A stretch of DNA of 64,000 nucleotides from positions 544,001 through 608,000 of the forward strand of contig CBDCUI010000007.1 of NCBI GenBank assembly GCA_965222615.1. Reading direction: 5' to 3'. This DNA comes from Gammaproteobacteria bacterium. GTDB lineage: Bacteria; Pseudomonadota; Gammaproteobacteria; UBA4575. Position numbers and translations under genes: made by a program. Shown here in pieces: positions 1 to 64,000 of this stretch. Positions within the stretch are counted from its first letter, which is position 1. Every line of letters starts with the position of its first letter. The notes under the pieces were generated by a model. That model was not told the origin of the DNA. It was given only the letters and a program-made list of their open reading frames with translations, and searched no databases.

Positions 1-463
1 ACATTGATTTTTAAGGATTTTTCTCAAGCAGGTTGTAACTCGCTTTGAATCTCTGATAAGCGGAAGCGCTTGATTTAAAAATGTGAACAGGGTTTATTGC
101 GCGTAAAATAGCGCAACATTTTTCACCGATGAGCGGTAAAAACTACAATAATTAGACTGAAAATCTTTCCTTAACTCAAGTAAAAATTTTCTACGGAAAA
201 TAATTTTCTAAAAGCTTTGATGTATGCACATATAAAACTGTGGATAGTGTGCAAAAAAATCCTGACCAACGCACACGATAAAAACTTACTCACAATAAAA
301 GGTAGAAAAAAGCAGACTTGATGAGATCCGTTCGCATGCATTTTTAAAATGCTTCAAAACACACTGAATTCACATTAGTTATCAAATTTCCACGGATAAC
401 GCTGCGATAAATCCAGACGAATGGAGAATTGATTCAGCCTTTTCTAGATATAAGATTTAGCTT

Positions 464-871
464 TTACCATTTACTAGCAGGAGTTTTGTTATTTCTAGAA
501 TCTAGTGTTAGATCACCATCTGCAACTTGGCCACCTTGTGCAGTCGCCGTTAATTCAACACATTGACTAAGTGTTAATGTGGGACATGCTTGTGCAGTTA
601 CTAAATAGAATTGTTTATCTGAAAGCACGGTCCCTCCACCAGCATCTGGAAACCCTAAGTCTGCAATTAGATCTGCTGTGTAGATACTGTTACGCGAAAA
701 AAACTTTTCTTGCGCTTGCATGATTTCTAATAGCACTTTTTGCCCATCGGTGCGTCGATTTTTGCGCATTTGACTTTGATATCCAGGGAATGCCAATGCA
801 ACTATGATGGCTAGTATGACTACTACAACCATCAACTCGATAAGCGTTATACCAGTGTTTTGTTTAAACAA
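464..871 (-). CDS. pilE: type IV minor pilin PilE
   Basis: Prepilin cleavage motif G|ITLIELMVVVVILAII, then PGYQSQMRKNRRTD; last gene of the minor pilin operon. Confidence 0.9.
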   Translation of the reverse strand: MFKQNTGITLIELMVVVVILAIIVALAFPGYQSQMRKNRRTDGQKVLLEIMQAQEKFFSRNSIYTADLIADLGFPDAGGGTVLSDKQFYLVTAQACPTLTLSQCVELTATAQGGQVADGDLTLDSRNNKTPASKW

Positions 872-889
872 GGTTGAATAGGTAACTGC

Positions 890-1252
890 TTAGTGAGCAG
901 GGATCGTATACGCAGGTAATTGCCACAATTTTTTAATATGGCCTTTTTTAAGCGAGCCGCTATGCAAGCTGAACGCTACCGGCATGCCCGGTTGCAGTTG
1001 ATCGACCGTACCAAATTCAGTACTCAAAAGATGTACTTGTACATTTAGATCATATTTAATACGTAGTGCACCAAACAACATTTCGCTTTTCTTTTTATCA
1101 ATACCAGTGAAAATTGCAGAATGTTCGAAATAATCCGGATAGTATTGTGGTAAATTGGAAAGTGTTACTTGAGCAGGCTGTTCAGCAAACAATACTGCAG
1201 AAATTAAACTAAGTGCTACTACAAAAGTTAAATTTCGAATCTTCCTACACAT
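890..1252 (-). CDS. secreted protein in the PilY2 position
   Basis: Signal peptide; lies between pilY1 and pilE; family not recognised from sequence alone. Confidence 0.6.
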   Translation of the reverse strand: MCRKIRNLTFVVALSLISAVLFAEQPAQVTLSNLPQYYPDYFEHSAIFTGIDKKKSEMLFGALRIKYDLNVQVHLLSTEFGTVDQLQPGMPVAFSLHSGSLKKGHIKKLWQLPAYTIPAH

Positions 1253-1264
1253 AACTAGTTACCG

Positions 1265-4200
1265 CTAATCAAAACGTATCTCTTTCCAGGAGTGTCTACC
1301 TAATAAACTACCCAAACCATCATCAAGGTCAGGATTTACCAGGATACGATCGAGTGTTTTATTGGATAGTTGAGTCACGCGATAGTCACCAACAAAAGTA
1401 GAGTCGCTGGGAGTACTTTCAAAGCGAGTGCCCACAATGATATTGGTAATACCACTTAAGTCATTCAAATTGTCATCCGCATTAAACACGCCATCAATAT
1501 TGATATCAAAGATTACATCTGAACCGGAACCGCCAGTAACGGGATCGATACTCAGACCAAATCCCCCTGGAGGCGGTGCACAAATCGTACCTTCTTGAGG
1601 AATCACGGTACTAAAGAACAATTGATTACTGCGCAATTGCAAATTACGTATAGGGCGTTCACCTGGAAACTGAATACCCGTGCCTGATGGCGGCGGCACA
1701 TCAAAATCGATATACCAGCCTCTAACTTGATTACTGCCAGTGTTATCCCAGGGAACGGGATTACTGGTCACCGTACGAACTTCTAGACCATTATCAATAG
1801 AAGTTGTTAAAGTCTGCTCGACTAATTCCGATGTAGTGCTGTTTAATTCAATAGGTAAGTTAGTGCCAAGCGTATCATCCCAAAGCCCGTAAAGGGTTTG
1901 AATGCCAGTGCTGGTGGCATCGTCTTTAGTAAAGAAGCTACCGGTTCCGACCACTATGATAAACCCATCTGCAGTGGGATGTTTAATTACCGTTGGTTGA
2001 TTGGTAATCGGTTGCGGCGTTGTGCGCGGAAAGCCGGAACTATATTTTGCTTGCAACAAAACTTTTGTATTACTTAAATTTGACCAATTACTCGCATTGC
2101 CACTGCTGATATCGACGACATAGACATTGCCTTGCAAGTCACCGGCATAGAGTCGATCTACCGTGCCATCGCCATCCGCATCGATACCTCGAACACCCGC
2201 AATGCCATTGGGCGTGCTGCCATCGACACTAGTTGTTTTTCCAATACCGGTATCGATCTTAATGAAATCACCAACATCGGCCCAGCCATTGAAACCTTCT
2301 TCAATAAATAGGATATAGATTACCGCATTGCCATCTGTACTGGTGCTGTTAAAGCCGTTGCCAAAAATTGCCACCCATTTATTATCACCATTTGCAGCTT
2401 CTACATTACTCATAGCAATTACGGGTTTACTAAAAGTAAAACCGAGGTCACTAGCACCCACACCACCATCGTCTTTCTCGGTGAACTCCCACATTACCGT
2501 ATTGGTATCAAAGCTAGTGGGATCAGTTATATCTAATGCGAAATAGCCTTTGCCACCGGCACCCAAACCATTAATTAGCACAGTACGCCATTCACGCGAT
2601 GATGCTGAGCCTGTTGGCAAAATATAAGCATCATTGATACTTGGCGTCGCATCGACAAAAAAGCGGTGGTTATAGTCTGGATCGGTATATAAAGGAATGT
2701 CACCCAGCAATACATTCGGAATATAAGCGAATTTTTCCACTCCATCGGCCACTTTAAATGCATGTAACATGCCATCATTAGCGCCCACATAGACCAACTG
2801 TTCACGTGTACGATTCGCCACTACGAATTCAAAATAGGAATTGCCAGAGGTGTTTGGGAATTCACCACCAAATCGACTAGCAAAAGGTGGTTCACCTACG
2901 AATACCGGTGCTGAATGTACAATGTCACCAATTTTCCCACCCGTAGTAATATTGTCTGTGCTGGTACTACGCGGAGCACGTATACGCATTTCACCATCAT
3001 CATAACTAACGCCTTCGTTTGAAGTATCACCACGTAAATAATTTACGCGTATGGGTGTAATGGCACTTGTGGGGCTTACATTTGCAGGTGGAGGCGAAGG
3101 TGCGGAAGCCAATGTGGTTTTTTGATTATTGGTCAAGCCATTTGCAGCGACTGCATCGAATACCCGACCGCCACGTGGTGATTCGTCACTATAGGTTAGT
3201 ATTAAGCGTGAACTTATTGGCAAATCATCCAACTCCCTTGCCGCACTCCATTCAAAAATTGGATTGCCCGTAATCGGATCTTCATTAAAAGTACCATCGG
3301 TATTAACACGTTGTGCCGCAAGCTCACCGCTGTTGTTACCTAGATTAGAAAAGGTTCTAAACACCAAGGTATCTTCGGTAATATTCTGTGTATTAAAGGC
3401 AACCGATGAGGTAGAGCTCTCATTGGTTGCGGCACGTGTAAACACAGTTTGCACATCTGTTTGTAATTGATCTAAGTCATCGGTAGTAAAAAAATCTCCG
3501 CGACCATTGAAAGCCGTATGTCGTAAGTCATCGGCCATGCCATCTAAAGTCGAGGGATCGGGCCAAGCAGGACTTGCTGCACTACTGGGTGGAGACGGAT
3601 TCGCCGATATAGTGCCAATCCCTTGTAAACCAATTCCGATCACATTAGTTTCAAGATGCTGTTGTAATTTATCGCCTGCTTGCAAAGTAGGTGTACTGGG
3701 ATCGCGATTTAAATCGATATTGGTAACCGGCACATCATCCACTAAAGAACTATGTAAATCTCTTTCATAATAGTGTATTGCCACATCTGCAAGTGTATTG
3801 CTAAAGCTATCCGCAAATGCCCCGCCATCAAAATCTGTATTATTATCACCATCCGCATTACCAACACTAGGAGCTACACCATCATAAGTACTATCGGTAA
3901 TTACAATGGTTGCGTTACGTTGACACGCACCTGTAGGAGCTGCTTCAACGGGACATACTGCATCACCCGGATTTGAATTTGAAGTACTGTTAAAAATATC
4001 TCCAGACAGACATTCAAAATAGCGGCCAACTTTGCCTAAGCTGGTTCGCAATGGGCTCCCGCCGATAGAGTTGGTTTTGTAGATTTCATCCAGGATTAGT
4101 TTTTTATCGCCAATGCGTGGTGATTGATTTAATAATTTCACTGCGACACCATTACTAGCATTCTGGTTAGTGGTTGCATAACCGATACGTGCAGAACTAT

Positions 4201-5053
4201 TCCCTGCGACCAATCTACCGGTAATCGCCTTAGCAACAAATTCTCGTTTGCGGTAATAAGTAAACCAGTTGGCAAACTTTTGTTGCAAAGCGGCTTCATT
4301 TTTAATTAAAAATTCTTGTGGCATCTCACTATCTTGTGCAATACCGTCATTATTGGCATCTATCCACTCGCCATAATATTTAAACCCGTCGCCATTAATA
4401 CGATTACCACTAGCATCCATGCCTGCTTTATGCAGGGTTAAATCAATAAAGTGTTGTGGATCAAATGGGTCATCGGGTGCATTGGTAATGGATGCATCGC
4501 CAAATGGATTGCCATTGATATCCACTCCCGACCACGGCGAATATTCTTTACTCGGATCAAAATACAAAGGATTAAAAGAAAAACTACGCGCTCGCCATGC
4601 ATCATCATCGGCGACAAAACAGTTTTCACTGCCTGCAACAGTTGGGCTACTGGTATTGGTTGGAAACGCAACGATATAGGCATAACCGCCTGCCGCACTG
4701 GACTCTGTCAAACAATTTGCATCACCGGGATCGCCATCATCTTCTCTTTGCGTAATCTCCGTAGGCAGTCCACTGCCATCCAAACCGGGGGCATTAAACC
4801 TGCCACCATTTAATGCATCTCGGGTTAATATCTCCCAGTCCATACTTGCCGAGTCATTACTAAGGATAAAAACATTAGGCGCGACAGAAGGGGTTAGCTC
4901 TAATGGAACATTCGAAATATCTAAAGGCCCTGCATTAATTTGTGTAGCGATAGAAAAAACAACTACGCACACCAAAGCATAAATGGTCTGTTTTAAGTTT
5001 TTTATAGCAGGAAAATTCACAAACTTAATTTTGTTAGAACCTATCGGAGCCAT
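1265..5053 (-). CDS. pilY1: type IV pilus tip adhesin PilY1
   Basis: 1262 aa; FANWFTYYRKR, VYVGANDGMLHAF, Ca-binding DADGDGTVDRLYAGDLQGN and C-terminal GRHSWKE motifs. Confidence 0.95.
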   Translation of the reverse strand: MAPIGSNKIKFVNFPAIKNLKQTIYALVCVVVFSIATQINAGPLDISNVPLELTPSVAPNVFILSNDSASMDWEILTRDALNGGRFNAPGLDGSGLPTEITQREDDGDPGDANCLTESSAAGGYAYIVAFPTNTSSPTVAGSENCFVADDDAWRARSFSFNPLYFDPSKEYSPWSGVDINGNPFGDASITNAPDDPFDPQHFIDLTLHKAGMDASGNRINGDGFKYYGEWIDANNDGIAQDSEMPQEFLIKNEAALQQKFANWFTYYRKREFVAKAITGRLVAGNSSARIGYATTNQNASNGVAVKLLNQSPRIGDKKLILDEIYKTNSIGGSPLRTSLGKVGRYFECLSGDIFNSTSNSNPGDAVCPVEAAPTGACQRNATIVITDSTYDGVAPSVGNADGDNNTDFDGGAFADSFSNTLADVAIHYYERDLHSSLVDDVPVTNIDLNRDPSTPTLQAGDKLQQHLETNVIGIGLQGIGTISANPSPPSSAASPAWPDPSTLDGMADDLRHTAFNGRGDFFTTDDLDQLQTDVQTVFTRAATNESSTSSVAFNTQNITEDTLVFRTFSNLGNNSGELAAQRVNTDGTFNEDPITGNPIFEWSAARELDDLPISSRLILTYSDESPRGGRVFDAVAANGLTNNQKTTLASAPSPPPANVSPTSAITPIRVNYLRGDTSNEGVSYDDGEMRIRAPRSTSTDNITTGGKIGDIVHSAPVFVGEPPFASRFGGEFPNTSGNSYFEFVVANRTREQLVYVGANDGMLHAFKVADGVEKFAYIPNVLLGDIPLYTDPDYNHRFFVDATPSINDAYILPTGSASSREWRTVLINGLGAGGKGYFALDITDPTSFDTNTVMWEFTEKDDGGVGASDLGFTFSKPVIAMSNVEAANGDNKWVAIFGNGFNSTSTDGNAVIYILFIEEGFNGWADVGDFIKIDTGIGKTTSVDGSTPNGIAGVRGIDADGDGTVDRLYAGDLQGNVYVVDISSGNASNWSNLSNTKVLLQAKYSSGFPRTTPQPITNQPTVIKHPTADGFIIVVGTGSFFTKDDATSTGIQTLYGLWDDTLGTNLPIELNSTTSELVEQTLTTSIDNGLEVRTVTSNPVPWDNTGSNQVRGWYIDFDVPPPSGTGIQFPGERPIRNLQLRSNQLFFSTVIPQEGTICAPPPGGFGLSIDPVTGGSGSDVIFDINIDGVFNADDNLNDLSGITNIIVGTRFESTPSDSTFVGDYRVTQLSNKTLDRILVNPDLDDGLGSLLGRHSWKEIRFD

Positions 5054-5579
5054 ATACAGACTGTAAAATTACGGCAGTGTTGTCACTGCCACCTGTGCCT
5101 CTTGAGGTGATACGGAAAAGTTGCACGGTTTTACTGGCTTCACCTTCACCATAATTTTCTAATTGAACCTTGGGTGCAATTTGTGTTTCTGCAATGTGTT
5201 GCACTACAAACTTTGGAGCTGTAATTACGTTAAGTAGATTAAATCCGGTGTGGGTACGTGAACCTGTGTCCCAATCAATCGCATCCCAAATCATGTCGTA
5301 TTGATTGTCATACAGACCATCACTACCATCATTATCAAACATGCCCAAAGTTAATGTGCCGGAATCAATTAAGGCTTCCCCTGCTTGTAAACCTGCTTCA
5401 GCCGCTTGAAATGTCACCATGCTATCGCGTGTATTACCTGCCATACGCTCTTCTAAGTTAGTACTCTGCATGCTGGTGATCGCAATGAGTGACATAATTA
5501 ACAACAGGATCAAACCAACAAACAATACGGCACCTTGTTGATTTGTAGATTGACTAATTATTGTTGTTTGAATTTTCAT
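5034..5579 (-). CDS. pilX: type IV minor pilin PilX
   Basis: QQG|AVLFVGLILLLIMSL, ERMAGN..D, FQAAEAGL, FRITSRGTG. Confidence 0.92.
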   Translation of the reverse strand: MKIQTTIISQSTNQQGAVLFVGLILLLIMSLIAITSMQSTNLEERMAGNTRDSMVTFQAAEAGLQAGEALIDSGTLTLGMFDNDGSDGLYDNQYDMIWDAIDWDTGSRTHTGFNLLNVITAPKFVVQHIAETQIAPKVQLENYGEGEASKTVQLFRITSRGTGGSDNTAVILQSVYGSDRF

Positions 5580-5581
5580 AA

Positions 5582-6646
5582 TTAATTAGCCACTCGGTTA
5601 CGTAAATTTACTGTGGTATTCACTACATAACGAAGTCTTTGATCACCTAAATGTGCAGGAGTCGAGCTATCAGAAATTAACGTGCCGGCGACATTATAGG
5701 TATTGGTGTCGACTTGAGTTGCAATCTGTTCACCCGTTGACATTAACAATCCAAGTCGTACCGTAATAACACTAGGCCATTCTGCTACATCGATGTCATT
5801 GGCGGCTTCATAACGATCTGCAACTTGGTCATTATCAACATCTAAGCCATACAGGATTTGCATAGTTTCGACACCTTCCAGTAACTCTTCCTCGTTCATA
5901 GTCACAGTTTCATTTCCACCAATTAATTCCGCTTCAAGTACACGCACTTTTAGGGCATTTACATTCGGGTTAAAGCTGCTTGGCGCAATGTAATAAATCA
6001 CTGGCTCATAAGAAGCGATTTGTGCATCTTCTCCAAACACACCAATATTAGTGATTGCATTTCCAGGTGCTATTCCAGCATTAGACCCGTAATCAATAGT
6101 CGCGTTACCGGGTAAGCTATTAAAAATTTGAAACATTGCAGCTTGACGAGGATCACAAACCAATGCGACTTCACCTTTTTTAAATTCTCCACTTGGAAAA
6201 GAGTCTTGCAGTTTAAATCGATCAATGCTGTCATCATGAAAAGCGATCGTACCTGCAAATACTCCACCTTTTAGAATCGCCACTGCGTCCGAGCCTGCAA
6301 CAACATCACTACTGATCTGAGTTGGAAAAGTACTCACACCACCCTCATAACCTCGTATGCCAAAATTAAAGTAATCTAAATACCAGTTGGTATTGCCCGT
6401 TACTGCATTAGTTACGGTTGATGGAAATCTACATGGCATATAACCAGCCATGCGAATATCGCGTGTCATGAATTCCAAGCTATAACGTAAATTTTCTTGC
6501 AAACGCGATAAATTATCCGTCATGCGATAGGTTTGTTTACTGCTTAAATACACACCAAGCACGCCACTTGTTAAAAATAGCCCCAACAATAATGCGACCA
6601 TTAACTCGACGACGGAAAAACCTCGTTGTTTAGCGACGATCTTCAT
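5582..6646 (-). CDS. pilW: type IV minor pilin PilW
   Basis: QRG|FSVVELMVAL, DIRMAGY, GVETMQILYGLD, VNLRN. Confidence 0.92.
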   Translation of the reverse strand: MKIVAKQRGFSVVELMVALLLGLFLTSGVLGVYLSSKQTYRMTDNLSRLQENLRYSLEFMTRDIRMAGYMPCRFPSTVTNAVTGNTNWYLDYFNFGIRGYEGGVSTFPTQISSDVVAGSDAVAILKGGVFAGTIAFHDDSIDRFKLQDSFPSGEFKKGEVALVCDPRQAAMFQIFNSLPGNATIDYGSNAGIAPGNAITNIGVFGEDAQIASYEPVIYYIAPSSFNPNVNALKVRVLEAELIGGNETVTMNEEELLEGVETMQILYGLDVDNDQVADRYEAANDIDVAEWPSVITVRLGLLMSTGEQIATQVDTNTYNVAGTLISDSSTPAHLGDQRLRYVVNTTVNLRNRVAN

Positions 6647-7137
6647 AACTCAACTAAAACGGTTATAGACTCGGGATTAGGATTACCACGTTCCAACCAT
6701 TGCACAGTTACCGTAATCTCATTGCCATTGCGCGTAACGCTACCATCTCCACCAGGAAGAATCGTGGTTAAATTATGTGGTGCAATACATGCAGCATTCC
6801 CTGCATAAGCACCTAGTGCACATTTCCATTGCAATACATCAAAATTGGCAAGCTGTGAGGGAGAGCAGTCAGCCGTAGTAGTTTGACAATTAATAAAAGC
6901 CGGAATTGCATTCAAGGCAGTGTTGTAACCACCAACAAGTGCTTCGTCTCGATTGGCTCTTATTTTATCCACCATATCATAGGCAAAATAAGTCGCCTGT
7001 GTACGCATATAGGCATCGCGATTACTGGACAGGCTAAATAATTGCATACCTGCCATTCCCAATAAGCCAATGGATAACACGGCCAATGCCACTAATACTT
7101 CCATTAAAGTAAACGCGCTGTACTTACGAATATTCAT
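6643..7137 (-). CDS. pilV: type IV minor pilin PilV
   Basis: A|FTLMEVLVALAVLSIGLLGMAGMQ, RTQA, IRAN. Confidence 0.92.
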   Translation of the reverse strand: MNIRKYSAFTLMEVLVALAVLSIGLLGMAGMQLFSLSSNRDAYMRTQATYFAYDMVDKIRANRDEALVGGYNTALNAIPAFINCQTTTADCSPSQLANFDVLQWKCALGAYAGNAACIAPHNLTTILPGGDGSVTRNGNEITVTVQWLERGNPNPESITVLVEL

Positions 7138-7147
7138 TTGAAGTAAA

Positions 7148-7717
7148 TCATAAACATGTTGTTATAGGATTACCGCCATCATCGAGAGGAGTACCATTAT
7201 TATCAAGCTGAGCAAGTCGCACTCTGCCACTTATAACTACGAATATTGCTCTTGCCTTGGTCAGATCACCATCTTTACACATAACAAAGCGGCCACTATC
7301 ATTTGTACGCCCGCTTGGTCGAAAAGAAAGATTACCGCTAAGATTATCACCAAGTGAAATATTTGCAGGTAATGCGGAATGCACACGTAAAATAACATCG
7401 TCAGGATTATCACGATCCCCATCTTTATCGATGTCTAAGAATATAATCCAGCCATCTTCAAAATCTGTGCCACTACAACTTGAACTGTCACTGCTGTGAC
7501 AAATAGAAACTCGCTGGTTTCTTCTTATTGCTTCACTACGCGCATAATTTAAGGATGCTACAAACTCATTTATGTTTGCAGTAAGTTGATTACGTTCAAT
7601 GACGCGTTCAAAGCTGGGGACCCCTAAAGTCAACACAATAGCGGCCACCGCGATGGCAATCATGAGCTCGATCAGTGTGAATCCAAAATACTGTATCCGC
7701 ATCGCTGTCACCCACAT
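7148..7717 (-). CDS. fimT: FimT/FimU (GspH-like) minor pilin
   Basis: G|FTLIELMIAIAV, ARSEAIRRNQRVSIC, GWIIFLD; start may be 7702. Confidence 0.88.
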   Translation of the reverse strand: MWVTAMRIQYFGFTLIELMIAIAVAAIVLTLGVPSFERVIERNQLTANINEFVASLNYARSEAIRRNQRVSICHSSDSSSCSGTDFEDGWIIFLDIDKDGDRDNPDDVILRVHSALPANISLGDNLSGNLSFRPSGRTNDSGRFVMCKDGDLTKARAIFVVISGRVRLAQLDNNGTPLDDGGNPITTCL

Positions 7718-8118
7718 AAGTGATGCGATAGCACGACGTAAAGTTGACTAGGCCTATATCGTGGCCACTACCTTGTCAAAATTCTCAGTGCTCTAATATT
7801 ATAGAGCGTGTTCCTTCCTGAAACCTTCGCCGCGATATATCGCGATCTAATATTTTATTTAAATATAGTATAGCCTGTTGTTACAGTTTATTGTCTTGTC
7901 TGCCTATATTGTATTAGGTTCTATAAGTAAATTCTTGTTCCAAAACGAAAAACTTCTTTGCGGCTATGTGCTTGCTGGTAGGTAAGTTTTTTATTTTGCG
8001 GAATTTTTAACAGGTAAATGAGTTTACTCAAGGCGTGAATCTAGAGTACATATTTCCTTATAAAATATAAGGCTAAATGGATCTCAGGTGGGAGTTGAAT
8101 TTTCTTTATATATAAATG

Positions 8119-8147
8119 AAAAACCCACGGCCTCGCGACCGTGGGTT
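8119..8147 (-). terminator. intrinsic terminator hairpin
   Basis: Minus strand AACCCACGG-TCGCGAGG-CCGTGGGTT followed by TTT(C)ATTT. Confidence 0.75.
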
Positions 8148-8182
8148 CGAAAGCCTGCTTCCCTGTAGGCTTATGCGTAACC

Positions 8183-8225
8183 ATTTTATTGAGAGGGTAA
8201 GTGTGAAATCGTGAACCAGTTCACG
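8183..8225 (-). promoter_or_regulatory. putative CRP/Vfr class II promoter
   Basis: CGTGA-N6-TCACG at 8210-8225, centred at -41.5 relative to a TSS (~8176) inferred from -10 TAAAAT (8188-8183). Confidence 0.55.
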
Positions 8226-8294
8226 CAATTAGCAACGCCAATTTCCTTGCATCTTGTAAAGATTACCGATTATCCATGGTTATAAAAAACTACT

Positions 8295-8849
8295 CTAATT
8301 AGGCCTTTGTAAAGCTGCTTCCACTTGATTACGTTTTTCATTACCTGCTAAACAGGCAATAATTTCTAAAGCAAAATCCATTGCCGTACCAGGTCCACGT
8401 GAAGTAAAGATATTTCCATCTTGCTGCACTGCTGAATTTGTAATTTTCGTAGTTTTCAAATTTAACTCTTCTAAAACACCAGGATAAGCAGTTGCCTTTT
8501 TGTTTTCTAGCAAATTTGCATTAGCTAACACTTTTGGTGCAGCACATATTGCTCCAATCGGTTTGTTGTCGCTTAGCGTGCGCTTCAAGATTTCATGAAC
8601 CCTTTCGTCTTCATTCAAGTAATCAGCACCGGGTAACCCACCAGGTAGTACCACCATGTCAAACTCTTGATCCAACACTTGGTCCAGGGTTGTGTCGGCA
8701 ATAATTTTGGTACCACGGGATGCAGTAATGGCTTGTTCATCTAAACTTGCAGTAATAACTTCTATTTCCGCACGGCGTAATAAATCAATTATAGTGACCG
8801 CTTCCAGCTCTTCACAGCCTTGGGCTAAAGGGATGAGTACGCTTGCCAT
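8295..8849 (-). CDS. yajL: DJ-1/PfpI family protein (YajL/ThiJ)
   Basis: GCEELEAV, VLPGGLPGA, GAICAAP, TSRGPGTA. Confidence 0.9.
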   Translation of the reverse strand: MASVLIPLAQGCEELEAVTIIDLLRRAEIEVITASLDEQAITASRGTKIIADTTLDQVLDQEFDMVVLPGGLPGADYLNEDERVHEILKRTLSDNKPIGAICAAPKVLANANLLENKKATAYPGVLEELNLKTTKITNSAVQQDGNIFTSRGPGTAMDFALEIIACLAGNEKRNQVEAALQRPN

Positions 8850-9604
8850 TGTTTCGTTTTTGCTATTTCAATTAATTCGCTAACAGTTACTAGTCTTATA
8901 TTTTCTTTACCTAGTTTAGAAAGCTCTTGATCAAGTGCTTGCATGGTTGAATCATGAGGATGACCAATTGCTAGCGCATAGCCTTGATGTTTAGCAATTT
9001 TTATTAATCGTTTGATCTGCTTTTTCACAAATTCTTTATCATGTGCCTTAGTATCAAGAAAAACATCACGCACCAAGTTAGGAATATGGTATTCACTAGC
9101 AATATTGCCCGCAATGGTGCTGGCACTGGTTTTACTATCGATAAAGTATAAATAGTCATCTCGATTCGCGAGTGTTTGCATAAACAAGTCCATATGATCT
9201 TGATGCCGAGTTAATAAACTGCCCATGTGATTGTTAATACCGCGTGCATAAGGAACTGCGTCGATACTTGCATTGATAGTAAATATAAAGTCTTGTTTTT
9301 GCATGCCCATAGTCAATGCGCCATACCCAAGCTGTAGAGAATTATCTGCCTGCATGGGTAAATGCACCATCACCTCTTTACCTTTATGATGTGCAAGCTT
9401 TGCCAGTTCAATAGAATAAGGTCGCGCAGGTAGTATTGAACAGGTAATTTTCCAATCGGCATTGATGACGCGTTGACCTACACTGAGGCTATTACCCAAG
9501 TCGTCTATGATAATTGCTATGGCGGGTGAGCCAGCACTCACACCATTAAAAAGATGTACAAAAAATAAACTGGCGGCTATAGCCAGTCTATATAAATGTG
9601 TCAT
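8825..9604 (-). CDS. divergent polysaccharide deacetylase (YibQ family)
   Basis: IAIIIDDLG, HLPMQ, GINNHMGS, RDVFLD, AIGHPH. Confidence 0.92.
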   Translation of the reverse strand: MTHLYRLAIAASLFFVHLFNGVSAGSPAIAIIIDDLGNSLSVGQRVINADWKITCSILPARPYSIELAKLAHHKGKEVMVHLPMQADNSLQLGYGALTMGMQKQDFIFTINASIDAVPYARGINNHMGSLLTRHQDHMDLFMQTLANRDDYLYFIDSKTSASTIAGNIASEYHIPNLVRDVFLDTKAHDKEFVKKQIKRLIKIAKHQGYALAIGHPHDSTMQALDQELSKLGKENIRLVTVSELIEIAKTKQWQAYSSL

Positions 9605-9615
9605 GTAGTTACATA

Positions 9616-10968
9616 CTAGGTTGCAGTATTGCTAGTATAACTCACGCCTTTTAAAACTTTTAGTGCCTCGTCCAACGCATAATCCGTAGTATCGCTATCG
9701 GTTGCTTTTGGAATCGTTATGACTGATTTGGGCTTACGTACATCTTCCTCTTGACCCTCGTTCTCAAGATGGCCAGCTAAATCGGCCTCAGAAATACCAC
9801 CAAACCCTTTGTCTTTCTCTTCGTCTTCACCTTCTTCTTTTAATAAAATATCTGGAACAATTCCTTGGCTTTGAATCGACCTACCTGATGGCGTGTAATA
9901 CCGTGCAGTGGTCAATTTTAACGCAGCATTTTCTTTTAGCGGTAAAATAGTTTGTACAGAACCTTTACCAAAAGAAGTGGTTCCTAAAATAGTTGCACGT
10001 TCATGGTCTTGCATTGCGCCTGCAACAATCTCAGAAGCAGAAGCAGAGCCCTGGTTTATTAATACCACCAATCTTGCGCCATCAAGAGAATCACCCGTAC
10101 TTGCTGTGTACTTAAGCTCAGATTCTTCTACACGCCCCTCGGTATAAACAATTAGTTTATTGTCCTTTAAAAATACATCGGAAACCCCAACTGCACCCGT
10201 TAACACTCCGCCTGGGTTGTTACGTAAATCTAAAACCAATCCTTTTAGGTCTCCCTCATTTTTCTTTTTTAAACTATCAATTGCATTGAGTAAACCACGT
10301 GTAGTTTTAGATTGAAAATTAGAAATGCGCACATAACCATAACCTGGCTCAAGCATACGGCTTCTTACACTGCGCACACGAATAACATCTCGTGTTATAG
10401 ATATGTTAAGCGGAGCATCCTCGCCTTCACGCACAACGGTTAACTCAATTTTAGTCCCCTTCTTGCCCCGCATCAGCTTTACAGCTTCTTCCAAAGTCAT
10501 GCCTTTAACTGATTTATCATCTAACTTGATGATCAAATCACCTGCCTTTACTCCAGCACGTTCTGCTGGGGTATCATCAATGGGAGCAATAACTTTTACA
10601 AAACCACTCTCCATACCTACTTCAATTCCCAAACCACCAAACTCACCAGAAGTGCCAATTTGCAATTCACGAAATTGTTCTTCGTCTAAAAAAGCCGAAT
10701 GCGGATCAAGACCAGATAACATGCCACGAATGGCATTTTCTAAAAGCTCGCTATCGTCAACCTCAGTTACATAATCTTGTTTAATACGCGCATACACATC
10801 CGTAAAGACACGTAAATCTTCGAGCGGTAGTGCTGCAACTTTTTGTTTCTCTGCCCACACATTATGAGCCAAAGTCAGAGTAAACCCGAACACTAGACCC
10901 AACATCACTCCGATACTCATAGGGTGTTTATACTTCATCGCGACACTCCTAGACTGTAATTTTTCCAT
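9616..10968 (-). CDS. ctpA: carboxyl-terminal processing protease, S41 family
   Basis: LDPHS, PDZ GLGIEV, LDLRNNPGG, SASASEIVAG, FGKGSVQ. Confidence 0.95.
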   Translation of the reverse strand: MEKLQSRSVAMKYKHPMSIGVMLGLVFGFTLTLAHNVWAEKQKVAALPLEDLRVFTDVYARIKQDYVTEVDDSELLENAIRGMLSGLDPHSAFLDEEQFRELQIGTSGEFGGLGIEVGMESGFVKVIAPIDDTPAERAGVKAGDLIIKLDDKSVKGMTLEEAVKLMRGKKGTKIELTVVREGEDAPLNISITRDVIRVRSVRSRMLEPGYGYVRISNFQSKTTRGLLNAIDSLKKKNEGDLKGLVLDLRNNPGGVLTGAVGVSDVFLKDNKLIVYTEGRVEESELKYTASTGDSLDGARLVVLINQGSASASEIVAGAMQDHERATILGTTSFGKGSVQTILPLKENAALKLTTARYYTPSGRSIQSQGIVPDILLKEEGEDEEKDKGFGGISEADLAGHLENEGQEEDVRKPKSVITIPKATDSDTTDYALDEALKVLKGVSYTSNTAT

Positions 10969-11165
10969 CTAACCATCGCTCCATTATGAAAGGAAAATAT
11001 AGATACGCAATATATAAGACTGAACATTATTAAGGTTTAATCAAGTAAAAATGGTTCCAAATATTGGCTGTAATACTTAGATTATGGCTTAATTCGACAA
11101 AAATTTGCTTGAAATAAGTCACCTAGCACTGCAAATCCGACTACTGGATGATATTCAGCATCAAT

Positions 11166-12389
11166 TTATCCAGATCTTGTCGAAGACGCCGGTTTTGTAC
11201 ACCATTTAGCTGGATTTACCGGCTTTCCCTGTTTGCGAATTTCAAAATAAAGACCTGGACTCGCTTTACCTCCACTATTGCCAACTGTGGCGATCAAATC
11301 ACCCGCCTCCACCCATTCTCCAAGCTGCTTATAAAGGCTTTGATTGTGTCCATATAAACTCATATAGCCATCACCATGGTCAATGATAATCAGTAGCCCT
11401 AAACCACGCATCCACTCTGCAAAAGCAATTCGACCATGGAAAATACTACGTACATTATTACCTTCAGAGCTTGGAATAAAAACGCCTTGCCAATTTAATT
11501 TACTACGAGCTGCATTACGTCGTTGCCCAAATTTATTACTTGGCTTACCTACTACTGGCCAATAAAGTTTACCTTGCAGTTCTCCAAAACCTTGGCCTTG
11601 ATCAATAACAGGTATATTTGCGAGTGCATCACGGATCTCATTAATCAAATCCTTAAGCTGCGCTTCATCTTTTTCAAGACTGGACAATTTCGTCTGCTCG
11701 GAGGAAACACTAGCACTTAGGTCTGTCAATACAGATTTTCTTTCACTTTGTTGCTGTTGTAATAATTGTTTTTCACCAATCAGCTTTAACTTAGCTTGTT
11801 CAGCAAGCTTTTCTTGTGCCGCAATTTCGACGTGTACATCATTTACTGAACTTAAGATTTGTGAGGCTTGCTCAATTTCACGCAATCGGGCACGGTGCAA
11901 ATAATCGTAATATACAAGGTCACGCGATAACTTAGTCGGCTCTTGTTGACTCAATAACAACTTTAATTTTTGTTGACCGCTATAGAGATATTCAGACCTG
12001 ATTTGGGAATATAAAATATCACGATGTTGTGACAGCTCGTTGAGCAACCTCTGCTTTTGCGATGCTAAGCTTTGTATTTGTGTTCGAATATTATCCAGAT
12101 TGATCTTCGTCTGTCTGAGTAGTTCATTGAGTTTACCAATAGCTTGCTCGGATTCACGCAGCTTATTTTCAAGCCGGCCTACTTCGCCACGATCCTTGGC
12201 CATCTTTTGCTGACTTTTGCGAATTTGTGTCTGAATGTTCGCCAGTTTTTTCTCGACCTCTTGTTGCGAAGGTGCTGCCACAATGCTACTAAAGCCAAAC
12301 AGTACATATAAGATACAACCCACACATAAGCCTAGTAGGGCGGTACTTATACTCAATTTTTGTACCGAAGAAGAGGCTAGTAAAAACAT
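11166..12389 (-). CDS. envC: murein hydrolase activator EnvC
   Basis: Long coiled coil plus degenerate M23 domain (IIDHGDGYMSLYGH, LYFEIR); upstream of ctpA. Confidence 0.9.
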   Translation of the reverse strand: MFLLASSSVQKLSISTALLGLCVGCILYVLFGFSSIVAAPSQQEVEKKLANIQTQIRKSQQKMAKDRGEVGRLENKLRESEQAIGKLNELLRQTKINLDNIRTQIQSLASQKQRLLNELSQHRDILYSQIRSEYLYSGQQKLKLLLSQQEPTKLSRDLVYYDYLHRARLREIEQASQILSSVNDVHVEIAAQEKLAEQAKLKLIGEKQLLQQQQSERKSVLTDLSASVSSEQTKLSSLEKDEAQLKDLINEIRDALANIPVIDQGQGFGELQGKLYWPVVGKPSNKFGQRRNAARSKLNWQGVFIPSSEGNNVRSIFHGRIAFAEWMRGLGLLIIIDHGDGYMSLYGHNQSLYKQLGEWVEAGDLIATVGNSGGKASPGLYFEIRKQGKPVNPAKWCTKPASSTRSG

Positions 12390-12440
12390 AAAAAGCTTGA
12401 TGAAATCATATAACTTATTGATTTATATGTTGTATTAATG

Positions 12441-12458
12441 TATTAGACATTTATAATA
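12441..12458. promoter_or_regulatory. putative ArsR/SqrR-type operator
   Basis: TATTA-N8-TAATA palindrome ~30 bp upstream of the ArsR gene. Confidence 0.45.
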
Positions 12459-12488
12459 TTAGCCTATACTATAGATATATAAACTAAC

Positions 12489-12848
12489 ATGGAAGTCACA
12501 TCGAACAACATATTGGACCATGACACTATGAGCATTACTGCAGAAGAACTTATTCATAAAGAAGAGGATATCGAGCAGGCATCCAGATCACTCAAGGCCA
12601 TGTCACACCCACTACGTTTAAAAATCCTGTGTGTGTTGGGGGAGCGTGAAATTAGTGTACAAGATATCGTCGACAACGTTGGTACATCGCAAAGTAATAT
12701 TTCACAACATTTAGCTATTCTACGCGACAAAGGTATTTTGGCCTCTCGCAAAGATGCAAATCGTGTGTATTATCGGGTTGGAGATGACCGTACCCTTAAG
12801 CTAATCGATATGATGCAGCAGGTTTTTTGCTCTACTCGCCATACTTAA
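12489..12848 (+). CDS. ArsR/SmtB regulator, BigR/SqrR/YgaV-like
   Basis: LKAMSHPLRLKILC, SQSNISQHLA, C-terminal VFC; two-Cys pattern of persulfide sensors. Confidence 0.88.
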   Translation: MEVTSNNILDHDTMSITAEELIHKEEDIEQASRSLKAMSHPLRLKILCVLGEREISVQDIVDNVGTSQSNISQHLAILRDKGILASRKDANRVYYRVGDDRTLKLIDMMQQVFCSTRHT

Positions 12849-12929
12849 TAAGCTATGCTCTCGCTCATGGCATGTTAAATATGCCGGTATTCGATTGAAT
12901 ATAGCAATTCAGTTTAAAAAACTTCATAG

Positions 12930-13355
12930 ATGGAAGAATACATAAATTTCGCCAGTAAACACTATTGGCTGTTTGTAGCCTTAGGGGCTGTAATCACACT
13001 GATTATTGTTACTGAAGTACGTCGCTTTACACGAGGATATAAAGAAGTATCACCTAATGACGCTGTTCTCCTCATCAATAAAGAAGATGCATTAGTTCTA
13101 GATGTACGTGAACCAAGCGAACTCGCACAAGGCACTATAATTGGTGCCAAACATGTAGCTTTAAGCACGCTGCCACAAAACACAGACAGTATATCAACAG
13201 ATAAAAACAAACCGATTTTGGTATTTTGCAAAATGGGAAATCGATCACCACAAGCGTGTAAGTTATTACTAAAAAACAGTTATACAAAAGTATTTGGATT
13301 AAAGGGTGGTTTAACTGCCTGGATTAATGATGAGTTACCGATAACAAAAAAGTGA
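12930..13355 (+). CDS. membrane-anchored rhodanese (YibN-like)
   Basis: N-terminal TM, LDVRE, FCKMGNRS, LKGGLTAW. Confidence 0.9.
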   Translation: MEEYINFASKHYWLFVALGAVITLIIVTEVRRFTRGYKEVSPNDAVLLINKEDALVLDVREPSELAQGTIIGAKHVALSTLPQNTDSISTDKNKPILVFCKMGNRSPQACKLLLKNSYTKVFGLKGGLTAWINDELPITKK

Positions 13356-13362
13356 GCAGTTA

Positions 13363-13623
13363 ATGAGTAAAGTTACTATTACAATTTACACCGGCAATCG
13401 CTGCGCATATTGCAATGCTGCAAAGCGCTTGTTCGATAATAAAAATGCAACCTATGTTGAAGTAAATGTTGATGAAGACCCCGCTTTACGTGAAGAGATG
13501 GTTACACGTACACAACGTCGAACTGTTCCACAAATTATTATTGGTGATGTTCACGTAGGAGGCTTTGATGATCTCTCTGAGCTTAATCATGAGGGTAAAT
13601 TGGACGAGATGTTAATGTTATAA
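13363..13623 (+). CDS. grxC: glutaredoxin 3
   Basis: CAYC, RTVPQI, GGFDDL; context. Confidence 0.92.
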   Translation: MSKVTITIYTGNRCAYCNAAKRLFDNKNATYVEVNVDEDPALREEMVTRTQRRTVPQIIIGDVHVGGFDDLSELNHEGKLDEMLML

Positions 13624-13635
13624 TGAGTATAAAGC

Positions 13636-13660
13636 TAAGGAAGCTCTGATTTATTCTGAT
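13636..13660 (+). repeat. solo MITE terminal inverted repeat
   Basis: TAAGGAAGCTCTGATTTATTCTGAT; 22/25 match to the reverse complement of 49782-49806. Confidence 0.6.
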
Positions 13661-13704
13661 ATGTCCCAAAAAAGATAAATTAGCAATGATTTCTCAAAAT
13701 ACTT

Positions 13705-14166
13705 ATGTCTGAAGAAGAACAAAAATTTGAGATCCAAAAAATCTACGTGAAAGATATTTCTTTTGAAACTCCCAACTCCCCAAAAATATTTACCACAAAG
13801 TGGAATCCAAAGACCGACGTCCACATTCAAACTGAAAATTCCAAACTTGATAACGACATATTCGAAGTCTGCATAACGATAACGGTAACCGCGACACAGG
13901 AAGAAACTACTGCTTTTTTAGTTGAAGTAAAACAAGCGGGAATTTTTCTATTACAAAATTTTAAGAACGATCAACATGGCCAATTGCTTGGTAGTTATTG
14001 CCCCAATATATTATTTCCTTTTGCTCGTGAGGCGATTGCGGAGTTGATTGCAAAAGGTGGTTTCCCGCAGTTGCTATTGAATCCAGTTAACTTTGATGTC
14101 TTGTATCAACAGCATCAAGAAGCATTAAAAGAACAAAAGTCAAACCCCGATCAAATAAAGCACTAA
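13705..14166 (+). CDS. secB: protein export chaperone SecB
   Basis: IQKIYVKDISFETPN, CPNILFPFARE, GGFPQL. Confidence 0.97.
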   Translation: MSEEEQKFEIQKIYVKDISFETPNSPKIFTTKWNPKTDVHIQTENSKLDNDIFEVCITITVTATQEETTAFLVEVKQAGIFLLQNFKNDQHGQLLGSYCPNILFPFAREAIAELIAKGGFPQLLLNPVNFDVLYQQHQEALKEQKSNPDQIKH

Positions 14167-14219
14167 ACCCATATATTGCACGAGAGCGCTACTTAAGCAT
14201 CTATAAAGAATTAATAAAA

Positions 14220-15215
14220 ATGACTACTGTAGCGGTATTAGGAGCTGGATCATGGGGCACAGCGCTTGCTATCCAACTTTCTCGCAATGACCATGATGTA
14301 AAAGTGTGGGACTGCGATTCGGAGTTAATCAATTCCATGCAAAGCCAAAAACGTAATCTCCGTTACCTTCCTGATAACCCACTTCCTGATCTATTACTAC
14401 CACAACAAGATTTAGCATCTACATTAAAAAATGCAGATTTTATTTTAGCCGTAATACCAAGCTACGCCATGCGGACTGTTTGTGAACAGCTTACACAACA
14501 AAACTTTATATCAAAATTTGTGTGGGCTACCAAAGGATTCGAAAAACAAAGCAGGCTAATGATGCATCAAGTTATCACCGAAGTACTTGGTGATGAGTTA
14601 CAAACAGCTGTTATTTCAGGACCTTCTTTTGCAAAAGAAGTTGCTAATAATCTACCTACTGCAGTAACACTTGCATCAAAAAATTTAACTTTTGCAAAAG
14701 AAGTAGCTGGATATTTCCATAGTGATAATTTCCGCGTCTATATAAGTGACGATGTGATTGGTGTTGAGTTAGGTGGCACTATAAAGAATGTGCTTGCCAT
14801 CGCTGCTGGTATTGCCGACGGGCTTGGTTTTGGTGCCAATGCCCGCGCCGCTTTGATTACCAGAGGCCTTGCAGAAATGATGCGCTTAGGGAAAACACTT
14901 GGGGCAAATCCAAAAACGCTGATGGGGTTAGCCGGCATGGGCGATTTAGTCCTCACTTGTACGGATGATCAATCTCGCAATCGTCGTCTTGGCCTGGCAT
15001 TGGCTAACGGCAAAACTGCACAACAATATATGGAAGAAGTAGGTCAAGCGGTTGAAGGCTTTCATGCCGCACAAGTAATACACGAAATTGCTAAAAACAA
15101 TCAAACCGAAATGCCAATCTGTGAGCAAGTATGGCATGTGCTAAATGGTAAGTTAGATCTTAAAGTTGCAATATCAGAATTGCTTGGGCGTGATATGAAA
15201 GAAGAGTTTATTTAA
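14220..15215 (+). CDS. gpsA: NAD(P)H-dependent glycerol-3-phosphate dehydrogenase
   Basis: GAGSWGTALA, SGPSFAKEV, GDLVLTCTDDQSRN. Confidence 0.97.
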   Translation: MTTVAVLGAGSWGTALAIQLSRNDHDVKVWDCDSELINSMQSQKRNLRYLPDNPLPDLLLPQQDLASTLKNADFILAVIPSYAMRTVCEQLTQQNFISKFVWATKGFEKQSRLMMHQVITEVLGDELQTAVISGPSFAKEVANNLPTAVTLASKNLTFAKEVAGYFHSDNFRVYISDDVIGVELGGTIKNVLAIAAGIADGLGFGANARAALITRGLAEMMRLGKTLGANPKTLMGLAGMGDLVLTCTDDQSRNRRLGLALANGKTAQQYMEEVGQAVEGFHAAQVIHEIAKNNQTEMPICEQVWHVLNGKLDLKVAISELLGRDMKEEFI

Positions 15216-15312
15216 TAGCTAAAATTTCTTATTTCTTGTTGGTTTAGTTTTTTGATCTTGAATTGATTACGTCATCTTTGACGTAACTCTCACTTATACC
15301 TCCATATACTCG

Positions 15313-15853
15313 CTGGATTGCTTCACTCCGTTCGCAATGACAACTGGGGCAAACTGCTTGGTACACAAGTGAAACAAAATACCTCATATAGACAATAATT
15401 AATTAATGTGCTGATGTCATGTCATTTTTAGTTTATTTTTCTTTATTAATAATAAACCTAAAACTATAAAATATCTTGGTACAAATCATCCCAGTTGGGA
15501 TTATTTTTCTCTATTAGGTTTAATTTTTTCTTTCTTGAACCTGCTTTTATTTGCTTTTCTCTAAGAATTGCTGAGTTTATGTTTTCATGCACTTCATACC
15601 AAACAAGAATGTGCACGTTATATTTTTTGGTAAACCCATCAACTAAGTTATGTTTATGTTCATACACACGTTTTACTAAGTTGCTTGTAACACCTACATA
15701 TAGTGTCCCATTTCGTTTGCTTGCAAGTATATATACACAAAACTGCAAAGAGTTATTCATGTATCTAAAGGTTATATTGTCATTGCGAACGAAGTTAAGC
15801 AGTCCAATAAATAACTATGGTATAGTCATTGCGAGTGAAACGAAGCAATCCAG
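15313..15853. repeat. three 29-bp GTCA-tagged repeats flanking the GIY-YIG gene
   Basis: 15313-15341 (minus GTCATTGCGAACGGAGTGAAGCAATCCAG), 15779-15807 (GTCATTGCGAACGAAGTTAAGCAGTCCAA), 15825-15853 (GTCATTGCGAGTGAAACGAAGCAATCCAG). Confidence 0.8.
15464..15760 (-). CDS. small GIY-YIG nuclease (UPF0213-like)
   Basis: VYILASKRNGTLYVGVTSNLVKRVYEH, AILREKQIK, NPNWDDL. Confidence 0.92.
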   Translation of the reverse strand: MNNSLQFCVYILASKRNGTLYVGVTSNLVKRVYEHKHNLVDGFTKKYNVHILVWYEVHENINSAILREKQIKAGSRKKKLNLIEKNNPNWDDLYQDIL

Positions 15854-15859
15854 TCATCA

Positions 15860-16315
15860 TTATCGAAAATTATTTTGACGCCAAGCTTCATACAAAATTA
15901 TCCCGACAGCATTGGCAAGATTAATACTACGGGATTCTTCACGCATCGGAATGCGAATAATGTGTTGTGAATCATATTGTTCAAGTATTGATGTTGGTAA
16001 GCCACGTGTCTCAGGACCAAAGATAAAAATATCTCCTGGCTGATAGCTTGGAATATGGTAATTTGTGCGTCCTTTAGTAGAACATGCGAAAATCCGTTGT
16101 GGCGATAGTTGGTCTAACATTGCTTGATAGCTTTGGTGTTCAGTAATTTGTGTCCATTCTTGGTAATCAAGCCCGGCTCGACGTAATTTTTTTTCATCTA
16201 AAGCAAAACCCAAAGGATGAATTAAATGTAAATGACAGCCCATGTTTGCACATAGGCGTATGATGTTACCGGTATTGGGTGGAATTTCAGGTTCAAATAA
16301 AACAACGTGAAACAT
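15860..16315 (-). CDS. trmL: tRNA (cytidine/uridine-34 2'-O)-methyltransferase
   Basis: EPEIPPNTGN, RRAGLDY, FGPETRGLP, RSINLAN. Confidence 0.95.
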   Translation of the reverse strand: MFHVVLFEPEIPPNTGNIIRLCANMGCHLHLIHPLGFALDEKKLRRAGLDYQEWTQITEHQSYQAMLDQLSPQRIFACSTKGRTNYHIPSYQPGDIFIFGPETRGLPTSILEQYDSQHIIRIPMREESRSINLANAVGIILYEAWRQNNFR

Positions 16316-16338
16316 GCTTAAAATATGAGCATTAAAAA

Positions 16339-17292
16339 ATGAACAACGATAAACTTAAACTTGAGTTTTGCGGTTTAAAGCTTTCTACACCACTCGTATT
16401 GCTTTCCGGATGTGTAGGCTTTGGAGAAGAATATACCCGTATTGAGGGATTCTCCAATCAAGATGTAGGTGCAGTATGTTTAAAAGGCACAACGTTAAAA
16501 CCCCGCTTGGGTAATGCCCCGCATCGTCTCGCAGAAACACCCGATGGCATGCTCAATGCAATTGGCTTACAAAATCCTGGTGTGGATTATGTTGTCAATG
16601 ACATTTTACCGAAATTGGATTTCACCGAGACACGATTCATTGCCAATGTAGCTGGTTCCACTATTGAAGAATATGCCGAAGTCACGCGTAAGTTTAATGA
16701 CTCCCCTATCGATGCCATTGAAATCAATATCTCCTGTCCTAATGTAAGAGAAGGCGGTGTAGTATTTGGCAACGATCCACAAATGTCAGCACGTGTAGTC
16801 GAAGCCTGTCGTGCAGTGACCAAAAAGCCGTTGATTACAAAACTATCCCCAAATCAAACAGACATTCAGCTCAACGCAAAACTTTGCCTTGAAGCAGGCA
16901 GTGATGCCTTTGCTGTAATCAACACCGTAATGGGCATGGCCATCGATATCGAAACCAAACAACCAATTGTTCACAATAATCAAGGCGGCTTATCCGGTCC
17001 TGCTATTAAACCTATTGCATTATTAAAAGTGCATGAAGTACATCAAGTGTGTAAGCCACATGATATTCCCATCATCGGCCAAGGCGGTGTGGTTAATGCA
17101 AAAGACGCCATCGAATTTTTCATCGCCGGTGCAACTGCTATCGGTGTTGGCACTGGGTTATTCTATAATCCATTGTGCTGCCAAAAAATTAACCACGGTA
17201 TTCTCGATTACTTAGAAAAAAATCATCACAAGCATATTAGTGAAATTATTGGCAGTTTAATTGTTCACTCAGACTCAACCAGTTATGTGTAA
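16339..17292 (+). CDS. pyrD: dihydroorotate dehydrogenase, family 1 catalytic subunit
   Basis: NAIGLQNPG, EINISCPN, KLSPN, GGLSGPAIKP. Confidence 0.92.
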   Translation: MNNDKLKLEFCGLKLSTPLVLLSGCVGFGEEYTRIEGFSNQDVGAVCLKGTTLKPRLGNAPHRLAETPDGMLNAIGLQNPGVDYVVNDILPKLDFTETRFIANVAGSTIEEYAEVTRKFNDSPIDAIEINISCPNVREGGVVFGNDPQMSARVVEACRAVTKKPLITKLSPNQTDIQLNAKLCLEAGSDAFAVINTVMGMAIDIETKQPIVHNNQGGLSGPAIKPIALLKVHEVHQVCKPHDIPIIGQGGVVNAKDAIEFFIAGATAIGVGTGLFYNPLCCQKINHGILDYLEKNHHKHISEIIGSLIVHSDSTSYV

Positions 17293-17400
17293 TTAATTAT
17301 TCGCCACACCATTCTGTCTATTTCTTTCAGCACGCTTCAATATGATGCCCTCCCCAAACCTCGAAGGATGGAGCTGCAAAAACATGTAAAAGAAATCTTC

Positions 17401-18273
17401 TTAGAACTCGTATTCCAAACTCCATTTAAGTGTCGTGTCAGGTGTATTATTGTTTAAGCCAATAAATAAACCTAAACCAAGGCTAAGAACTTCAGGGTCT
17501 TCATCTTCACCAATCACGTGATTAAAATATGCGATAGGCCCCAGACGATGTAAATTATGATCACCAAATAATTCAGCTTCTTCGCTTGGATTGCCTGTAT
17601 TACCTAACCGATCAATTGTGCCATATGCCTCTAAAGCAAAATCCCACTTGTCCGATTTTGCATAACTGATTTGCAAGGCATAAGTAAAATCCAATTTATC
17701 GTCTTTTTCATCACCGTTAAAAAATTGGACTAGGGCAGGATTAAAAACTATTGAATACTTACCAAACTGTGATTCCACTATTGGTCCCAAAACAAATGAA
17801 TCTGCTTCAGAACGGTCACGTATGAACTGATATTCAGCAAGAATTCCCCAACCAACCCCATAGTCTTCTACAGGTACAATTACAGCGACCCCTTCGAGTG
17901 CTATTTCTTCTAACTTCAATGACTCAAAGTCATTACGCTCAGAAAACAATAAAGGATCTTCTACACGCTCTTGTTCAAATTCAATTCCAAAGCGAGTACG
18001 AAGCCATTCTAATATGCCCACTTCAATTTCTAATGCATAGCGTTGACGTACAACGGTGTTTTCATCGAATTCAAATTCACCGGGTTCTTCTTCAACGAAT
18101 TCACGTTTAGGCTGTCCCCATGAGTAAGCATTTTGACTTTGAAATTCCCATTGCCCAACTTCAACTTCTAGGTCCTTTACTTCAAATTGGTTGATGGCTG
18201 GACCGCCTGCTTGGCAAATAGCCGAATAAAAAGCAAAACCTAAAAATAAGGCATTTCTAAACCAGCAACACAA
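17401..18273 (-). CDS. putative outer-membrane beta-barrel protein
   Basis: Signal peptide, alternating amphipathic strands, C-terminal LEYEF; RBS AAGGAG. Confidence 0.6.
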   Translation of the reverse strand: MCCWFRNALFLGFAFYSAICQAGGPAINQFEVKDLEVEVGQWEFQSQNAYSWGQPKREFVEEEPGEFEFDENTVVRQRYALEIEVGILEWLRTRFGIEFEQERVEDPLLFSERNDFESLKLEEIALEGVAVIVPVEDYGVGWGILAEYQFIRDRSEADSFVLGPIVESQFGKYSIVFNPALVQFFNGDEKDDKLDFTYALQISYAKSDKWDFALEAYGTIDRLGNTGNPSEEAELFGDHNLHRLGPIAYFNHVIGEDEDPEVLSLGLGLFIGLNNNTPDTTLKWSLEYEF

Positions 18274-18543
18274 AGAAACTCCTTGAATATGATTATTGTT
18301 TACTTTTTAAAAGTGGGTAGGGGATATAGTACGTGCATCCAAATCTAATAATACCAAAACTGAGAAATAGAAAACTTTAGACATTGCGACATATTTTGGA
18401 AGTATATCTATTCTTACTGAATAATTTTGACATACTCCAAGCCAAATACAATACTCGCGAATGAAAAACTAGTAGAAAACTAAAAACGAGCGGAACAATT
18501 TGAATTGAAAACACCCATAACTATTTCGCTACTTTAGAAAAAG

Positions 18544-18635
18544 TTATGTTTGAAACAACCCCAACTCTTGAATCTTTCTGGTTAAGGTATTTCTGCCCCA
18601 ACCTAAAAGTTTAGCTGCCTCTTGGCGTTTTCCTC
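18544..18635 (-). repeat. duplicated 3' end of ntrC (att-like direct repeat)
   Basis: 18550-18615 is identical to 20030-20095 (66 bp); similarity continues to ~18635; encodes ..KRQEAAKLLGWGRNTLTRKIQELGLFQT*. Confidence 0.9.
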
Positions 18636-18712
18636 AGCCTTGTACATCGCCGTGGTGTTCTTTTATTCTATAACACAGGTCAATTCTCTTTATTCTTTAG
18701 TGAAAACAATTT

Positions 18713-19331
18713 TTATGGTTGTTTATAGCCAACAAAATTAAACAAAGGCAGATAGTCACCGTTATCTGCTGCTCGAAGAGCATCGATATATTGTCGCCTG
18801 ATATCGTTTTCAGATTTAAGTGCGTCTTCACCACCCCATTCTATGGAATCAGTTTTGAATATTTTTGTCAGTAGCGCATCTGCCATGATACGCGCATGAC
18901 GACCGTTCCCATTTGGAAACAGATGGATATAAACCAGTCTATGGTGAAAACGCATAGCTATTTCTATATGGAGGATATATTTTTTTTTCAATCCAATATT
19001 GAACATCATCTAAAAGTAATCTTAACTGAGTACTTATCTGTAACGGATCTACTCCAATATTCTTTTCTGTTGTTCTGTAGATTCCTGCCCATTCCCAAAC
19101 TTCACCAAATAGTTTCATATGTAATTTTCTAGCAAATGCATCAGTTAGCATATCGGGGGTTTTTTGCTTATCCAGCCAAATTAAACCTTCTGCAATATTG
19201 GCACTTTCTAAATGATCCAGTTCACCGCGTGTTGTGATATGCGGGTGTTTAAGTCCCTCATTTTCATCTGGATCTAGTGGGGTTGCTCCATACGGAAGTT
19301 TATCTAAATCATCGACCATTATTTGTCCCAC
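18713..19331 (-). pseudogene. mobile mystery protein B (Fic-like), frameshifted
   Basis: N-half GATPLDPDE..WAGIYRTTEKNIG and C-half RFHHRLVYIHLFPNGNGRHAR lie in different frames; the break is at or next to an A9 run (18980-18988). Confidence 0.85.
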
Positions 19332-19783
19332 AGAGAAGATAAGTCATTTTTGAGGATATCTTCTGCGATACGATTTACTTCAAACTCAAGCTGTTCTTTT
19401 GTGAGTGATTGGGCTTCCAATGCCATTTGTAAATCTGTTTTTTTTACAACTTCTTTTGCTTTTTTAATCGCCCTGTTTTTTAGAATATCTCCAACAGAGC
19501 CATCTTTTGGAATCACTGCATAGACAAAACGACATTCCATAGCCTCAGCTATCTGCTGCATATTTTTTATCGATACCGCACCCGACTGCTCGGCAAGCTC
19601 GGTTTTGGATATATTTGCACGTGTGACTTGCATTCTTTTAGCCAGCTGCGCTCCAGACATGCCCAACGCATTTCTGGCAGTACGTAACCATCCTTCCGGG
19701 GGAATATGTAAATCCTTAACTTGCGCATATGCCTTATCAATAATGGACTGATACTGTTTTAATACGACTTCTTTAATACTCAT
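19319..19783 (-). CDS. mobile mystery protein A (XRE-family HTH)
   Basis: PPEGWLRTARNALGMSGAQLAKR, C.FVYA, QMALEAQ, LWD; overlaps the protein B start. Confidence 0.88.
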   Translation of the reverse strand: MSIKEVVLKQYQSIIDKAYAQVKDLHIPPEGWLRTARNALGMSGAQLAKRMQVTRANISKTELAEQSGAVSIKNMQQIAEAMECRFVYAVIPKDGSVGDILKNRAIKKAKEVVKKTDLQMALEAQSLTKEQLEFEVNRIAEDILKNDLSSLWDK

Positions 19784-19785
19784 AC

Positions 19786-19868
19786 GTATACCTATAGGTT
19801 GACGCTATAATCTTATTTGTCAACTTATTAGTATACAGTAATAATGGGAATGTCAACTAAAAAGTTGA
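19786..19868. promoter_or_regulatory. three operator-like palindromes at 33-bp spacing
   Basis: GTATAC-N6-GTTGAC (19786), GTCAAC-N6-GTATAC (19819), GTCAAC-N5-GTTGAC (19852). Confidence 0.65.
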
Positions 19869-20023
19869 CATTTTTTAACACTTAGGGAACACAGCTTTTA
19901 GGGGAGAAGGTCACACTCAAAAGTTATTACAGTAAGTACCAGGAAGGTGAATGGAAGAAAACACATACCATCTATCCCCCGGCCCCGTTGCAATCCGATC
20001 AAGTTTGGTAGAGTAAATTCCCC

Positions 20024-21436
20024 TTACGATTGAAACAACCCCAACTCTTGAATCTTTCTGGTTAAGGTATTTCTGCCCCAACCTAAAAGTTTAGCGGCTT
20101 CTTGGCGTTTGCCTCCCGTCTTGCGCATGGCTGCTTTGATCATCACTGCTTCAAACAAAGGGGTTGCTCGATCCAGAATACCGTCCTCACCTTTAGACAA
20201 CTCATGTTCTGCCCATTCATTTAATAAACTTTGCCAATCCGATGTTTCTTCAGTAGACATCTCGTCTTTAAGCATTTCTGCTGGCAAGTCTTGCATGCGA
20301 ATTTCATTACTGGATGCCATTACTGTTAACCAACGGCATACATTTTCTAACTGGCGAACGTTGCCTGGCCATTCTAATGCACTTAGATACTCTACAACTT
20401 CTGCAGTGAGTTTTTTTGGCTCTGCCGCTAACTCCTGTGCAGAACTTTTCATAAAGTGTTTTAACAGAATAGGAATATCTTCTTTACGTTCACTCAAAGT
20501 AGGCAGGTGAATTCGAATTACGTTTAGACGATGAAATAAATCTTCACGAAATTTTCCACTTTTAACCCTTGCTTCCAAATTTTGATGTGTAGCCGCAATA
20601 ATGCGCACATCGGCCTTGATCGGCTCATGCCCACCCACACGATAAAAATGTCCATCCGACAACACACGTAGTAAACGTGTTTGTAAATCTGCAGGCATAT
20701 CTCCAATTTCATCTAAAAATAATGTGCCTTGATGGGCTTGTTCAAAGCGCCCCTTGCGCTGCGTCTGTGCTCCTGTAAATGCGCCTTTTTCATGCCCGAA
20801 CAATTCGGATTCTAATAAGTCACGAGGAATCGCCGCCATATTCAATGCAATAAATGGTCCTTGGGCACATGGGCTGTGTTCATGCAGTGCCTGTGCGACT
20901 AGTTCTTTTCCCGTTCCTGATGCACCATTGATAAGTACTGTGATATTTGAATTCGATAATCTGCCAATGGCACGAAACACTTCTTGCATGGCAGGCGATT
21001 CACCAATGATTTTTGGTAGCTCTTGAGTAAGTACATTGTCTGTTTCGGTACTTTTGGCTTCGCTCTCATCGGCAGCCAAGCAAGCCCGCTTGGTGAGTTC
21101 CACGGCTTCATCTACATCAAATGGTTTTGGCAAATATTCAAACGCACCTTTTTGATAAGCGCCGACTGCACTTTGTAAATCAGAGTGCGCAGTCATAATA
21201 ATAATGGGTAAGCTTGGGTAATCTGTTTTAATACGATCAAGAAATTCTAATCCATCGATACCCGGCATACGCACATCGGTAAGAATTGCCGATGGTGTTT
21301 GTTGTTCTAATTCACGTATCGCGATACTAGCGGATTCAAAAGTAGTAACCGGTATTTCTGCTTTTTGAAACGCGCGCTCTAAGACCCAGCGCATCGCTTG
21401 ATCATCATCTATTACCCAAACATTCGTACAATTCAT
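20024..21436 (-). CDS. ntrC: nitrogen regulation response regulator NtrC
   Basis: REC domain, GASGTGKE, GAFTGA, WPGNVRQLEN, HTH LGWGRNTLTRK. Confidence 0.97.
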   Translation of the reverse strand: MNCTNVWVIDDDQAMRWVLERAFQKAEIPVTTFESASIAIRELEQQTPSAILTDVRMPGIDGLEFLDRIKTDYPSLPIIIMTAHSDLQSAVGAYQKGAFEYLPKPFDVDEAVELTKRACLAADESEAKSTETDNVLTQELPKIIGESPAMQEVFRAIGRLSNSNITVLINGASGTGKELVAQALHEHSPCAQGPFIALNMAAIPRDLLESELFGHEKGAFTGAQTQRKGRFEQAHQGTLFLDEIGDMPADLQTRLLRVLSDGHFYRVGGHEPIKADVRIIAATHQNLEARVKSGKFREDLFHRLNVIRIHLPTLSERKEDIPILLKHFMKSSAQELAAEPKKLTAEVVEYLSALEWPGNVRQLENVCRWLTVMASSNEIRMQDLPAEMLKDEMSTEETSDWQSLLNEWAEHELSKGEDGILDRATPLFEAVMIKAAMRKTGGKRQEAAKLLGWGRNTLTRKIQELGLFQS

Positions 21437-21441
21437 AGCTT

Positions 21442-22572
21442 CTATACTTGTTTTTCTTTAGTAAAGTAATCTGCACCATTTAATGGTAACAACACTCTAA
21501 ATTCTGTATTCCCAGGAACAGAATCAAATTCGATTAAACCGCCATGCAGATTTATTAAATTTTGTGATATAGGTAGACCCAATCCTGTTCCATTTGCGTT
21601 TCCTGAAACCATTGGGAAAAATATTTGTGGTTGTAATTCTTCGGGAATTCCACAACCATTATCAATGACACTAATTTGTGCCACTAAACGATGACAAATA
21701 TCACCAACGGTGTATTTGCGTAAAACACGAGTTTTAATTGTAATCAGGGCATCAATGTCTACTGCACATACTGCGTTACGTACAATATTAAGGATGGCTT
21801 GCACAAGCAGATCACGGTCGGCTTTGATCAATGGAATACTAGGATCGTAATCGGTATTAAATTTAATTCGACTGGATGCCTCGGCAATGGCTAAATGACG
21901 AATATGCTCAAGTACATCGTGAATATTTATCTCTTGTTTTGCTGGTGTAATGTTTGGTCCGAGCATGCGATCAACAAGTTTTCGCAGGCGATCCGCTTCG
22001 CTAATGATTACGTCTGTGTATTCACGTAAATCTTGATCACTTAGCTCGCCCGATAATAATTGTGCTGCACCGCGTAACCCACCTAGTGGGTTTTTAATTT
22101 CATGCGCAAGTCCACGCAGCATGTTACGCGTGGCGTGACTTTCTAATAGCAGATGCTCTTCACGCGAAATACGTAACAAATGATCTACTTGAGTAATCTC
22201 CAATATACATTCTGATTTTTCTCCCTTGCTCAACATTGGCGTAATTGCACAATTAATAGTCATTTCATTTCCACCCAAGCGTTTAATGCACACTTCTCTT
22301 TGCGAGAAAGGGTGGCCGGTTCGTAATGATTTTTGAATGTGTGAAATAAAATTTCCGTCAACGTCTTGAATAAACTCAGTCAAAGGACGATTCAGAACAT
22401 GGCGAACACCCGTGCCCAAAAGCTCTTCGGCAGCCGGATTGACATAATTCAAGCGAAGTTCTTCATCGAGCAAAAAAATCGCCAAAGTTAAATTATCGAT
22501 AATCTTTTTATGTTCCATGGCATGCGCAACATTTGGAATCTCGCCAAATACATGTTTTAAAACGGTAGTCAT
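21442..22572 (-). CDS. ntrB: nitrogen regulation sensor kinase NtrB
   Basis: PAS domain, LAHEIKNPLGGLRGAAQLL, DYDPSIP, GTGLGL; start more likely 22518. Confidence 0.96.
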   Translation of the reverse strand: MTTVLKHVFGEIPNVAHAMEHKKIIDNLTLAIFLLDEELRLNYVNPAAEELLGTGVRHVLNRPLTEFIQDVDGNFISHIQKSLRTGHPFSQREVCIKRLGGNEMTINCAITPMLSKGEKSECILEITQVDHLLRISREEHLLLESHATRNMLRGLAHEIKNPLGGLRGAAQLLSGELSDQDLREYTDVIISEADRLRKLVDRMLGPNITPAKQEINIHDVLEHIRHLAIAEASSRIKFNTDYDPSIPLIKADRDLLVQAILNIVRNAVCAVDIDALITIKTRVLRKYTVGDICHRLVAQISVIDNGCGIPEELQPQIFFPMVSGNANGTGLGLPISQNLINLHGGLIEFDSVPGNTEFRVLLPLNGADYFTKEKQV

Positions 22573-22584
22573 GCTGGTATTCAG

Positions 22585-22719
22585 TGCAATAATCGATCCA
22601 ATGTCTTTACATAATCTAAGCTAATGAAATCAACGGCTTAGCTCATACATACATGAATTATAGCACTGAAATAGTGCATTAGCGTCATTCTAGGGCGCAG
22701 TATGCACTAAAATAGGGCT
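22585..22719 (-). promoter_or_regulatory. sigma54 promoter, IHF site and NtrC boxes upstream of ntrB
   Basis: Minus TGGATCGATTATTGCA (22600-22585); AATCAACGGCTTA (22628-22640); AGCACTGAAATAGTGCA (22662-22678); TGCACTAAAATAGGGCT (22703-22719). Confidence 0.7.
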
Positions 22720-22750
22720 AATGAGAAAGTAAAATACTTAGTACTGCAAA

Positions 22751-23428
22751 TTAGGGCAAAGTAGGTGGCGGTGGAGGAGGTGGTCGTTGTGGGAGCTTAG
22801 TATTGGTCGGGATATTAAACGAGTTGCTGCCATCACCACTATTGCCTTCATTGTTATCACCGCCTTCACCTCCGTCGTTAGCTGAATTAACAGTATTCTG
22901 CAGACGTGAATAGCGGTGTAATGTGAAACTTACCGGCTCAGAGCTAATTAAAGTACGGCCATTGCGAGCCACGATCGTTGCCTTTACTACATGGGTGCCT
23001 CGATCAACATTTTTTACCGTTACACTACCTTCGGTACCTTTGTAGACTTGTTTACCTCCAAGTATCACAACATATTTGTGACCTCGGCGTGTGTTCAGTG
23101 CCGGGCTAGCTTGAAAGGTAATATTCACTACACCTGAGTTATCACGAATACTCGTATCATTTCCTGGCGCAGTGATGGTTAAAGCTTGATAACCATTATT
23201 CTCTTTTTGTGTAGAGGAGCTCGATGTTGAGCTTGGCGAAGTGGTAAGTGGCTTGGTTTCAATTAATGTAGGTAATTTATCGGTCTTCACCTCTTCAGGT
23301 TGTGCGCATTCAGTAGGATTGTCGGTATATATGGTGTTGCCATCCTTATCTTTGCAGGTATAGATACGTGCCTGAGCGATGTTTACACAGACAATAACGA
23401 CTAGTAGTAATAACAAACTTCCACGCAT
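22751..23428 (-). CDS. DUF4124-domain secreted protein
   Basis: Signal peptide, IYTCKDKDGNTIYTDNP, Ig-like RDNSG..NVDRGTH; usual position between glnA and ntrB. Confidence 0.85.
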   Translation of the reverse strand: MRGSLLLLLVVIVCVNIAQARIYTCKDKDGNTIYTDNPTECAQPEEVKTDKLPTLIETKPLTTSPSSTSSSSTQKENNGYQALTITAPGNDTSIRDNSGVVNITFQASPALNTRRGHKYVVILGGKQVYKGTEGSVTVKNVDRGTHVVKATIVARNGRTLISSEPVSFTLHRYSRLQNTVNSANDGGEGGDNNEGNSGDGSNSFNIPTNTKLPQRPPPPPPPTLP

Positions 23429-23514
23429 CTTAAAAACTCAGGCTTAAAACTCCATCAACATGAATATAGTACTCTCTGATAGTAATTATGACTCAGGAAT
23501 TGTCGCCCAAGTTG

Positions 23515-23546
23515 CACAAAAAACGCCTCAAATGAGGCGTTTTGTG
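23515..23546 (-). terminator. glnA intrinsic terminator
   Basis: AAAACGCCTCA-TT-TGAGGCGTTTTTT on the minus strand. Confidence 0.85.
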
Positions 23547-23579
23547 ACTGAATACTCGAGTTTGTAGGGTTTTAGCAGC

Positions 23580-24989
23580 TTAGCAGCTGTAGTACATATC
23601 AAACTCAATCGGATGGGTAGACATGCGTAAGGCAGTGACTTCATCCATCTTTAAATCGATATAGCCATCAATGCAGTCATCTGAGAATACACCACCAGCT
23701 TTAAGAAAGTCGCGATCGTTATCCAGTGCTTCCAATGCTTGATCGAGTGAAGCACAAACCGTTGGAATTTTTGCTTCTTCTTCAGGCGGCAGATCATACA
23801 GATCTTTGTCAATTGCTGGGCCTGGATCAATCTGATTTTGAATCCCATCTAACCCCGCCATTAACATCGCAGCAAACGTCAGGTATGGATTGCCCGTAGG
23901 ATCACCAAAACGAACCTCGATCCTGCGTCCTTTTGGATTACTCTCATAGGGAATACGAATGGATGCCGAGCGATTGCGCGCAGAATATGCCAGCATTACC
24001 GGCGCTTCAAAACCTGGAACCAGTCGTTTGTAGCTATTGGTACTAGCATTAGAGAATGCATTGATTGCACGCGCATGTTTAATAATGCCGCCGATATAAA
24101 ACATGGCCGTTTGCGAAAGATTACCGTATAGGTCCCCTGCAAATAAATTATCACCATCTTTGACTAAAGACTGATGTACATGCATGCCACTGCCATTGTC
24201 ACCAACGATAGGTTTGGGCATAAACGTAGCGGTTTTACCATAGTTGTGCGCAACATTGAGTACGACATATTTTAAAATTTGGTTCCAGTCTGCACGCTTA
24301 GTCAGGGTGTTATAAAGAGTACCAATTTCGCATTGTCCGGCTGTGCCCACCTCGTGGTGATGTACCTCAACTGTCACACCCATTTCTTCTAATACCTGGC
24401 ACATGGCCGAACGCAAATCTTGTAATGAATCCACTGGAGGCACTGGAAAATAACCGCCTTTAACGCCTGGGCGATGTCCAATATTGCCTTCTTCAAATCC
24501 CTTGTTTGAATTCCAAGCCGATTCATCCGAGTCAATGGCATAGGAAGCACTGGACATTTCATTCAACCATTTGATGTCGTCAAACACGAAAAACTCAGGC
24601 TCAGGGCCAAAGTTAGCGGTGTCGGCAATGCCTGTTGAGCGCAAATAGGCCTCAGCCCGTTTTGCTACCGAACGAGGGTCACGACCGTAACCTTCCATAG
24701 TAGAAGGTTCAAGAATATCGCAGCGTAGAATGAGTGTGGGGTCACTGAAAAACGGATCTATTACCGCCGTGCTTGGATCCGGCATTAATATCATGTCGGA
24801 CTCATTAATTCCTTTCCAACCTGCAATAGAAGAGCCATCAAACATTTTGCCTTTTTCAAAAATATCCTCTTCGATGACTGTAGCAGGTACAGAGACATGT
24901 TGTTCTTTACCTCGTGTATCAGTAAATCGAAAATCAACGAATTTAACATCGTTGTCACTCATCATCTTCATTACATCGCTCGCGGACAT
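23580..24989 (-). CDS. glnA: glutamine synthetase type I
   Basis: [27 protein letters not shown], adenylylation site [10 protein letters not shown]. Confidence 0.99.
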
Positions 24990-25073
24990 TAGGTTTCTCC
25001 TTAGCTTTTCGACTCGAATGTTATTCTTATGGTCGTGGTTAATTGCTAACCACGTACTCTCGACATCCTCTAA

Positions 25074-25212
25074 AGCACATTACGTGCCAGTAACATTGGA
25101 TGCACTTTATTGAGGCCAGGGCGGCATTATACGCGGCTTGCAGGCGATAGAAAGATCAATAAAGTAGGTTATTTGCACCAGGATAGTGCTTTATAAGCAC
25201 CAGAACAGTGCT
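25074..25212 (-). promoter_or_regulatory. glnA sigma54 promoter with two NtrC boxes
   Basis: Minus TGGCACGTAATGTGCT (25089-25074); TGCACCAGGATAGTGCT (25174-25190); AGCACCAGAACAGTGCT (25196-25212). Confidence 0.85.
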
Positions 25213-25566
25213 TGTTGTTTGGAATTATTCTGCAGCTCTATAACACAAACGCCAAACTTACACGTTGAGCTTTAGTGAACAATGGAACCCTTGTTCATGG
25301 ATTTTTCCTACACCTCGACTTAGTCAAACATCGAGGACATAAACGCAAATCAATACAAGACTGGAGCATTAACTGCTGAAGAAATTGAACTTAAAAAAGT
25401 AGATATACATCACATCGGCAATGCCGAAATTTGTCACCAAAGGCCAAATTCTGGGGACAAAATTGGTCCAATTTGCGACTAAGGGTGTTTGTTAGCAAAT
25501 GCTAATACACACTTAACCTACCCTATGTCAGTAAGTTAATTACACTACTTCAAGTCGCCAAAAAGC

Positions 25567-25582
25567 TGGCATAGCCCTTGCT
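25567..25582 (+). promoter_or_regulatory. sigma54 -24/-12 promoter
   Basis: TGGCATAGCCCTTGCT (GG-N10-GC), immediately before the GGA-rich tract. Confidence 0.75.
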
Positions 25583-25592
25583 CAAATAGCTA

Positions 25593-26030
25593 GTAATAGG
25601 GACGTTTTTATTTGCCAGGGATTGGCGAAACTATTTTAGACAAGGAGGTCAACATGGTCGGCAACACGGACGTACTCACAACATTATATGTTGTATGGAT
25701 CGCCGCTAGTGTAGCAGCGCTGGCTTGGGCCTATCGCGACACAGTGAAACAAAAACTTTGTGGCGTAAAAAAAGGCGCTTAAACACTAACAAGGATTCAT
25801 GGTGATAAGTGTTGAGCTTATCACGATGTGTAAGGATACGGACTTGTATGCAAGTGATACGGATATCTACTTTGCAAATCAAGTCACCATATTTAAGGAA
25901 TTTGCTAATGGTATGGATACCATGGCAAGCAAGGAAGCAACTGAATAGCTCATGCATCAGGAGAGCTTTTTACTTTAAGTCTTAGGGATGAGAGCTGCGT
26001 GACAGGGACGTCAACTCGCAGCTTCTTCAT
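25593..26030 (+). ncRNA. CsrB/Rsm-like CsrA-sequestering RNA
   Basis: About 15 GGA motifs, mostly ANGGA and many in short stem-loops (GCCAGGGATTGGC, GACAAGGAGGTC, GATACGGATATC, ATGGTATGGATACCAT, TGACAGGGACGTCA); 3' end uncertain. Confidence 0.75.
25654..25782 (+). CDS. 42-aa single-TM small protein inside the CsrB-like RNA
   Basis: RBS AAGGAGGT (25642-25649); MVGNTDVLTTLYVVWIAASVAALAWAYRDTVKQKLCGVKKGA; hydrophobic span followed by a basic tail. Confidence 0.6.
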   Translation: MVGNTDVLTTLYVVWIAASVAALAWAYRDTVKQKLCGVKKGA

Positions 26031-26114
26031 TCAAACTTCAATATATTCATTCATATGCTGGTCGCAGGACGGACGCATCGCTATACTCACGCTGCGTCAT
26101 TTGCCAGCAAAGAC

Positions 26115-27026
26115 ATGCCAAAGCCTCGATCAACACAAACTCAGATATCTTTTCAAGATCTAGTGCATAAACTTGAACAGTTTTGGGCTGCTCAGGGCTG
26201 TGTAATTGAACAACCGTATGACTTGGAAATGGGTGCAGCAACGTTTCATCCCGCCACATTTTTACGGGCTCTTGGACCAGAGCCTTGGCATGCTGCTTAT
26301 CCACAACCTTGTCGTCGCCCGACCGATGGACGTTATGGAGACAATCCAAATCGCTTGCAGCGTTACTTTCAGTTTCAGGTAATTTTAAAACCCTCACCAG
26401 ATAATATTCAGGATCTCTACTTAGAATCACTAATCAAATTGAATATTGATCCTCTGGTTCACGATATCCGTTTTGTCGAGGATAACTGGGAATCTCCAAC
26501 CTTAGGAGCATGGGGACTAGGCTGGGAAGTTTGGTTGGACGGCATGGAAATCTCTCAATTTACTTACTTTCAACAAGTGGGGGGATTAGATTGTAATCCA
26601 GTCAGTGGAGAAATTACCTATGGACTAGAACGTATCGCCATGTATTTACAAAACAAGGACAGCGTTTACGATTTAATTTGGACACAGCGGCAAGGTAAAG
26701 ACATAAGCTACGGAGAAATTTATCAACAAAATGAAAAAGAACAATCCGCCTATAATTTTGAACATGCCGATACAGAATTTTTATTCGCATCTTTTGATGC
26801 TCACGAAAAAGAATGCAATCAGCTTGTTGAGCTAGAACTTCCTATTGCAGCTTATGACCATGTATTAAAATGTTCACATGCATTCAATTTATTAGATGCG
26901 CGACAGGTGATTTCCGTAACGGAACGACAACAATATATTTTACGAATCCGTCGTTTAGCACAAGCCGTTGCAACAGGTTATTTCGAAAGCCGTGAAAACA
27001 TAAGCTTTCCTTTACTCAACAAATAA
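26115..27026 (+). CDS. glyQ: glycyl-tRNA synthetase alpha subunit
   Basis: [31 protein letters not shown]; start taken at ATG 26115 (ORF track starts at 26055). Confidence 0.97.
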
Positions 27027-27035
27027 ATTCTAAGC

Positions 27036-29111
27036 ATGAGTGACAAACGAGATTTATTAGTTGAGTTAGGCACAGAAGACTTGCCTGCACGTTTACTATC
27101 CAACCTCACCAATGAATTTGGTGAGAATTTAAAAGCACAATTATCAGATGCAGGACTTGAATTTATTGACTGTAAAGTTTTTTGCACACCACGTAGATTA
27201 GCCATCATTATTGAAGGCCTTGATAGCCGTCAACGAGATCAACAAATACAGCGCAAGGGGCCTAGCAAAGATAAGGCATTTGATAATGAAGGCAATCCAA
27301 CGCAAGCTGCCGTAGGCTTTGCGCGATCATGTGGTGTCGAAGTTGCACAGTTGGAGATTGACCACTCTGAGGCACAACCACGGCTACTCTTTCATGAACA
27401 TAAGCCGGGTGAAAATACTGTAGCGCTCTTACCACAATACTTAGAAACCTCGATAAAAAGATTGTCCATTCCTAAACGTATGCGTTGGAATGAAACCGGC
27501 GCAGAATTTATCCGGCCGGTACGCTGGCTATTGGTTATTTTTGGCACAAGCGTGGTACCCGTTTCATTATTTGGACAGCAAGCAGACAATCTTACTTATG
27601 GTCATCGATTTCACCATCCAGCAAGTATTGAAGTGGGCCAGGTCCTTGATTATGAAAACTTGTTGCATGAAAAAGGACAAGTGATTGCCGACTTTAGTAA
27701 GCGCAGACAATTGATTATCGACCAAGTAAGCTCGTTGGCGAAAAAGGCAAAGGCTAAACCCGCCTATAGCGCGGCTTTACTAGACGAAATCACCAGCTTG
27801 GTAGAGTGGCCACGTGCGTTGTTAGGCAGTTTTGATAAAAAATTTTTAGCCGTACACAAAGAGCTGTTAATCAACACCATGCAGGATAACCAAAAATATA
27901 TCCCTTTATTAAATAAAGAGGGTGAGCTTGCCCCCAAATTTATTGTGATAAGTAACATCGAGAGTAAAAATCCCGAAAGCGTTATACAAGGTAATGAAAA
28001 AGTTATCGTGCCGCGTTTTGAAGACGCGATGTTTTTCTGGAAAAGAGATAAAGGCAATAAACTAGAAGACAATTTAATAAAACTTGAAAGTGTAGTTTAT
28101 GAAAAACAATTGGGTACGCTTAAAGATAAAACTGATCGCATGGTAAAACTTTCTGCTTATTTGTCTAAGTTTACCCATGCGGATCAGTCACATTGTGAAC
28201 GTGCAGCAAAACTAAGTAAGTGTGACTTAGTCACTGAGACCGTGGCAGAGTTTCCAAAACTACAAGGGATTGTGGGTAGAAATTTAGCTTTATTAAATGC
28301 CGAAGAGCAAGAAGTGAGTCAAGCGCTAGAAGAACAATATCTGCCGTTACAAGCAGGCGGTGAATTACCAAACACCACTACAGGACAAACCCTTGCACTT
28401 GCCGATCGCCTAGATACCTTAATTGGAATTTTCGCCATTGGCAAAAAACCGACGGGGCTTAAAGACCCATACGGATTACGACGCGCTTCATTAGCTGTGT
28501 TGCGGATACTAATTGAAAAAGATATTGACCTTGATCTTCGACAAATCTTACAAACCACTGCAAATCTTTTCCCAAAAGACCTCAATGCTGCTTCTGTTGT
28601 TGGTGATGTATATGATTATATTACTGAGCGGTTGCGTGGCTATTTTTCTGATCAGGGTATAGCCATAGATACCGTTGATTCCGTTTTAGCCAATCGCCCC
28701 AACTCACCTAAAGATATCGCCGCACGTGTACAAGCCTTAGGTAATTTTCGCAAATTACCTAATGCTGAAAGCCTTGCTGCTGCTAATAAGCGTATTCGCA
28801 ATATATTGAAAAAAATCGATCGTGACTCAATTGGTCAAGTAAACAAGAGTTTATTGAGAGAAAATGCCGAGAATGACTTAAATGATGCATTAGAAAAACT
28901 ATCTAAAGATGTTGAAATCCATTTTCATCAACATGAATATGAACAAGCGCTAAATAAACTTGCAGACTTGCGTCAGCCTGTAGATACTTTTTTTGATGAT
29001 GTAATGGTAATGGATGAAGATGAGGCATTAAAAACTAACCGTATTGCATTACTTGCTAAAATTGATTCCTTATTTATGCATGTTGCAGATTTCTCAAGAC
29101 TACAGTCATAA
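27036..29111 (+). CDS. glyS: glycyl-tRNA synthetase beta subunit
   Basis: LLVELGTEDLP, TPRRLA, KRMRW, DPYGLRR, ADFSRL. Confidence 0.97.
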   Translation: MSDKRDLLVELGTEDLPARLLSNLTNEFGENLKAQLSDAGLEFIDCKVFCTPRRLAIIIEGLDSRQRDQQIQRKGPSKDKAFDNEGNPTQAAVGFARSCGVEVAQLEIDHSEAQPRLLFHEHKPGENTVALLPQYLETSIKRLSIPKRMRWNETGAEFIRPVRWLLVIFGTSVVPVSLFGQQADNLTYGHRFHHPASIEVGQVLDYENLLHEKGQVIADFSKRRQLIIDQVSSLAKKAKAKPAYSAALLDEITSLVEWPRALLGSFDKKFLAVHKELLINTMQDNQKYIPLLNKEGELAPKFIVISNIESKNPESVIQGNEKVIVPRFEDAMFFWKRDKGNKLEDNLIKLESVVYEKQLGTLKDKTDRMVKLSAYLSKFTHADQSHCERAAKLSKCDLVTETVAEFPKLQGIVGRNLALLNAEEQEVSQALEEQYLPLQAGGELPNTTTGQTLALADRLDTLIGIFAIGKKPTGLKDPYGLRRASLAVLRILIEKDIDLDLRQILQTTANLFPKDLNAASVVGDVYDYITERLRGYFSDQGIAIDTVDSVLANRPNSPKDIAARVQALGNFRKLPNAESLAAANKRIRNILKKIDRDSIGQVNKSLLRENAENDLNDALEKLSKDVEIHFHQHEYEQALNKLADLRQPVDTFFDDVMVMDEDEALKTNRIALLAKIDSLFMHVADFSRLQS

Positions 29112-29263
29112 AAATATATGGAAACTTTGATTTATCCTGATATAAAGTTAAAAAATGTCTCAAAATTCTCATGTATTCGCCTATACACTGCACTTTCTCA
29201 GCATTTTACCTCATCTCAGTCATTTCATTAATAAACCAGAGCTTCCATAGGTAGTATTTAGCT

Positions 29264-29800
29264 ATGAGTGAATTAAAAGCAGTAATCATGGATCGAGATG
29301 GTGTAATCAACGAAGAGTCAGACGAATTCATAAAATCACCTGAAGAATGGATCGCAATCGAAGGCAGTCTAGAAGCCATAGCAAAATTAAATCATGCCAA
29401 GGTGAAAGTATTTATCGCCTCAAATCAATCTGGTGTTGAACGCGAATTATATGATTACAATGTATTAAACCAAATTCATCAAAAAATGTTGGCCGAACTT
29501 GCGCAACATGGTGGCCACATAGACGGGATTTTTATCTGTCCTTATAAGGAAGGTGAATGCCGCAAGCCCAACCCAGGAATGCTTGTTGAAATTGAAAAAC
29601 GTTCAAAAATATCTTTACAGAAAGCCCCTTTTATTGGCGACTCATTGCGTGATGTTCAGGCCGCGATTGCGCATGGATCGATGCCTATATTGGTACGTAC
29701 CGGTAACGGCTCGGTTACAGCGCAAAGCGAACAGCTACCAAGAAATATCCCCATTTATGATGACCTAGCCAGCTCCGTGGACGCATTATTAGCTCAGTAA
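29264..29800 (+). CDS. gmhB: D-glycero-D-manno-heptose 1,7-bisphosphate phosphatase
   Basis: DRDGVIN, SNQSG, CRKPNPGM, GDSLRD. Confidence 0.93.
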   Translation: MSELKAVIMDRDGVINEESDEFIKSPEEWIAIEGSLEAIAKLNHAKVKVFIASNQSGVERELYDYNVLNQIHQKMLAELAQHGGHIDGIFICPYKEGECRKPNPGMLVEIEKRSKISLQKAPFIGDSLRDVQAAIAHGSMPILVRTGNGSVTAQSEQLPRNIPIYDDLASSVDALLAQ

Positions 29801-29824
29801 ATTAAAAAATATAGCGTTGCTTTT

Positions 29825-30538
29825 ATGCAAACAATCCGCTCGATACTCTATTTATTAGGTATGGCCACACTTACTTTAGTTTTTGGCTTTTTATGCCTTT
29901 TTACTGTTTTAATACCTTACGAAACTCGTTATAAGTTTATTCTGTATTGGTGTGTATTTAATCTATGGTGGCTGCGTGTAACATGTGGGTTAAAACATAC
30001 CGTAGTCGGTGAAGAAAACATCCCCTCTGGACCTTGTATTGTGATGGCGAATCACCAGTCAACCTGGGAGACTCTGGCACTTGGAATGGTATTTCCACCT
30101 TTAACTTGGGTAGTAAAACGAGAACTTTTCTTAATTCCCATATTCGGATGGGGACTTGCGCTAACCTATCCCATTGCCTTAAATCGTAGTGCAGGCCGCA
30201 AGGCAGTTGATCAACTCGTAGAACAGGGTAAAAAAAAATTAAATCTTGGGCGGTGGATTTTAATTTTCCCTGAAGGTACTCGCATCCCGCCCAAAACCAA
30301 GCGAAAATTTAAAATTGGTGGTGCAATGCTCGCTGCTGAATCGGGTGTTCCTATTGTTCCCGTGGCACATAATTCAGGTAGTTTTTGGGCTAGAAAGCAG
30401 CTCACCAAAAAACCGGGCACTATTCAAATGGTAGTCGGTCCCGTAATACATAGTGATGGCAAAACCGCAGAACAAATTAATCAAGAAGTATTTGATTGGA
30501 TTAGTACACAACGCGATGTACTAGAATCATCACTATGA
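29825..30538 (+). CDS. plsC: 1-acyl-sn-glycerol-3-phosphate acyltransferase
   Basis: NHQSTWET, IFPEGTR, PIVPVAHN. Confidence 0.92.
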   Translation: MQTIRSILYLLGMATLTLVFGFLCLFTVLIPYETRYKFILYWCVFNLWWLRVTCGLKHTVVGEENIPSGPCIVMANHQSTWETLALGMVFPPLTWVVKRELFLIPIFGWGLALTYPIALNRSAGRKAVDQLVEQGKKKLNLGRWILIFPEGTRIPPKTKRKFKIGGAMLAAESGVPIVPVAHNSGSFWARKQLTKKPGTIQMVVGPVIHSDGKTAEQINQEVFDWISTQRDVLESSL

Positions 30539-30594
30539 AAGGTTTATTTAAAAAACCTTTTTACTCTAATAAAATTCAGCTAGGTGACTGAAGG

Positions 30595-30810
30595 TTATTT
30601 TAAAGCCAACTGTTCTTGCGAATAAATTTGATGATAGTTCTCTATAGTGAATTTGGTTACCGCCAATAATCCACTTATCAAAACTAGACCCGCAATAGCA
30701 CTTATCACGCTATAGCGAATTATTCTTGTATGTATATCTGCACTACATGAAGGGCAGTATTGTTCACCACAATCTGCTCCACAACATTGGCACTCGCATC
30801 TCATAATCAT
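30595..30810 (-). CDS. small Cys-ribbon plus TM protein
   Basis: RBS GAGGAG; CECQCCGADCGEQYCPSC followed by a hydrophobic helix. Confidence 0.6.
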   Translation of the reverse strand: MIMRCECQCCGADCGEQYCPSCSADIHTRIIRYSVISAIAGLVLISGLLAVTKFTIENYHQIYSQEQLALK

Positions 30811-30900
30811 AAGCACTCCTCTTAGCTTTGATTATTACTTCCCCAACGTTAGGTAAGATTATACAAATTATTATTTGTTTATTTTTGATTTGTTAATTGA

Positions 30901-30922
30901 AAATGTGAATTTATTCACACTT
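30901..30922. promoter_or_regulatory. CRP/Vfr box
   Basis: AAATGTGA-ATTTAT-TCACACTT, near consensus; about -61 from a minus-strand TATAAT (30863-30858). Confidence 0.7.
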
Positions 30923-31097
30923 AAATAAACGTTATAGATATTTATAAAGCTACTTTAAAGTAAATACTGAGGATTAAATGGGAAAATTGCACAATACTGC
31001 TATTGATTAGCACAAACTTTTTGGTAAATACAAAACTATATGAGTAAAAAGTTATTAGGTCTTATCCTTGAATATTTGCTATGCAATTCAAAGATGT

Positions 31098-31433
31098 TTA
31101 AAAACAAATTTTTGTTTTAATAATTTTCCAACGTCTACCGTGCTGATCTTCACCTGTAGAACCATCACCCAACAAATATGGTGAATTCAGTTCAATAATA
31201 TAAGGGTCCTCACCATCCAGATATATAATTACATATGTAGAGTGACCGCTGTAGTTATGCGTCTTATAGCTTCTATTCAATGCATCACCACTTGTAATAA
31301 CAGCCTCGATTTCTTGACCTTTAGACCATTTATAATTTTCTCTAAATTTTGCACATACCAGATCATCTTCACCACCAAAAACAACTTTGGAAAGTACACA
31401 AAAAACTAATGTAAAAACTAATGCTCGATACAC
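31098..31433 (-). CDS. hypothetical secreted protein
   Basis: Signal peptide; 111 aa; no recognised motif. Confidence 0.6.
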   Translation of the reverse strand: MYRALVFTLVFCVLSKVVFGGEDDLVCAKFRENYKWSKGQEIEAVITSGDALNRSYKTHNYSGHSTYVIIYLDGEDPYIIELNSPYLLGDGSTGEDQHGRRWKIIKTKICF

Positions 31434-31488
31434 TTTGATTTCTAAAAGGCCTTATAAAAAGTTACCCCTGTGTTGGCGTGTGTAAACT

Positions 31489-32523
31489 TTATGGACAAGG
31501 ATTGGGTTGTAGTTGGTGCAATTTTTCTATTTCAGCATATACTTCTTGTGATATTTCTAAATTAATACTGTCAATATTTTCTTTTAGTTGCTCTAGATTT
31601 GTTGCGCCAATTATGTTGGATGTTACAAAAGGTCTAGTATTGACAAATGCTAACGCCATTTGCGTGGCCGAATAACCATATCGCTGTGCTAATTCAACAT
31701 ATGATTTAGTCGCTGTGATACCTTGTTCATTAGTATATCGATCAAAACGTTCAAATAAGGTAAGGCGCGCAGTTGCTGGTGCATTGCCGTCTAAATATTT
31801 ACCGCTTAATACACCAAAACCGAGTGGTGAATATGCAAGTAAACCAATATTTTCGCAATGCGAGACTTCTGCCAGGCCTACTTCATAGGTACGATTCAAT
31901 AGGCTATATGGATTCTGGATACTCACAATACGTGGCCATGAATTTTTAGATGCGCAAAACTGATACCGCATAACTCCCCACGGAGTTTCATTACTGATCC
32001 CCAAATAACGAACTTTGCCTTGGTCCACCGCATCAACTAAACACGCATAAGTATCTTCGATAGATGTTGAGCTGTCGTCTTCATCATGTTGATAACCAAG
32101 TTTGCCAAAGTAGTTAGTGTTTCGTGCTGGCCAGTGCACTTGGTATAAATCGATGTAGTCTGTTTGCAATCGCCTGAGACTGGCCTCTAATGCAGCATTG
32201 ATGTGCTCAGGTGTTAATTGTGGGCCATTGCGCAGATAGGGCATCATGCCAGGCCCAGCAACTTTGGTTGCCAAAATTACTTGTTTGCGTAAACCACTTT
32301 TCGTTAGCCAACTACCTATATATTGTTCGGTAAGCCCCTGGGTGTTCTCTTTAGGCGGTACCGGATACATCTCAGCGGTATCGATAAAATTAACTCCTCT
32401 TGAGACGGCATATTCAAGTTGCGCGTGTGCTTCTTGTTCGGTGTTTTGTTCACCAAACGTCATGGTACCTAAGCAAATTTTGCTGACTTTTACTCCTGTA
32501 TCACCTAATTCACTAAATTGCAT
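31489..32523 (-). CDS. tas: NADP(H)-dependent aldo-keto reductase Tas
   Basis: LGTMTFGEQNT, DTAEMYPVPP, DLYQVHWP, SNETPWG. Confidence 0.93.
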   Translation of the reverse strand: MQFSELGDTGVKVSKICLGTMTFGEQNTEQEAHAQLEYAVSRGVNFIDTAEMYPVPPKENTQGLTEQYIGSWLTKSGLRKQVILATKVAGPGMMPYLRNGPQLTPEHINAALEASLRRLQTDYIDLYQVHWPARNTNYFGKLGYQHDEDDSSTSIEDTYACLVDAVDQGKVRYLGISNETPWGVMRYQFCASKNSWPRIVSIQNPYSLLNRTYEVGLAEVSHCENIGLLAYSPLGFGVLSGKYLDGNAPATARLTLFERFDRYTNEQGITATKSYVELAQRYGYSATQMALAFVNTRPFVTSNIIGATNLEQLKENIDSINLEISQEVYAEIEKLHQLQPNPCP

Positions 32524-32526
32524 ATC

Positions 32527-32548
32527 AAAGAAGCTCTGATTTATTAGC
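32527..32548 (+). repeat. solo MITE terminal inverted repeat remnant
   Basis: AAAGAAGCTCTGATTTATTAGC resembles the ends at 13636 and 49590. Confidence 0.5.
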
Positions 32549-33669
32549 TAGGTGAATAGTGTAAGTACACCTGTATATCCATATAGTCGGTTATGAAAAA
32601 TTTCTCCGTTTGCAAAAAAACCAGCGAGAGGAAAGTCGCCTAATTCATCTTGTATCATTTTAAGTTCTTCTGAATTTTCACCAAATTGATAACGCCCACG
32701 TCCTAAGCATGTGTAATAGACACCACCACGTGGAGGATTGCTCATACGAGACTTCATCGTACTTAGCATGCGTAACATATCTTGTCTGGCACTATTGCCA
32801 TCACGCCGACAAAACATGAATTTACTACCTTCATACAGATAATCACCTATTGCGATAATTTTTTCACTTTCATCAAAGCCGACAATATTTCTTACTAAAT
32901 AGTCGCCAGTATCTGAAAATTCAATCGGTAATCCAGCAAAAATATAACCCGTTATCTTATATAAATCTTTTGCCAACACTTCTCCAATGTCTTCTCGAAA
33001 CACATCGAGTGCAGGACGATGGTCTAGTTCAATAAGTAAGTTACGCTCTGCTCTGGTAATTACATGTTGTTGATCTAAAGGTGTACAGCCTTGTGTGTGT
33101 CCAACAATTGTGTGTACTTGTGGTGAGAAAAAAATCCCTGATACACTACCACTAACTACCTGCTCTGCGACTTGATAATTCTGAAAGTTCGAAGAAGTAA
33201 GACCACCGACTAAATATACGGCAGGTACCGTTTCTGAAATTTTTTCAATCAAGTTTGGTGTAGCGGGATTACTAGGATCACCGTGAATAATTCCGACGTG
33301 AGGTAATTCTTCCTTGCAATAACTCGATACTTGCTCTAGCAACTGCTCTTCGTTTGATTCATTTGTACCAATGATTGCAAAATCTTTCGCTGCAATATCC
33401 GCTAGCATCACTATTAATGCGGCATCATCATAATACTCTGTGCCTGTACTACATAAACCAATGCCCACTGTCCCCACCCAGTGTTCAACGCCGGTTTCTT
33501 GTTTAAGTCTACCTACTATGTGTTCTAAGTCACTGCTTAATGTATCGTTTGCATAGATAAAACCAAGCTGGAATCTGCCTCGCACCTCACCAAGTTGTCG
33601 CAGACAATCGTTTACAAGCTCGCGCATGGGTTGACTAAAGGCAGTAGCGAGTAGAAACGATTCGGCCAT
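32548..33669 (-). CDS. FIST-domain signal transduction protein
   Basis: TQGCTP, DYLVRN, CLGRG, LAGFFANGEI, LYGYTGVL. Confidence 0.9.
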   Translation of the reverse strand: MAESFLLATAFSQPMRELVNDCLRQLGEVRGRFQLGFIYANDTLSSDLEHIVGRLKQETGVEHWVGTVGIGLCSTGTEYYDDAALIVMLADIAAKDFAIIGTNESNEEQLLEQVSSYCKEELPHVGIIHGDPSNPATPNLIEKISETVPAVYLVGGLTSSNFQNYQVAEQVVSGSVSGIFFSPQVHTIVGHTQGCTPLDQQHVITRAERNLLIELDHRPALDVFREDIGEVLAKDLYKITGYIFAGLPIEFSDTGDYLVRNIVGFDESEKIIAIGDYLYEGSKFMFCRRDGNSARQDMLRMLSTMKSRMSNPPRGGVYYTCLGRGRYQFGENSEELKMIQDELGDFPLAGFFANGEIFHNRLYGYTGVLTLFT

Positions 33670-33693
33670 ACTGTGTAGTATTCAGCTCTGTGG

Positions 33694-34587
33694 TTAGCCT
33701 GTCTGCTGCTTTAAGTCTGTACGTTTTTCTACCAACATTTTTATAACCGGTGTGAGGAGTAGGCCCATGGCAAACACCATCTTCTCGGCAGGTATCACCA
33801 GTTGATTGGGTTTGATGTTAAATGAGTTATCTATTTGTTCACGCAACTCATTTATGCTCAAAGTAAATTTTTCCGGGCGACGGATGTGTACAATGACCAA
33901 ACTTTCATGTAACGCCGGTATTTCTTGTACATCAAAGGGATTGGCTGTATCTATGATAGGGACACGTTGAAAATTTACATCTGTTCTCGAAAATTGTGGA
34001 GATATATAAGTCACATAGTCTGGCATGCGCCGCACTATGGTGCTGACAACCTCTGCATGTGAATAGCCTCGTTCTGCACTATCACGATGAATTTTTTGTA
34101 TCCACTCCAAGTTAGTGGTGGGGGCAACTCCAATTAAAAGATCAACATGTTGAGCAATATCGTAGTCCTCTGTAACCAAGCCACCATGTAGACCTTCATA
34201 AAATAATAAATCCGATCCAGGTGGAATTTTTTCCCATGGAGTAAATTCCCCCTGTTTCAATCCGGGATAAGCAGTCGCCTCTTCTTCACTGTGCAGGTAT
34301 AGACGTTTTAGGCCGGTACCATTTTGTCCATACTCATTAAATAGTTGATCTAATTCTTCCAGTAAATTGCCATTGGGAGCAAAATGCGTCATACGACGAC
34401 CAAATAAATCCGGTACTTTTATACGTTCGTACATCTCTGCACGCGTGTATTTATGAAAACTATCCCCCTCTACAACGATCGGGCTAATTCCACATTTGGA
34501 AAAGATGTATTCAAATGCTTCACGTACTGTTGAGGTACCCGCGCCTGAGGACCCTGTTACGGCAATAATAGGATATCGTGCGGACAT
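33694..34587 (-). CDS. prk: phosphoribulokinase (proteobacterial type)
   Basis: PIIAVTGSSGAGTS, EGDSFH, LLFYEGLHG, NLEWIQKIHRD, NFQRVP. Confidence 0.92.
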   Translation of the reverse strand: MSARYPIIAVTGSSGAGTSTVREAFEYIFSKCGISPIVVEGDSFHKYTRAEMYERIKVPDLFGRRMTHFAPNGNLLEELDQLFNEYGQNGTGLKRLYLHSEEEATAYPGLKQGEFTPWEKIPPGSDLLFYEGLHGGLVTEDYDIAQHVDLLIGVAPTTNLEWIQKIHRDSAERGYSHAEVVSTIVRRMPDYVTYISPQFSRTDVNFQRVPIIDTANPFDVQEIPALHESLVIVHIRRPEKFTLSINELREQIDNSFNIKPNQLVIPAEKMVFAMGLLLTPVIKMLVEKRTDLKQQTG

Positions 34588-34915
34588 GATTTTATTCTAT
34601 CCCCTAATATGGCAAGTATTTTTATATAGCTCGTGGACACGCATAACCATACAATTACCGGGCATGAGTCTTACCTTTTTGGCAATCACTTTACCGTGTT
34701 CTAGCGACAAAACGAAATTCGAGATCAAGTTCATACAAATTTTTTTTATAACTCTATAGATTAACAACGATTAGGCCCATGGTTTAAGAAAGCATGTTAA
34801 GATAGTTGCTTAACTACATGTAACCTCTTTGTTACCACCTGCCGAGTAGTCTGGCCAAAAGGCAGGAAACCTTAATGAAAATCCCGCTACTCAACTGTGG
34901 TTGAGTTAAAGGACT

Positions 34916-36751
34916 ATGGAGCGTGATCAGGAGTGTCGGTTGATCTCAGCACAACAATATACACGTGAACTGTTTAGGCGATTCATCCCTTATATAAATT
35001 GGTTGGGTGAGTTAAAAGATCTTTCAATAGTATGGAAAGACTGTCTTGCGGGCTTGACCGTAGCTCTAGTGCTTATCCCTCAATCCATGGCCTATGCGCA
35101 ACTCGCTGGTTTACCTGCATATTACGGTTTATACGCCTCTTTTTTACCAGTGATTGTTTCTGCACTATTTGGCTCTTCGCGCCAATTGCAAACTGGTCCG
35201 GTCGCCGTCGTATCCTTAATGACGGCTGCGGCATTGGAGCCTTTGGCTGTTGCAAACCCAGAAGGGTATTTAGTCTATGCTGCCGTGATTGCAATCATAG
35301 TTGGGCTATTCCAGCTTTCACTTGGGTTATTACGTTTAGGAGTTTTAGTCGAATTTTTATCACATTCGGTAGTAATTGGTTTTACCAATGCTGCCGCAAT
35401 TATTATTGCGACCTCTCAATTATCCAAGTTATTCGGAGTAACCGCAGAAGCTGGACATCATTTTTATCTGACTATTTGGAATGTGCTGGTTGAAGCATCC
35501 AAGCATACTCACTTTCCAACGCTAGCCATGGGGATTACCGCTTTAGCAATTATCTTTGGCCTTAAACGTTATGCACCAAAAATCCCTGGAGTACTTACTG
35601 CCGTAGTTGTAACCAGTCTTATCTCTCTGTTTGTAGGTTACGAATCGCTAGGTGGAAAAGTAGTTGGCAATGTGCCGGCTGGTTTGCCGGCCATAAGTTT
35701 TCCCAATTTTGATATGTCGATCGCTTTTGATTTAGTAGGTAAAGCAATAGTTATTGCGGTAGTCGGATATATGGAAGCCATCTCAATTGCAAAAGCGATT
35801 GCGGTACAGACAAGACAACGCATTGATGCAAATCAGGGTTTGGTTGGGCAGGGTTTGGGCAACATCGTCTCGGGCCTTTCAGGTGCCTACCCGGTTGCAG
35901 GATCATTTTCACGTTCGGCGGTAAATATGTCTGCAGGGGCAAAGACCGGTTTTGCTGCAATTGTCACTGGTTTAATCGTTGCGGTATCACTAATACTTTT
36001 ATATTTCACACAATACTTATATTACTTGCCCCAAGCCACTCTAGCTGCCGTTATCATCTCTGCAGTAATCAATCTGGTACGAATAAAACAAATTAAATAT
36101 GCATTGCGCGTGCATAAACACGATGGCTTTATTGCCATACTTACCTTTGTACTAACCTTGATCCTAGCACCGCACTTAGAACAAAGTATTTTTGTCGGAG
36201 TCGTACTATCACTTGGGCTATTCATGTACAGAACCATGCATCCACACATCTCTGTACTATCCCGGTACACAGATGGATCTTTACGTGATGCAGAAGCCAA
36301 TATTCTCAAAACATGCCCACATATTTCAGTGCTGCGTTTCGAGGGGCCATTATTCTTTGCCAGTGCCATGTACTTTGAAGAAAAGGTCTTAGAACGTGTT
36401 GCTGCAAAGCCCGATCTTAAATTCATTATTATTGATGCTGAAGCGATTACAGAAATTGATGCTACCGGTGAGGACATGCTGCACCAACTTTCCTTGCGGC
36501 TAGTTGCATTAGGTATTGAATTGGTATTCGCCCGCACTAAACGTCAAGTGATGGATGTGTTTGTGCGTACCGGATTTGCAGGTGCCGACTGGATTGATCA
36601 CTTCTATCGCACGGATGAACGTGCCATCGAGTTTGCCTGGCAAAACATCGATCACTGTGATGAAGAGGTTTGTCCACTTGCAAAAGAACAGGAATGTCCT
36701 GCAAAACGCTTATCTCTACCTATAAATGAAAAAGAAACTTCCACCAGTTAG
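34916..36751 (+). CDS. SulP/SLC26 anion transporter with STAS domain
   Basis: AGLTVALVLIPQSMAYAQLAGLP, GSFSRSAVN, STAS IDATG. Confidence 0.95.
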   Translation: MERDQECRLISAQQYTRELFRRFIPYINWLGELKDLSIVWKDCLAGLTVALVLIPQSMAYAQLAGLPAYYGLYASFLPVIVSALFGSSRQLQTGPVAVVSLMTAAALEPLAVANPEGYLVYAAVIAIIVGLFQLSLGLLRLGVLVEFLSHSVVIGFTNAAAIIIATSQLSKLFGVTAEAGHHFYLTIWNVLVEASKHTHFPTLAMGITALAIIFGLKRYAPKIPGVLTAVVVTSLISLFVGYESLGGKVVGNVPAGLPAISFPNFDMSIAFDLVGKAIVIAVVGYMEAISIAKAIAVQTRQRIDANQGLVGQGLGNIVSGLSGAYPVAGSFSRSAVNMSAGAKTGFAAIVTGLIVAVSLILLYFTQYLYYLPQATLAAVIISAVINLVRIKQIKYALRVHKHDGFIAILTFVLTLILAPHLEQSIFVGVVLSLGLFMYRTMHPHISVLSRYTDGSLRDAEANILKTCPHISVLRFEGPLFFASAMYFEEKVLERVAAKPDLKFIIIDAEAITEIDATGEDMLHQLSLRLVALGIELVFARTKRQVMDVFVRTGFAGADWIDHFYRTDERAIEFAWQNIDHCDEEVCPLAKEQECPAKRLSLPINEKETSTS

Positions 36752-36754
36752 AAC

Positions 36755-37426
36755 CTACTTGAGCTTTTTATAAATTTGAGAAAATACCTGGTGTCCTAGT
36801 TTTTCCCCACGGCATTCAAATTTTGTTTTCGGCCGCTGAGTAATAAAGTTTGATGCATCTATTGCTGTAAACAAATTGCCTTGTTGTAAAACATGTTCGA
36901 TATGTTCCGCATAGGGTTGCCAATCCGTCGCGATATTAAGCTCTCCTTCATCTACTAGTTTGCTAGATGCAAGTTCTACAAAATCTGCTTGGATTAATCT
37001 TCTTTTATGATGACGTTTCTTGGGCCAAGGATCGGGAAACCAAATTAATATTGAAGTCAAACTTTTAGAAGCGACACACTCCTGCAACAAATCAACAGCA
37101 TCTATATTCGCCACACGCACATTGTTAATTTGGGCCTCAAATAGCTTTCTCAATAATGCACCTATACCTGGTCGATATACTTCAACGCCCAGAAAATTTA
37201 AATGTGAATGTTGTAAGGCAAGTGAACACAAGGCATCGCCATTACCAAATCCAATATCTAAAATAACTGGTTGTGAATTTCTAAATAGGTCTTGAAAATT
37301 AAGCTGTCGGTCTTTGGTATTAATACCATAAACAGGCCAATACTTTTTTAACGCGATTTGTTGGCCCTTGGTAAAACGACCTTCACGACGTACAAAACTA
37401 CGGACTGCGAATGGAGCTTTTGGCAA
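36755..37426 (-). CDS. trmB: tRNA (guanine-N7)-methyltransferase
   Basis: RSFVRREGR, DIGFGNG, FPDPWPKKRHHKRR, ATDW. Confidence 0.96.
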   Translation of the reverse strand: MPKAPFAVRSFVRREGRFTKGQQIALKKYWPVYGINTKDRQLNFQDLFRNSQPVILDIGFGNGDALCSLALQHSHLNFLGVEVYRPGIGALLRKLFEAQINNVRVANIDAVDLLQECVASKSLTSILIWFPDPWPKKRHHKRRLIQADFVELASSKLVDEGELNIATDWQPYAEHIEHVLQQGNLFTAIDASNFITQRPKTKFECRGEKLGHQVFSQIYKKLK

Positions 37427-37444
37427 GAGATAAGGTAAATTTAA

Positions 37445-38263
37445 CTAAAGTATAGAGTCGTCTATAGGCGAGGAAGCCGATGCAAAACGTCGCTTCGGCA
37501 TACGCCCGGCAAGAAATGCCTCACGACCCGCTACGATGGCGTGTTGCATGGCACTGGCCATCAACACTGGATTTTTTGCCTCGGCAATGGCCGTATTCAT
37601 CAACACACCATCACAACCAAGCTCCATGGCAATCGCGGCATCCGATGCAGTACCTACCCCGGCATCTACTAAGATGGGCACCGTAGCATTCTCGACAATA
37701 GTGAGAACATTATAAGGGTTGCGCACACCCAAACCCGAGCCTATGGGTGCCGCTAAAGGCATCACGGCAACACAGCCCATTTCTTCAAACTGCTTCGCAG
37801 CAATGGGATCATCATTGGTATAGACCATGACCTCAAAACCTTCTTTGATTAAGATCTTGCTAGCCTCTAAGGTCTCAACAATATTTGGGTACAAGGTTTT
37901 TTCATCGCCGAGCACTTCAAGTTTAACTAAGGTGTGACCATCCAATAATTCCCGTGCTAGTCGACAAGTGCGTATTGCATCTTTTGCAGAATAACAGCCA
38001 GCAGTATTTGGCAGGATGGTGAATTCACTTGGTGGAATCACATCAAGCAAATTGGGTTCATTTTTATCTTGCCCGATATTGGTTCTGCGAATGGCAACGG
38101 TAACCATCTCTGCGCCACTCGCTACAATTGCAGCACGTGTCTCCTGCAAATCTTTGTATTTGCCTGTGCCTACTAACAAGCGCGATCGATAAGGTTTTCC
38201 CGCAATGATTAAACCATCATCTTTATGCTCATCCTTAGGTATTGATATCTGGCTTACTGTCAT
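37445..38263 (-). CDS. thiG: thiazole synthase
   Basis: [30 protein letters not shown]. Confidence 0.97.
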
Positions 38264-38325
38264 GTCATTACAATTATGTTACATTTTTACTACAACCTAA
38301 CATCATTCATAAGGTCATTTTTGCA

Positions 38326-39018
38326 ATGGCAAACTCATGGACTGACAACGTTGTTAATCTGCTCATTTTAGCCTTACTACCTGTATACATATATATACAT
38401 ACTTATTTACTCCCACCTACTTTAAGCTATGGTGGTATCGAGGATGCCGGATTTGTTTCTATCATAACACTGACTTTTATAGGCAGTGTATTTTTTACCC
38501 TACTTACTATTACTTTTAATTCACGTTTTGCTGCCTCAAAACTAACTGCAGTTGCTGCCTCTTATGTGGTTTTAATCTATTTTATGCGTGAAGCCGATTT
38601 GCATCGCTTACTGACTGTTGAACATGTTACGCGTGGTAAATTTTACACCATGTCAGATGTGCCATTCTGGCAAAAGTTCTGTGCTGCTTTAGTATTTCTA
38701 CTTCTGGCAGTATGTCTTTTATATTTATTATTCAAATTTACGAAATTAATATGGAGAAAAGTATTCAGTCGCGAACCATGGGCAATTGCACTCTTGTTTT
38801 GGTTAGTGGTTCTCTTTGTCTCACAACTATGTGATAGGACCGGTTTTAATGACACTCATTTTGGAAGGGTAATAGAAGAATGTTCTGAATGTTGGGCGGC
38901 AATTTTTATGTTTTTGGCAGTCATCCAAATTATTCCCGCTCTTAAACTACGGTCATTGCAAAAACAAGAATCTACCGTCTTAAACACTACGCGCCAAACG
39001 GCGACACGAGATATTTAA
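38326..39018 (+). CDS. multi-pass membrane protein of unknown function
   Basis: About 6 TM helices, READLH and EE motifs; ATG 38326 preferred because the ORF-track start overlaps thiG. Confidence 0.75.
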   Translation: MANSWTDNVVNLLILALLPVYIYIHTYLLPPTLSYGGIEDAGFVSIITLTFIGSVFFTLLTITFNSRFAASKLTAVAASYVVLIYFMREADLHRLLTVEHVTRGKFYTMSDVPFWQKFCAALVFLLLAVCLLYLLFKFTKLIWRKVFSREPWAIALLFWLVVLFVSQLCDRTGFNDTHFGRVIEECSECWAAIFMFLAVIQIIPALKLRSLQKQESTVLNTTRQTATRDI

Positions 39019-39215
39019 CCGCCACCTATCGCTTGAATGATTTCCACTCGATCACCTGGCTGAATCCTATGTGTAGCAAAGGCACTGCGAATCACTAGCT
39101 CTTGATTAATTTCCACTGCAATACGCCGATCCTGCAAGCCTAATTCTTCAATCAGCCGCTGTGTAGTAAGGTCTTCGGCAATTTCAGTTTCTGCGCCATT
39201 TAAAAAAATTTGCAT
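39015..39215 (-). CDS. thiS: sulfur carrier protein ThiS
   Basis: IAVEINQE, GDRVEII, C-terminal GG. Confidence 0.95.
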   Translation of the reverse strand: MQIFLNGAETEIAEDLTTQRLIEELGLQDRRIAVEINQELVIRSAFATHRIQPGDRVEIIQAIGGG

Positions 39216-39260
39216 GGCATATTCTTAATTAAACAGTTTTTGTCGAAGTAGTTATAATCA

Positions 39261-40364
39261 GTGAACATTATGAATAATGCAACTCAAACTCAGCCTTATG
39301 ACGCTTTAATAGTAGGCGGCGGCTTGGTAGGCATGCTCACTGCACGTGATTTAAAACTTGCAGGACTGCATGTTGCACTAGTTGAAAAAAATAAACTTGG
39401 TGCTGAATCCAGTTGGGCAGCCGGCGGCATTTTGTCCAAGCTGTATCCGTGGCAGCAAGGCGAGGCCATGCAACAACTTATTACACAAGGACAAACCTCT
39501 TTTCCTACATTGGCGAGAGAACTGTTTGAAGAAACCGGTATCGATGCACAACTCTTGCATAGTGGCATGATCATTACCGATTTGGCTGAACAACAGAAAG
39601 CACTTGAGTGGTCACAAAAAAATAAAACTCAAATTCAAGTAATCGAGCGCAAACAGATCGATCAATTAGAACCGAATTTAAACCATAACATTCCTGCTGC
39701 GCTATATATGCCAAAAACCATGCAAGTGCGCCCACCAAAATTAATTAAAGCACTAAAACAATCTCTATTAAATCGTGGTGTAGATATATATGAAGGGATT
39801 GCGGCAAATAAATTAGTACTGCAAGCTAAAAAAGTAATTGGGATCGAAACTAAAGATAAAACCATGTTTGCTGATCAGATTGCCGTTTGTAATGGTGCAT
39901 GGGCACAGCAATTTTTAAGCCAAATCAGTCAAGATCTTACCGATATTGAACCCGTACGTGGACAGATGTTGCTATTTAAACCCCAACAAAATGTACTCTC
40001 CCATATTATTGTCAAAGACGGGTTTTATCTCATTCCACGAAAAGACCAATACGTGTTATGTGGGAGCACTGTAGAACAAGTGGGGTTCAACAAAAACACT
40101 ACACCAGAAGCTAGAGAATTGCTGAGTACACAAGCTTATGGTTTGTGCCCAACTTTGCGAGAAACAAAACTGGTACAGCATTGGTCAGCACTGCGTCCAG
40201 GTACGGCACAGGAATTACCGTATGTAGATGCACACCCAGAAATAGAAGGCTTATATATCAACGCTGGCCATTATCGTTACGGTATTGTAACCAGTATCCC
40301 TACTGCTAGAATGGTTTCCAAGCTAATTACTAATAAGCTGAATACATCACAAATTTTCGCTTAA
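39261..40364 (+). CDS. thiO: glycine oxidase ThiO
   Basis: GGGLVG, SSWAAGGIL, PVRGQM, LRP, GHYRYG; divergent from thiS. Confidence 0.88.
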   Translation: MNIMNNATQTQPYDALIVGGGLVGMLTARDLKLAGLHVALVEKNKLGAESSWAAGGILSKLYPWQQGEAMQQLITQGQTSFPTLARELFEETGIDAQLLHSGMIITDLAEQQKALEWSQKNKTQIQVIERKQIDQLEPNLNHNIPAALYMPKTMQVRPPKLIKALKQSLLNRGVDIYEGIAANKLVLQAKKVIGIETKDKTMFADQIAVCNGAWAQQFLSQISQDLTDIEPVRGQMLLFKPQQNVLSHIIVKDGFYLIPRKDQYVLCGSTVEQVGFNKNTTPEARELLSTQAYGLCPTLRETKLVQHWSALRPGTAQELPYVDAHPEIEGLYINAGHYRYGIVTSIPTARMVSKLITNKLNTSQIFA

Positions 40365-40416
40365 ACATGGCGGAAAATAGTTTGCATATCCAACTAAACA
40401 AGTATTTAGGAACATA

Positions 40417-40433
40417 AATAGACTTTGTCTAAA
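40417..40433. promoter_or_regulatory. ICE-like palindrome upstream of the Fur-family gene
   Basis: AATAGAC-TTT-GTCTAAA resembles the Irr box TTTAGAA-N3-TTCTAAA. Confidence 0.4.
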
Positions 40434-40452
40434 TTATGACTATAATTTAACT

Positions 40453-40881
40453 ATGGATGTAAATGCAGAATTCCCAAAATCACGTGCTGAAGTGGTGTCG
40501 TTGTTACGCGAATACGGTATTACTCCCACGCATCAGCGCATTAAAATCGGCAAAGTGCTATTTGCTCGTCCACAACATTTATCTGCGGAACAAGTGTTAG
40601 TTGCCGTCAATCAAGATGACGATGAAGTTTCCAAGGCTACGGTATACAACACACTTGGCCTATTTGCAGAAAACGGTTTGATACGTCAAGTAATCGTCGA
40701 CCCGTCTAAAGTATTTTATGACTCCAATTTAAGTAAGCATCACCATCTATTTTATTCAGATACAGGCAAGCTGGAAGATATTGCAGACCAGGACATCGAA
40801 ATAGCCAAATTACCTGAACTGCCTGAAGACCTACAGATCGAAGACGTAGACGTCATCATCCGAGTGCACCGCAACAGCTGA
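40453..40881 (+). CDS. Fur-family regulator, Irr/PerR-like
   Basis: TPTHQR, HLSAE, SKATVYNTL, YDSN..KHHHLF; no CxxC motifs. Confidence 0.88.
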   Translation: MDVNAEFPKSRAEVVSLLREYGITPTHQRIKIGKVLFARPQHLSAEQVLVAVNQDDDEVSKATVYNTLGLFAENGLIRQVIVDPSKVFYDSNLSKHHHLFYSDTGKLEDIADQDIEIAKLPELPEDLQIEDVDVIIRVHRNS

Positions 40882-40935
40882 CCAAAAAGCTACAAACTTT
40901 TCACTAACGCGCTATTATTTCCTCTCGCACTACGT

Positions 40936-41011
40936 GCCGGAGTAGCTCAGCTGGTAGAGCAACTCATTCGTAATGAGTAGGTCGGGTGTTCGAATCACCT
41001 CTCCGGCACCA
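40936..41011 (+). tRNA. tRNA-Thr(CGT)
   Basis: GCCGGAG acceptor stem, anticodon arm ACTCA-TTCGTAA-TGAGT, TTCGAAT T-loop, encoded CCA. Confidence 0.97.
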
Positions 41012-41014
41012 GAC

Positions 41015-41236
41015 TTGCGCGTGGCTATTACGCGCAAATCAATTTGTGGCGCAGCCACTCATATTCTATCTTTCATGCGACTAGGTATTATTCGCAAATT
41101 AAATCGTCGCGATAGCGACACATACTTTTCTTAAAAGCGTGTGGGACACGTGCGCATGGGTATTATGCGCAAGCAAATAGTGACGAAGTCACACAAACAG
41201 ATTAAAAAGTTGTAAATTAATTTGTCGCGAAGCGGC
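41015..41236. repeat. array of 3.5 double-hairpin units
   Basis: Hairpin A at 41015, 41076 and 41151; hairpin B GTGGC-GCA-GCCAC, GTCGC-GATA-GCGAC, GTGAC-GAA-GTCAC, GTCGC-GAA-GCGGC. Confidence 0.75.
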
Positions 41237-41427
41237 TTCTTTTTAATTTCCATTATGAATCTTGTTCTATAACTTAGACCTGAACTTACCCCTTTTATTA
41301 ATTGCGCGACGAAACAATTCCTGAACGTATAGATCCCAATTCTTCCAGATCGAACCTCTTTTCAAATCAGTCACATCTCCTCACTACTTTCACAAAAGAA
41401 TATTTGTTATAGCTTCTTTAATCATTG

Positions 41428-42570
41428 TCAATCTTGTTTACCAAAAATCGCCAAGTAGCTTTCAAACCAAAACATCTGGCTTCGTTGTCTTCCCGTAAAT
41501 TCTTTCAACACACCATATTTAACAAAATCTTTCACGAGTGCCGCGGCTGTATTAGTTTTTATATTCAGAAGTTCTGATACAGATTTAATGTTCACAACTG
41601 GAGCTTCATAGAGGTGTTTCATCAGCGTTTGGGCATTTTTTTGTCTCCGAGTACTAAAATGTGGTAACACTTTTTGCTCTAATCTTAATTTTAGTTCAAA
41701 TATATCTTTAAAGACTTGGATAGAGTTTTTTGCAGTCTCGACCACACCATACAAAAAGAAAATCACCCATTGCTTCATATGATTTGATTCACGAACTGCC
41801 ATTAAGCGATCAACGTATTGAGTTTTATTTCGTTCAAAATAATCAGAAAGGTAGAGAGCAGGTTTTTGTAGTAATCCAAAACTGGCAAAGTAAAGAGCAA
41901 TCATCAGCCTCCCAAGTCTTCCATTACCATCTAGGAATGGATGGATTGTTTCAAATTGATAATGGAGAATTGCAATTTTGATTAAGTGCGGTATTTGAAG
42001 TACATCATTGTGTATAAACAATTCCAGATCACTCATTAGCTCTACTACTTCATCTTGGTGAGGCGGTATAAATACAGCATTTTTTAAGCTAACCCCGATC
42101 CAGTTTTGACTAATTCGAAACTCTCCCGGTTGTTTACCCTCACCCCTGACACCTTGCATTAGTATTCTATGCGTATCCCTTAACAATCGATTGGACAGCG
42201 GTAGTTCCTCTAACTGTTCAATAGCGTAATTAATTGCTTCGACATAGTTTTGTACTTCTTGCCAATCGTCTCGTTTCTCAGGTTCAATATCTTGTTCATC
42301 TAACAAAGCCTCTTCCATATTAGTCCGTGTGCCCTCAATTCGGCTGGATTGAGTAGCTTCCTTAGTAATATGCATTTTGATAAAAAAATCGACATCGGGA
42401 ATTAACTGTGAAAACGCATTAAGTTCTCCCAATACGCGATCAGCTTCGCTTAGTAATTGTTGTATTTCAGGGTCAGATAATGACCAGGGGTGATTTATGA
42501 GTTCTGGTTTAAAACTCTTATATTGGTATTGCTGCTGATAACTGCCTGATTTATAATCGTTTATGTCCAT
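41428..42570 (-). CDS. Fic family protein with C-terminal HTH
   Basis: HPFLDGNGRLGR; inhibitory motif SSRIEG; start ATG 42570. Confidence 0.93.
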   Translation of the reverse strand: MDINDYKSGSYQQQYQYKSFKPELINHPWSLSDPEIQQLLSEADRVLGELNAFSQLIPDVDFFIKMHITKEATQSSRIEGTRTNMEEALLDEQDIEPEKRDDWQEVQNYVEAINYAIEQLEELPLSNRLLRDTHRILMQGVRGEGKQPGEFRISQNWIGVSLKNAVFIPPHQDEVVELMSDLELFIHNDVLQIPHLIKIAILHYQFETIHPFLDGNGRLGRLMIALYFASFGLLQKPALYLSDYFERNKTQYVDRLMAVRESNHMKQWVIFFLYGVVETAKNSIQVFKDIFELKLRLEQKVLPHFSTRRQKNAQTLMKHLYEAPVVNIKSVSELLNIKTNTAAALVKDFVKYGVLKEFTGRQRSQMFWFESYLAIFGKQD

Positions 42571-42692
42571 TAATGTCAAATAAGTAGCTAGTTTTCGATA
42601 TAAAGGATTTATAATATCGAAATGTAAGGGCCAATCAAGCTAATGTCAAATTATAGGGTGGTTTTCGATATAAGCATTTTCTAATATCGAAA
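42571..42692 (-). promoter_or_regulatory. fic sigma70 promoter inside a 70-bp-period duplicated operator
   Basis: TTGACA(42649-42644)-N17-TACATT; two copies of TAATGTCAAA-N10-GTTTTCGATATAA-N9-TAATATCGAAA. Confidence 0.7.
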
Positions 42693-42846
42693 AGTGCGAA
42701 AATCGGCTGCTCTGCTCTATTTACTGAATGATCTCTCTTGGTTGTGTAGACAGTTACCCCAAAAATACAGTTATTGACAGAGCCCCAAGGCTACTCACCC
42801 CTGAGGCTACAGGAAAAAAGCCAGAGCCCTTTTTTATATGCTGTAT

Positions 42847-43233
42847 CTACAGACATTCAATCACTTTTTTCAGCTTTTCTTGTACTTGATTCGCAACATC
42901 CCCTAATTCAGCATTTTCAATTGCTTGCATAGAGGCAATTGGATCCACGGCTGAAACTTCTATCTCACCATCATTCGTTTCTTGAACAACTACATTGCAT
43001 GGCAACATAATGCCTATTTTATCTTCTGCTTGCAGGGCTTGATATGCAAATGGCGGATTGCACGCGCCCAAAATTCGATAATTTTTATAATCGACGTCTA
43101 ATTTCTTTTTCAAAGTTGCTTTCACATCGATGTCTGTAAGTACACCAAATCCTTCTTTTTTTAACTCCTCTGTAACCTTTTCTACGGCTTCATCGAACGG
43201 AATTTTCATTGTGGTACTAAAGTAATAGCTCAT
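42847..43233 (-). CDS. DUF302 domain protein
   Basis: EGFGVLTDIDV, YRILGACNP, LPCNVVV. Confidence 0.92.
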   Translation of the reverse strand: MSYYFSTTMKIPFDEAVEKVTEELKKEGFGVLTDIDVKATLKKKLDVDYKNYRILGACNPPFAYQALQAEDKIGIMLPCNVVVQETNDGEIEVSAVDPIASMQAIENAELGDVANQVQEKLKKVIECL

Positions 43234-43289
43234 AATTTTCCTTTATAAAAATAATTGTATGAAATAAAAGGGCCTGTCTATTTTAATTA

Positions 43290-43445
43290 TTAACGACCCT
43301 TTAAAAAGCGCACAAAGTTAATAAGCAAGTTCATCGCGGTGATTACAACCAGAGCAATTATTAACATTTTAACAACTGTGACACTATCATGAAGTCTTGT
43401 GACTTCTAATGATAGAGCTTCCATTTGATCAATCATCTCAAACAT
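43290..43445 (-). CDS. 51-aa small membrane protein (not in ORF track)
   Basis: RBS GGGAG; MFEMIDQMEALSLEVTRLHDSVTVVKMLIIALVVITAMNLLINFVRFLKGR. Confidence 0.55.
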   Translation of the reverse strand: MFEMIDQMEALSLEVTRLHDSVTVVKMLIIALVVITAMNLLINFVRFLKGR

Positions 43446-43651
43446 ATTTTTAAGCTCCCTTTACTAATTCGATTCCATTTACAGTTATACGCCACTATAA
43501 ACGCTAAATTATTATTGACAATACCGGATTTATCTAGTCAATTTCCGCTTTTTGTAATCACCCCATATTCATAAACAAACCGGGCATGTGCGATAATTAA
43601 GTAAACCACGAATACATCTATGGCGTTAAATCTCTAGAAAGTTTAAGTAAG

Positions 43652-44047
43652 ATGGAAGAATTCTCGTCTAAAATTGACACCTGGTTACTTATTATTTTTA
43701 TTGTCACAATTTTAGTATGTGTTTGGGCAGCTTTTGTTAGTATTAGAAAAGGTGGAGTAACGGGTTATCTTTCCGCACTAATTGTTTTTTTAATCGGGAT
43801 CGTTTTACCATTTTGGGTACTGCTATCAACAAAATATATTATCGATCATGAAGAACTGGTTGTAAGATCTGGGCCTTTTTCATGGACAATTCCGATTGCT
43901 TCAATATCTTCCGTACAAGACACTAGAAATTCACGATCAAGTCCAGCGCTTTCCTTAGATCGCCTTCGAATAAACTACCATAACGGTAAGGCCATCATGG
44001 TTTCACCGAAAAATAAAGAAGAGTTTAGAAAAACAATTGGTCACTAA
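43652..44047 (+). CDS. bacterial PH-domain membrane protein (YyaB-like)
   Basis: SKIDTW, two TM helices, SSPALSLDRLRI, ISP-like motif. Confidence 0.85.
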   Translation: MEEFSSKIDTWLLIIFIVTILVCVWAAFVSIRKGGVTGYLSALIVFLIGIVLPFWVLLSTKYIIDHEELVVRSGPFSWTIPIASISSVQDTRNSRSSPALSLDRLRINYHNGKAIMVSPKNKEEFRKTIGH

Positions 44048-44115
44048 AAAATTCAGCTAGCGTTACTACTTGCTAAATTTAATAGGATAAAAAGCACCTA
44101 TAAATACTTCTATCG

Positions 44116-44907
44116 CTAAGTATCATTGTAAATATGATAGTGATCTCGTCCCACAAAACATAGTTTTGAAGACGGTAGCGATGAAGTATCTGGCACATAA
44201 TAAATCGATGCAGTGGTATGCTGTAATGCATCTAAGTGGGTTTGTATTTGTTTCGCATGACGAATTGGTAATGAGATGTAAATTTCATCGATATGGTTAT
44301 GTTTTACATATTCTGCCAGCTCAGACATTTGACCAAGCACCTTGCCTTGCTTAAGTGGCTCAATTTGTTCTATATTTTGATCATCAAAGTATCCAACAAA
44401 ATCTCTTGCTAAATTTTGATTTTGTGAGAATTGCTCAATTAATGTTTGACTCACTTCCGTTGCACCTGCAAACACAACTCTTCGTGCATCACTGGTACTT
44501 GGAAATAAAACACTCTTGAGACGATTTAGTGCTACCTGCATAAGCCGTAGAGGCAAAGGTGTAATAACAAACCACGTAAAAAGCACAAGGTAAGAATATG
44601 TCTGTGAGTATTTAATCAAATTTCCTATAAGCAAAAGTATCCCTATGATTATCATCCATACTACTAACAAATTGGCCTTGTTATCTTTAAAACTATCTGC
44701 GTCTTGCGACCATAAAGACTCTATTTCACGAATAATAAAAAAGGTTAGTAAAAATGAAACTACAACGAGAATCTTATAATGATCTTGCAAAGGCATTTCA
44801 TATAGCGCCATCGTTAACAACAGTGTTGTAACAACTACGCATGCGTGGCTTACCCAGCCCCAAATTTCGATAAATCTATAAACCATTATATGTGCAAAAA
44901 CTTCCAT
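44116..44907 (-). CDS. WcaJ-like N-terminal TM and Rossmann-like domains without the catalytic domain
   Basis: 4 TM helices, VGYFDD, IDEIYISLP, TTASIYYVPD, then stop; no KRxFD phosphoglycosyl-transferase domain. Confidence 0.7.
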   Translation of the reverse strand: MEVFAHIMVYRFIEIWGWVSHACVVVTTLLLTMALYEMPLQDHYKILVVVSFLLTFFIIREIESLWSQDADSFKDNKANLLVVWMIIIGILLLIGNLIKYSQTYSYLVLFTWFVITPLPLRLMQVALNRLKSVLFPSTSDARRVVFAGATEVSQTLIEQFSQNQNLARDFVGYFDDQNIEQIEPLKQGKVLGQMSELAEYVKHNHIDEIYISLPIRHAKQIQTHLDALQHTTASIYYVPDTSSLPSSKLCFVGRDHYHIYNDT

Positions 44908-45705
44908 TTTTTTACACGCGGCTTGACTGTGTTTGTCAAACCTTAAGTCTCCTCAGCTCCTCTATTTGCTTTATCTTTTTATAAAAATTTAACTTTGTAA
45001 AGTGAAATTACAGTTTTACTTCCACATTCTATCGCTTGATTATTACCTTTTATTTTTTCAACTTAGTAAATTATTGAGTTGATGTTAATTTATTATTTTG
45101 TAAATAAAAGAAAACAAACCCTAGTATTAATTATTAATTAGTTGTCGTGCTAACAACGGTCATTCAATACATTTGAGTATTAATACACTGAATATTCTTA
45201 GTTTTAAAAATAACTATGTGTAATAGTCAAATACAGTTTAATATTATTTATTTCCTGGACCTTTGAACGTTCAGACTTATGGAATGGCCCACGTGCTGGG
45301 GTGCGTGTAGATAGCGATATGTATTTGAGTGCTGAATGTATTGGGATATGATGTTTGTATACTTAGGAATATTTTCTGATTGGCCCGCTAGGGTGGCTTA
45401 TTTATGCAAACTGTATGGGAACTCGATAAAACGGTGAGCGTTTAAAAGCATAACTTATTGTAATAGAAGATATTTTTTAAAGTGTCACTGGTTTGTTAAG
45501 GATGATTGATTAGTGACTGAAGATCCCAAAACCTACTCATACAAGTGCACAAAAATATCCAAACTACCCATACACAGATGAATTGATCTTCAACACTAGT
45601 ACACCATTCATCCGAATAAATCATCCGTTTAACTCTGAAGATATTAGTTACCCTATTATTTTTAATTTACGCTGTAACCTTGTAGAGGAGAACAGGGGTT
45701 TTTTT

Positions 45706-45909
45706 ATGTCGAGCAGCAAGGAGCGACGCTCAGGTATAGACCGTAGACAAGCGCCCAAAATTAGATATTTTCCAATTTTAGATTCTAAAGGTCGTTACAT
45801 TAAACGCGATCGTAGAAGTGGTCTCGAGCGACGTGTAAATTCACATGCTACACATCAATTCATGCCAGCCAATGAATATTTAGCTCCGTTAGCAGAGTTT
45901 CAAGACTAA
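45706..45909 (+). CDS. small Arg-rich protein with [DE]RR repeats
   Basis: MSSSKERRSGIDRRQ..RDRRSGLERR; purine-rich RBS upstream; ORF track starts at 45583. Confidence 0.6.
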   Translation: MSSSKERRSGIDRRQAPKIRYFPILDSKGRYIKRDRRSGLERRVNSHATHQFMPANEYLAPLAEFQD

Positions 45910-45928
45910 TCGTTTTATCTTGCAAAAA

Positions 45929-46591
45929 TCACAGGTGTCCGGTTTTAACAAAAATTACACAGCCTTCTCTAGTAAATGGCGTGTGACAACTGTTTGGTGG
46001 ATTTCTTAACCAAGTCCCGGTTGGGTAACTACCCATTTCATCTTCAAAAGTCCCTTCGAGAACAAATATTTCCTCACCACCAATATGTGTATGCGGTTGA
46101 AACACCGTATTGGCCTCCCACTTTACTAACGCAACATGTTCCCCATTGTATTCATGCAAAGGCATGACTTTTAAACCTTCTACTAAGCCAGGAAGCCAAG
46201 CTTGTTGTTGTGTTTGAATATTTAGTCGACGGTTATCGTTTGCCTGAAACTGCTGTAGCTTCACCAATATGGTACAACCCTGTTCACTATATGGCGCGTG
46301 ACTAGAGCCAGCTGGATTCCGCAAATAACAACCGGCATGATAATCTCCATGGTTATCGGAAAAAGTACCCTGTAATACGAATATTTCCTCGCCATTAACG
46401 TGTTTATGCGGTGGGAAAGAGCTACCCGGTAAATATCGCACTACAGTGGTCACAGGTTCAGAATCACCTTTTAATCTTTCCAGGCGCTTGCGTAACACCC
46501 CCTCTGCCTCGGAAGTCTCCCATTCCATATGCTCTGTCTGCAAAACTACACGCTGGCTGCGATCTGCATTAAGTTCTTGTATGGTTTCCAT
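45929..46591 (-). CDS. ChrR-like tandem cupin protein
   Basis: Two HxHxxGEEIFVLxGTFxD..YxRNPxxSxHxP repeats. Confidence 0.92.
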   Translation of the reverse strand: METIQELNADRSQRVVLQTEHMEWETSEAEGVLRKRLERLKGDSEPVTTVVRYLPGSSFPPHKHVNGEEIFVLQGTFSDNHGDYHAGCYLRNPAGSSHAPYSEQGCTILVKLQQFQANDNRRLNIQTQQQAWLPGLVEGLKVMPLHEYNGEHVALVKWEANTVFQPHTHIGGEEIFVLEGTFEDEMGSYPTGTWLRNPPNSCHTPFTREGCVIFVKTGHL

Positions 46592-46623
46592 GCCTGAATA
46601 ATTTATTATCTAATCTAATAAAA

Positions 46624-47112
46624 ATGCGCTCGTCTTCTTACAAAATTTGGTTGTTACTATTAATTCTATTAGCAGCAATTTTGCTTGCTATAGGTTTAGT
46701 CGCGCCGATTATTACTTTTAAAAAATTTATCTTTATTCAAAATACATTTTCTATACTTAGTGGGACTTGGCAACTTTTACAAGACGGACAGTTGTTTTTA
46801 TTTGTAATCATTACATTATTTAGCATCATTTTACCAATATTTAAGCTCGGCTTACTTACCAAACTGACATTTAGCTCAGATGCTATTAGCGCAAGTAGTG
46901 AAAAAACTTTAGCGCTGATACATCGAATAGGCAAATGGTCGATGTTAGACGTATTTGTCGTAGCAATACTTGTGGTGGTAGTAAAGCTAGGTGCAATAGC
47001 AGATGTCGAAAAACATATCGGCCTATATGCCTATGCGTCGGCGGCAATTTTGATCATGTTAATTACTAACACCATAGTCAAAATGAAAGAAGCTAACATC
47101 GAGGAAAAATAA
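46624..47112 (+). CDS. pqiA: paraquat-inducible protein A domain
   Basis: FSILSG, IGKWSMLDVFVVA; single domain. Confidence 0.88.
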   Translation: MRSSSYKIWLLLLILLAAILLAIGLVAPIITFKKFIFIQNTFSILSGTWQLLQDGQLFLFVIITLFSIILPIFKLGLLTKLTFSSDAISASSEKTLALIHRIGKWSMLDVFVVAILVVVVKLGAIADVEKHIGLYAYASAAILIMLITNTIVKMKEANIEEK

Positions 47113-47617
47113 TATGCTTAAACTAATAAAATATTCGCTACTGATTAGCATTTAGCAAAAATCAGGAACTTTGATTCGAAATCAAATTTGATTTAGAACT
47201 TGCTTGGAAATGGCATGAAAAATTAGAGGGGTGCCTTCCTTGGCTTTGGGGACTTCCTTACATTTATATGACAGTATTTCTTATTTTTAGTTCGCCGTAA
47301 TTCTCGAATAAGCTTTAACATCCGTGTTACATTTTCCTATTAAAATAAACTGCATGCCCACGTATAAAAGACCGTGGCATTAGTAATATTATTACTGATG
47401 ATTTTTAACCGCTATCCTGTATATGCCTGAATAAGGTACGAAAACTAAGGTTTTGTTAAGTTTACAATCTGTGTAGGAACTTATTCATTCACAGGCTTGT
47501 CATAGAGTTACAACTTTATTTGCCCTTCGTAATCCCAATTGCAGTATAGTGTGGACTTTAGCAAGTCTAAATGCCTGATAGGCTTGATTGTTTAAGCTAT
47601 AAGATGAATTTAGGAAT

Positions 47618-48355
47618 ATGGTGTATCGGCTAATATTTGTACTTGTTGTTGCGATAGGTATAGGAGCCTGCAGTAGCTCCTCGTCTGTCGGCCTGCCTAA
47701 AATCCCCAGTCCTTCATCCAGTGAACCACAAACTAGCTCTGAAGCAGCCGAAAAACAAGCCAAACAAACTGAACAAAGCAAGCCCTCTAAACAAGCAGAC
47801 AGTTCCAGCAGTAAAGAACAACAAGACGAGGCACCAGCAAGTGCTCAGACCGAAGAAGAAAAAGTAGCGGTACTCGACAAACAACTGGAAGAGGAATTGC
47901 GAAGTTACGATGAAGAATTACACAAAGAGCTAGAAAAAGCTGAAGCAGAAAAACAAGCTCAAGCTGCAGAACAAGAAGCCAAACAACAAGCCGAATTAGA
48001 ATCAGCAGAAGACGAAGCCATGGAAGAGGCTGGCGACACTGGTGAAGAACAGGAGTCTGGCCAACAAGGTGAACAAGTTGCTAAGGCGGGTTCACCCACC
48101 GCTGAACCTTCAGCCGATAGTGATGCAGGTGAGAACAGCCAATCAAGCACTGGAACACAAGACAAAGGCGCTACTGGTAGAACCCCAAAAGATATCCCAA
48201 GTGGTGACGATGATGATGTTGTCGCACGACAACTAAGAGAGGCAGCAGAAAAAGAACCTAACCCTGAACTTCGAGAAAAACTATGGGAAGAATATCGTAA
48301 ATATAAAAAACAACAAGCAAGTGTTAGTGCTCCAACCCCTAACGTAGAAAAATGA
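47618..48355 (+). CDS. acidic low-complexity lipoprotein
   Basis: Lipobox IGAC; S/E/Q-rich body; ordered C-terminal DIPSGDDDDVVARQLREAA..LWEEYRKYK. Confidence 0.8.
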   Translation: MVYRLIFVLVVAIGIGACSSSSSVGLPKIPSPSSSEPQTSSEAAEKQAKQTEQSKPSKQADSSSSKEQQDEAPASAQTEEEKVAVLDKQLEEELRSYDEELHKELEKAEAEKQAQAAEQEAKQQAELESAEDEAMEEAGDTGEEQESGQQGEQVAKAGSPTAEPSADSDAGENSQSSTGTQDKGATGRTPKDIPSGDDDDVVARQLREAAEKEPNPELREKLWEEYRKYKKQQASVSAPTPNVEK

Positions 48356-49536
48356 ACAAACAAGCAAGCCTTTTTCATCTTTTATTATTAATTCTCATTA
48401 GCAGCTTTCAGTTCAGCGGCTGTGCAACAAATACAGTAAAAGTTGATGGTGCAGAAAAAATAGAAACTGAAACTGTACAGTTACAAGAAGACAACTTGTT
48501 AGACGTGGGTATATTGTTGTTCGAAAAAGGTGAAATAACTGAAAAGCAAGAAGAAGATGAAGGCGTGCATGAAGACATACGTAAAGCCGAAGCACGTTAT
48601 ATGGCTTATCACCTTAAAGAAACGATGCAACGCGCCAATGGCTGGGGGGCCATTCGTGTGTTACCAACGGAATCGCAAATAGCCGATGTGATTGTACGCG
48701 GTACAATTATTTCCTCTAACGGTGAAGAATTAATAGTAAAAATGAACATCGTTGATAGCACAGGTCAGTTATGGTTTGAAAAAACCTATAAAACTGCTGC
48801 CGATGAAGAATCTTATCGTTATGCAAAACCTGGCAGAGATGTTTATCAACATGTTTATAACCGTATAGCAAATGACATACGCAAACATCGAAAAAAATTA
48901 ACCGAAAAAGAAACTATCACGATTAGAAATACTTCTGAATTGCGCTATGCAGCAGGCCTTTCACCCGATCCATTTGCAAACTATATTGATTCTGGTCCAA
49001 ATGGACAAAACACTATTGCACGATTGCCCGCTTCTAACGACCCAATGTTAAATCGCGTGCGTAAAGTTAGAGAACGTGAGTTTTTATTTGTTGACACTAT
49101 AAATGAGCATTACTCAAACTTTTACAATGAAATGTGGGACCCTTATGAGAATTGGCGAAAGTTTTATTTAATAGAAGCTGAACAACGACGTGAAGTAGAA
49201 CGACGCGCTAATCAAACAAAATTTATTGCTGCAGTGGTAATGATAGCAGGTATCTTTAGAGGGCCTGGTTTATTCACTACTGGAGCACTTTTATATAAAA
49301 ACGGAATGGATATAAGTAATGAAGCCGATATTCACGATGAGGCCATTCGTGAGCTCGGTGACTCTCTGCAGGCTGAAGTTAGCCCCTTGGTTGTAGAGAT
49401 ACAAGGACAAACTGTTGAGTTGACTGGTTCGATTGAAGAGCAATACCAGAAGTGGCGCAAGTTACTACGCGAAATTTATATTAATGAAACCGGTTTTGCC
49501 TTAGACGACAGCACAACAGAAAGCGCACAACTTTAG
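48352..49536 (+). CDS. lipoprotein of unknown function
   Basis: Lipobox FSGC; overlaps the previous stop (ATGA). Confidence 0.8.
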   Translation: MNKQASLFHLLLLILISSFQFSGCATNTVKVDGAEKIETETVQLQEDNLLDVGILLFEKGEITEKQEEDEGVHEDIRKAEARYMAYHLKETMQRANGWGAIRVLPTESQIADVIVRGTIISSNGEELIVKMNIVDSTGQLWFEKTYKTAADEESYRYAKPGRDVYQHVYNRIANDIRKHRKKLTEKETITIRNTSELRYAAGLSPDPFANYIDSGPNGQNTIARLPASNDPMLNRVRKVREREFLFVDTINEHYSNFYNEMWDPYENWRKFYLIEAEQRREVERRANQTKFIAAVVMIAGIFRGPGLFTTGALLYKNGMDISNEADIHDEAIRELGDSLQAEVSPLVVEIQGQTVELTGSIEEQYQKWRKLLREIYINETGFALDDSTTESAQL

Positions 49537-49589
49537 CTCGTGTGTTCTACGCGCGTAACCTAAGCGCACTAAACTGAATTTTAAAAACT

Positions 49590-49806
49590 TAAGGAAACAT
49601 TGATTTATTAGCGATAGCGACTGAGACTAGGCAAAAATGTCGAGACAAATTTGCCAGGAGCAAATTTGGGAGGCTCTGCTAGCCGCAGGCCGAGCACCAG
49701 GAAGGTGCGAGTCAAAGTAGAGTTTACACATTTGTTTGCGGCTTCGCCCGCCCCGCATTTTGAGACATTTTTTAACGATGGATCAGAATAAATTAGAGTT
49801 TGCTTA
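49590..49806. mobile_element. MITE, ~217 bp, with nested GGA-loop hairpins
   Basis: Ends TAAGGAAACATTGATTTATT and (reverse complement) TAAGCAAACTCTAATTTATT; no ORF; same ends elsewhere in the window. Confidence 0.7.
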
Positions 49807-49828
49807 GTCTGGTTTGCACCTGGGTGCT

Positions 49829-51352
49829 ATGGAAAAACAAGATCCCACTCCTATTGAAGCGATTGACTTTACATCGCTAAACAAACATACAGAAAAAACT
49901 AAACCTGCTGAACAGATATCGGTAGGTAAAAACTCTAAATTGTGGTTGGCTTTTTTACTTCTCATCACCTGTGCTATTGGAGTATTTGTATTTCTGCCAA
50001 ACTTTGTACCAAAAAAGCAAGTTACGATTTCTCCTCCATCAAATACACCCATCGAAGCAGAACAAACACCAGAAATAACTGAACCTATAATAGAAGAATC
50101 TACAAAGTTATCAGCTGCAGAGCTAAGTAAACTCAAGGCTGAAACTGAGGAACTATTACTTCAAGTAATCAAGAAACAGGAATTACTACAGTCAAAAGGG
50201 ATTGAAAAATGGGCCAAGGAAGAATTCTCACAAGCTAGTTCTTATGCAACAACAGGTGATGAATATTTTCGTAAACAACAATATCCAGATGCAATAAATT
50301 CCTACCAACAAGCCATCGATGCCTTGCAACTCTTAGAAGATAATGTTGCACCCACCTTAGCCAAACACTTAGAGCAAGGTGAACACGCATTATTACAAGC
50401 CAATCGTGAAACAGCATTGTTTCATTTTGAGCTTGCTCAGGCGATTGACGCAGAAAACACACAGGCACTTAATGGTATAAAACGTGCTGAAACCATTGAA
50501 GAGCTATTTAAATTATTAGAACAGGGTGGAAATCTAGAAGCCGCAAATCGACTTGAAGATGCCAAACAAATTTATCAACAAGCCTTTGATTTAGATCCCT
50601 TATCCATTGAGGCAAAGACCGCAATTGCAAGAGTCTCAAAGCGTCTAGTTGAAATCAAATTCACTCAATTAATTGCGTCAGGCTATAGCTCTTTGGAAGC
50701 TAAGCAATTTAATGATGCACGCAAAGCATTCCTAGCCGCACAGAAACTAATGCCATCTTCCGAAAAAGCTAAGCAGGGTTTAAAAAAAGTAGCAACTGCA
50801 GTTCGCCGAGAGAAAATTTCCACTTTGACGGTTGAAGCTCAACATTTTGAAAACCTTGAAGAGTGGGAACATGCAATGCAAAGCTACCAACAGATTCTCA
50901 GCCTAGACTCGGCTTCCTCATTTGCGCAAAACGGTGTTGAACACAGTCAAAAACGAGCTGCTCTATTGCGAAATCTCGACGACTATCTCAAAAACCCTGA
51001 ACGATTATATTCTGAAGACGTTGCCAAAGAAGCAGGGAACTTATTAAATAAGGTTGCATCTTTACAAACACCTGGTGTGAAAATTTTGCAACGAGCTACC
51101 ACATTAAAAGAATTATTGGCTAGTGCCAGTCAGCCAGTCTCCATTATTTTACAGTCAGATAACCAAACCGATGTAGTAATATTTAAGGTTGGAAAGTTCG
51201 GTCGTTTTGAAAGTCATAAAGTAGAGCTTAAACCTGGTAAATATACTATCGTTGGATCGCGACCAGGATATCGAGATGTTAGAAAAGTGTTAACGATTAC
51301 TGCTGACATGACAAACAAAAATATTTTAGTTCGTTGCGAGGAACCAATATAA
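49829..51352 (+). CDS. membrane-anchored TPR protein with C-terminal PEGA-like domain
   Basis: One TM, several TPR-like helix pairs (YQQAFDLDP, YQQILSLD), C-terminal LKPGKYTIVGSRPGYRD. Confidence 0.8.
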   Translation: MEKQDPTPIEAIDFTSLNKHTEKTKPAEQISVGKNSKLWLAFLLLITCAIGVFVFLPNFVPKKQVTISPPSNTPIEAEQTPEITEPIIEESTKLSAAELSKLKAETEELLLQVIKKQELLQSKGIEKWAKEEFSQASSYATTGDEYFRKQQYPDAINSYQQAIDALQLLEDNVAPTLAKHLEQGEHALLQANRETALFHFELAQAIDAENTQALNGIKRAETIEELFKLLEQGGNLEAANRLEDAKQIYQQAFDLDPLSIEAKTAIARVSKRLVEIKFTQLIASGYSSLEAKQFNDARKAFLAAQKLMPSSEKAKQGLKKVATAVRREKISTLTVEAQHFENLEEWEHAMQSYQQILSLDSASSFAQNGVEHSQKRAALLRNLDDYLKNPERLYSEDVAKEAGNLLNKVASLQTPGVKILQRATTLKELLASASQPVSIILQSDNQTDVVIFKVGKFGRFESHKVELKPGKYTIVGSRPGYRDVRKVLTITADMTNKNILVRCEEPI

Positions 51353-51396
51353 ATTTTCAAGTTCTACTGCAAATAATTAACTACGTGTAATAGGAA

Positions 51397-53799
51397 ATGA
51401 TTAAACAAGTATGTGTAACGGATATTGGTGGGCCAAGATTTTATACTCATGCAGATTTTCCTCTTGCGATTGGGACGCACCCTGGGGCTGATATTCACAT
51501 CGAAAGCGACAATTCATCCTCACCTATTGCCTTTTTAATCATTATTGTCAATCGCACTTATATTGAAACGGAAAACAACTATGCCGATATATTAATTAAT
51601 AATGAGCGTGTAGTCGGCCAGCAAGAATTGCAGCATGACGATATCTTGCAAATTGAAAATACAACATTTCATTGTGAGCATATCGGCGACACTCTTTCTA
51701 TTTCTCTATATGATGATCAAGAGCATCTTGTTGCAACTGATCATGATGTTGCCTCTCACGGTGATTTAATTGAGCCAATTGAATTAAAAGAAGCATACCA
51801 AATACCAAAAAAGAACAAACTGGCTCGTTTATTATCAATTTTAGTTTTATTAGTTTTTGCGCTACTAGCTTTAGTCATTGGTTATATCTTTACAGCAAAA
51901 TCTCTATTAATCGAAATTGAACCGAAGCCAGACAGTGTTGCTTTAAGTGGAAAAATCTGGCCTTTAAAAATTAAGCACCGATACATCGTACAACCTGGAA
52001 AATATGCATTAGAAGTAAAAAAATCAGGTTATTACCCATTACAAGAGGAAATTAAAGTCACTCACCATCAAGCGCAAAGCCTATCCTTTGCGCTGAAAAA
52101 AAAGCCCGGTTACTTAAAAATAAATAGTCACCCCAGTGATGGTGTTCGTATTCTCATTGATGAAAAGGAATATGGAACCACGCCACTGGAAGAAATTGAG
52201 TTAGATGCTGGCTCTTATTCCGTACAAGCCTCTATTGATGATTATCAACTCTATACCACCCAGCTGGTCGTCGAAGGTAAAGAGCAACACCAAGAATTAA
52301 GCATAGAGCTGCTACCAAATTGGGCTGAAATATCGATTAACTCCAAACCTGGTAATGCTGAAGTTTGGATAAATGGAATGAACAAAGGCACCACGCCTTT
52401 GAAGCTAGATTTGCAAGCAGGTAGTTATACATTGGAACTACGTCATTCAGATTATTTACCCTATACATCTGATTTCTTAGTGGTTGCAAACGAACCTCAA
52501 GAATTGCCCTTAGCTGAGTTATTTAGCAACCCTAGTCATTTAGTCATCACTAGCGTCCCCTCTAAAGCCAAAGTATTACTGGCAGGTATTGAACAAGGCA
52601 TAACACCTTTAACTTTACGTTTAAACCCAAATACTGAACATTCTTTAACACTTAGCAGAGCCGGATTTAGGGATAATCAACAAACTGTTTTATTGAAACC
52701 AGGAGAACAGTCAACGCTTTCTGCTGAACTTGAAGCAATATTAGGGACAGTAGTATTCAATATACAACCGCAGGACTCTGAAGTATTTATTAATGGTAAA
52801 TTTACTGGTAGCGGTAACGTAAAACTTTCGCTCCCGAGTAGTCCACATAGAATAGAGGTTAGAAAGTCAGGTTATGAAGTTTTTGAAAAAATGATTACAC
52901 CTACAGCAGACTCGCCACAAATATTTGATGTGGTCTTAAATCGTATCACTAGTGCCACCAAGACCGATAAACCTAGTTTGATCCAAACTAGTCAGGGACA
53001 GGAATTAAAATTAATTTTTGGTGGCAAATTTTCTATGGGTGCTGCACGTCGTGAACAGGGTCGCCGTTCCAATGAAACTCTACACACCGTTGATCTACAG
53101 AGGCCTTTTTATATAAGTACAAATGAAGTTTCCAATGCACAATTTTTAGAGTTTAACCGCACACATAACTCTGGAATCTATAAAGGTAATGATTTATCTA
53201 GATCAAACCTACCGGTTGTGAATATAGAGTGGAATGATGCTGCAAAATATTGTAATTGGCTGAGTGAAAAAGAAGGTTTAGATAAGGTGTATAAACAAGA
53301 AGGTAATCAGTTAAAAGCCATCCATCCCATTCCTAACGGTTATAGGCTACCAACAGAAAGTGAATGGGAGTGGGTTGCACGCGTACAAGCTAGTGGCAAT
53401 ACACAAAGGTATATTTGGGGAGATACCTACCCGCCAAAGCAAGTTGTCGCGAACTTCGCCGATGTGTCAGCGGCAACGATATTAGATAGCGTAATCGAGG
53501 ACTACGATGATGGTTTCGCCATCAGTGCTCCGGTAAGAAGCTTCAAGTCTAATCACTTGGGAATTTTCAATCTAGGCGGTAACGTAGCAGAATGGTGTCA
53601 CGACTATCACAGTATTTACCCCAGCTTAAGTGACAAAGTATTTGTCGATCCCAGTGGTCCTTCGACAGGGGTAAATCACGTGATACGTGGTGCCTCTTGG
53701 ATGAGTGGAGATTTAAGTAGTACTCGCTTGAGTCACCGAGACAGAGCCAACAAAAAACGTGTTGATGTTGGCTTCCGTATCGCTAAATACATAGACTAA
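51397..53799 (+). CDS. FHA-like / TM / PEGA repeats / FGE-sulfatase-domain protein
   Basis: 4-5 PEGA repeats (INSKPGNAEVWING..GTTP); FGE motifs EVSNAQF, PVVNIEW, YRLPTESEWE, GNVAEW, GFR. Confidence 0.88.
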   Translation: MIKQVCVTDIGGPRFYTHADFPLAIGTHPGADIHIESDNSSSPIAFLIIIVNRTYIETENNYADILINNERVVGQQELQHDDILQIENTTFHCEHIGDTLSISLYDDQEHLVATDHDVASHGDLIEPIELKEAYQIPKKNKLARLLSILVLLVFALLALVIGYIFTAKSLLIEIEPKPDSVALSGKIWPLKIKHRYIVQPGKYALEVKKSGYYPLQEEIKVTHHQAQSLSFALKKKPGYLKINSHPSDGVRILIDEKEYGTTPLEEIELDAGSYSVQASIDDYQLYTTQLVVEGKEQHQELSIELLPNWAEISINSKPGNAEVWINGMNKGTTPLKLDLQAGSYTLELRHSDYLPYTSDFLVVANEPQELPLAELFSNPSHLVITSVPSKAKVLLAGIEQGITPLTLRLNPNTEHSLTLSRAGFRDNQQTVLLKPGEQSTLSAELEAILGTVVFNIQPQDSEVFINGKFTGSGNVKLSLPSSPHRIEVRKSGYEVFEKMITPTADSPQIFDVVLNRITSATKTDKPSLIQTSQGQELKLIFGGKFSMGAARREQGRRSNETLHTVDLQRPFYISTNEVSNAQFLEFNRTHNSGIYKGNDLSRSNLPVVNIEWNDAAKYCNWLSEKEGLDKVYKQEGNQLKAIHPIPNGYRLPTESEWEWVARVQASGNTQRYIWGDTYPPKQVVANFADVSAATILDSVIEDYDDGFAISAPVRSFKSNHLGIFNLGGNVAEWCHDYHSIYPSLSDKVFVDPSGPSTGVNHVIRGASWMSGDLSSTRLSHRDRANKKRVDVGFRIAKYID

Positions 53800-53803
53800 A
53801 GAT

Positions 53804-54046
53804 ATGAAAACTCAAAAAACCCTATTACTTATACTTATATCATTTGTATTTTATACAAGTAACCATTTTGCAATCGCAGAAGAAGCTACTACAGAAAAAA
53901 ACCAAGACACAGTTGAAGATGAAAGCACTACTGCTAGGCCAAAAATCAGTTCAAAGAAACGCAGCGAAGTTAAAAATTTGGAAGAATTTATTCCAAGTGA
54001 AGAAGTCTCCGCAGATAAACCAATTTCTTTCCCAATAGATATCTAG
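53804..54046 (+). CDS. small secreted protein
   Basis: Signal peptide, flexible linker, C-terminal EEFIPSEEVSADKPISFPIDI. Confidence 0.75.
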   Translation: MKTQKTLLLILISFVFYTSNHFAIAEEATTEKNQDTVEDESTTARPKISSKKRSEVKNLEEFIPSEEVSADKPISFPIDI

Positions 54047-54052
54047 TTAATA

Positions 54053-54850
54053 ATGAAAAAACATTATCCCTTTGAGTTTATATATCAAGTTTTTAGCTTA
54101 TTGATAATTGTAATCATTGTACATGCTGCATATGTCGCAGTAATTCGTCCTAATGCCGAAGCCGAACTGGAACAACAAGCTGCACAAATTAATATAGACA
54201 AAAACTATGTGCCAAAGCGTTCAATATATGTGTTGATACGCGACTATGAGCAAGAAGCATGTTTCATTCTAATGTTTTGGGCATTAGTAATTATGTCTTA
54301 TAAAGCAGCTAATTTATTTCGCGAACGCAGCTTACTTGAAAAAGACATATTACATGCCAAAGATGGCATGAAATTTTTACCACAAGACACACGCGAATTA
54401 TCCAGACAAATACAAAATCTACCTGAAGAAGAACATAATTATTTACTACCGCGTGCATTACAAGTTGCTCTACATAGATTTAGCTCCACGAAAAATATCC
54501 AAGACGTTTCATCAGCAACTAATATAGTTTGTGAATCAGAATCAGAACGTCTTGACTCTGAGTTATCAATTATCCGTTACATCACTTGGGCAATTCCCTC
54601 CATAGGATTTCTAGGAACCGTTCGTGGCATTGGTGATGCACTTGGACAAGCGCATAAAGCAGTAGAAGGAGATATAGCTGGTGTAACAGAAAGCTTAGGT
54701 GTGGCATTTAATTCAACACTTATTGCTTTGTGCATTAGTATATTCTTGATGTTTATTGTGCATCAGTTACAACTCCTACAAGAGAGGTTTATTTTAGATA
54801 CACAAAATTACTGCAACAACAATTTAATACGCCACCTACAAGTTCCATAG
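54053..54850 (+). CDS. MotA/TolQ/ExbB proton-channel family protein
   Basis: WAIPSIGFLGTVRGI and LGVAFNSTLIAL motifs with conserved Pro/Thr. Confidence 0.92.
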   Translation: MKKHYPFEFIYQVFSLLIIVIIVHAAYVAVIRPNAEAELEQQAAQINIDKNYVPKRSIYVLIRDYEQEACFILMFWALVIMSYKAANLFRERSLLEKDILHAKDGMKFLPQDTRELSRQIQNLPEEEHNYLLPRALQVALHRFSSTKNIQDVSSATNIVCESESERLDSELSIIRYITWAIPSIGFLGTVRGIGDALGQAHKAVEGDIAGVTESLGVAFNSTLIALCISIFLMFIVHQLQLLQERFILDTQNYCNNNLIRHLQVP

Positions 54851-54860
54851 CATCAGATAT

Positions 54861-56201
54861 ATGACGGCTGTAGTTGTTGATTTATATGATAGTGGTGTAC
54901 TAATTTGCGATGGAAATCGTATTCTTGCCAATAGTGCAAGCTTCGCTTTAATTGAATCTGATAACACCATCATTGTTGGTGAAACTGCTCAACAACAAGC
55001 ACACATTCGCCCACGGGAAATCAGTACACAATTTTGGCAACAACTGTCAAAAACTAGTAATACCAAGCACGTTGTAAGCAATGCTGAGATTGCATGTAGG
55101 CATTTGCAATACGTATGGGAACAGATTGAAGATCAAGCATATCAAGTCATTTTAGCCATTCCCAATGTATTAACTAAGCAAGATTTAGGGCTATTACTAG
55201 GTATTTGCGAAAAACTTTGCATAGCCGTTGCTGGCATTGTCAGTAAATCTGTACTTGCCCTGCATGGATATGCAGATGACTGTCGTGTTGTTTACCTAGA
55301 TATTTTACAACAACAAATCATCATTACAGAAATACTGCATAAAAAATCAAGCATATCAACATCAGATTCCAATTTATTTATAGACAACGGTATTCAACAT
55401 TTAACAAATAACCTAGCAAAACACATTGCCAAGAAATTTATTGCTGAAACGCGTTTTGACCCCTTACATGTTGCAGAAGATGAACAACTCTTTTATGACA
55501 AATTAGCCATGTGGTTATACCAGTTAGAATCAAGTGACAGTATACAATGCAGTTTAAGTTCAAGCTCTGGCGAATACCATGTTGAGATTCATAAAGACTA
55601 CTTATTGCTCTGCAATAAGAAAACATTTGATGCTATTGCTAATAGTTTAATGTCATTTGCGCAGGATCAAAAAAATGTCCTTATCATTTGTTCACCTACA
55701 TGTTTATCAATATTTGGATTACTCGATCATTTAATGTCACTTCCTGGCTGTGCGGTAAAAACCCTAAGCCACATCGATTTAGCTAAGCAAGCATTGCTTT
55801 ATGAAAATCAGATTAGCGCCAAAAGTGCTCAAATACATTACACAACATCACTTACTGACCAGGATTTGGCTTCGCTTGATTTAAACTTTAATTCTGGATC
55901 TTTATCAGATTTAAACAAAAAGCCTACACATCTACTAATAAACCATCATGCATATTCGCTTTCACAAACAAATTATCTGGCACAAGATAAACAAGGAGAG
56001 ATAACTATAGGCCTAGAATGCAGTCAAAGTAGTGTATGCAAAATCACGATGAATCAATTTTTAGTAAATGTTGAAAAAACGCAAAATGTGAAGCTTCATT
56101 TAAATGGAGTTGAAATTACGCAGCAACAATCTGTACAAATCGGTGACCGTCTGAGTATCAACAAAGATACTAATGAGCTATTTTTTATTAATGTGAATTA
56201 A
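54861..56201 (+). CDS. degenerate Hsp70/actin-fold protein with C-terminal FHA-like domain
   Basis: VVVDLYDSG..SFAL..IIVGETAQQQA, ILAIP, VVYLDI; C-terminal LHLNG..VQIGDRLSI; fold inferred by eye. Confidence 0.55.
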   Translation: MTAVVVDLYDSGVLICDGNRILANSASFALIESDNTIIVGETAQQQAHIRPREISTQFWQQLSKTSNTKHVVSNAEIACRHLQYVWEQIEDQAYQVILAIPNVLTKQDLGLLLGICEKLCIAVAGIVSKSVLALHGYADDCRVVYLDILQQQIIITEILHKKSSISTSDSNLFIDNGIQHLTNNLAKHIAKKFIAETRFDPLHVAEDEQLFYDKLAMWLYQLESSDSIQCSLSSSSGEYHVEIHKDYLLLCNKKTFDAIANSLMSFAQDQKNVLIICSPTCLSIFGLLDHLMSLPGCAVKTLSHIDLAKQALLYENQISAKSAQIHYTTSLTDQDLASLDLNFNSGSLSDLNKKPTHLLINHHAYSLSQTNYLAQDKQGEITIGLECSQSSVCKITMNQFLVNVEKTQNVKLHLNGVEITQQQSVQIGDRLSINKDTNELFFINVN

Positions 56202-56202
56202 T

Positions 56203-57294
56203 ATGAAGCGAAGATCTGTCAATGCATTTAGTTTAGCTTTTTTGGATGTGATGTTTTGTGGATTTGGTGCGGTCATCCTATTTTTTATGATCATTAACGC
56301 TAATACTTATGAAAGAAGGGAAAAAATTAATGTTGTCGTTACTGGCGAGGCTGAAAAACTAGATGCTGAAGTTTTAGAAGGAAAAAAATTTCTTGTTGAG
56401 CTTAAAAACACACTGCAAAAAATAAATGAAGAGTTGGTGAAAACTCAAGGGCGCTCAAAAGAAGTCATTGAAAACATTACTGACAAAAAAGTTCAAATCG
56501 CACTACAACGCAAAGAAACCCTTGCTACGATCGAACAAATAAATAAGCTCAAGGCAGATTTAAAAGCACTTGAGGAGGCGAACCAGCGGCTAGAGGGCGG
56601 TGCTGCGAATGCACAATCACAAGGTGAACGGTTAAGATATTTTGCTGGGCAAGGGCAACGACAATATTTAACTGGCTTAAAAATGGGTGGCGAACGCATT
56701 TTGATTTTGGTTGATACATCCGCCAGTATGCTAGCAGATCGGATTATCAATATTTTACGTTTTCGCAATCTACCACAGACGGAAAGAATACGAGCAGCAA
56801 AATGGCAACAAGTATTGTACACCGTTGATTGGATCACTACGCGCATACCACCCTCTAGTAAATTTCAGATCTATACATTTAATGAGACCAGTTCGCCTGT
56901 TTATACAATAGAAGGTTCGCAGTGGTTAGACGGTGGCAATATTAAACATTTGAATACGGCTGTAGATAACTTCTTCGCAACTGCCCCAAATAAAGGGACA
57001 AGTCTATTAAATGCATTTCAGAGCATAAATAAACTTTCTCCACCACCCGATAACATTTATTTACTCACTGACGGGTTACCCACGCAAGGTGCGAACAAAT
57101 CAATTCGCTCAAAGATTAGCGCTAAGGATCGTAAAAAACTTTTTAATAAAGCCCTAAACAAACTGCCAACTGGCATACCCATTAATATAATTTTATTCCA
57201 TATGGAAGGAGATCCAGAGGCATCAAGCTTGTATTGGAAACTCGCGCAAAGATCCAATGGCGCATTTTTCAGTCCTTCCAAAGATTGGCCTTAG
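56203..57294 (+). CDS. ExbD-like TM, coiled coil and VWA domain protein
   Basis: FSLAFLDVMFCGFGAVILFFMI; MIDAS DTSASM; GTS; LLTDGLP. Confidence 0.85.
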   Translation: MKRRSVNAFSLAFLDVMFCGFGAVILFFMIINANTYERREKINVVVTGEAEKLDAEVLEGKKFLVELKNTLQKINEELVKTQGRSKEVIENITDKKVQIALQRKETLATIEQINKLKADLKALEEANQRLEGGAANAQSQGERLRYFAGQGQRQYLTGLKMGGERILILVDTSASMLADRIINILRFRNLPQTERIRAAKWQQVLYTVDWITTRIPPSSKFQIYTFNETSSPVYTIEGSQWLDGGNIKHLNTAVDNFFATAPNKGTSLLNAFQSINKLSPPPDNIYLLTDGLPTQGANKSIRSKISAKDRKKLFNKALNKLPTGIPINIILFHMEGDPEASSLYWKLAQRSNGAFFSPSKDWP

Positions 57295-57302
57295 TAAGAA
57301 AA

Positions 57303-58310
57303 ATGAAAAAACGTAGAAATATAGAAATATTTAACCTGTCTTTCTTAGACTGTGTTTGCTGCGGGTTCGGCGCACTTATACTGCTATTAGTACTATCAAA
57401 AACTGCAGAACCGATTATCTTCGAAGAGTACAGTAAGAATTTAGACAAGGTCGTAGCTAAACTTCATGAAGAACTCTATGAAATACGTGGTGAAACTCAT
57501 ATCCTGAACCGCGAATTGGTGAGCAAGAAAGAACAGCTTGCCCTTGAAGTTGAAAAGATCGCACGCCTGCAAGGTGATTTATCCTCTATTCTAGGACAAT
57601 TTTCGGCGTCAAAAGATGATGCAGTCATACAAAATAAAATTGAAGGACAACTTGCATCAGCTAAGCAGGATCTCACTGAAGAAATACGCCGTTTACAAGA
57701 ACAAGAGTTGCCACAACGCAGTGAGCCAGATGCCACTGTTGGAGGAATCCCTATTGATAGTGAATATATTATTTTTATTATCGATACATCTGGAAGTATG
57801 CAAAATCACGGTTGGGGCACTGTGCAACAAAAACTCCGTGAAGTATTAAATGTGTACCCAAAAGTAAAAGGTATGCAAGTGATGAATGACATGGGTGAAT
57901 ATATGTTTTCACAGTACACTGGTAAATGGATTCCAGATACGCCTGCGCGACGCAAAGTAGTGTTAAAACGTCTACGTAATTGGCAACCATTTAGTAACAG
58001 TAGTCCAGTTGAAGGAATCACGGCTGCAATACGAACTTTTTACTCTAAAAACAAAAAAATTAGTTTATACGTATTTGGCGATGAATTTACTGGCCCATCG
58101 ATACAATCTGTACTGCGCGAAGTAGACCTTATCAATAAAAAAGACAAATTTGGAAATCGTCGTGTTCGTATTCATGCAGTAGGCTTTCCTATTCAATTCA
58201 GTCGACCAGAAAGAGAACAAATTACTGGAATTCGGTTCGCCACGTTAATGCGTGCCCTGTGTGAACAAAACGGTGGAACATTTGTTGGATTGACTTCTCA
58301 TAGCCGTTAG
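57303..58310 (+). CDS. second ExbD-like TM, coiled coil and VWA domain protein
   Basis: FNLSFLDCVCCGFGALILLLVL; MIDAS DTSGSM; VFGDEF; RIHAVGF; ATG 57303 preferred. Confidence 0.85.
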   Translation: MKKRRNIEIFNLSFLDCVCCGFGALILLLVLSKTAEPIIFEEYSKNLDKVVAKLHEELYEIRGETHILNRELVSKKEQLALEVEKIARLQGDLSSILGQFSASKDDAVIQNKIEGQLASAKQDLTEEIRRLQEQELPQRSEPDATVGGIPIDSEYIIFIIDTSGSMQNHGWGTVQQKLREVLNVYPKVKGMQVMNDMGEYMFSQYTGKWIPDTPARRKVVLKRLRNWQPFSNSSPVEGITAAIRTFYSKNKKISLYVFGDEFTGPSIQSVLREVDLINKKDKFGNRRVRIHAVGFPIQFSRPEREQITGIRFATLMRALCEQNGGTFVGLTSHSR

Positions 58311-58326
58311 AGAGGTTATTCAAACT

Positions 58327-58483
58327 TAAGGGGTCTCTGATTAATTCAGAGGTTCTGCGATACAAGGACTTGCCACCAAAATCGATGATCACAGACCGTT
58401 GATTTTGAAAGCAACGTAGAAATCACATTTTTTTACATTGCATGCGCTGAGAATTCATGAATGAATTATGCAGAGCTTCCTTA
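58327..58483. mobile_element. MITE, ~157 bp
   Basis: Ends TAAGGGGTCTCTGATTAATTCA and (reverse complement) TAAGGAAGCTCTGCATAATTCA. Confidence 0.7.
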
Positions 58484-58605
58484 ACAATTTAGCAGCGACT
58501 AGTTTACTGCTGCATATTGTGATTAACTGATTGAAGTAACATAGTTTTATATTAATTCTTACTTTTTCTAGCAAAATAAACACGAAACCCCTAATTCATT
58601 TTATC

Positions 58606-59232
58606 GTGAGAAATATACCATTCACATCTTCAAAACCGTCTTATCTATTCAAGGAGTACAAAATGTCACCACTTAACGTTTATCAAATTTTGAATTTCAA
58701 ACGGTTGGGAAATTTTAAAAGTATTTGCGGCTTACTATGCCTAACATCGCTTATTTTAATTGCATGTGGTGGAAACAATAATGAAACACCTGCTACAACT
58801 GAAGAATCTACAACTTCTTCTGTTCAAGTAGAACAAGCTAGCGACAGTGATATTGTCGCAGAGGTACATGCCAATAAAGAAAAATGGTTATCAAATGAAA
58901 TTAAACAGTATGAAATTGAAATACAGAAAATATGTTTTTGTGAACCAGATGCTGTTCGTTTAATGATATTCCATGTAGAGAATAATGAAATACAAGATGT
59001 ACGTTATGCAGATTCTGGTGAACAGGTAGATCCTAGTCATTATAACGAATTAAACACAATAGAAGGAATGTTTACATTAGTGGAACAAGCATTAGATAAA
59101 AACCCTGCAGATATTAGCATTGCTTATGATACAGAGTATGGTTACATTAAAGAACTTACTGTTGATTACCATGAAAATATAGCGGACGACGAGTTCACAT
59201 TTATTGCTTCTAATATGAAACAGAAAAAATAA
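58606..59232 (+). CDS. lipoprotein (DUF6174-like)
   Basis: Lipobox LIAC; W...I..Y...CFC, TIEGMF, YD..YGY, IADDE; start may be 58663. Confidence 0.75.
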   Translation: MRNIPFTSSKPSYLFKEYKMSPLNVYQILNFKRLGNFKSICGLLCLTSLILIACGGNNNETPATTEESTTSSVQVEQASDSDIVAEVHANKEKWLSNEIKQYEIEIQKICFCEPDAVRLMIFHVENNEIQDVRYADSGEQVDPSHYNELNTIEGMFTLVEQALDKNPADISIAYDTEYGYIKELTVDYHENIADDEFTFIASNMKQKK

Positions 59233-59261
59233 TTAAAATAAATTTATGGGTTGAGCTTTGT

Positions 59262-61295
59262 ATGAAAAAAATTTTTTTAGCTATAGTATTTATTTCACTA
59301 TTTACCCTTTTAAGTACAGCCCATTCCAACCAAACTCTCCCTATAGAAATAAATGGTGAAAGTTATCAAATTAAGTATTGGCCTAGCTATTTCGCTAAAG
59401 AACTAGATATAAATTACGTAGGTACTGATAAAGCTGATGCAGATAAAATAGATATCAGTTTTTATCGTGGCGAAGTCGTTGGTCATCCGGATTCACTGGT
59501 CACTCTTTCTAAAGCCGGTGATGATTTAAATGGCTTAGTATTCTTTTATGGTGAATACCATGAGATTGCTGGCACCATGTCTAAGTTAAATAATCAGTCA
59601 AACACTTCTATGCGAAGTGCAAAAATCCAGATCGCAGATATGGCGAAAAATGTGACACAAGAAATGTGCCCGATTCATACCCATGAACACCAAGAAATGC
59701 AAGCGACTGCTATGGTAACCATGGATACGAACACGAATGGTTTGCCTCCCATTGCATTTGCAGTTGGTAATGTAAATTTGGTCGCCGATGTTGCTTTGGC
59801 TTTAGACCCACAATATGTTTCCGTACATGGTGGCGCGACGAATGCTGTAATTAGAGCATTAGGAACGCTTGATAGGGCTGATATGTTTTATCGTCAAAAC
59901 AAACCCGCTACGGGGGCAGGTGGCTTGGGCATCGCGCTTAATAATGTAAGTGTCAATGTATACGCCAATACATTACCGTTTAATGTTGCCGATATCATCG
60001 ACGCCAGTCCCGATCTCAGTAACGGCTCGCGTCCTGAAATAGACGCCACCGCATATTTAACTAGAATTCAAGCTAACGGTGCAGCATTGTTTGGAAACAC
60101 ACGTACCGTAGGGGCCATGTTTAGTGGTTATGACTTAGACGATACTACTGTAGGTGATGGCGTCGCAGGACTGGCTTTTATTGCAACCACTTGTAGCAAT
60201 CTAGGTGTGAGTGTTTCAGAGGGTTGGGGTACCGAGGCCGCATCTGCTGTAATCACCGCACATGAAATTGCCCATAATTTTGGATCTTGTCATGATGGAG
60301 ACGGTATCCTAAATGCAGGACTAAATCTCTGTCCGGTTACCTCTGTTACTTGCCCTGCGAATGGTGGTTTTATTATGGCGCCATTTGTTAATGCGGTTGC
60401 TACACAATTTTCGCAGTGCTCTATTGCTAATATCGATTCTCACGCAAATCTACAAACCTGTTACAAACAGCCTATCGATATGCAAATTAGCTTACAAAAT
60501 GTTACCCCTGCCGTTAACAATACATTAAATCAAGGTGGCACAAGTGTACGAACATTTAGTGTAAGTAATATGGCTGATGTAATCCTCAGCAATATTAATA
60601 TCTCTGGCACATTAGCAAATCTTAGTGATCCCAATAATCCCAATACACAATATAGTGCAGTCACCTTAGAAGGCAACGCCTGTAGCATTGCGGCAAATGC
60701 TCAGTCTTATATTTGTTCGATTCCAACCATTGGTGCCAACAATGCCGATGTTCAACAAATCGTCGAAACCGTCACAGCTATAGGTACTGGCCAATATAAA
60801 TCTACAACCGAATACCGAAATGTCGTTGCCAATCAGCAAGTAGACATCGAACCACAAAATAGTATTGTAGAGCTAACGCAAGTTATTAATGTAAATGCGG
60901 CGGCTGCACCTCCTGCAGCACCGAGTAATGTACAAGCCATCGCATTATCCACTGGAGACATTCAAGTAAGCTGGACCGATAACAGTAACAATGAGGCTGG
61001 TTTTATTATTGAACGTAGTGAAGATGCGGGCGTAATGTATACGGTTATTCAAAATAACATTGCGGCAAATACTACAAGCTATGTAGACACCAATCTTGTT
61101 GAAGGCACGACCTATACGTACCGCGTCTCGGCAAGTAATAACATGGGCGCAGTAGTCGCAGCTAGTACACCAAGTGCTACCTCTTCTACCAACGCTGTTA
61201 TTTCTTCTGGTGGTGGTGGCGGAGGAGGTGGTGGTGCTTTTTATATTTTGTCATTGTTTTTGTTACTAGCACGAACTTTAACAAGGTCTAAATAA
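59262..61295 (+). CDS. M12B reprolysin-like zinc metalloprotease with FN3 and GlyGly-CTERM
   Basis: AGLAF, HEIAHNFGSCHD, Met-turn FIMAP, FN3 SWTDNSNNEAGF, GGGGGGGGAF-TM-basic tail. Confidence 0.9.
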   Translation: MKKIFLAIVFISLFTLLSTAHSNQTLPIEINGESYQIKYWPSYFAKELDINYVGTDKADADKIDISFYRGEVVGHPDSLVTLSKAGDDLNGLVFFYGEYHEIAGTMSKLNNQSNTSMRSAKIQIADMAKNVTQEMCPIHTHEHQEMQATAMVTMDTNTNGLPPIAFAVGNVNLVADVALALDPQYVSVHGGATNAVIRALGTLDRADMFYRQNKPATGAGGLGIALNNVSVNVYANTLPFNVADIIDASPDLSNGSRPEIDATAYLTRIQANGAALFGNTRTVGAMFSGYDLDDTTVGDGVAGLAFIATTCSNLGVSVSEGWGTEAASAVITAHEIAHNFGSCHDGDGILNAGLNLCPVTSVTCPANGGFIMAPFVNAVATQFSQCSIANIDSHANLQTCYKQPIDMQISLQNVTPAVNNTLNQGGTSVRTFSVSNMADVILSNINISGTLANLSDPNNPNTQYSAVTLEGNACSIAANAQSYICSIPTIGANNADVQQIVETVTAIGTGQYKSTTEYRNVVANQQVDIEPQNSIVELTQVINVNAAAAPPAAPSNVQAIALSTGDIQVSWTDNSNNEAGFIIERSEDAGVMYTVIQNNIAANTTSYVDTNLVEGTTYTYRVSASNNMGAVVAASTPSATSSTNAVISSGGGGGGGGGAFYILSLFLLLARTLTRSK

Positions 61296-61354
61296 CAAGC
61301 ACTTTATTAAGCTTAATTTCCACTTTCTAAATAACTACTTTTGATTAAAAGTAG

Positions 61355-61729
61355 TTATTTAATTTCAACAATATCTTCCTTTAAGCTAGTCACAAAAGCC
61401 GCAATTTCATCACATTCTTGCTTGGGAATATTTAAAGCCCCCATCGTATCTCCAGCATAACCCATAAAAATTGCCCAATCACTTTCACTAATTCTCATGC
61501 CTTCATGGGAAGCCTTCATATCTCGTCCCGTGTAATACATCGGCCCTTGGGCATTTGCACATAAATAATCGATAAGCAATTGTTTCTCTCGCGCTACTCC
61601 ATCATCCCCTCTATGTTGCCAAAAACGACCTAGTTGTGGATCCGCCTCTAAGCGCGGTAATAGGTCTTCAACAAAAGAAGTAATGCCTTCGTAACCACCT
61701 AATCGTTCATATAGTGTTTTTTTACTCAT
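61355..61729 (-). CDS. group 1 truncated hemoglobin
   Basis: TLYERLGG, GPMYYTGRDMKASHEGM; RBS GGAGG. Confidence 0.9.
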   Translation of the reverse strand: MSKKTLYERLGGYEGITSFVEDLLPRLEADPQLGRFWQHRGDDGVAREKQLLIDYLCANAQGPMYYTGRDMKASHEGMRISESDWAIFMGYAGDTMGALNIPKQECDEIAAFVTSLKEDIVEIK

Positions 61730-61900
61730 GATTTCCTCCTGCTATATTATTTGCAAATAGCGGGTTCTATTAGGATCAAGAATTGCTCTTTATATAATAA
61801 CGGTAGCAAACTTCTATAGCATAAATTGACTGCCAAAGATAATGCCAATCTATGGTACTAATATACTGAGTTTTAACTATCGAATTTTTTCAGCTTTATA

Positions 61901-61931
61901 AAATAAAATCATGGCGATAAGTTGTCACCAT
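61901..61931 (-). terminator. terminator-like hairpin downstream of the riboswitch
   Basis: ATGGTGA-CAACTTA-TCGCCAT-GATTTTATTT. Confidence 0.45.
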
Positions 61932-62045
61932 AACTTAGACACGTTGTAGTATCGAGATGTGAGGATCCTAGCTAAGGGAAGTGTGGAAGCAAGGTAGACG
62001 GGGATTAGAAATAGAGAATGAGAGTTGTTGGAGAAGAGAGGTTCA

Positions 62046-62138
62046 CTATCTGGCAATCCCGCTGTCTTAGAATCCTTGCTTCCGTAGACCGGTAATTTTG
62101 CGCCCCTATCTTTCAATAGGTTTGCCTTTTTTCAGTAG
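62046..62138 (-). ncRNA. c-di-GMP-I (GEMM) riboswitch
   Basis: GGCAAACCTATT-GAAA-GATAGGGGCGCAAAATTACCGGTCTAC..GACAGCGGGATTGCCAG; P2 GNRA loop, P3 receptor region, G20 present. Confidence 0.88.
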
Positions 62139-62375
62139 TTTGGTTACTCCGTAATAAATTTATCAACGTGTTCAGTGTAGGTGGGTTTATGCATGAATAG
62201 CTTGAATTCAGTCACAATTTCTTGGCCCATGAATCTAACTGTGGCTTAGGCTCAAATTTATTTAATTCTCTTAAAATTCAATAAGTTATCGAGCCAAGGA
62301 CAACAAACGGTAGTAATTAGCCGATAGTTTACACAGAGCGCTTCCACTTCTATATCTGGTCTTTTCATTCTTTCA

Positions 62376-62411
62376 TAAAATGAATTATTACTATGAAAAC
62401 AATTCATTTTA
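62376..62411. promoter_or_regulatory. inverted repeat upstream of catalase (OxyR/LysR-like site)
   Basis: TAAAATGAATT-N14-AATTCATTTTA. Confidence 0.45.
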
Positions 62412-62516
62412 CTGAAATCAGCTTTTGCTTGATCATTATTCCTAAACGTAGTTTTCACGCCCTTAACTAACACAAGCTAAGAGCATATCGACACCTTCAA
62501 CTTTAGGAGAACAATT

Positions 62517-64000
62517 ATGGCAAACAATAAAATGACAACCTCAGCTGGCATTCCGATCGTGGATGATCAAAATGCCGTGACTGTAGGTAAACGCGGCCCC
62601 GTGTTAATGCAAGATGTTGCGTTAATGGAAAAGCTGGCACATTTCAATCGCGAAAGGATTCCAGAACGCGTAGTACATGCGAAAGGAACCGGGGCTTATG
62701 GAACTTTTACCCTGACACGCGATATGTCTGACTATACCATCGCAGATTTTTTAAATGGTAAAGATAAACAAACTGAAGTCTTTTTACGCTTTTCAACTGT
62801 TGGCGGTGAAATGGGTTCGGGAGATGCGGAACGCGATCCGCGTGGTTTTGCGGTGAAGTTTTATACTCGAGAAGGTAACCACGATATCGTTGGCAATAAT
62901 ACTCCGGTTTTCTTTATTCGAGACGGGCATAAATTTCCTGACTTTATTCATACCCAAAAACGTGACCCTAAAACCAATTTCAAGTCACCGGAAGCAGTGT
63001 GGGATTATTGGTCCTTGAATCCAGAAGCCATGCACCAAATTACCATTTTGATGTCTGATCGTGGCGTGCCCACTTCTTACCGACATATGAATGGTTACGG
63101 TTCGCATACCTTTGGCATGTGGAATAAAAACGCTGAACGCTTTTGGGTTAAGTTTCATTTTAAAACCAAACAAGGCATTCAATGTCTTAGCGAATCAAAA
63201 TCGCGTGAAATAATTGGACAAGACCCAGATAGTGCACAACGTGATTTAGTCGAGGCCATTGAGCATGGCGATTACCCGCAGTGGAGTGTTAACGTTCAGA
63301 TCATGCCAGAGAAGGAAGCCGAAACCTATAAAGTCAATCCATTTGATGTCACTAAGGTTTGGAATCATAGCGATTATCCATTGATTGAGATTGGCACTTT
63401 GGAACTCAATCGCAATGTGGAAAACTATTTTGCGGAAACTGAGCAATCTGCCTTTGCCCCTAGTAATATGGTTCCTGGTATTGGTGCATCCCCTGATAAA
63501 ATGTTGCAAGCTAGATTGTTTGCCTATCAAGATGCGCATCGTTATCGCATCGGCGCAAATTACAATCAGGTGTATGTGAATTGTCCACATGCCACACGTG
63601 CTCAAAATTATCAACGTGCTGGCGCGATGGCGGGAGTCATGCAACCGGGCTCTTACCAAAACAGTATTGACCATAGTGGAGCAAACTATTACCCGAACTC
63701 TAAGGGTGGACCGGTAGAGGGTACTCTAGTACCGGAACCAGCGTTGCGAATTTCCGGTGATGCCGATCGCTATGATCGAAACAAAGACAACGACGATTAC
63801 TCACAAGCTGGAGATTTGTTTCGCCTCATGTCTGAAGATCAACAACAACAATTAGCAAACAATATTGCAGGTGGTTTAAGTCAGTGTTCATCTGAAGTAC
63901 AAAAACGCATGTTGCCTCACTTTGATCAATGTGATCCAAAATATGGAAGCAAAGTGCGTGAAGCGATTGCTTCTATCATTGATATACGTAAGGCCAGCTA
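62517..64000 (+). CDS. katA: monofunctional heme catalase (stop codon at or just past the window edge)
   Basis: RBS AGGAG; FNRERIPERVVHAKG, RFSTV, RDPRGFA, RLFAYQDAHRYR; 494 codons then TA at the window end; absent from the ORF track. Confidence 0.95.
   Translation, partial: MANNKMTTSAGIPIVDDQNAVTVGKRGPVLMQDVALMEKLAHFNRERIPERVVHAKGTGAYGTFTLTRDMSDYTIADFLNGKDKQTEVFLRFSTVGGEMGSGDAERDPRGFAVKFYTREGNHDIVGNNTPVFFIRDGHKFPDFIHTQKRDPKTNFKSPEAVWDYWSLNPEAMHQITILMSDRGVPTSYRHMNGYGSHTFGMWNKNAERFWVKFHFKTKQGIQCLSESKSREIIGQDPDSAQRDLVEAIEHGDYPQWSVNVQIMPEKEAETYKVNPFDVTKVWNHSDYPLIEIGTLELNRNVENYFAETEQSAFAPSNMVPGIGASPDKMLQARLFAYQDAHRYRIGANYNQVYVNCPHATRAQNYQRAGAMAGVMQPGSYQNSIDHSGANYYPNSKGGPVEGTLVPEPALRISGDADRYDRNKDNDDYSQAGDLFRLMSEDQQQQLANNIAGGLSQCSSEVQKRMLPHFDQCDPKYGSKVREAIASIIDIRKAS

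Follow-up and report, generated by a model that had tools for sequence, protein, structure and literature searches.

Genetic organization of the glnA–glyQ interval

The window (the whole 64,000-nucleotide stretch of DNA that was analyzed) contains, between glnA and glyQ, a candidate transcription unit on the plus strand. Its divergent neighbor, glnA (23580–24989, minus strand), is an open reading frame whose placement was recovered by tblastn in all of the related loci; this putative identity, adopted from an earlier sequence-only annotation (the “first-pass annotation”), rests on the gene’s conserved placement beside ntrB and ntrC. The latter gene (20024–21436, minus strand) is the last in a divergent glnA–DUF4124–ntrB–ntrC row. 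Its product, the nitrogen regulator NR(I), matched NCBIfam TIGR01818 with 730.7 bits (cut-off 558.6) and also matched PF00158.

A sigma-54 promoter is found at 25567–25582 (plus strand; TGGCAT-N5-TTGCT, in full TGGCATAGCCCTTGCT), with its −24 GG and −12 GC elements at canonical spacing. The first-pass annotation had called a good −24/−12 promoter ahead of a run of GGA motifs; it is indeed present, and it is kept in all 30 related loci that were examined (18/18, 6/6, and 6/6 in the three sets). From the usual promoter-to-start distance of sigma-54 promoters, we predict that the RNA begins near 25593. All downstream features lie on the plus strand. A leader hairpin with a GGA in its loop (25611–25629) is supported by folding and by a compensating stem change. 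It is followed by a Shine-Dalgarno sequence (AAGGAGG, 25643–25649) and an ORF of 42 codons for a single-pass membrane protein (25654–25782, stop included; 25643–25782 as a whole), and then by a GGA-hairpin domain (25783–26030), which is putatively the CsrA-binding part.

The DNA upstream of this promoter has several conserved features. At −145 to −94 lies a 52-nt element (25422–25473, plus strand) that contains TTTGTCAC and GACAAA-N-GGTC half-sites and is conserved in 18 of 18 relatives. The inverted motifs previously remarked at 25424–25466 are real and fall inside this block. When the other 17 loci were used to build a weight matrix, it scored 69.8 at the element and 5.5 at the next best site in the genome; the element bears no likeness to an NtrC box. 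Between it and the promoter is a site, TCAGTAAGTTA (25528–25538, plus strand), that is conserved in related loci and is putatively IHF-like, by resemblance to the IHF consensus. Farther upstream are two boxes of the form GCACCA-N5-AGTGC (25174–25211), identified from the sequence and from aligned spacers and, by their resemblance to the NtrC consensus, of the NtrC type. They lie about 120–145 bp upstream of a glnAp2-like sigma-54 promoter of glnA (25074–25089, minus strand; TGGCAC-N5-GTGCT, in a block that is conserved across all eight aligned spacers) and 370–392 bp upstream of the RNA promoter. In 26 of the 30 loci, boxes of the form GCAC-N7-9-GTGC precede the RNA promoter at a distance of 271–494 bp.

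On the other side of the unit, glyQ likely starts at the ATG at 26115 rather than at the listed one farther upstream (26055); tblastn matches of the relatives begin at residues 17–32. A probable glyQ −10 element (TATACT, 26082–26087) precedes it, and this stretch (26082–26117, plus strand) is a conserved block within the G000 clade. The first-pass annotation had remarked on the lack of a clear U-tract, and we likewise found no terminator-like site 3′ of the RNA in this genome. A clear terminator is absent from its clade and present in 13 of 18 relatives.

GGA motifs are confined to one strand

The 464-nt segment from 25567 to 26030 contains 15 GGA motifs on the plus strand and none on the minus strand. 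Fourteen of the 15 have the form A-N-GGA, which agrees with the earlier count of about 15 one-strand motifs that were mostly ANGGA. Five of them are located in the 5′ leader and the ORF, and ten in the 3′ domain. After mononucleotide shuffling of the 443-nt transcript (500 replicates), GGA occurred 8.4 times on average (maximum 16) and A-N-GGA 2.4 times (maximum 7). When A-N-GGA was counted per 464 nt over the whole 3.1-Mb genome (mean 1.26, standard deviation 1.23), the glnA/glyQ RNA ranked first with its 14 motifs. Plain GGA density is unexceptional here: coding windows of the genome contain up to 19. The strand bias recurs in all 30 related RNAs, which have 6–17 GGA vs. 0–2 TCC.

The 3′ domain folds into GGA-presenting hairpins

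The hairpin domain at 25783–26030 folds beyond chance, in accord with the structure that the first-pass annotation had supposed: its fold z-score is −4.04, and none of 200 shuffled sequences was as stable. Fold z-scores of the GGA-hairpin RNAs were −4.0, −3.7, and −3.6, and our search model R1 scored 118.5 bits at 25783–26030. The unpaired probability of GGA in this domain is 0.54 vs. 0.36 for all bases; across the RNAs, the corresponding values are 0.54–0.79 and 0.36–0.42. The earlier statement that the motifs lie mostly in hairpin loops was nonetheless too strong for this genome. In the minimum-energy fold, four of the ten 3′ GGA motifs are wholly in hairpin loops, two are partly unpaired, and four are paired. 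Among the 18 relatives, 3–7 GGA per RNA are in hairpin loops, and each 3′ domain has 7–13 GGA.

Three hairpins of the domain (all plus strand) deserve description. The first, ATGGTA-TGGA-TACCAT (helix H4, 25908–25923), presents GGA in its loop and shows compensatory changes in three of six pairs over 18 sequences. The second, AGCTC...GAGCT (25947–25967; helix 4, with 84% of cells paired and no double changes), carries CAGGA in its loop and is followed by T5. The third is a two-tier hairpin at the 3′ terminus (25993–26024), with an outer stem of GCTGCG/CGCAGC and an inner stem of 3 bp; it is the most conserved part of the RNA, and the pair formed by alignment columns 150 and 182 switches from A-U to G-C. 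Its inner loop presents ACAGGGACGU, one mismatch from the CsrA SELEX core ACARGGAUGU. Loops of the ACARGGAYGU type are found in 16 of the 18 ORF-bearing RNAs, and the exact ACARGGAUGU in 7 of the 18. The consensus obtained for CsrA by SELEX is ACARGGAUGU, with the GGA in the loop of a short hairpin (PMC7652899).

When all 18 sequences were folded as one mixed alignment, few helices of the whole domain emerged in the consensus, so we folded each of the two clades separately and tested a structure drawn by hand. In that structure, 89.9% of cells pair, vs. 25–55% when the partners are slid. Compensatory changes were seen in six pairs (15 cells), and the covariation score was not reached by any of 500 shuffles. 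Many helices never vary, and the close kinship of the sequences (effective number 2.1) keeps the covariation modest. In the 5′ leader, the hairpin stem shows a compensating change between clades (GCC/GGC vs. GCTC/GAGC, compared by eye).

Distribution among related genomes

The family is represented by 56 genomes, and in 32 of them the unit was found between divergent glnA and glyQ: 26 by model R1, for which six weak matches were inspected, and six more of 18 that were searched again with laxer filters. The genes csrA and rpoN are each present in 52 of the 56. Because csrA also occurs in genera in which the RNA was not found, the RNA is not the family’s universal CsrA antagonist. In five genera, the RNA carries the conserved ORF. 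Two others, g8 and g11, have kept the promoter and the GGA RNA, and no conserved ORF was found in their versions; it follows that the GGA-hairpin RNA is the common core.

NtrC is the favored candidate activator

The first-pass annotation had named two possible activators, NtrC or another enhancer-binding protein acting at the inverted motifs. This genome encodes rpoN and six PF00158 proteins, one of which is NtrX-like and is without the GAFTGA loop. Two RNA-bearing genomes were informative: a single PF00158 protein (E ≤ 1e-20) is present in G015 (100% complete) and likewise in G058 (83% complete), both being draft genomes, of 50 and 130 contigs. The sole such protein of G015 is NtrC (727 bits), and that of G058 is encoded on the contig that carries the RNA, about 4.4 kb away from it. 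With NtrC as the only sigma-54 activator found in two genomes that have the RNA, NtrC is preferred over PilR, and transcription of the RNA most likely requires NtrC~P. These genomes lend the NtrC option indirect support. NtrC acting alone would leave the 52-nt element, which is unlike an NtrC box, without an explanation; a further factor is probably bound to this dedicated upstream element. The sequence TTTGTCAC-N18-GACAAA occurs just twice in the genome, once in the RNA’s element and once about 170 bp ahead of a sigma-54 promoter that belongs to a pilin-like gene, which hints that this genome uses another activator.

We therefore weighed a version in which the unit is as described but its activator in this genome is PilR, or another of the five sigma-54 activators, working on 25422–25473. 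The element does occupy the usual position of an enhancer and is unique in the genome, TGACA-N5-TGTCA(C) was present in the pilR–pilA spacer of all five genomes that we looked at, and PilR orthologues and the RNA mostly co-occur at the level of genera. This co-occurrence, however, is confounded by kinship and genome reduction. Moreover, a search at E ≤ 1e-110 recovered no orthologue of PilR in five genomes that carry the RNA (G057, G058, G044, and two that are 100% complete, G015 and G054), and g8 genomes that lack PilR still keep the element’s first half. The pilR gene of G006 is truncated at residue 233, where it joins a pilC-like frame, but this genome still has the promoter, the upstream element, the ORF, and the RNA. 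The genomes without PilR and the truncated gene of G006 weaken the PilR lead, and we regard this version as unlikely.

The 5′ part encodes a conserved small membrane protein

The first-pass annotation had the sponge begin at the transcript start; it overlooked the ORF at 25654–25782. That extent for the sponge does not hold, as the first ~190 nt are message for a conserved membrane protein of 42 aa. All 18 loci, those of this genome and of 17 relatives, have kept the ORF uninterrupted, with lengths of 39–43 aa. Its pN/pS is 0.225, and pN was lower than pS in all 153 pairs, a pattern of purifying selection. Of 36 codons, 31 varied at the third position and 11 at the second, and the other two frames of the region carry stops in 18 and 16 of the 18 sequences. 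The ORF thereby has the conserved coding signature that marks a dual-function RNA, the evidence being evolutionary. Csr/Rsm sponges are non-coding; the RNA of this genome departs from them in this respect, since its ORF is under purifying selection.

Searches of Pfam and NCBIfam found no family for the 42-aa protein; the sole NCBIfam match, to an FtsL domain, was below threshold (12.5 bits vs. a cut-off of 50) and was rejected. An Atlas search with the protein gave scores that were all under 0.9 and no family. Nine close relatives were present in a collection of 5.8 billion proteins. This is an unannotated, conserved small membrane protein in its own right.

The existence of such an ORF raises a different reading of the locus: a plain mRNA for a small membrane protein, whose GGA-rich 3′ UTR stabilizes the message or allows CsrA to control this one gene, with no global titration. 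The clear purifying selection and the strong ribosome-binding site speak for it, as does the GGA-loop hairpin about 20 nt before a GGA-containing Shine-Dalgarno sequence, which is the classic layout of a CsrA-repressed leader. It accounts poorly for g8 and g11, where the promoter and the GGA-hairpin RNA persist with no conserved ORF; in those genera, the RNA part stands alone. In addition, the 3′ terminal hairpins are more conserved than the ORF, and the number of GGA per 3′ domain is far beyond the needs of single-gene control. We consider a plain mRNA to be quite improbable.

Relation to Csr and other regulatory RNAs

A target for a Csr-type sponge is available. The genome has a single csrA gene (PF02599, 92 bits, C8:997499), so the presence of csrA that the first-pass annotation had posed as a check is confirmed. 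Rfam gave no match in the whole window at gathering scores and nothing relevant in 24900–26200 at E ≤ 10, and the CsrB and PrrB_RsmZ models did not match anywhere in the genome. The description of the RNA as CsrB-like must therefore be qualified: many A(N)GGA motifs, several of them in loops, agree with it, whereas the Rfam Csr/Rsm models do not. We thus speak of an RNA that works like CsrB, not of a member of the CsrB family.

The usual control also appears to be missing. The UvrY/GacA box has the form TGTAAG-N6-CTTACA. No full box was found in the genome, and no near-box precedes a GGA-rich non-coding stretch. No sigma70-like promoter site was found in 24900–26200, either. These two results support the earlier proposal that sigma-54 stands in place of the usual sigma70/GacA control. 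A search for a UvrY orthologue came up empty: the best UvrY-like regulator scored 177.8 against a cut-off of 280 and is encoded beside a NarX-type kinase.

The known sponges CsrB and CsrC of E. coli and RsmX/Y/Z of Pseudomonas and Legionella share with this RNA the one-strand A(N)GGA motifs, several of them in the loops of short hairpins, and a csrA gene in the genome. CsrC is close to it in length and in number of GGA. The RNA differs from this group in having a sigma-54 promoter where theirs is sigma70 with a UvrY/GacA box, in carrying a conserved ORF in five genera, and in lacking an Rfam match. BarA–UvrY orthologues drive the Csr/Rsm sRNAs of many Gammaproteobacteria, as described in PMC7652899. 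Lineage-specific Csr sRNAs have a parallel in Pf1, Pf2, and Pf3 of Pseudoalteromonas fuliginea, which, according to PMC11882849, were recognized via GGA motifs, promoter, and terminator and confirmed by CsrA gel shift and a glycogen assay in E. coli. Their upstream region has the sequence that the CsrB family conserves (PMC11882849); our RNA has a −24/−12 promoter and no such box.

Translated messages can also titrate CsrA, as described for flaA of Campylobacter jejuni (PMC4894983) and the fimA leader of Salmonella (PMC13501541). Like them, the present RNA would be a translated message whose GGA sites compete for CsrA. In these descriptions, however, the GGA sites precede a large structural gene, in its 5′ leader, while here a 250-nt hairpin array follows an ORF of 42 codons. 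The A-rich motifs through which CrcZ and CrcY of Pseudomonas titrate Hfq/Crc have the form AANAANAA; our RNA has a single one in 443 nt vs. 15 GGA, and so it is not CrcZ-like. CrcZ and CrcY are sponge RNAs from sigma-N promoters, directly activated by the NtrC-family protein CbrB, and the gene adjoins the operon of its regulator (PMC8871633). The sigma-54 promoter is held in common with them, and so would be the protein-sponge type and the NtrC-family activator that are proposed here. NrsZ of Pseudomonas aeruginosa is induced under nitrogen limitation by NtrB/C (PMC4253122); it is described there as a processed sRNA and not as a CsrA sponge, and no Rfam family matched the stretch of our RNA. 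A role to which the GGA motifs are incidental, in which the partner of the hairpin domain is not CsrA but another protein, or in which the domain works through base-pairing, would fit the missing Rfam Csr/Rsm match and the sigma-54-driven RNAs described so far, which titrate Hfq/Crc (CrcZ; PMC8871633) or act otherwise (PMC4253122), but it is very improbable in light of the lone AANAANAA motif, the invariant alignment columns (which are GGA triplets, mostly in loops), the resemblance of the loops to the CsrA SELEX ligand, and the 15:0 strand bias, which is the selection expected from a GGA-reading protein.

A model for the glnA–glyQ RNA

The RNA is probably a CsrA sponge under sigma-54/NtrC control that, in this genome, has a dual function; this assessment derives from sequence comparison. 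As a whole, a two-part sigma-54/NtrC RNA, composed of a small mRNA and a CsrA-titrating chain of hairpins, is the explanation that we favor, with moderate confidence. The promoter at 25567–25582 would drive an RNA of about 440 nt. Its 5′ third would serve as the small mRNA, with the GGA-loop hairpin, the strong ribosome-binding site, and the 42-codon ORF for the single-pass membrane protein. The 3′ 250 nt would form a chain of short hairpins with A(N)GGA in their loops, ending in the two-tier hairpin that is close to the CsrA ligand. Most likely, several CsrA dimers bind to this chain, which would titrate the single CsrA in the manner of CsrB/CsrC/RsmY/RsmZ. NtrC~P would act from the two boxes that it has in common with the divergent glnA promoter, aided by bending at the IHF-like site, with another factor probably bound to the 52-nt element. 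Nitrogen limitation would then lower CsrA activity.

If this model is correct, nitrogen starvation directly reprograms the carbon-storage and lifestyle regulator CsrA, and the link between nitrogen status and CsrA is direct and testable. It would also mean that a sponge RNA can acquire new wiring and be joined to a small-protein gene. A sponge under sigma-54/NtrC would follow a different input logic from the BarA–UvrY/GacS–GacA systems of the Gammaproteobacteria studied so far (as described in PMC7652899). Our literature search, which covered openly accessible papers, found no CsrA sponge driven by sigma-54 or NtrC. Only tentatively do we suggest a first case of a Csr-type sponge that belongs to the nitrogen regulon, one that shares the glnA enhancer, has captured an ORF in five genera, and takes the place of the BarA/UvrY (GacS/GacA) input in this family.

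Other sites in the genome were also considered as Csr-like RNAs. The runner-up window for A-N-GGA (C8:823711, with 12) was excluded, as it sits within a coding region. The RsmY model gave 28.6 bits (cut-off 57) at a place other than our RNA, at the 3′ end of a gene; this match (C8:469383) was rejected, being the end of that gene and its terminator. A non-coding stretch without an Rfam match, near position 80311 of contig C9 (minus strand), has nine GGA in 130 nt.

Conservation and setting of the sigma-54 unit

The unit at 25567–26030 (+) in the glnA/glyQ spacer, composed of a sigma-54 promoter, a 42-codon ORF and a GGA-hairpin RNA, is real and conserved. A DNA search of 41 relatives located the stretch in eight genomes of five genera, each time between glnA and glyQ. 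When 185,579 species genomes were scanned for exact patterns, 20 loci emerged; 16 were true homologues, all in uncultured Gammaproteobacteria/Thiotrichales assemblies, and the other four were chance matches. Combined, these searches yielded 18 distinct sequences. A covariance model (R1) of the 3′ 143 positions of the RNA matched 26 of the 56 family genomes, 20 at 91–150 bits and six, from genus g8, at 24–36 bits; on inspection, the six weak loci shared the synteny, the promoter and a GGA-rich RNA. With laxer filters, a renewed search of 18 R1-negative genomes brought in six more loci that passed verification, of which g8 supplied five and g11 one; four further matches were judged spurious and removed. 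In total, the unit is present in 32/56 family genomes and 7/11 genera; model R1 did not find it in g3, g4, g5 or g10. One of the 16 homologues, a complete copy of the glnA-RNA locus typical of this family of Gammaproteobacteria, lies on a contig (L023, CAXMUG010000050.1) that is labelled “uncultured Mycobacterium sp.” and is presumably mis-binned.

The −24/−12 promoter proposed in the first-pass annotation (TGGCAT-N5-TTGCT, 25567–25582, +) was borne out, being kept in all 30 loci examined; no sigma70-like promoter was detected in 24900–26200. The divergent neighbor, glnA (23580–24989, −), has its own sigma-54 promoter in the spacer (25074–25089, −), and two NtrC-type boxes (25174–25211) lie ~120–145 bp upstream of it, the classical glnAp2 layout. 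Behind glnA in the nitrogen operon come a gene for a 225-aa DUF4124 protein (22751–23428, −), a 376-aa ORF (21442–22572, −) taken to be ntrB from its position alone, and ntrC (TIGR01818, 730.7 bits). Downstream of the RNA, glyQ (+) is annotated from an ATG at 26055. Because the relatives’ matches start at residues 17–32 of that frame and a conserved TATACT (26082) stands upstream of an ATG at 26115, the latter is probably the true start. Elsewhere in the window, a c-di-GMP-I riboswitch (62049–62136, −) scored 76.8 bits, well over the gathering threshold of 35.

GGA content and structure of the RNA

The GGA enrichment reported earlier (about 15 motifs on one strand, mostly ANGGA) was reproduced: 25567–26030 holds 15 GGA on the + strand vs. 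none on the − strand, and 14 of the 15 have the form A-N-GGA. Shuffled versions of the 443-nt transcript contained on average 8.4 GGA and 2.4 A-N-GGA, with a maximum of seven A-N-GGA in 500 shuffles. Among 464-nt windows on both strands of the 3.1-Mb genome, this one ranks first for A-N-GGA (14 vs. a mean of 1.26), and the second-ranked window is coding sequence; the plain GGA count by itself is unexceptional genome-wide.

The 3′ 253 nt fold with a z-score of −4.04, and none of 200 shuffles was as stable; the values for the whole transcript and for a distant relative were −3.70 and −3.60. Across 18 RNAs, the unpaired probability of GGA was 0.54–0.79, vs. 0.36–0.42 for all bases, and the hairpin loops of the minimum-energy folds held 3–7 GGA per RNA. 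The earlier claim that the motifs lie mostly in hairpin loops therefore stands only in part: they are more unpaired than average, but 4/10 occupy hairpin loops in the minimum-energy fold of the genome under study. Covariation was tested on a hand-drawn four-hairpin structure, in which 89.9% of cells were paired (25–55% with the partners slid). Double changes affected six pairs and 15 cells, and the covariation score was reached by 0/500 shuffles. This backing for the structure is modest, given how closely related the sequences are (effective number 2.1). The invariant alignment columns are mainly GGA triplets and a terminal two-tier hairpin; in its loop this genome has ACAGGGACGU, and seven relatives have ACAAGGAUGU. 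SELEX for CsrA ligands gave the consensus RUACARGGAUGU, whose GGA is presented in a short hairpin’s loop (PMC7652899). The RNA very probably carries CsrA-binding hairpins.

A clean GC-rich hairpin with a T-run ends the RNA in 13/18 relatives. It is absent from the clade of five that includes the present genome, where no terminator-like site 3′ of the RNA was found in 24900–26200; partial read-through towards glyQS is thus possible, as the first-pass annotation had suggested on noting no clear U-tract.

A conserved small ORF precedes the hairpin domain

The same annotation had the sponge begin right after the promoter and did not notice an ORF there. Seven bases after a Shine-Dalgarno sequence (AAGGAGG, 25643, +) comes the ATG (25654, +) of a 42-codon frame that is intact in 18/18 sequences (39–43 aa). 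Among these, third positions vary in 31/36 codons and second positions in 11/36, mean pN/pS is 0.225 with pN<pS in 153/153 pairs, and the alternative frames contain stops in 18/18 and 16/18 sequences. Given this coding signature, the first ~190 nt of the proposed sponge read as a small mRNA. The predicted product has a single hydrophobic span and a basic tail. It matched no Pfam family; in NCBIfam its sole match was a sub-threshold FtsL-domain hit (12.5 bits), an Atlas search gave no lead, and a 5.8-billion-protein collection held just nine close relatives, all unnamed. In g8 and g11 the GGA-hairpin RNA directly follows the promoter and short frames vary between genomes; as these versions lack the conserved ORF, the hairpin domain is the shared core. 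In the genome under study, the RNA is probably dual-function, joining the small ORF to a putative sponge domain. The ORF leader, with a GGA-loop hairpin and a GGA within the Shine-Dalgarno sequence, looks CsrA-repressible.

Relation to known sponge RNAs

The RNA matched no Rfam family, and the CsrB and RsmZ models found nothing anywhere in the genome. A weak RsmY-model match elsewhere proved to be a gene end with its terminator. No GacA box precedes any GGA-rich non-coding stretch in the genome, and the best UvrY-like regulator falls below the cut-off and is partnered by a NarX-type kinase. Judged by these searches, the RNA is not a Csr RNA by descent; CsrB/CsrC/Rsm RNAs serve as its functional model. 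The presence of csrA, which had been left for confirmation, was established (one gene; 52/56 family genomes have it). With a single copy of the A-rich AANAANAA motif, the RNA is not CrcZ-like. CrcZ/CrcY are a precedent for a protein sponge driven by sigma-N with an NtrC-family activator (PMC8871633). Other parallels are NrsZ, an NtrBC-induced sRNA (PMC4253122), and two coding RNAs that titrate CsrA, flaA mRNA (PMC4894983) and the fimA leader (PMC13501541); Pf1-3 provide a validation route for lineage-specific Csr RNAs (PMC11882849). No CsrA sponge driven by sigma-54 or NtrC appeared among the titles and abstracts listed from an open-access library.

Candidate activators

The genome encodes rpoN and five true enhancer-binding proteins: NtrC, a FleQ-like and FleR-like pair, PilR (with PilS and pilA adjacent) and a regulator beside a hydrogenase operon. 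From −145 to −94 of the RNA promoter runs a 52-nt block that is kept in 18/18 loci and unique in the genome; it is followed, ahead of the promoter, by an IHF-like site. The block includes the motifs at 25424–25466 for which an activator other than NtrC had been suggested, and we first favored PilR: the only two places in the genome with TTTGTCAC-N18-GACAAA are this block and the region upstream of a pilin-like gene that has a sigma-54 promoter, and TGACA-N5-TGTCA(C) is found in the pilR-pilA spacer of 5/5 genomes. However, one relative (G006) keeps the whole RNA unit even though its pilR breaks off at residue 233 and runs on into a pilC-like frame, and five others (G054, G015, G057, G058 and G044) have the RNA but lack a PilR orthologue at E≤1e-110. 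These comparisons argue against a requirement for PilR.

A census of activators, which carries the most weight here, favors NtrC. G015 (100% complete) and G058 (83% complete), which both have rpoN, each encode one protein with the activator domain PF00158 (E≤1e-20); that of G015 is NtrC (727 bits), and that of G058 is encoded on the same contig as the RNA. A sigma-54 promoter needs an enhancer-binding protein to fire, so NtrC is the sole candidate in these two genomes. NtrC-type boxes, common to the RNA promoter and the divergent glnA promoter, lie 271–494 bp upstream of the former in 26/30 loci. Both lines favor the NtrC option of the first-pass annotation, and the unit is probably under NtrC control.

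Beyond the existence and conservation of these sequence features, we infer the following steps. Under nitrogen limitation, NtrC~P would assemble at the boxes shared with glnA and activate both glnA and the RNA promoter, reaching the latter through DNA looping over the IHF-like bend. The hairpin array would then bind CsrA dimers, lowering free CsrA, and in five genera the RNA would additionally be translated into the 42-aa membrane protein.

Additional observations

The pilin-like gene (contig C8, start ~976716) has the sigma-54 promoter TTGGCATATCTTCTGCA (region C8:976384–976580); ~170 bp upstream of it, TGACA-N5-TGTCAC and GACAAA-N5-TGTA stand 33 bp apart, the layout of the 25422–25473 element. 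The fused frame of G006 (L049, G006:C1:900319–904014, frame 397–2199, −) encodes 600 aa, PilR to residue ~233 and then in-frame PilC/GspF-like sequence; it reflects either deletion of the output half of pilR plus pilA or an assembly join. At C9:112246–116800, an enhancer-binding protein whose receiver domain is degenerate is encoded just upstream of the sigma-54 promoter TTGGCACATAACTTGCT, whose genes, read by eye, specify [NiFe] hydrogenase small and large subunits.

The genome maximum for plain GGA (19) falls in the 464 nt ahead of csrA (C8:997100–997500), mostly in the csrA leader and the end of the upstream gene, aspartate kinase-like as read by eye. Nine GGA fall within 130 nt of a non-coding stretch (L067, C9:~80300–80450, −) that adjoins a gene for an RRM-type RNA-binding protein; the stretch had no Rfam match at E≤1 and could be a second GGA-rich RNA. 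The pilA promoter, TGGCAY-N5-CTGTA, has an odd −12 element. The pilA leader (C8:388700–389010, −, and loci L045–L048), kept in 5/5 genomes, shows AGCAAGGAGTGCT in a hairpin loop and has GGA motifs that overlap its Shine-Dalgarno sequence (GAGGATAGGAGA ahead of the ATG); it looks like a CsrA-repressed leader.

Follow-up and report, generated by a model that had tools for sequence, protein, structure and literature searches.

The closest described counterparts of the locus analysed here are the CsrA-titrating RNAs CsrB and CsrC (Enterobacteria) and RsmX, RsmY and RsmZ (Pseudomonas, Legionella), whose promoters are of the sigma-70 type and depend on GacA/UvrY. Known CsrA sponges are regarded as non-coding in the sections cited here (PMC10339803, PMC12612679). 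In Spot 42 (encoding SpfP) and SgrS (encoding SgrT), one transcript combines a small ORF with a role as regulatory RNA, and some SgrS homologues do without the ORF (PMC12612679). Spot 42 and SgrS also bind or partly sequester CsrA (PMC13501541, PMC12612679), but they are not multi-GGA sponges. Coding transcripts can compete for CsrA as well: the Salmonella fimAICDHF 5' UTR and the Campylobacter flaA mRNA do so, the proteins concerned being abundant structural ones and the sites lying in the 5' UTR (PMC13501541, PMC4894983). Two Pseudomonas sRNAs are of interest for their promoters. Transcription of CrcZ is CbrB- and sigma-54-dependent. CrcZ acts as a sponge for Hfq/Crc (PMC13501541), and NrsZ of Pseudomonas aeruginosa is an NtrB/C-induced, sigma-54-dependent sRNA encoded near ntr genes (PMC4253122). 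According to the relevant part of one review, small ORFs in protein-titrating RNAs have yet to be found, with CsrA-binding sRNAs and 6S RNA named as places to look (PMC12612679), and a 'decoy/smRNA' class is likewise awaited in the portion cited of another (PMC10339803). A search of the open-access literature found no published protein-coding multi-GGA CsrA sponge.

The present locus lies between glnA and glyQ in a window of 64,000 nt from a gammaproteobacterial genome. Like CsrB/CsrC and RsmX/Y/Z, it is intergenic, carries GGA motifs in loops on one strand, ends in a GGA-bearing terminal hairpin and belongs to a genome that encodes CsrA. Unlike them, it is not matched by a covariance model, it includes a conserved protein-coding ORF, and its promoter is of the sigma-54 type in a genome without a GacA/UvrY above cut-off. 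From Spot 42/SpfP and SgrS/SgrT it differs in that dedicated multi-site protein titration is proposed and in that the ORF's own Shine-Dalgarno sequence (SD) is a candidate CsrA site; as with SgrS, versions without the ORF occur at this locus. The difference from fimAICDHF and flaA is a CsrB-sized GGA array placed 3' of a 42-codon ORF, together with the existence of an ORF-less version. With CrcZ the locus would share the character of a protein-sponge sRNA, a sigma-54 promoter and an NtrC-family activator, but CrcZ has A-rich motifs for Hfq instead of GGA for CsrA, and no ORF. NrsZ, in contrast, is a processed base-pairing sRNA, neither GGA-rich nor ORF-bearing. A first-pass annotation of the locus had stated that no protein-coding CsrB was known; this needs qualifying, given the CsrA binding of Spot 42 and SgrS.

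The small gene and its predicted membrane protein

The ORF runs on the + strand from an ATG at 25654 to a TAA at 25780-25782 (25654..25782 including the stop) and encodes 42 aa. It is intact, without internal stops, in 20 of the 56 genomes of the family, which span five genera and give products of 39-43 aa; these 20 genomes are mutually related, so that the counts overstate independent support. The length of such an ORF is by itself unremarkable, and it is conservation that makes it more than chance. The peptide alignment of the 20 loci has 11 invariant columns, with T9, Y12, W15, S19, W25, Y27 and R28 among the unchanging residues. Variable sites number 22, 14 and 34 at codon positions 1, 2 and 3 of 37 codons, dN/dS has a median of 0.15 and a maximum of 0.46 (166 pairs), and pN/pS is 0.29 over seven non-overlapping pairs (Fisher p = 3.5e-11). 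Frame 0 is open in 20/20 loci, frame 1 in 0/20 and frame 2 in 1/20. Judged by these comparisons, the ORF is a real gene under purifying selection, and the conservation of the amino-acid sequence itself points to a functional peptide. The first-pass annotation had suggested dN/dS in relatives as a check on the ORF, and had held that the idea would fall if the ORF were not conserved where the RNA is and showed no ribosome occupancy. The sequence comparisons bear the idea out: selection is purifying, and the ORF is present at all 20 loci with the long form of the RNA.

The same annotation had described a peptide with a hydrophobic span and a positively charged tail, and the sequence agrees. The highest 19-residue Kyte-Doolittle window scores 1.92 (residues 7-25), and the net charge is -1 over residues 1-8 and +4 over residues 28-42. 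AlphaFold2, given the 20-sequence alignment, returned one helix over residues 2-39 with a mean pLDDT of 80.2 (residues 11-20 at 96). The product is thus modelled as a single transmembrane helix, with a predicted N-out/C-in orientation in the inner membrane. A Pfam search with the peptide retrieved no families, and an NCBIfam search retrieved FtsL alone (E 0.089, 12.5 bits vs a cut-off of 50). An HMMER profile search of 1.84 billion representatives gave three real matches of 42-53 aa; a fourth, in which eight short stretches of a 348-aa protein were aligned, was rejected as a low-complexity artefact. A word-indexed search among 5.8 billion proteins found only nine predicted relatives, none of them named, and the Atlas comparison, with a best score of 0.84, likewise yielded no named relative. 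Gene callers mostly miss these small membrane proteins, which form an orphan family.

The leader and the GGA-rich RNA

Two conserved hairpins precede the ORF. The SD, AAGGAGGT at 25642-25649, lies within the hairpin GAC-AAGGAG-GTC (25639..25650, + strand), a block that is near-invariant in the 20-locus alignment, and the ATG follows 4 nt past it. As the first-pass annotation had noted, the SD forms the loop of a CsrA-type hairpin, and this arrangement has been retained: ANGGAGGTC is kept in 19 of the 20 loci, the remaining one (L029) having AAGGAGCTC. The SD is itself a GGA motif and would form the second of two candidate CsrA sites. The first is a leader hairpin (25611..25629, + strand) with AGGGA at 25617-25621, which forms an unpaired loop in the minimum free energy (MFE) fold and lies 25 nt 5' of the SD site (AAGGAG at 25642-25647). 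The leader hairpin, GC-tCAGGAtG-aGC, is kept in most of the 20 loci. An SD-overlapping GGA and a second, upstream GGA within bridging distance are thus both conserved, which corresponds to the classical two-site layout for ribosome block by a CsrA dimer, and repression by CsrA is predicted from this layout. The leader hairpin was also flagged as terminator-like by the terminator scan and might act as a transcription attenuator.

The ORF is followed by a GGA-rich 3' part (25783..26023, + strand) with 10 GGA in 241 nt, presumably a CsrA-titrating module. The first GGA comes 9 nt past the stop codon here and 9-12 nt past it across loci. Between 25598 and 26073 (476 nt), ANGGA occurs 15 times on the + strand and not at all on the - strand; the rate over the whole window (331 matches in 64 kb, both strands counted) would lead one to expect about 1.2. 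The locus is the top-ranking 400-nt ANGGA window of the 3.1-Mb genome, with 13 matches; the 15,474 windows average 1.09. The windows ranked second and third (11 and 9) lie inside long ORFs, so the locus is the densest non-coding ANGGA cluster of the genome; a second sponge was rejected on the same ground. All 20 homologous loci have 8-13 GGA between the ORF and the terminal hairpin, with 0-3 on the opposite strand from the ORF to glyQ. The 20 RNAs contain 13-17 GGA each, 295 in total. In MFE folds 196 of these are unpaired, 145 being in hairpin loops, and 99 are partly paired; the mean probability of being unpaired is 0.69 for GGA sites vs 0.40 for all positions. The fold has a z-score of -4.0, and the hairpins are conserved, some with covariation. 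Such a one-sided abundance of ANGGA, for the most part unpaired or in loops, is what is seen in sponge-class RNAs.

The likely 3' end is a two-tier hairpin, AGCTGCG-[GAC-AGGGAC-GTC]-CGCAGCT, followed by TCTTCATTC (25993..26032, + strand), the pairs of which are invariant or covarying. Of the 56 genomes, precisely the 20 with the peptide carry the 3' motif CTTAGGGANGAGNGCTGCGNGACANGGAYGTC, in a single copy without mismatch. In genus g7 a canonical terminator follows the terminal hairpin. The U-tract of the window is weak, and the terminator scan did not call it, so that read-through into glyQS is possible.

The assignment of this RNA to the Csr/Rsm class is one of analogy. No Csr/Rsm family of Rfam was matched at the gathering score, nor any Csr/Rsm model at E<=10 on 25000-26200. 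Four weak Rfam matches (E 0.18-5.8; SpR20, a snoRNA, MIAT and Ocean-VII) are attributed to chance, the SpR20 match being the sigma-54 promoter itself. A covariance model built on the 3' 120 nt (R1) scores 89-127 bits in the 20 ORF-bearing genomes only; elsewhere it gives 18-24 bits (E 0.05-0.9), values too weak alone, some of which coincide with a short form confirmed by DNA search. The 'CsrB-like' label of the first-pass annotation thus holds by analogy only, given the Rfam searches and the promoter, which is of the sigma-54 and not the GacA/UvrY type. CsrA binding by the RNA is predicted from motif density and modelled structure. Motifs such as ACAAGGAUGU in hairpin loops match the SELEX consensus of CsrA. 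The genome has a single csrA, and csrA was found in 52 of the 56 family genomes.

The sigma-54 promoter and its candidate activators

The RNA is preceded by a sigma-54 type promoter, TGGCATAGCCCTTGCT (25567..25582, + strand), with GG at -24 and GC at -12, from which transcription would start at about 25592-25594. The consensus of such promoters is TGGCAC-N5-TTGCW. The 20 long-form loci show little or no variation in TGGCA and CTTGCTC, and the -24/-12 element has exactly one match per locus, 63-78 nt 5' of the ATG; the same element is found in 12 of 12 short-form loci, which are described below. The genome encodes rpoN (237 bits) and six sigma-54 activators, and with the -24 GG/-12 GC spacing the promoter is predicted to be active.

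Several upstream elements may receive an activator. In the 20-locus alignment, UAS1, TTTGTCACCA (25430-25439), and the near-palindrome UAS2, GACAAAATTGGTC (25456-25468), stand out as conserved blocks and are candidate sites for an enhancer-binding protein. The short form without the ORF retains UAS1 as well. UAS2, at about -111, has at most two mismatches to GACAAANTTTGTC in 18 of the 20 loci and matches it exactly in three. An IHF-like site, GTCAGTAAGTTAA (25527..25539; aTCAaTAgGTTAc in relatives), was matched by eye to the IHF consensus, and the block is conserved in long and short forms. Farther upstream, between glnA and the RNA promoter, two tandem sites (25175-25189 and 25197-25211) fit the NtrC-like pattern GCAC-N7-GTGC, and UAS1 and UAS2 are unlike them. 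The two tandem sites probably make up the enhancer of glnA, with a possible second role at the RNA promoter. All eight short-form loci examined have a comparable pair, about 296 and 327 nt 5' of the sigma-54 promoter.

NtrC is the most economical candidate for the activator, because it is encoded next door (ntrC, 20027..21436, - strand, TIGR01818 730.7 bits vs a cut-off of 558.6), downstream of glnA (23580-24989, - strand) which adjoins the RNA locus, and because no other sigma-54 activator was found in a complete short-form genome (G015, 100% complete). NtrC also occurs in genomes without the RNA, and its role at this promoter is rated slightly better than an even chance. PilR ranks second and is distinctly less likely. 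It is present in 27 of 32 RNA-bearing genomes and in none of 24 others, the latter being genomes without an RNA match to the queries, at least two of which, G023 and G005, have a degenerate or dissimilar GGA cluster at the locus. Four of the 12 short-form genomes and one of the 20 long-form genomes lack a PilR orthologue, G054 and G015, both 100% complete, among them. A shared palindrome also occurs upstream of pilA, as an exact copy in the source genome and with a single mismatch in G041. The pilA upstream regions of the other five of seven relatives had no copy within one mismatch. FlrA-like and FlrC-like activators were rejected, as they are absent from the closed RNA-bearing genomes G006 and G014, as was a 503-aa orphan activator without an orthologue in G041. 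An NtrX-like activator is present with and without the RNA and is uninformative.

GacA/UvrY control acts through an upstream palindrome, TGTAAG-N6-CTTACA. Near the RNA only a three-mismatch match was found (25490-25507), which relatives do not conserve, and such matches number 33 in the window vs 38 expected. The palindrome TTAGCAAATGCTAA (25491-25504) was rejected as an activator or GacA box, being a three-mismatch match at chance frequency and not conserved within the genus. The best GacA/UvrY model score in the genome is 178 bits vs a cut-off of 280, and the regulator concerned is paired with a UhpB/NarX-type kinase. The -24/-12 promoter, the chance-level palindrome and the sub-cut-off regulator all speak against GacA/UvrY dependence.

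A proposed CsrA-gated sponge and its alternatives

Taken together, the sequence data are best accommodated by a sigma-54-driven dual-function RNA, under NtrC and/or PilR, that would be both a CsrA sponge and a CsrA-gated mRNA, a reading considered probable though well short of assured. Two functions would reside on a single transcript, sigma-54-dependent and some 430 nt long (roughly 25592-26025). Its 5' third would be the mRNA for the 42-aa single-pass inner-membrane protein, and its 3' two-thirds, with about 10 GGA mostly in hairpin loops, would titrate the cell's single CsrA in the manner of CsrB/RsmZ. A sigma-54 enhancer-binding protein would activate from the upstream sites, with a bend at the IHF-like site. 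A CsrA dimer on the SD GGA and the leader GGA 25 nt upstream would block ribosome binding, and the peptide would be made only if transcription is induced and the sponge part of this and sister molecules has lowered free CsrA. Since translation would need this drawdown, the peptide would be a thresholded output of sponge saturation. Co-transcription, CsrA binding, translation gating, the choice of activator and the protein's role are all inferred. The first-pass annotation had likewise placed the peptide within a dual-function RNA: the architecture fits one transcript and the ORF is under selection, and the RNA half of that claim holds by analogy to CsrB only.

The ORF and the GGA part are likely one transcription unit. 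All 20 loci share the order sigma-54 promoter, leader GGA hairpin, SD hairpin, ORF, 8-13 GGA and terminal GGA hairpin, the 20 genomes with the peptide are precisely those, of the 56, with the 3' motif, neither the window nor two closed relatives have a predicted terminator between ORF and GGA part, and the canonical terminator of g7 comes only past the GGA part. The pairing of ORF and RNA drawn by the first-pass annotation is nevertheless not obligatory. Twelve other genomes (11 of the 16 of genus g8 and the single one of g11) have, at the same glnA-glyQ locus and behind the same promoter, a short form of 180-290 nt with 6-12 GGA and no ORF, which means that the GGA RNA can exist without it. 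As the sponge can evidently stand alone, coding and sponge functions might reside on different molecules, the sponge having its own start in or just past the ORF or being cut by RNase E from the 3' UTR; 3'-UTR-derived sRNAs are common. This is unlikely. No sigma-70-like promoter is predicted on the + strand of the window or of two closed relatives, and synonymous sites of the ORF are so near saturation (34 of 37 third positions vary) that neither an embedded promoter nor any other conserved element is visible within it. The only conserved promoter is 5' of the ORF and is placed relative to the GGA module as in the short form, and a processed sponge would still depend on it. Much the same low probability is given to an ordinary CsrA-regulated small-protein mRNA whose GGA-rich 3' UTR, as the first-pass annotation had itself considered, acts in cis on stability or translation without measurable titration of the CsrA pool. 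CsrA targets typically have such a two-site leader, the coding status of the ORF is clear, the RNA lacks a Csr/Rsm match in Rfam, and multi-site CsrA mRNAs exist, such as the fimA 5' UTR (PMC13501541) and flaA (PMC4894983). However, a module that occurs without the ORF behind the same promoter in 12 genomes cannot serve the ORF alone, 10-13 sites at the highest density of the genome go far beyond the need of cis-control, and the genome-wide scan yielded no other non-coding GGA cluster of comparable density as an alternative sponge.

Two further explanations are much less probable still. The ORF could matter through the act of translation, in that a CsrA-blocked SD would lead to Rho-dependent termination or decay before the sponge is reached, making a feedback switch on sponge synthesis. 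The CsrA-type site at the SD, the absence of a gap between ORF and sponge and the terminator-like leader hairpin are compatible with such a switch, but the amino-acid sequence, and not merely an open frame, is conserved, which makes this a very improbable account. The switch and a functional peptide are not mutually exclusive. It is equally improbable that the RNA binds a partner other than CsrA or has a structural or regulatory role for glyQS, for example as a tRNA-synthetase leader, as its invariable position upstream of glyQS and the weak terminator in the window might suggest. A -10-like element, GCTATACTC (26080..26088, + strand), precedes glyQ (ATG 26115); its TATACT block is invariant in the 20-locus alignment and it is also present in genera without the sRNA, which retain glnA-glyQ synteny as well. 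This element, inferred to be a promoter that marks the next transcription unit, separates the RNA from glyQ, as does the strong terminator of g7. Neither a T-box nor any other Rfam leader was matched, and the loop motifs fit CsrA instead.

In the preferred dual-function reading, the locus is a concrete, conserved candidate for a coding protein-titrating RNA, and its ORF-bearing and ORF-less forms behind the same promoter offer a natural comparison. The sponge's own message would be a CsrA target, so that protein output would have a built-in threshold. On a wider interpretation, which is tentative and held at slightly less than even, the locus would be the first sponge of the CsrB class to double as an mRNA, and the Csr system of this lineage would have passed from GacS/GacA to a sigma-54 activator, NtrC, to which PilR might add an input. 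CsrA activity would in that case follow nitrogen or surface status, saturation would be reported by a membrane peptide that may feed back on a membrane sensor or transporter, and the coding module would have been gained or lost on an existing sponge. If true, the Csr network of these bacteria would be driven by sigma-54 and an NtrC-family activator in place of GacA/UvrY.

A conserved small gene between glnA and glyQ

The region between glnA (23580-24989, - strand) and glyQ (ATG at 26115, + strand) contains a 42-codon ORF on the + strand (ATG at 25654, TAA at 25780-25782), separated by four bases from a Shine-Dalgarno (SD) sequence, AAGGAGGT (25642-25649, + strand), that lies inside a GAC-AAGGAG-GTC hairpin. 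The window sequence agrees here with the first-pass annotation, which had described the SD as a hairpin loop, an ATG 4 nt on and a 42-residue frame. The hydrophobic span and positive tail that it had read in the peptide are likewise found: the best 19-residue Kyte-Doolittle mean is 1.92 (residues 7-25), and the net charge is -1 at the N-terminus and +4 in the C-tail, which by the positive-inside rule predicts an N-out/C-in topology. The AlphaFold2 model (20-sequence alignment) is one continuous helix over residues 2-39 with a core pLDDT of 96, and the invariant residues A18, S19, A22 and A26 form an Ala/Ser-rich face, which suggests that the helix packs with itself or a partner. In many genomes of genus g7 (loci L015-L025) the SD reads ATGGAGGTC, giving an in-frame upstream ATG (MEVIM...) that has no SD of its own and is probably not used.

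A DNA search matched the locus region in 9 of 41 relatives, and a peptide search of the 56-genome family found the peptide in 20 genomes: both members of g1 (source genome included), all 15 of g7 and the single genomes of g2, g6 and g9. The same search found none in g3 (0/13), g8 (0/16), g5 (0/3), g10 (0/2), g4 (0/1) or g11 (0/1). All 20 copies are intact, encode 39-43 residues from a common start Met and share 11 invariant residues; their frame is open in every copy, the remaining two forward frames in 0/20 and 1/20. Over codons 2-38, variable sites number 22, 14 and 34 of 37 at codon positions 1, 2 and 3. The check proposed in the first-pass annotation, peptide conservation and dN/dS in relatives, thus favors the peptide, with Nei-Gojobori dN/dS at a median of 0.15 and no higher than 0.46 across the 166 pairs for which dS is finite. 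Seven non-overlapping pairs, covering 14 of the 20 sequences, give a pN/pS of 0.29 (Fisher p = 3.5e-11). L030, the most distant copy, shows no ORF similarity at the level of the DNA search but has 63% peptide identity. The ORF is almost certainly a real gene. Its peptide family is an orphan, with no Pfam match and no significant NCBIfam match; a 5.8-billion-protein index holds nine relatives, all unnamed, a profile search of 1.84 billion proteins recovers three cluster representatives that are real hits, and an Atlas search with the peptide returned nothing useful.

Architecture of the unit and its GGA array

Alignments of the 20 loci define a series of conserved blocks. Two upstream elements, UAS1 (TTTGTCACCA, 25430-25439) and the near-palindrome UAS2 (GACAAAATTGGTC, 25456-25468), are candidate enhancer-binding-protein sites and are followed by an IHF-like block (25527-25539) and an invariant element, TGGCA-N6-CTTGCTC (25567-25584), whose spacing is that of the sigma-54 -24/-12 promoter consensus. 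This pattern matches exactly once per locus, 63-78 nt 5' of the ATG. Then come a leader hairpin whose loop presents GGA (25611-25629, + strand), the SD hairpin and the ORF. The leader hairpin precedes ACTATTTTAG, is terminator-like by scan and could serve, upstream of the ORF, as an attenuator sensitive to CsrA. At 9-12 nt past the stop codon AAGGATTCAT is conserved, followed by a run of GGA hairpins of variable length and a strictly conserved 3' end, CTTAGGGA-GAG-GCTGCG-GACAnGGAyGTC-...-GCAGC. The 32-nt terminal motif occurs once, with zero mismatches, in exactly the 20 of 56 genomes that bear the peptide. In g7 a textbook terminator, AAAGGCAAGC...GCTTGCCTTTTTT, follows it; in the window only TCTTCATTC comes after the terminal hairpin, ahead of an invariant TATACT block (also present before glyQ in genera lacking the RNA) and then glyQ.

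Consensus scans of the window and two closed relatives found no sigma-70-like promoter on the + strand and, from the ORF to the GGA part, no terminator; the near saturation of synonymous sites makes it unlikely that the ORF conceals a conserved promoter. The ORF and the array thus probably share one primary transcript, for which we infer a length of about 430 nt in the source genome and 420-499 nt in relatives.

Between 25598 and 26073, the CsrA-type motif ANGGA occurs 15 times on the + strand and never on the - strand, against about 1.2 expected from the window-wide rate. The densest 400-nt window of the 3.1-Mb assembly on either strand lies here (13 motifs against a mean of 1.09; 15,474 windows); the runners-up (11 and 9) fall within ORFs of 318 and 166 codons, so this cluster is the only non-coding one of its kind found in the genome. 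The RNA folds more stably than shuffled sequences (z = -4.0). The 20 predicted RNAs carry 13-17 GGA each (leader 1-4, ORF 1-4, post-ORF 8-13); of 295 in total, the MFE structures leave 196 unpaired and place 145 in hairpin loops, with a mean unpaired probability of 0.69 at GGA against 0.40 overall. The last 120 nt are predicted to form GGA-loop hairpins with double changes in 3 of 16 pairs (RNAalifold). Several motifs read ACAAGGAUGU within a short hairpin, which is the CsrA SELEX consensus. The source genome has a single csrA (92 bits), and csrA is found in 52 of the 56 genomes and all 11 genera. The array is a likely CsrA-binding module. The label "CsrB-like" of the first-pass annotation holds for this GGA design but not for descent; no Rfam Csr/Rsm family matches at gathering score or at E<=10.

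One g3 genome (G012) contains five matches to csrA, of which one is interrupted by a TGA; no other family genome has more than one. Elsewhere in the window, a c-di-GMP-I riboswitch aptamer lies at 62049-62136 (- strand; 76.8 bits against an Rfam gathering score of 35).

ORF-less relatives and the probable promoter activator

Scores of 89-127 bits with a covariance model of the 3' 120 nt are confined to the 20 ORF-bearing genomes; g8 gives weak matches. One of these, in G062, was traced to the same glnA-glyQ intergenic region, where UAS1, the IHF-like block and a TGGCA-N6-TTGC promoter lead directly into a GGA-rich RNA without the peptide ORF. A DNA search with this intergenic region found the body of the short-form RNA at 78-87% identity in 11 of 16 g8 genomes (a count that includes G062 itself, at 100%) and in the sole g11 genome. 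These RNAs measure about 180-290 nt, carry 6-12 GGA and contain no conserved ORF, their frames, starts and lengths varying and none being hydrophobic; the glnA-glyQ region of g3, g4 and g10 shows no such cluster. The promoter-plus-GGA module is thus present in 32 of 56 genomes, 20 of them with the ORF. The 12 ORF-less genomes behind the same promoter argue that the GGA module has its own function, as a sponge, and that the coding module was gained by, or lost from, it, a pattern known from SgrS/SgrT (PMC12612679). The first-pass annotation had staked the peptide on the ORF being conserved where the RNA is: the ORF is kept wherever the long RNA exists, but the shorter relative lacks it, which softens that expectation without overturning the peptide.

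Other GGA-rich loci were seen. Upstream of glyQ in G023 (g8), locus L072 is homologous to the short RNA (CTCAAGCTCAGGG..., AAGACATGGATGTCTT), with several GGA changed to GGG; it has no -24/-12 match, was missed by the short-form DNA search, lies in a genome without a PilR orthologue and looks like a decayed copy. In G005 (g5), about 250-330 nt upstream of glyQ, locus L073 clusters five GGA within some 70 nt, a CGACAAGGATGTCG hairpin among them, and has no recognizable sigma-54 consensus; it perhaps represents a third RNA form. Three g8 genomes (L087, L088 and L090; G020, G023 and G063) share a second small intergenic candidate, which has three GGA (TTTAAGGAAGAT...TTGACAAGGATGTCAA), is located downstream of a gene encoding a Met/Gly/Pro/Asn-rich repeat protein and may be an RsmX-like RNA.

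The source genome contains rpoN. Its best match to the UvrY/GacA model scores 178 bits against a cut-off of 280 and is paired with a UhpB/NarX-type kinase rather than adjoining uvrC; the palindrome TGTTAGCAAATGCTAATA (25490-25507), considered as a GacA box, has three mismatches to the consensus, a chance frequency, and is not kept in the sister species. The RNA is thus not wired like CsrB or RsmZ. Six sigma-54 activators are encoded: NtrC (20027-21436 in the window, above the equivalog cut-off), a PilR-like regulator in a pilS(6TM)-pilR-pilin operon, an FlrA/FlrC-like pair, an NtrX-like protein and an orphan. Orthologue searches exclude the Flr pair, missing in the closed RNA-bearing genomes G006 and G014, and the orphan, missing in G041; the distribution of NtrX-like orthologues is uninformative.

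PilR orthologues (67-100% identity) occur in 19 of 20 long-form, 8 of 12 short-form and none of 24 other genomes, co-occurrence counts that are weak evidence, as the genomes are related and many RNA-less ones are small. The orthologue in G006 (G006:C1:901819-902517) matches residues 1-234 only (85% identity) within a 606-codon open frame and may be a fusion or rearrangement. The exact palindrome GACAAANTTTGTC, one mismatch from UAS2, has two copies in the source genome, one in the pilR-pilA spacer and the other (G000:C8:205630; L128 position 631) inside a 229-codon ORF. PilR sites are described as TGT-N11-AGA together with GTCT elements (PMC6058289), a pattern that GACAAANTTTGTC and UAS2 resemble only loosely. 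PilR is missing in four short-form genomes, and G015 (100% complete, rpoN present) yielded no activator other than the ntrC gene, which lies 4 kb from the RNA, so that NtrC must drive the promoter there if it works. All loci examined carry tandem GCAC-N7-GTGC sites some 300-390 nt upstream; in the window two NtrC-like sites (25175-25189 and 25197-25211) accompany a sigma-54-like glnA promoter, GCACATTACGTGCCA (25075-25089, - strand), divergent to that of the RNA. On these grounds NtrC is the more probable activator; PilR may contribute an additional input in the long-form clade.

Proposed mechanism and comparison with known systems

The long form conserves a small-membrane-protein gene, as predicted from its sequence, a sigma-54-type promoter, a GGA array and a terminal hairpin in strict co-occurrence. 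An NtrC-family activator would turn on the single transcript, whose 3' array would bind several CsrA dimers. At two leader sites 25 nt apart, one over the SD, CsrA would block translation of the ORF until free CsrA falls, and the peptide would then enter the inner membrane. This full dual-function, CsrA-gated reading is favored, though with appreciably less assurance than its parts.

CsrB/RsmZ-type sponges share the GGA logic but have another promoter, no ORF and no homology to this RNA. CrcZ is likewise a sigma-54-driven protein sponge, but its target is Hfq. Spot 42/SpfP and SgrS/SgrT, both dual-function and CsrA-binding, belong instead to the base-pairing sRNAs and have few sites. CsrA is also titrated by coding RNAs, namely the fimA leader and flaA mRNA. 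A search of open-access papers found no CsrB-type sponge that carries an ORF or is driven by sigma-54, and two reviews regard small ORFs within CsrA-binding sRNAs, or a class of decoy/small mRNAs, as still to be found (PMC12612679, PMC10339803). The class to which this candidate would belong has been predicted by specialists and not yet described; the candidate itself is conserved, well supported and testable in a heterologous host, with the ORF-less form as a natural comparator.

Follow-up and report, generated by a model that had tools for sequence, protein, structure and literature searches.

RNA sponges of the CsrA/RsmA type, such as CsrB, CsrC, RsmY and RsmZ, are treated as textbook examples of purely non-coding RNAs that titrate a protein. 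Titration of CsrA by a protein-coding transcript is known from the leader of the Salmonella fim mRNA; that transcript, a long mRNA of an operon whose leader has a few sites, is not a CsrB-like multi-hairpin RNA with an embedded small ORF. Protein-sequestering decoy RNAs can also be driven by an enhancer-binding protein together with sigma-54, as is the case for CrcZ (with CbrB, for Hfq-Crc) and GlmY (with GlrR, for RapZ), which differ from the RNA described below in having other protein targets, A-rich motifs or mimicry of GlmZ, and no ORF. Known dual-function RNAs, which include SgrS/SgrT, Spot 42/SpfP, AzuCR, SR1/SR1P and RNAIII, combine riboregulation and a small protein on one short transcript, and regulate by base-pairing; the sgrT ORF is missing from some SgrS homologues, a feature that recurs here.

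Nitrogen limitation, through NtrBC and sigma-54, is the input of NrsZ from Pseudomonas aeruginosa and of GlnZ, from the glnA 3' UTR, both linked to a gln/ntr neighbourhood as is our RNA; the two act by base-pairing, and neither is described as coding. Of two recent overviews, a review of 2025 mentions CsrA-binding sRNAs only as a possible place for small ORFs, and a perspective of 2023 counts decoy/small-mRNA, next to the combinations already established, as one of the dual-function types that might still come to light. Both treat coding CsrA-binding sRNAs as yet to be found, in agreement with the first-pass annotation of this locus, which was aware of no protein-coding CsrB. Our own literature search, in which subscription journals were thinly covered, found no CsrA sponge that is coding or driven by sigma-54.

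Here we describe an RNA encoded between glnA and glyQ in a gammaproteobacterial genome which, judged from its sequence, looks like a CsrA sponge. It resembles CsrB, CsrC, RsmY and RsmZ in its many GGA motifs within short-hairpin loops, its GGA-bearing terminal hairpin, its size within the CsrB range and its presence in a CsrA-encoding genome. It differs from this non-coding class in that it carries a selected, conserved 42-codon ORF, is preceded by a sigma-54 promoter where that class has a sigma-70 promoter and a GacA/UvrY box, and matches no Rfam family. Like the dual-function RNAs, it would join riboregulation and a small protein on one short transcript, but it would titrate a protein where they base-pair. 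Our preferred model, which we regard as reasonably probable, is that of a sigma-54/NtrC-driven RNA of ~440 nt that would serve both as a CsrA sponge and as the mRNA for a membrane peptide. A coding CsrA sponge is a combination not described before.

The window, by which we mean the whole stretch of 64,000 nucleotides that was analysed, carries the RNA and its ORF in a 1.1-kb gap between glnA and glyQ, in the following surroundings:

Downstream of glnA, minus strand: a DUF4124 gene, a gene for an NtrB-like kinase, and ntrC at 20027-21436
23580-24989, minus strand: glnA, with its ATG at 24989
25654..25782, plus strand: ORF encoding a 42-aa membrane peptide of a single helix, intact over 42 codons, with the ATG at 25654 and the stop codon ending at 25782
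26115 (likely start), plus strand: glyQ, followed by glyS

The adjacency of glnA and glyQ is kept throughout the family, and the hosts of the public relatives are uncultured gammaproteobacterial genome bins. One of the 16 public records with the peptide gene (L039) is titled as an uncultured Mycobacterium bin, the others being gammaproteobacterial; this title is probably a binning or labelling error. Elsewhere in the window, the Rfam scan recovered a full-length c-di-GMP-I riboswitch aptamer (RF01051, 76.8 bits) at 62049-62136 on the minus strand.

The ORF, which the first-pass annotation had proposed, holds up among relatives: it is present, and under purifying selection, in 20/20 genomes with the ORF-bearing form of the RNA. 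The outcome which that annotation had named as a refutation, an RNA conserved without its ORF, was thus not obtained for this form. A profile search with the peptide (MVGNTDVLTTLYVVWIAASVAALAWAYRDTVKQKLCGVKKGA) gave matches in 20 of the 56 family genomes, which belong to five genera (all genomes of g1, g2, g6 and g9, plus 15/15 of g7), and no match in g3 (0/13), g8 (0/16), g4, g5, g10 or g11. All 20 copies are intact at 39-43 aa with the ATG at the same position, and GGAGGTC lies 5' of this ATG in 19/20 loci. The median Nei-Gojobori dN/dS of the 20 copies, taken over the 166 pairs with finite dS > 0.05, is 0.137. A longer ORF starting at TTG 25612 (56 aa) was dropped; its in-frame upstream extension is not conserved.

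Direct reading of the peptide bore out the hydrophobic span and basic tail reported earlier, with the span at approximately residues 7-27 and five K/R in the tail. AlphaFold2 modelled a single helix comprising residues 2-41 (pLDDT 79.8), and the peptide is predicted to be located in the inner membrane with N-out/C-in topology. Searches of the peptide against Pfam returned 0 families and those against NCBIfam nothing meaningful; nine near relatives were found, all unnamed, and a sequence-cluster search of 1.84 billion representatives yielded three clusters, all of the same family as the peptide. In the ESM Atlas, the best look-alike scored 0.84, with none above, and all were unnamed. Judged by these searches, the peptide falls outside any known small membrane protein family.

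One could argue that the ORF is not translated and that its conservation derives from RNA structure alone. Two GGA motifs do lie within the ORF in the genome under study, and RNAalifold pairs the ORF segment TGGATC with GGATTCA past the stop codon. This helix, however, shows almost no covariation, with both sides changed in 1/7 pairs and in two sequences. Moreover, variable columns at codon positions 1, 2 and 3 number 21, 13 and 33 of 37 gap-free codons, respectively, a pattern opposed to constraint on RNA structure alone, and between genera synonymous sites are saturated while the peptides are still 63-95% identical. Frame, ATG and Shine-Dalgarno are all kept in 20/20 loci. Lastly, the ACGGAC motif inside the ORF is not conserved (the wobble base of the Thr codon varies) but the residues T-D that it encodes are, indicating that constraint acts on the protein. 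We thus hold the untranslated alternative to be extremely unlikely and conclude, on comparative grounds, that the ORF is a real gene.

The first-pass annotation had placed the peptide gene inside a CsrB-like RNA, and the comparative evidence, namely selection on the ORF and the GGA hairpins around it, is in agreement with this placement. GGA hairpins are found on both sides of the ORF, and a covariance model of the 3' domain (R1) matches exactly the 20 ORF genomes, once each, among the 56 family genomes. A scan of the interval between the ORF and the GGA array identified no sigma-70-like promoter and no terminator-like site. By these comparisons ORF and array form one unit, and we infer a single transcript of ~440 nt that starts near 25593 and ends near 26030; counted between the predicted start and the final hairpin, the RNAs of the 20 loci are 437 to 517 nt long.

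A different arrangement would be that of two uncoupled RNAs, in which an internal start or processing separates the mRNA from a 3'-UTR-derived sponge sRNA. Small RNAs derived from 3' UTRs are common, GlnZ from glnA being an example, and a stable 8-bp hairpin without GGA that follows the ORF (25801-25825) could mark a processing site. The interval between ORF and array nevertheless offers neither a promoter-like nor a terminator-like site, the GGA hairpins flank the ORF on either side, and processing would still leave one gene with two products; we consider this arrangement improbable, and continue with the single transcript, whose structural features are:

25611..25629, plus strand: 5' UTR hairpin UUUGCCA-GGGAU-UGGCGAA, with GGA in the loop, from the fold
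25639..25650, plus strand: Shine-Dalgarno hairpin GAC-AAGGAG-GTC (GACAAGGAGGTC), with the Shine-Dalgarno AAGGAGGT at 25642-25649
25783..25992, plus strand: GGA array, with the first motif 10 nt past the stop codon
25856-25867, 25908-25923, 25929-25938 and 25947-25967, plus strand: GGA-loop hairpins included in the array, from folds
25993..26032, plus strand: terminal nested hairpin AGCTGCG-(GAC-AGGGAC-GTC)-CGCAGCT with a U-rich tail, the likely 3' end

The second of these features had been described previously as a Shine-Dalgarno sequence within the loop of the hairpin GAC-AAGGAG-GTC with an ATG 4 nt further on, and direct inspection found it exactly so. The Shine-Dalgarno and terminal hairpins have the same form, GACA-N-GGA-N-GTC, and the 12-mer GACANGGANGTC occurs four times in the genome, two of them within this RNA. 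In the minimum-energy fold of 25593-25662, the GGA of the first hairpin and the Shine-Dalgarno are both located in hairpin loops. The fold of the 70-nt 5' part is no more stable than those of shuffled sequences (z = -0.54); the two 3' parts fold more stably than shuffles (z = -2.86 and -2.87), and the whole RNA gives z = -4.0.

Among relatives, the 5' UTR hairpin has altered stem letters (GCTCAGGATGAGC and others) and is without GGA in 2/20 loci. All 20 loci present 8-13 GGA 3' of the ORF (10 in the genome under study), with 0-2 TCC in the 19 complete loci, and in most of them the first GGA past the ORF is 9-10 nt from the stop codon. The terminal nested hairpin is the most conserved part of the RNA; in the genome under study its U tract is weak and the terminator scan made no call there; a strong intrinsic terminator, distinct from this last GGA hairpin, lies 3' of it in genus g7. 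In several hairpins, stems change between clades while GGA loops are kept (for instance TGGTA/TACCA, TAACT/AGTTA and ACTC/GAGT), and RNAalifold detected two-sided changes in 7/55 pairs. RNAalifold on the whole 609-column alignment was set aside, with its weak consensus, a covariation term of -1.8 and a poorly aligned middle; conservation was judged per hairpin and on the 3' domain alignment.

The RNAs of the 20 loci carry 13-17 GGA each versus 0-2 TCC, and in that of the genome under study 13 of these motifs lie outside the ORF, mostly within short-hairpin loops. Between 25598 and 26073, ANGGA occurs 15 times on the plus strand and 0 times on the minus strand, with ~1.2 expected from the window background (331 per 128,000 strand-positions). 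Outside the ORF, 154/258 GGA (60%) are found in loops closed by stems of at least 4 bp, and with shuffled flanks 35% are already in loops of 4-bp hairpins, so that the enrichment is less than twofold; with stems of at least 5 bp the values are 36% versus 15%. This locus is also the densest 350-nt segment for ANGGA in the whole 3.1-Mb genome (12 motifs). The runner-up (11), considered as a second sponge candidate, was rejected, as it lies inside the coding gene of a 455-aa protein, and so were the remaining GGA clusters of the genome, which correspond to 16S rRNA, tRNAs, a rubredoxin-like ORF and the csrA leader.

In the csrA leader (L015; C8:997346-997500, upstream of csrA), some of the clustered GGA stand beside the start codon, which would fit CsrA autoregulation. 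We also observed a non-coding stretch on the minus strand at C9:80100-80750, with nine GGA in 160 nt and without a long open frame.

CsrA is encoded by one gene in this genome and was found in 34/36 family genomes. Its SELEX optimum is close to GACA-A/G-GGA-N-GUC, and several hairpins of the RNA take this form. Together with the strong asymmetry between GGA and TCC on the strand, and with the presence of CsrA in the genome, this speaks against the possibility that the GGA hairpins bind a partner other than CsrA, or are purely structural, in which case the RNA would be no CsrA sponge at all. That possibility draws on the fact that no known RNA family matches: the Rfam CsrB/CsrC/Rsm models gave no match to the RNA, neither at the gathering threshold nor at E values up to 10, and none to the ORF-less relatives discussed below at E values up to 0.1. 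We judge it to be very improbable, and retain CsrA as the likely ligand.

The 5' region of the RNA suggests in addition that CsrA could control the ORF. In CsrA-repressed mRNAs, one GGA overlaps the Shine-Dalgarno and a second site is placed within reach of the CsrA dimer. This is the layout observed here, with a GGA inside the Shine-Dalgarno hairpin and a second GGA hairpin 25 nt upstream. Since the ribosome-binding site is itself a CsrA-type hairpin with such a neighbour, CsrA would be expected to block translation, and gating of peptide synthesis by CsrA, which the first-pass annotation had proposed in the form of translation only at low levels of free CsrA, is plausible.

The promoter region, which is considered next, comprises the following elements:

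25075..25089, minus strand: sigma-54-like promoter of glnA, TGGCACGTAATGTGC, 85 nt before the glnA ATG
25175..25211, no strand assigned: two NtrC-type dyads (GCACCAGGATAGTGC and GCACCAGAACAGTGC), 392 and 370 nt 5' of the -24 box of the RNA
25429..25473, plus strand: upstream element ATTTGTCACC...GGACAAAATTGGTCC, which starts 133-135 nt 5' of the -24 box in 20/20 loci
25524..25538, plus strand: IHF-like box TATGTCAGTAAGTTA (in relatives aTCAgTaagTTA), conserved in upstream alignments
25567..25582, plus strand: sigma-54 promoter TGGCATAGCCCTTGCT, with the -24 GG at 25568-69, the -12 GC at 25580-81 and a predicted start at ~25593

The promoter reads TGGCAT-N5-TTGCT, and TGGCAY-N5-TTGCT is found in 20/20 ORF-bearing loci, with 66-81 nt between the -12 GC and the ATG. 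A strict sigma-54 pattern has just 13 matches in 6.2 million genome positions, several of which are by flagellar regulators, and rpoN is present in this genome and in 52/56 family genomes. GacA/UvrY boxes are of the type TGTAAG-N6-CTTACA. A palindrome at 25492-25505 (TTAGCAAATGCTAA), considered as a GacA/LetA-type box, was dropped, as it is not conserved in relatives, and no GacA/UvrY orthologue over the cut-off was found in the genome (best score 177.8 bits, versus a cut-off of 280). As read from the sequence, the promoter is of the sigma-54 type and not of the GacA/UvrY type; the first-pass annotation had not noted this promoter class, with its NtrC-type sites nearby and no GacA/UvrY box.

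At least one GCAC-N7-GTGC dyad was present in 6/7 loci examined, 280-390 nt 5' of the -24 box, and the dyads are placed between the divergent glnA and RNA promoters. By the enteric consensus, we read them as putative NtrC sites. The two divergent sigma-54 promoters of this intergenic region may share one enhancer. Six enhancer-binding proteins are encoded in the genome under study, of which NtrC alone passes its curated cut-off. NtrC is the sole canonical enhancer-binding protein in G015, a 100% complete genome with the ORF-less RNA, where it is encoded 4.5 kb from the RNA, and likewise the sole canonical activator in G073 (83% complete). The sigma-54 promoter, the nearby dyads and the standing of NtrC in G015 and G073 lead us to assign the RNA to the response to nitrogen limitation, a reading to which we give about an even chance and which leans mainly on these two genomes, one complete and one 83% complete; dependence on NtrC is here inferred.

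The 45-nt upstream element is unique, in that a genome scan returned only itself, and it is partly common to the ORF-less loci. As it is not an NtrC dyad, a second factor is taken to be involved. The IHF-like box is so named by its resemblance to the IHF consensus. A 503-aa enhancer-binding protein (C9:112186) was considered as a regulator candidate and rejected: the family, its own genus included, contains no orthologue of it, the best match being 43% identical. A strict sigma-54 box directly follows the gene of this protein, and is itself followed by a gene starting MANIMWLQGGACSGN, which looks like that of a hydrogenase small subunit; C9:112186-114200 may be a recently acquired module.

A sister clade has a form of the RNA which the first-pass annotation did not include. 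In 12/16 g8 genomes and in the single g11 genome (1/1), the glnA-glyQ gap harbours a different, GGA-rich RNA without the ORF, of 176-286 nt, with 6-12 GGA and 0-2 TCC. It is preceded by a sigma-54 box in 12/13 loci, and the promoter-region profile built from the 20 ORF-bearing loci aligns to 10/13 of them (E < 1e-3), covering the upstream element, the IHF-like box and the -24/-12 boxes. Within the RNA, the terminal nested hairpin (GACANGGANGTC) alone aligns the two forms, weakly, and beyond the promoter and this last hairpin they have little sequence in common. The ORF-less RNAs contain no shared ORF with a ribosome-binding site, and none with a conserved Shine-Dalgarno. A short frame that recurs in them (MKSVKTWMS...) was discarded as a by-product, as it falls within the conserved terminal hairpin and has no spacing to a GGA. 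The thirteenth ORF-less locus (G023, of g8; L088/L100) is a decayed copy with changes in several GGA and without a sigma-54 box; it retains the upstream element and the terminal hairpin.

In a tree of GlnA and GlyQ, calculated without an outgroup and with L018, which has no glyQ, left out, the ORF-less loci fall on one side of a branch with 100/100 support and the ORF-bearing loci on the other. Three genomes, two of g3 and one of g4, possess the pair of genes without an RNA of this kind; they nest among the ORF-bearing loci (support 96/80 and 98/84), indicating at least one loss of the element.

The two forms bear on the explanation that the transcript is an ordinary small-protein mRNA under heavy CsrA control, with the GGA tail as a long 3' UTR that would affect stability or local recruitment of CsrA in cis, and any titration of CsrA incidental. 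The ORF is indeed the part best conserved between genera, far genera matching mainly query positions 100-261; the Shine-Dalgarno within a hairpin and the upstream GGA constitute the classic anatomy of a CsrA-repressed mRNA, and no CsrB family matches. Nevertheless, the sister clade keeps a GGA-rich RNA at this site, downstream of a homologous promoter, which suggests that the array can work without any ORF and argues for a role of the RNA independent of the ORF. Moreover, 10 GGA sites 3' of the stop codon are far more than CsrA-regulated mRNAs are known to carry, and no other strong GGA cluster outside coding sequence, and hence no other sponge candidate, was identified in the genome. An ordinary mRNA is thus an unlikely explanation, in our view.

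According to the sponge-plus-mRNA model, a sigma-54 promoter with NtrC as its likely activator would drive the RNA under nitrogen limitation, from NtrC sites that also serve the divergent promoter of glnA. Through its 13 GGA motifs outside the ORF, the RNA would bind the single CsrA of the cell and titrate it, as sponges of the CsrB/RsmZ type do, and it would double as mRNA for the 42-aa inner-membrane peptide. CsrA bound to the Shine-Dalgarno hairpin and to the hairpin 25 nt upstream would block the ribosome, so that most of the peptide would come from copies of the RNA not occupied by CsrA.

A bolder version of this model is that of a self-reporting sponge: NtrC would induce an RNA that titrates CsrA, only excess copies would be translated, and the peptide would commit the cell at the membrane. 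The peptide would then be a thresholded output signalling that CsrA is fully titrated, could act on, for example, a nitrogen-response transporter or sensor, and would couple nitrogen status to the carbon-storage (Csr) network. The ORF may, in this version, have been born inside an ancestral non-coding sponge, which would make it a gene that originated within an sRNA. We offer this version as a speculative one, with a low probability of being correct.

If the Shine-Dalgarno is indeed a CsrA site, the RNA would have a built-in threshold, with protein output only once the regulator is saturated. The occurrence of ORF-bearing and ORF-less forms at the same locus in sister clades makes this family a natural comparison for the gain and loss of coding capacity in sRNAs. 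For the organisms themselves, control by sigma-54 and NtrC, and not by GacA/UvrY, would link the Csr network to nitrogen instead of carboxylate or carbon signals.
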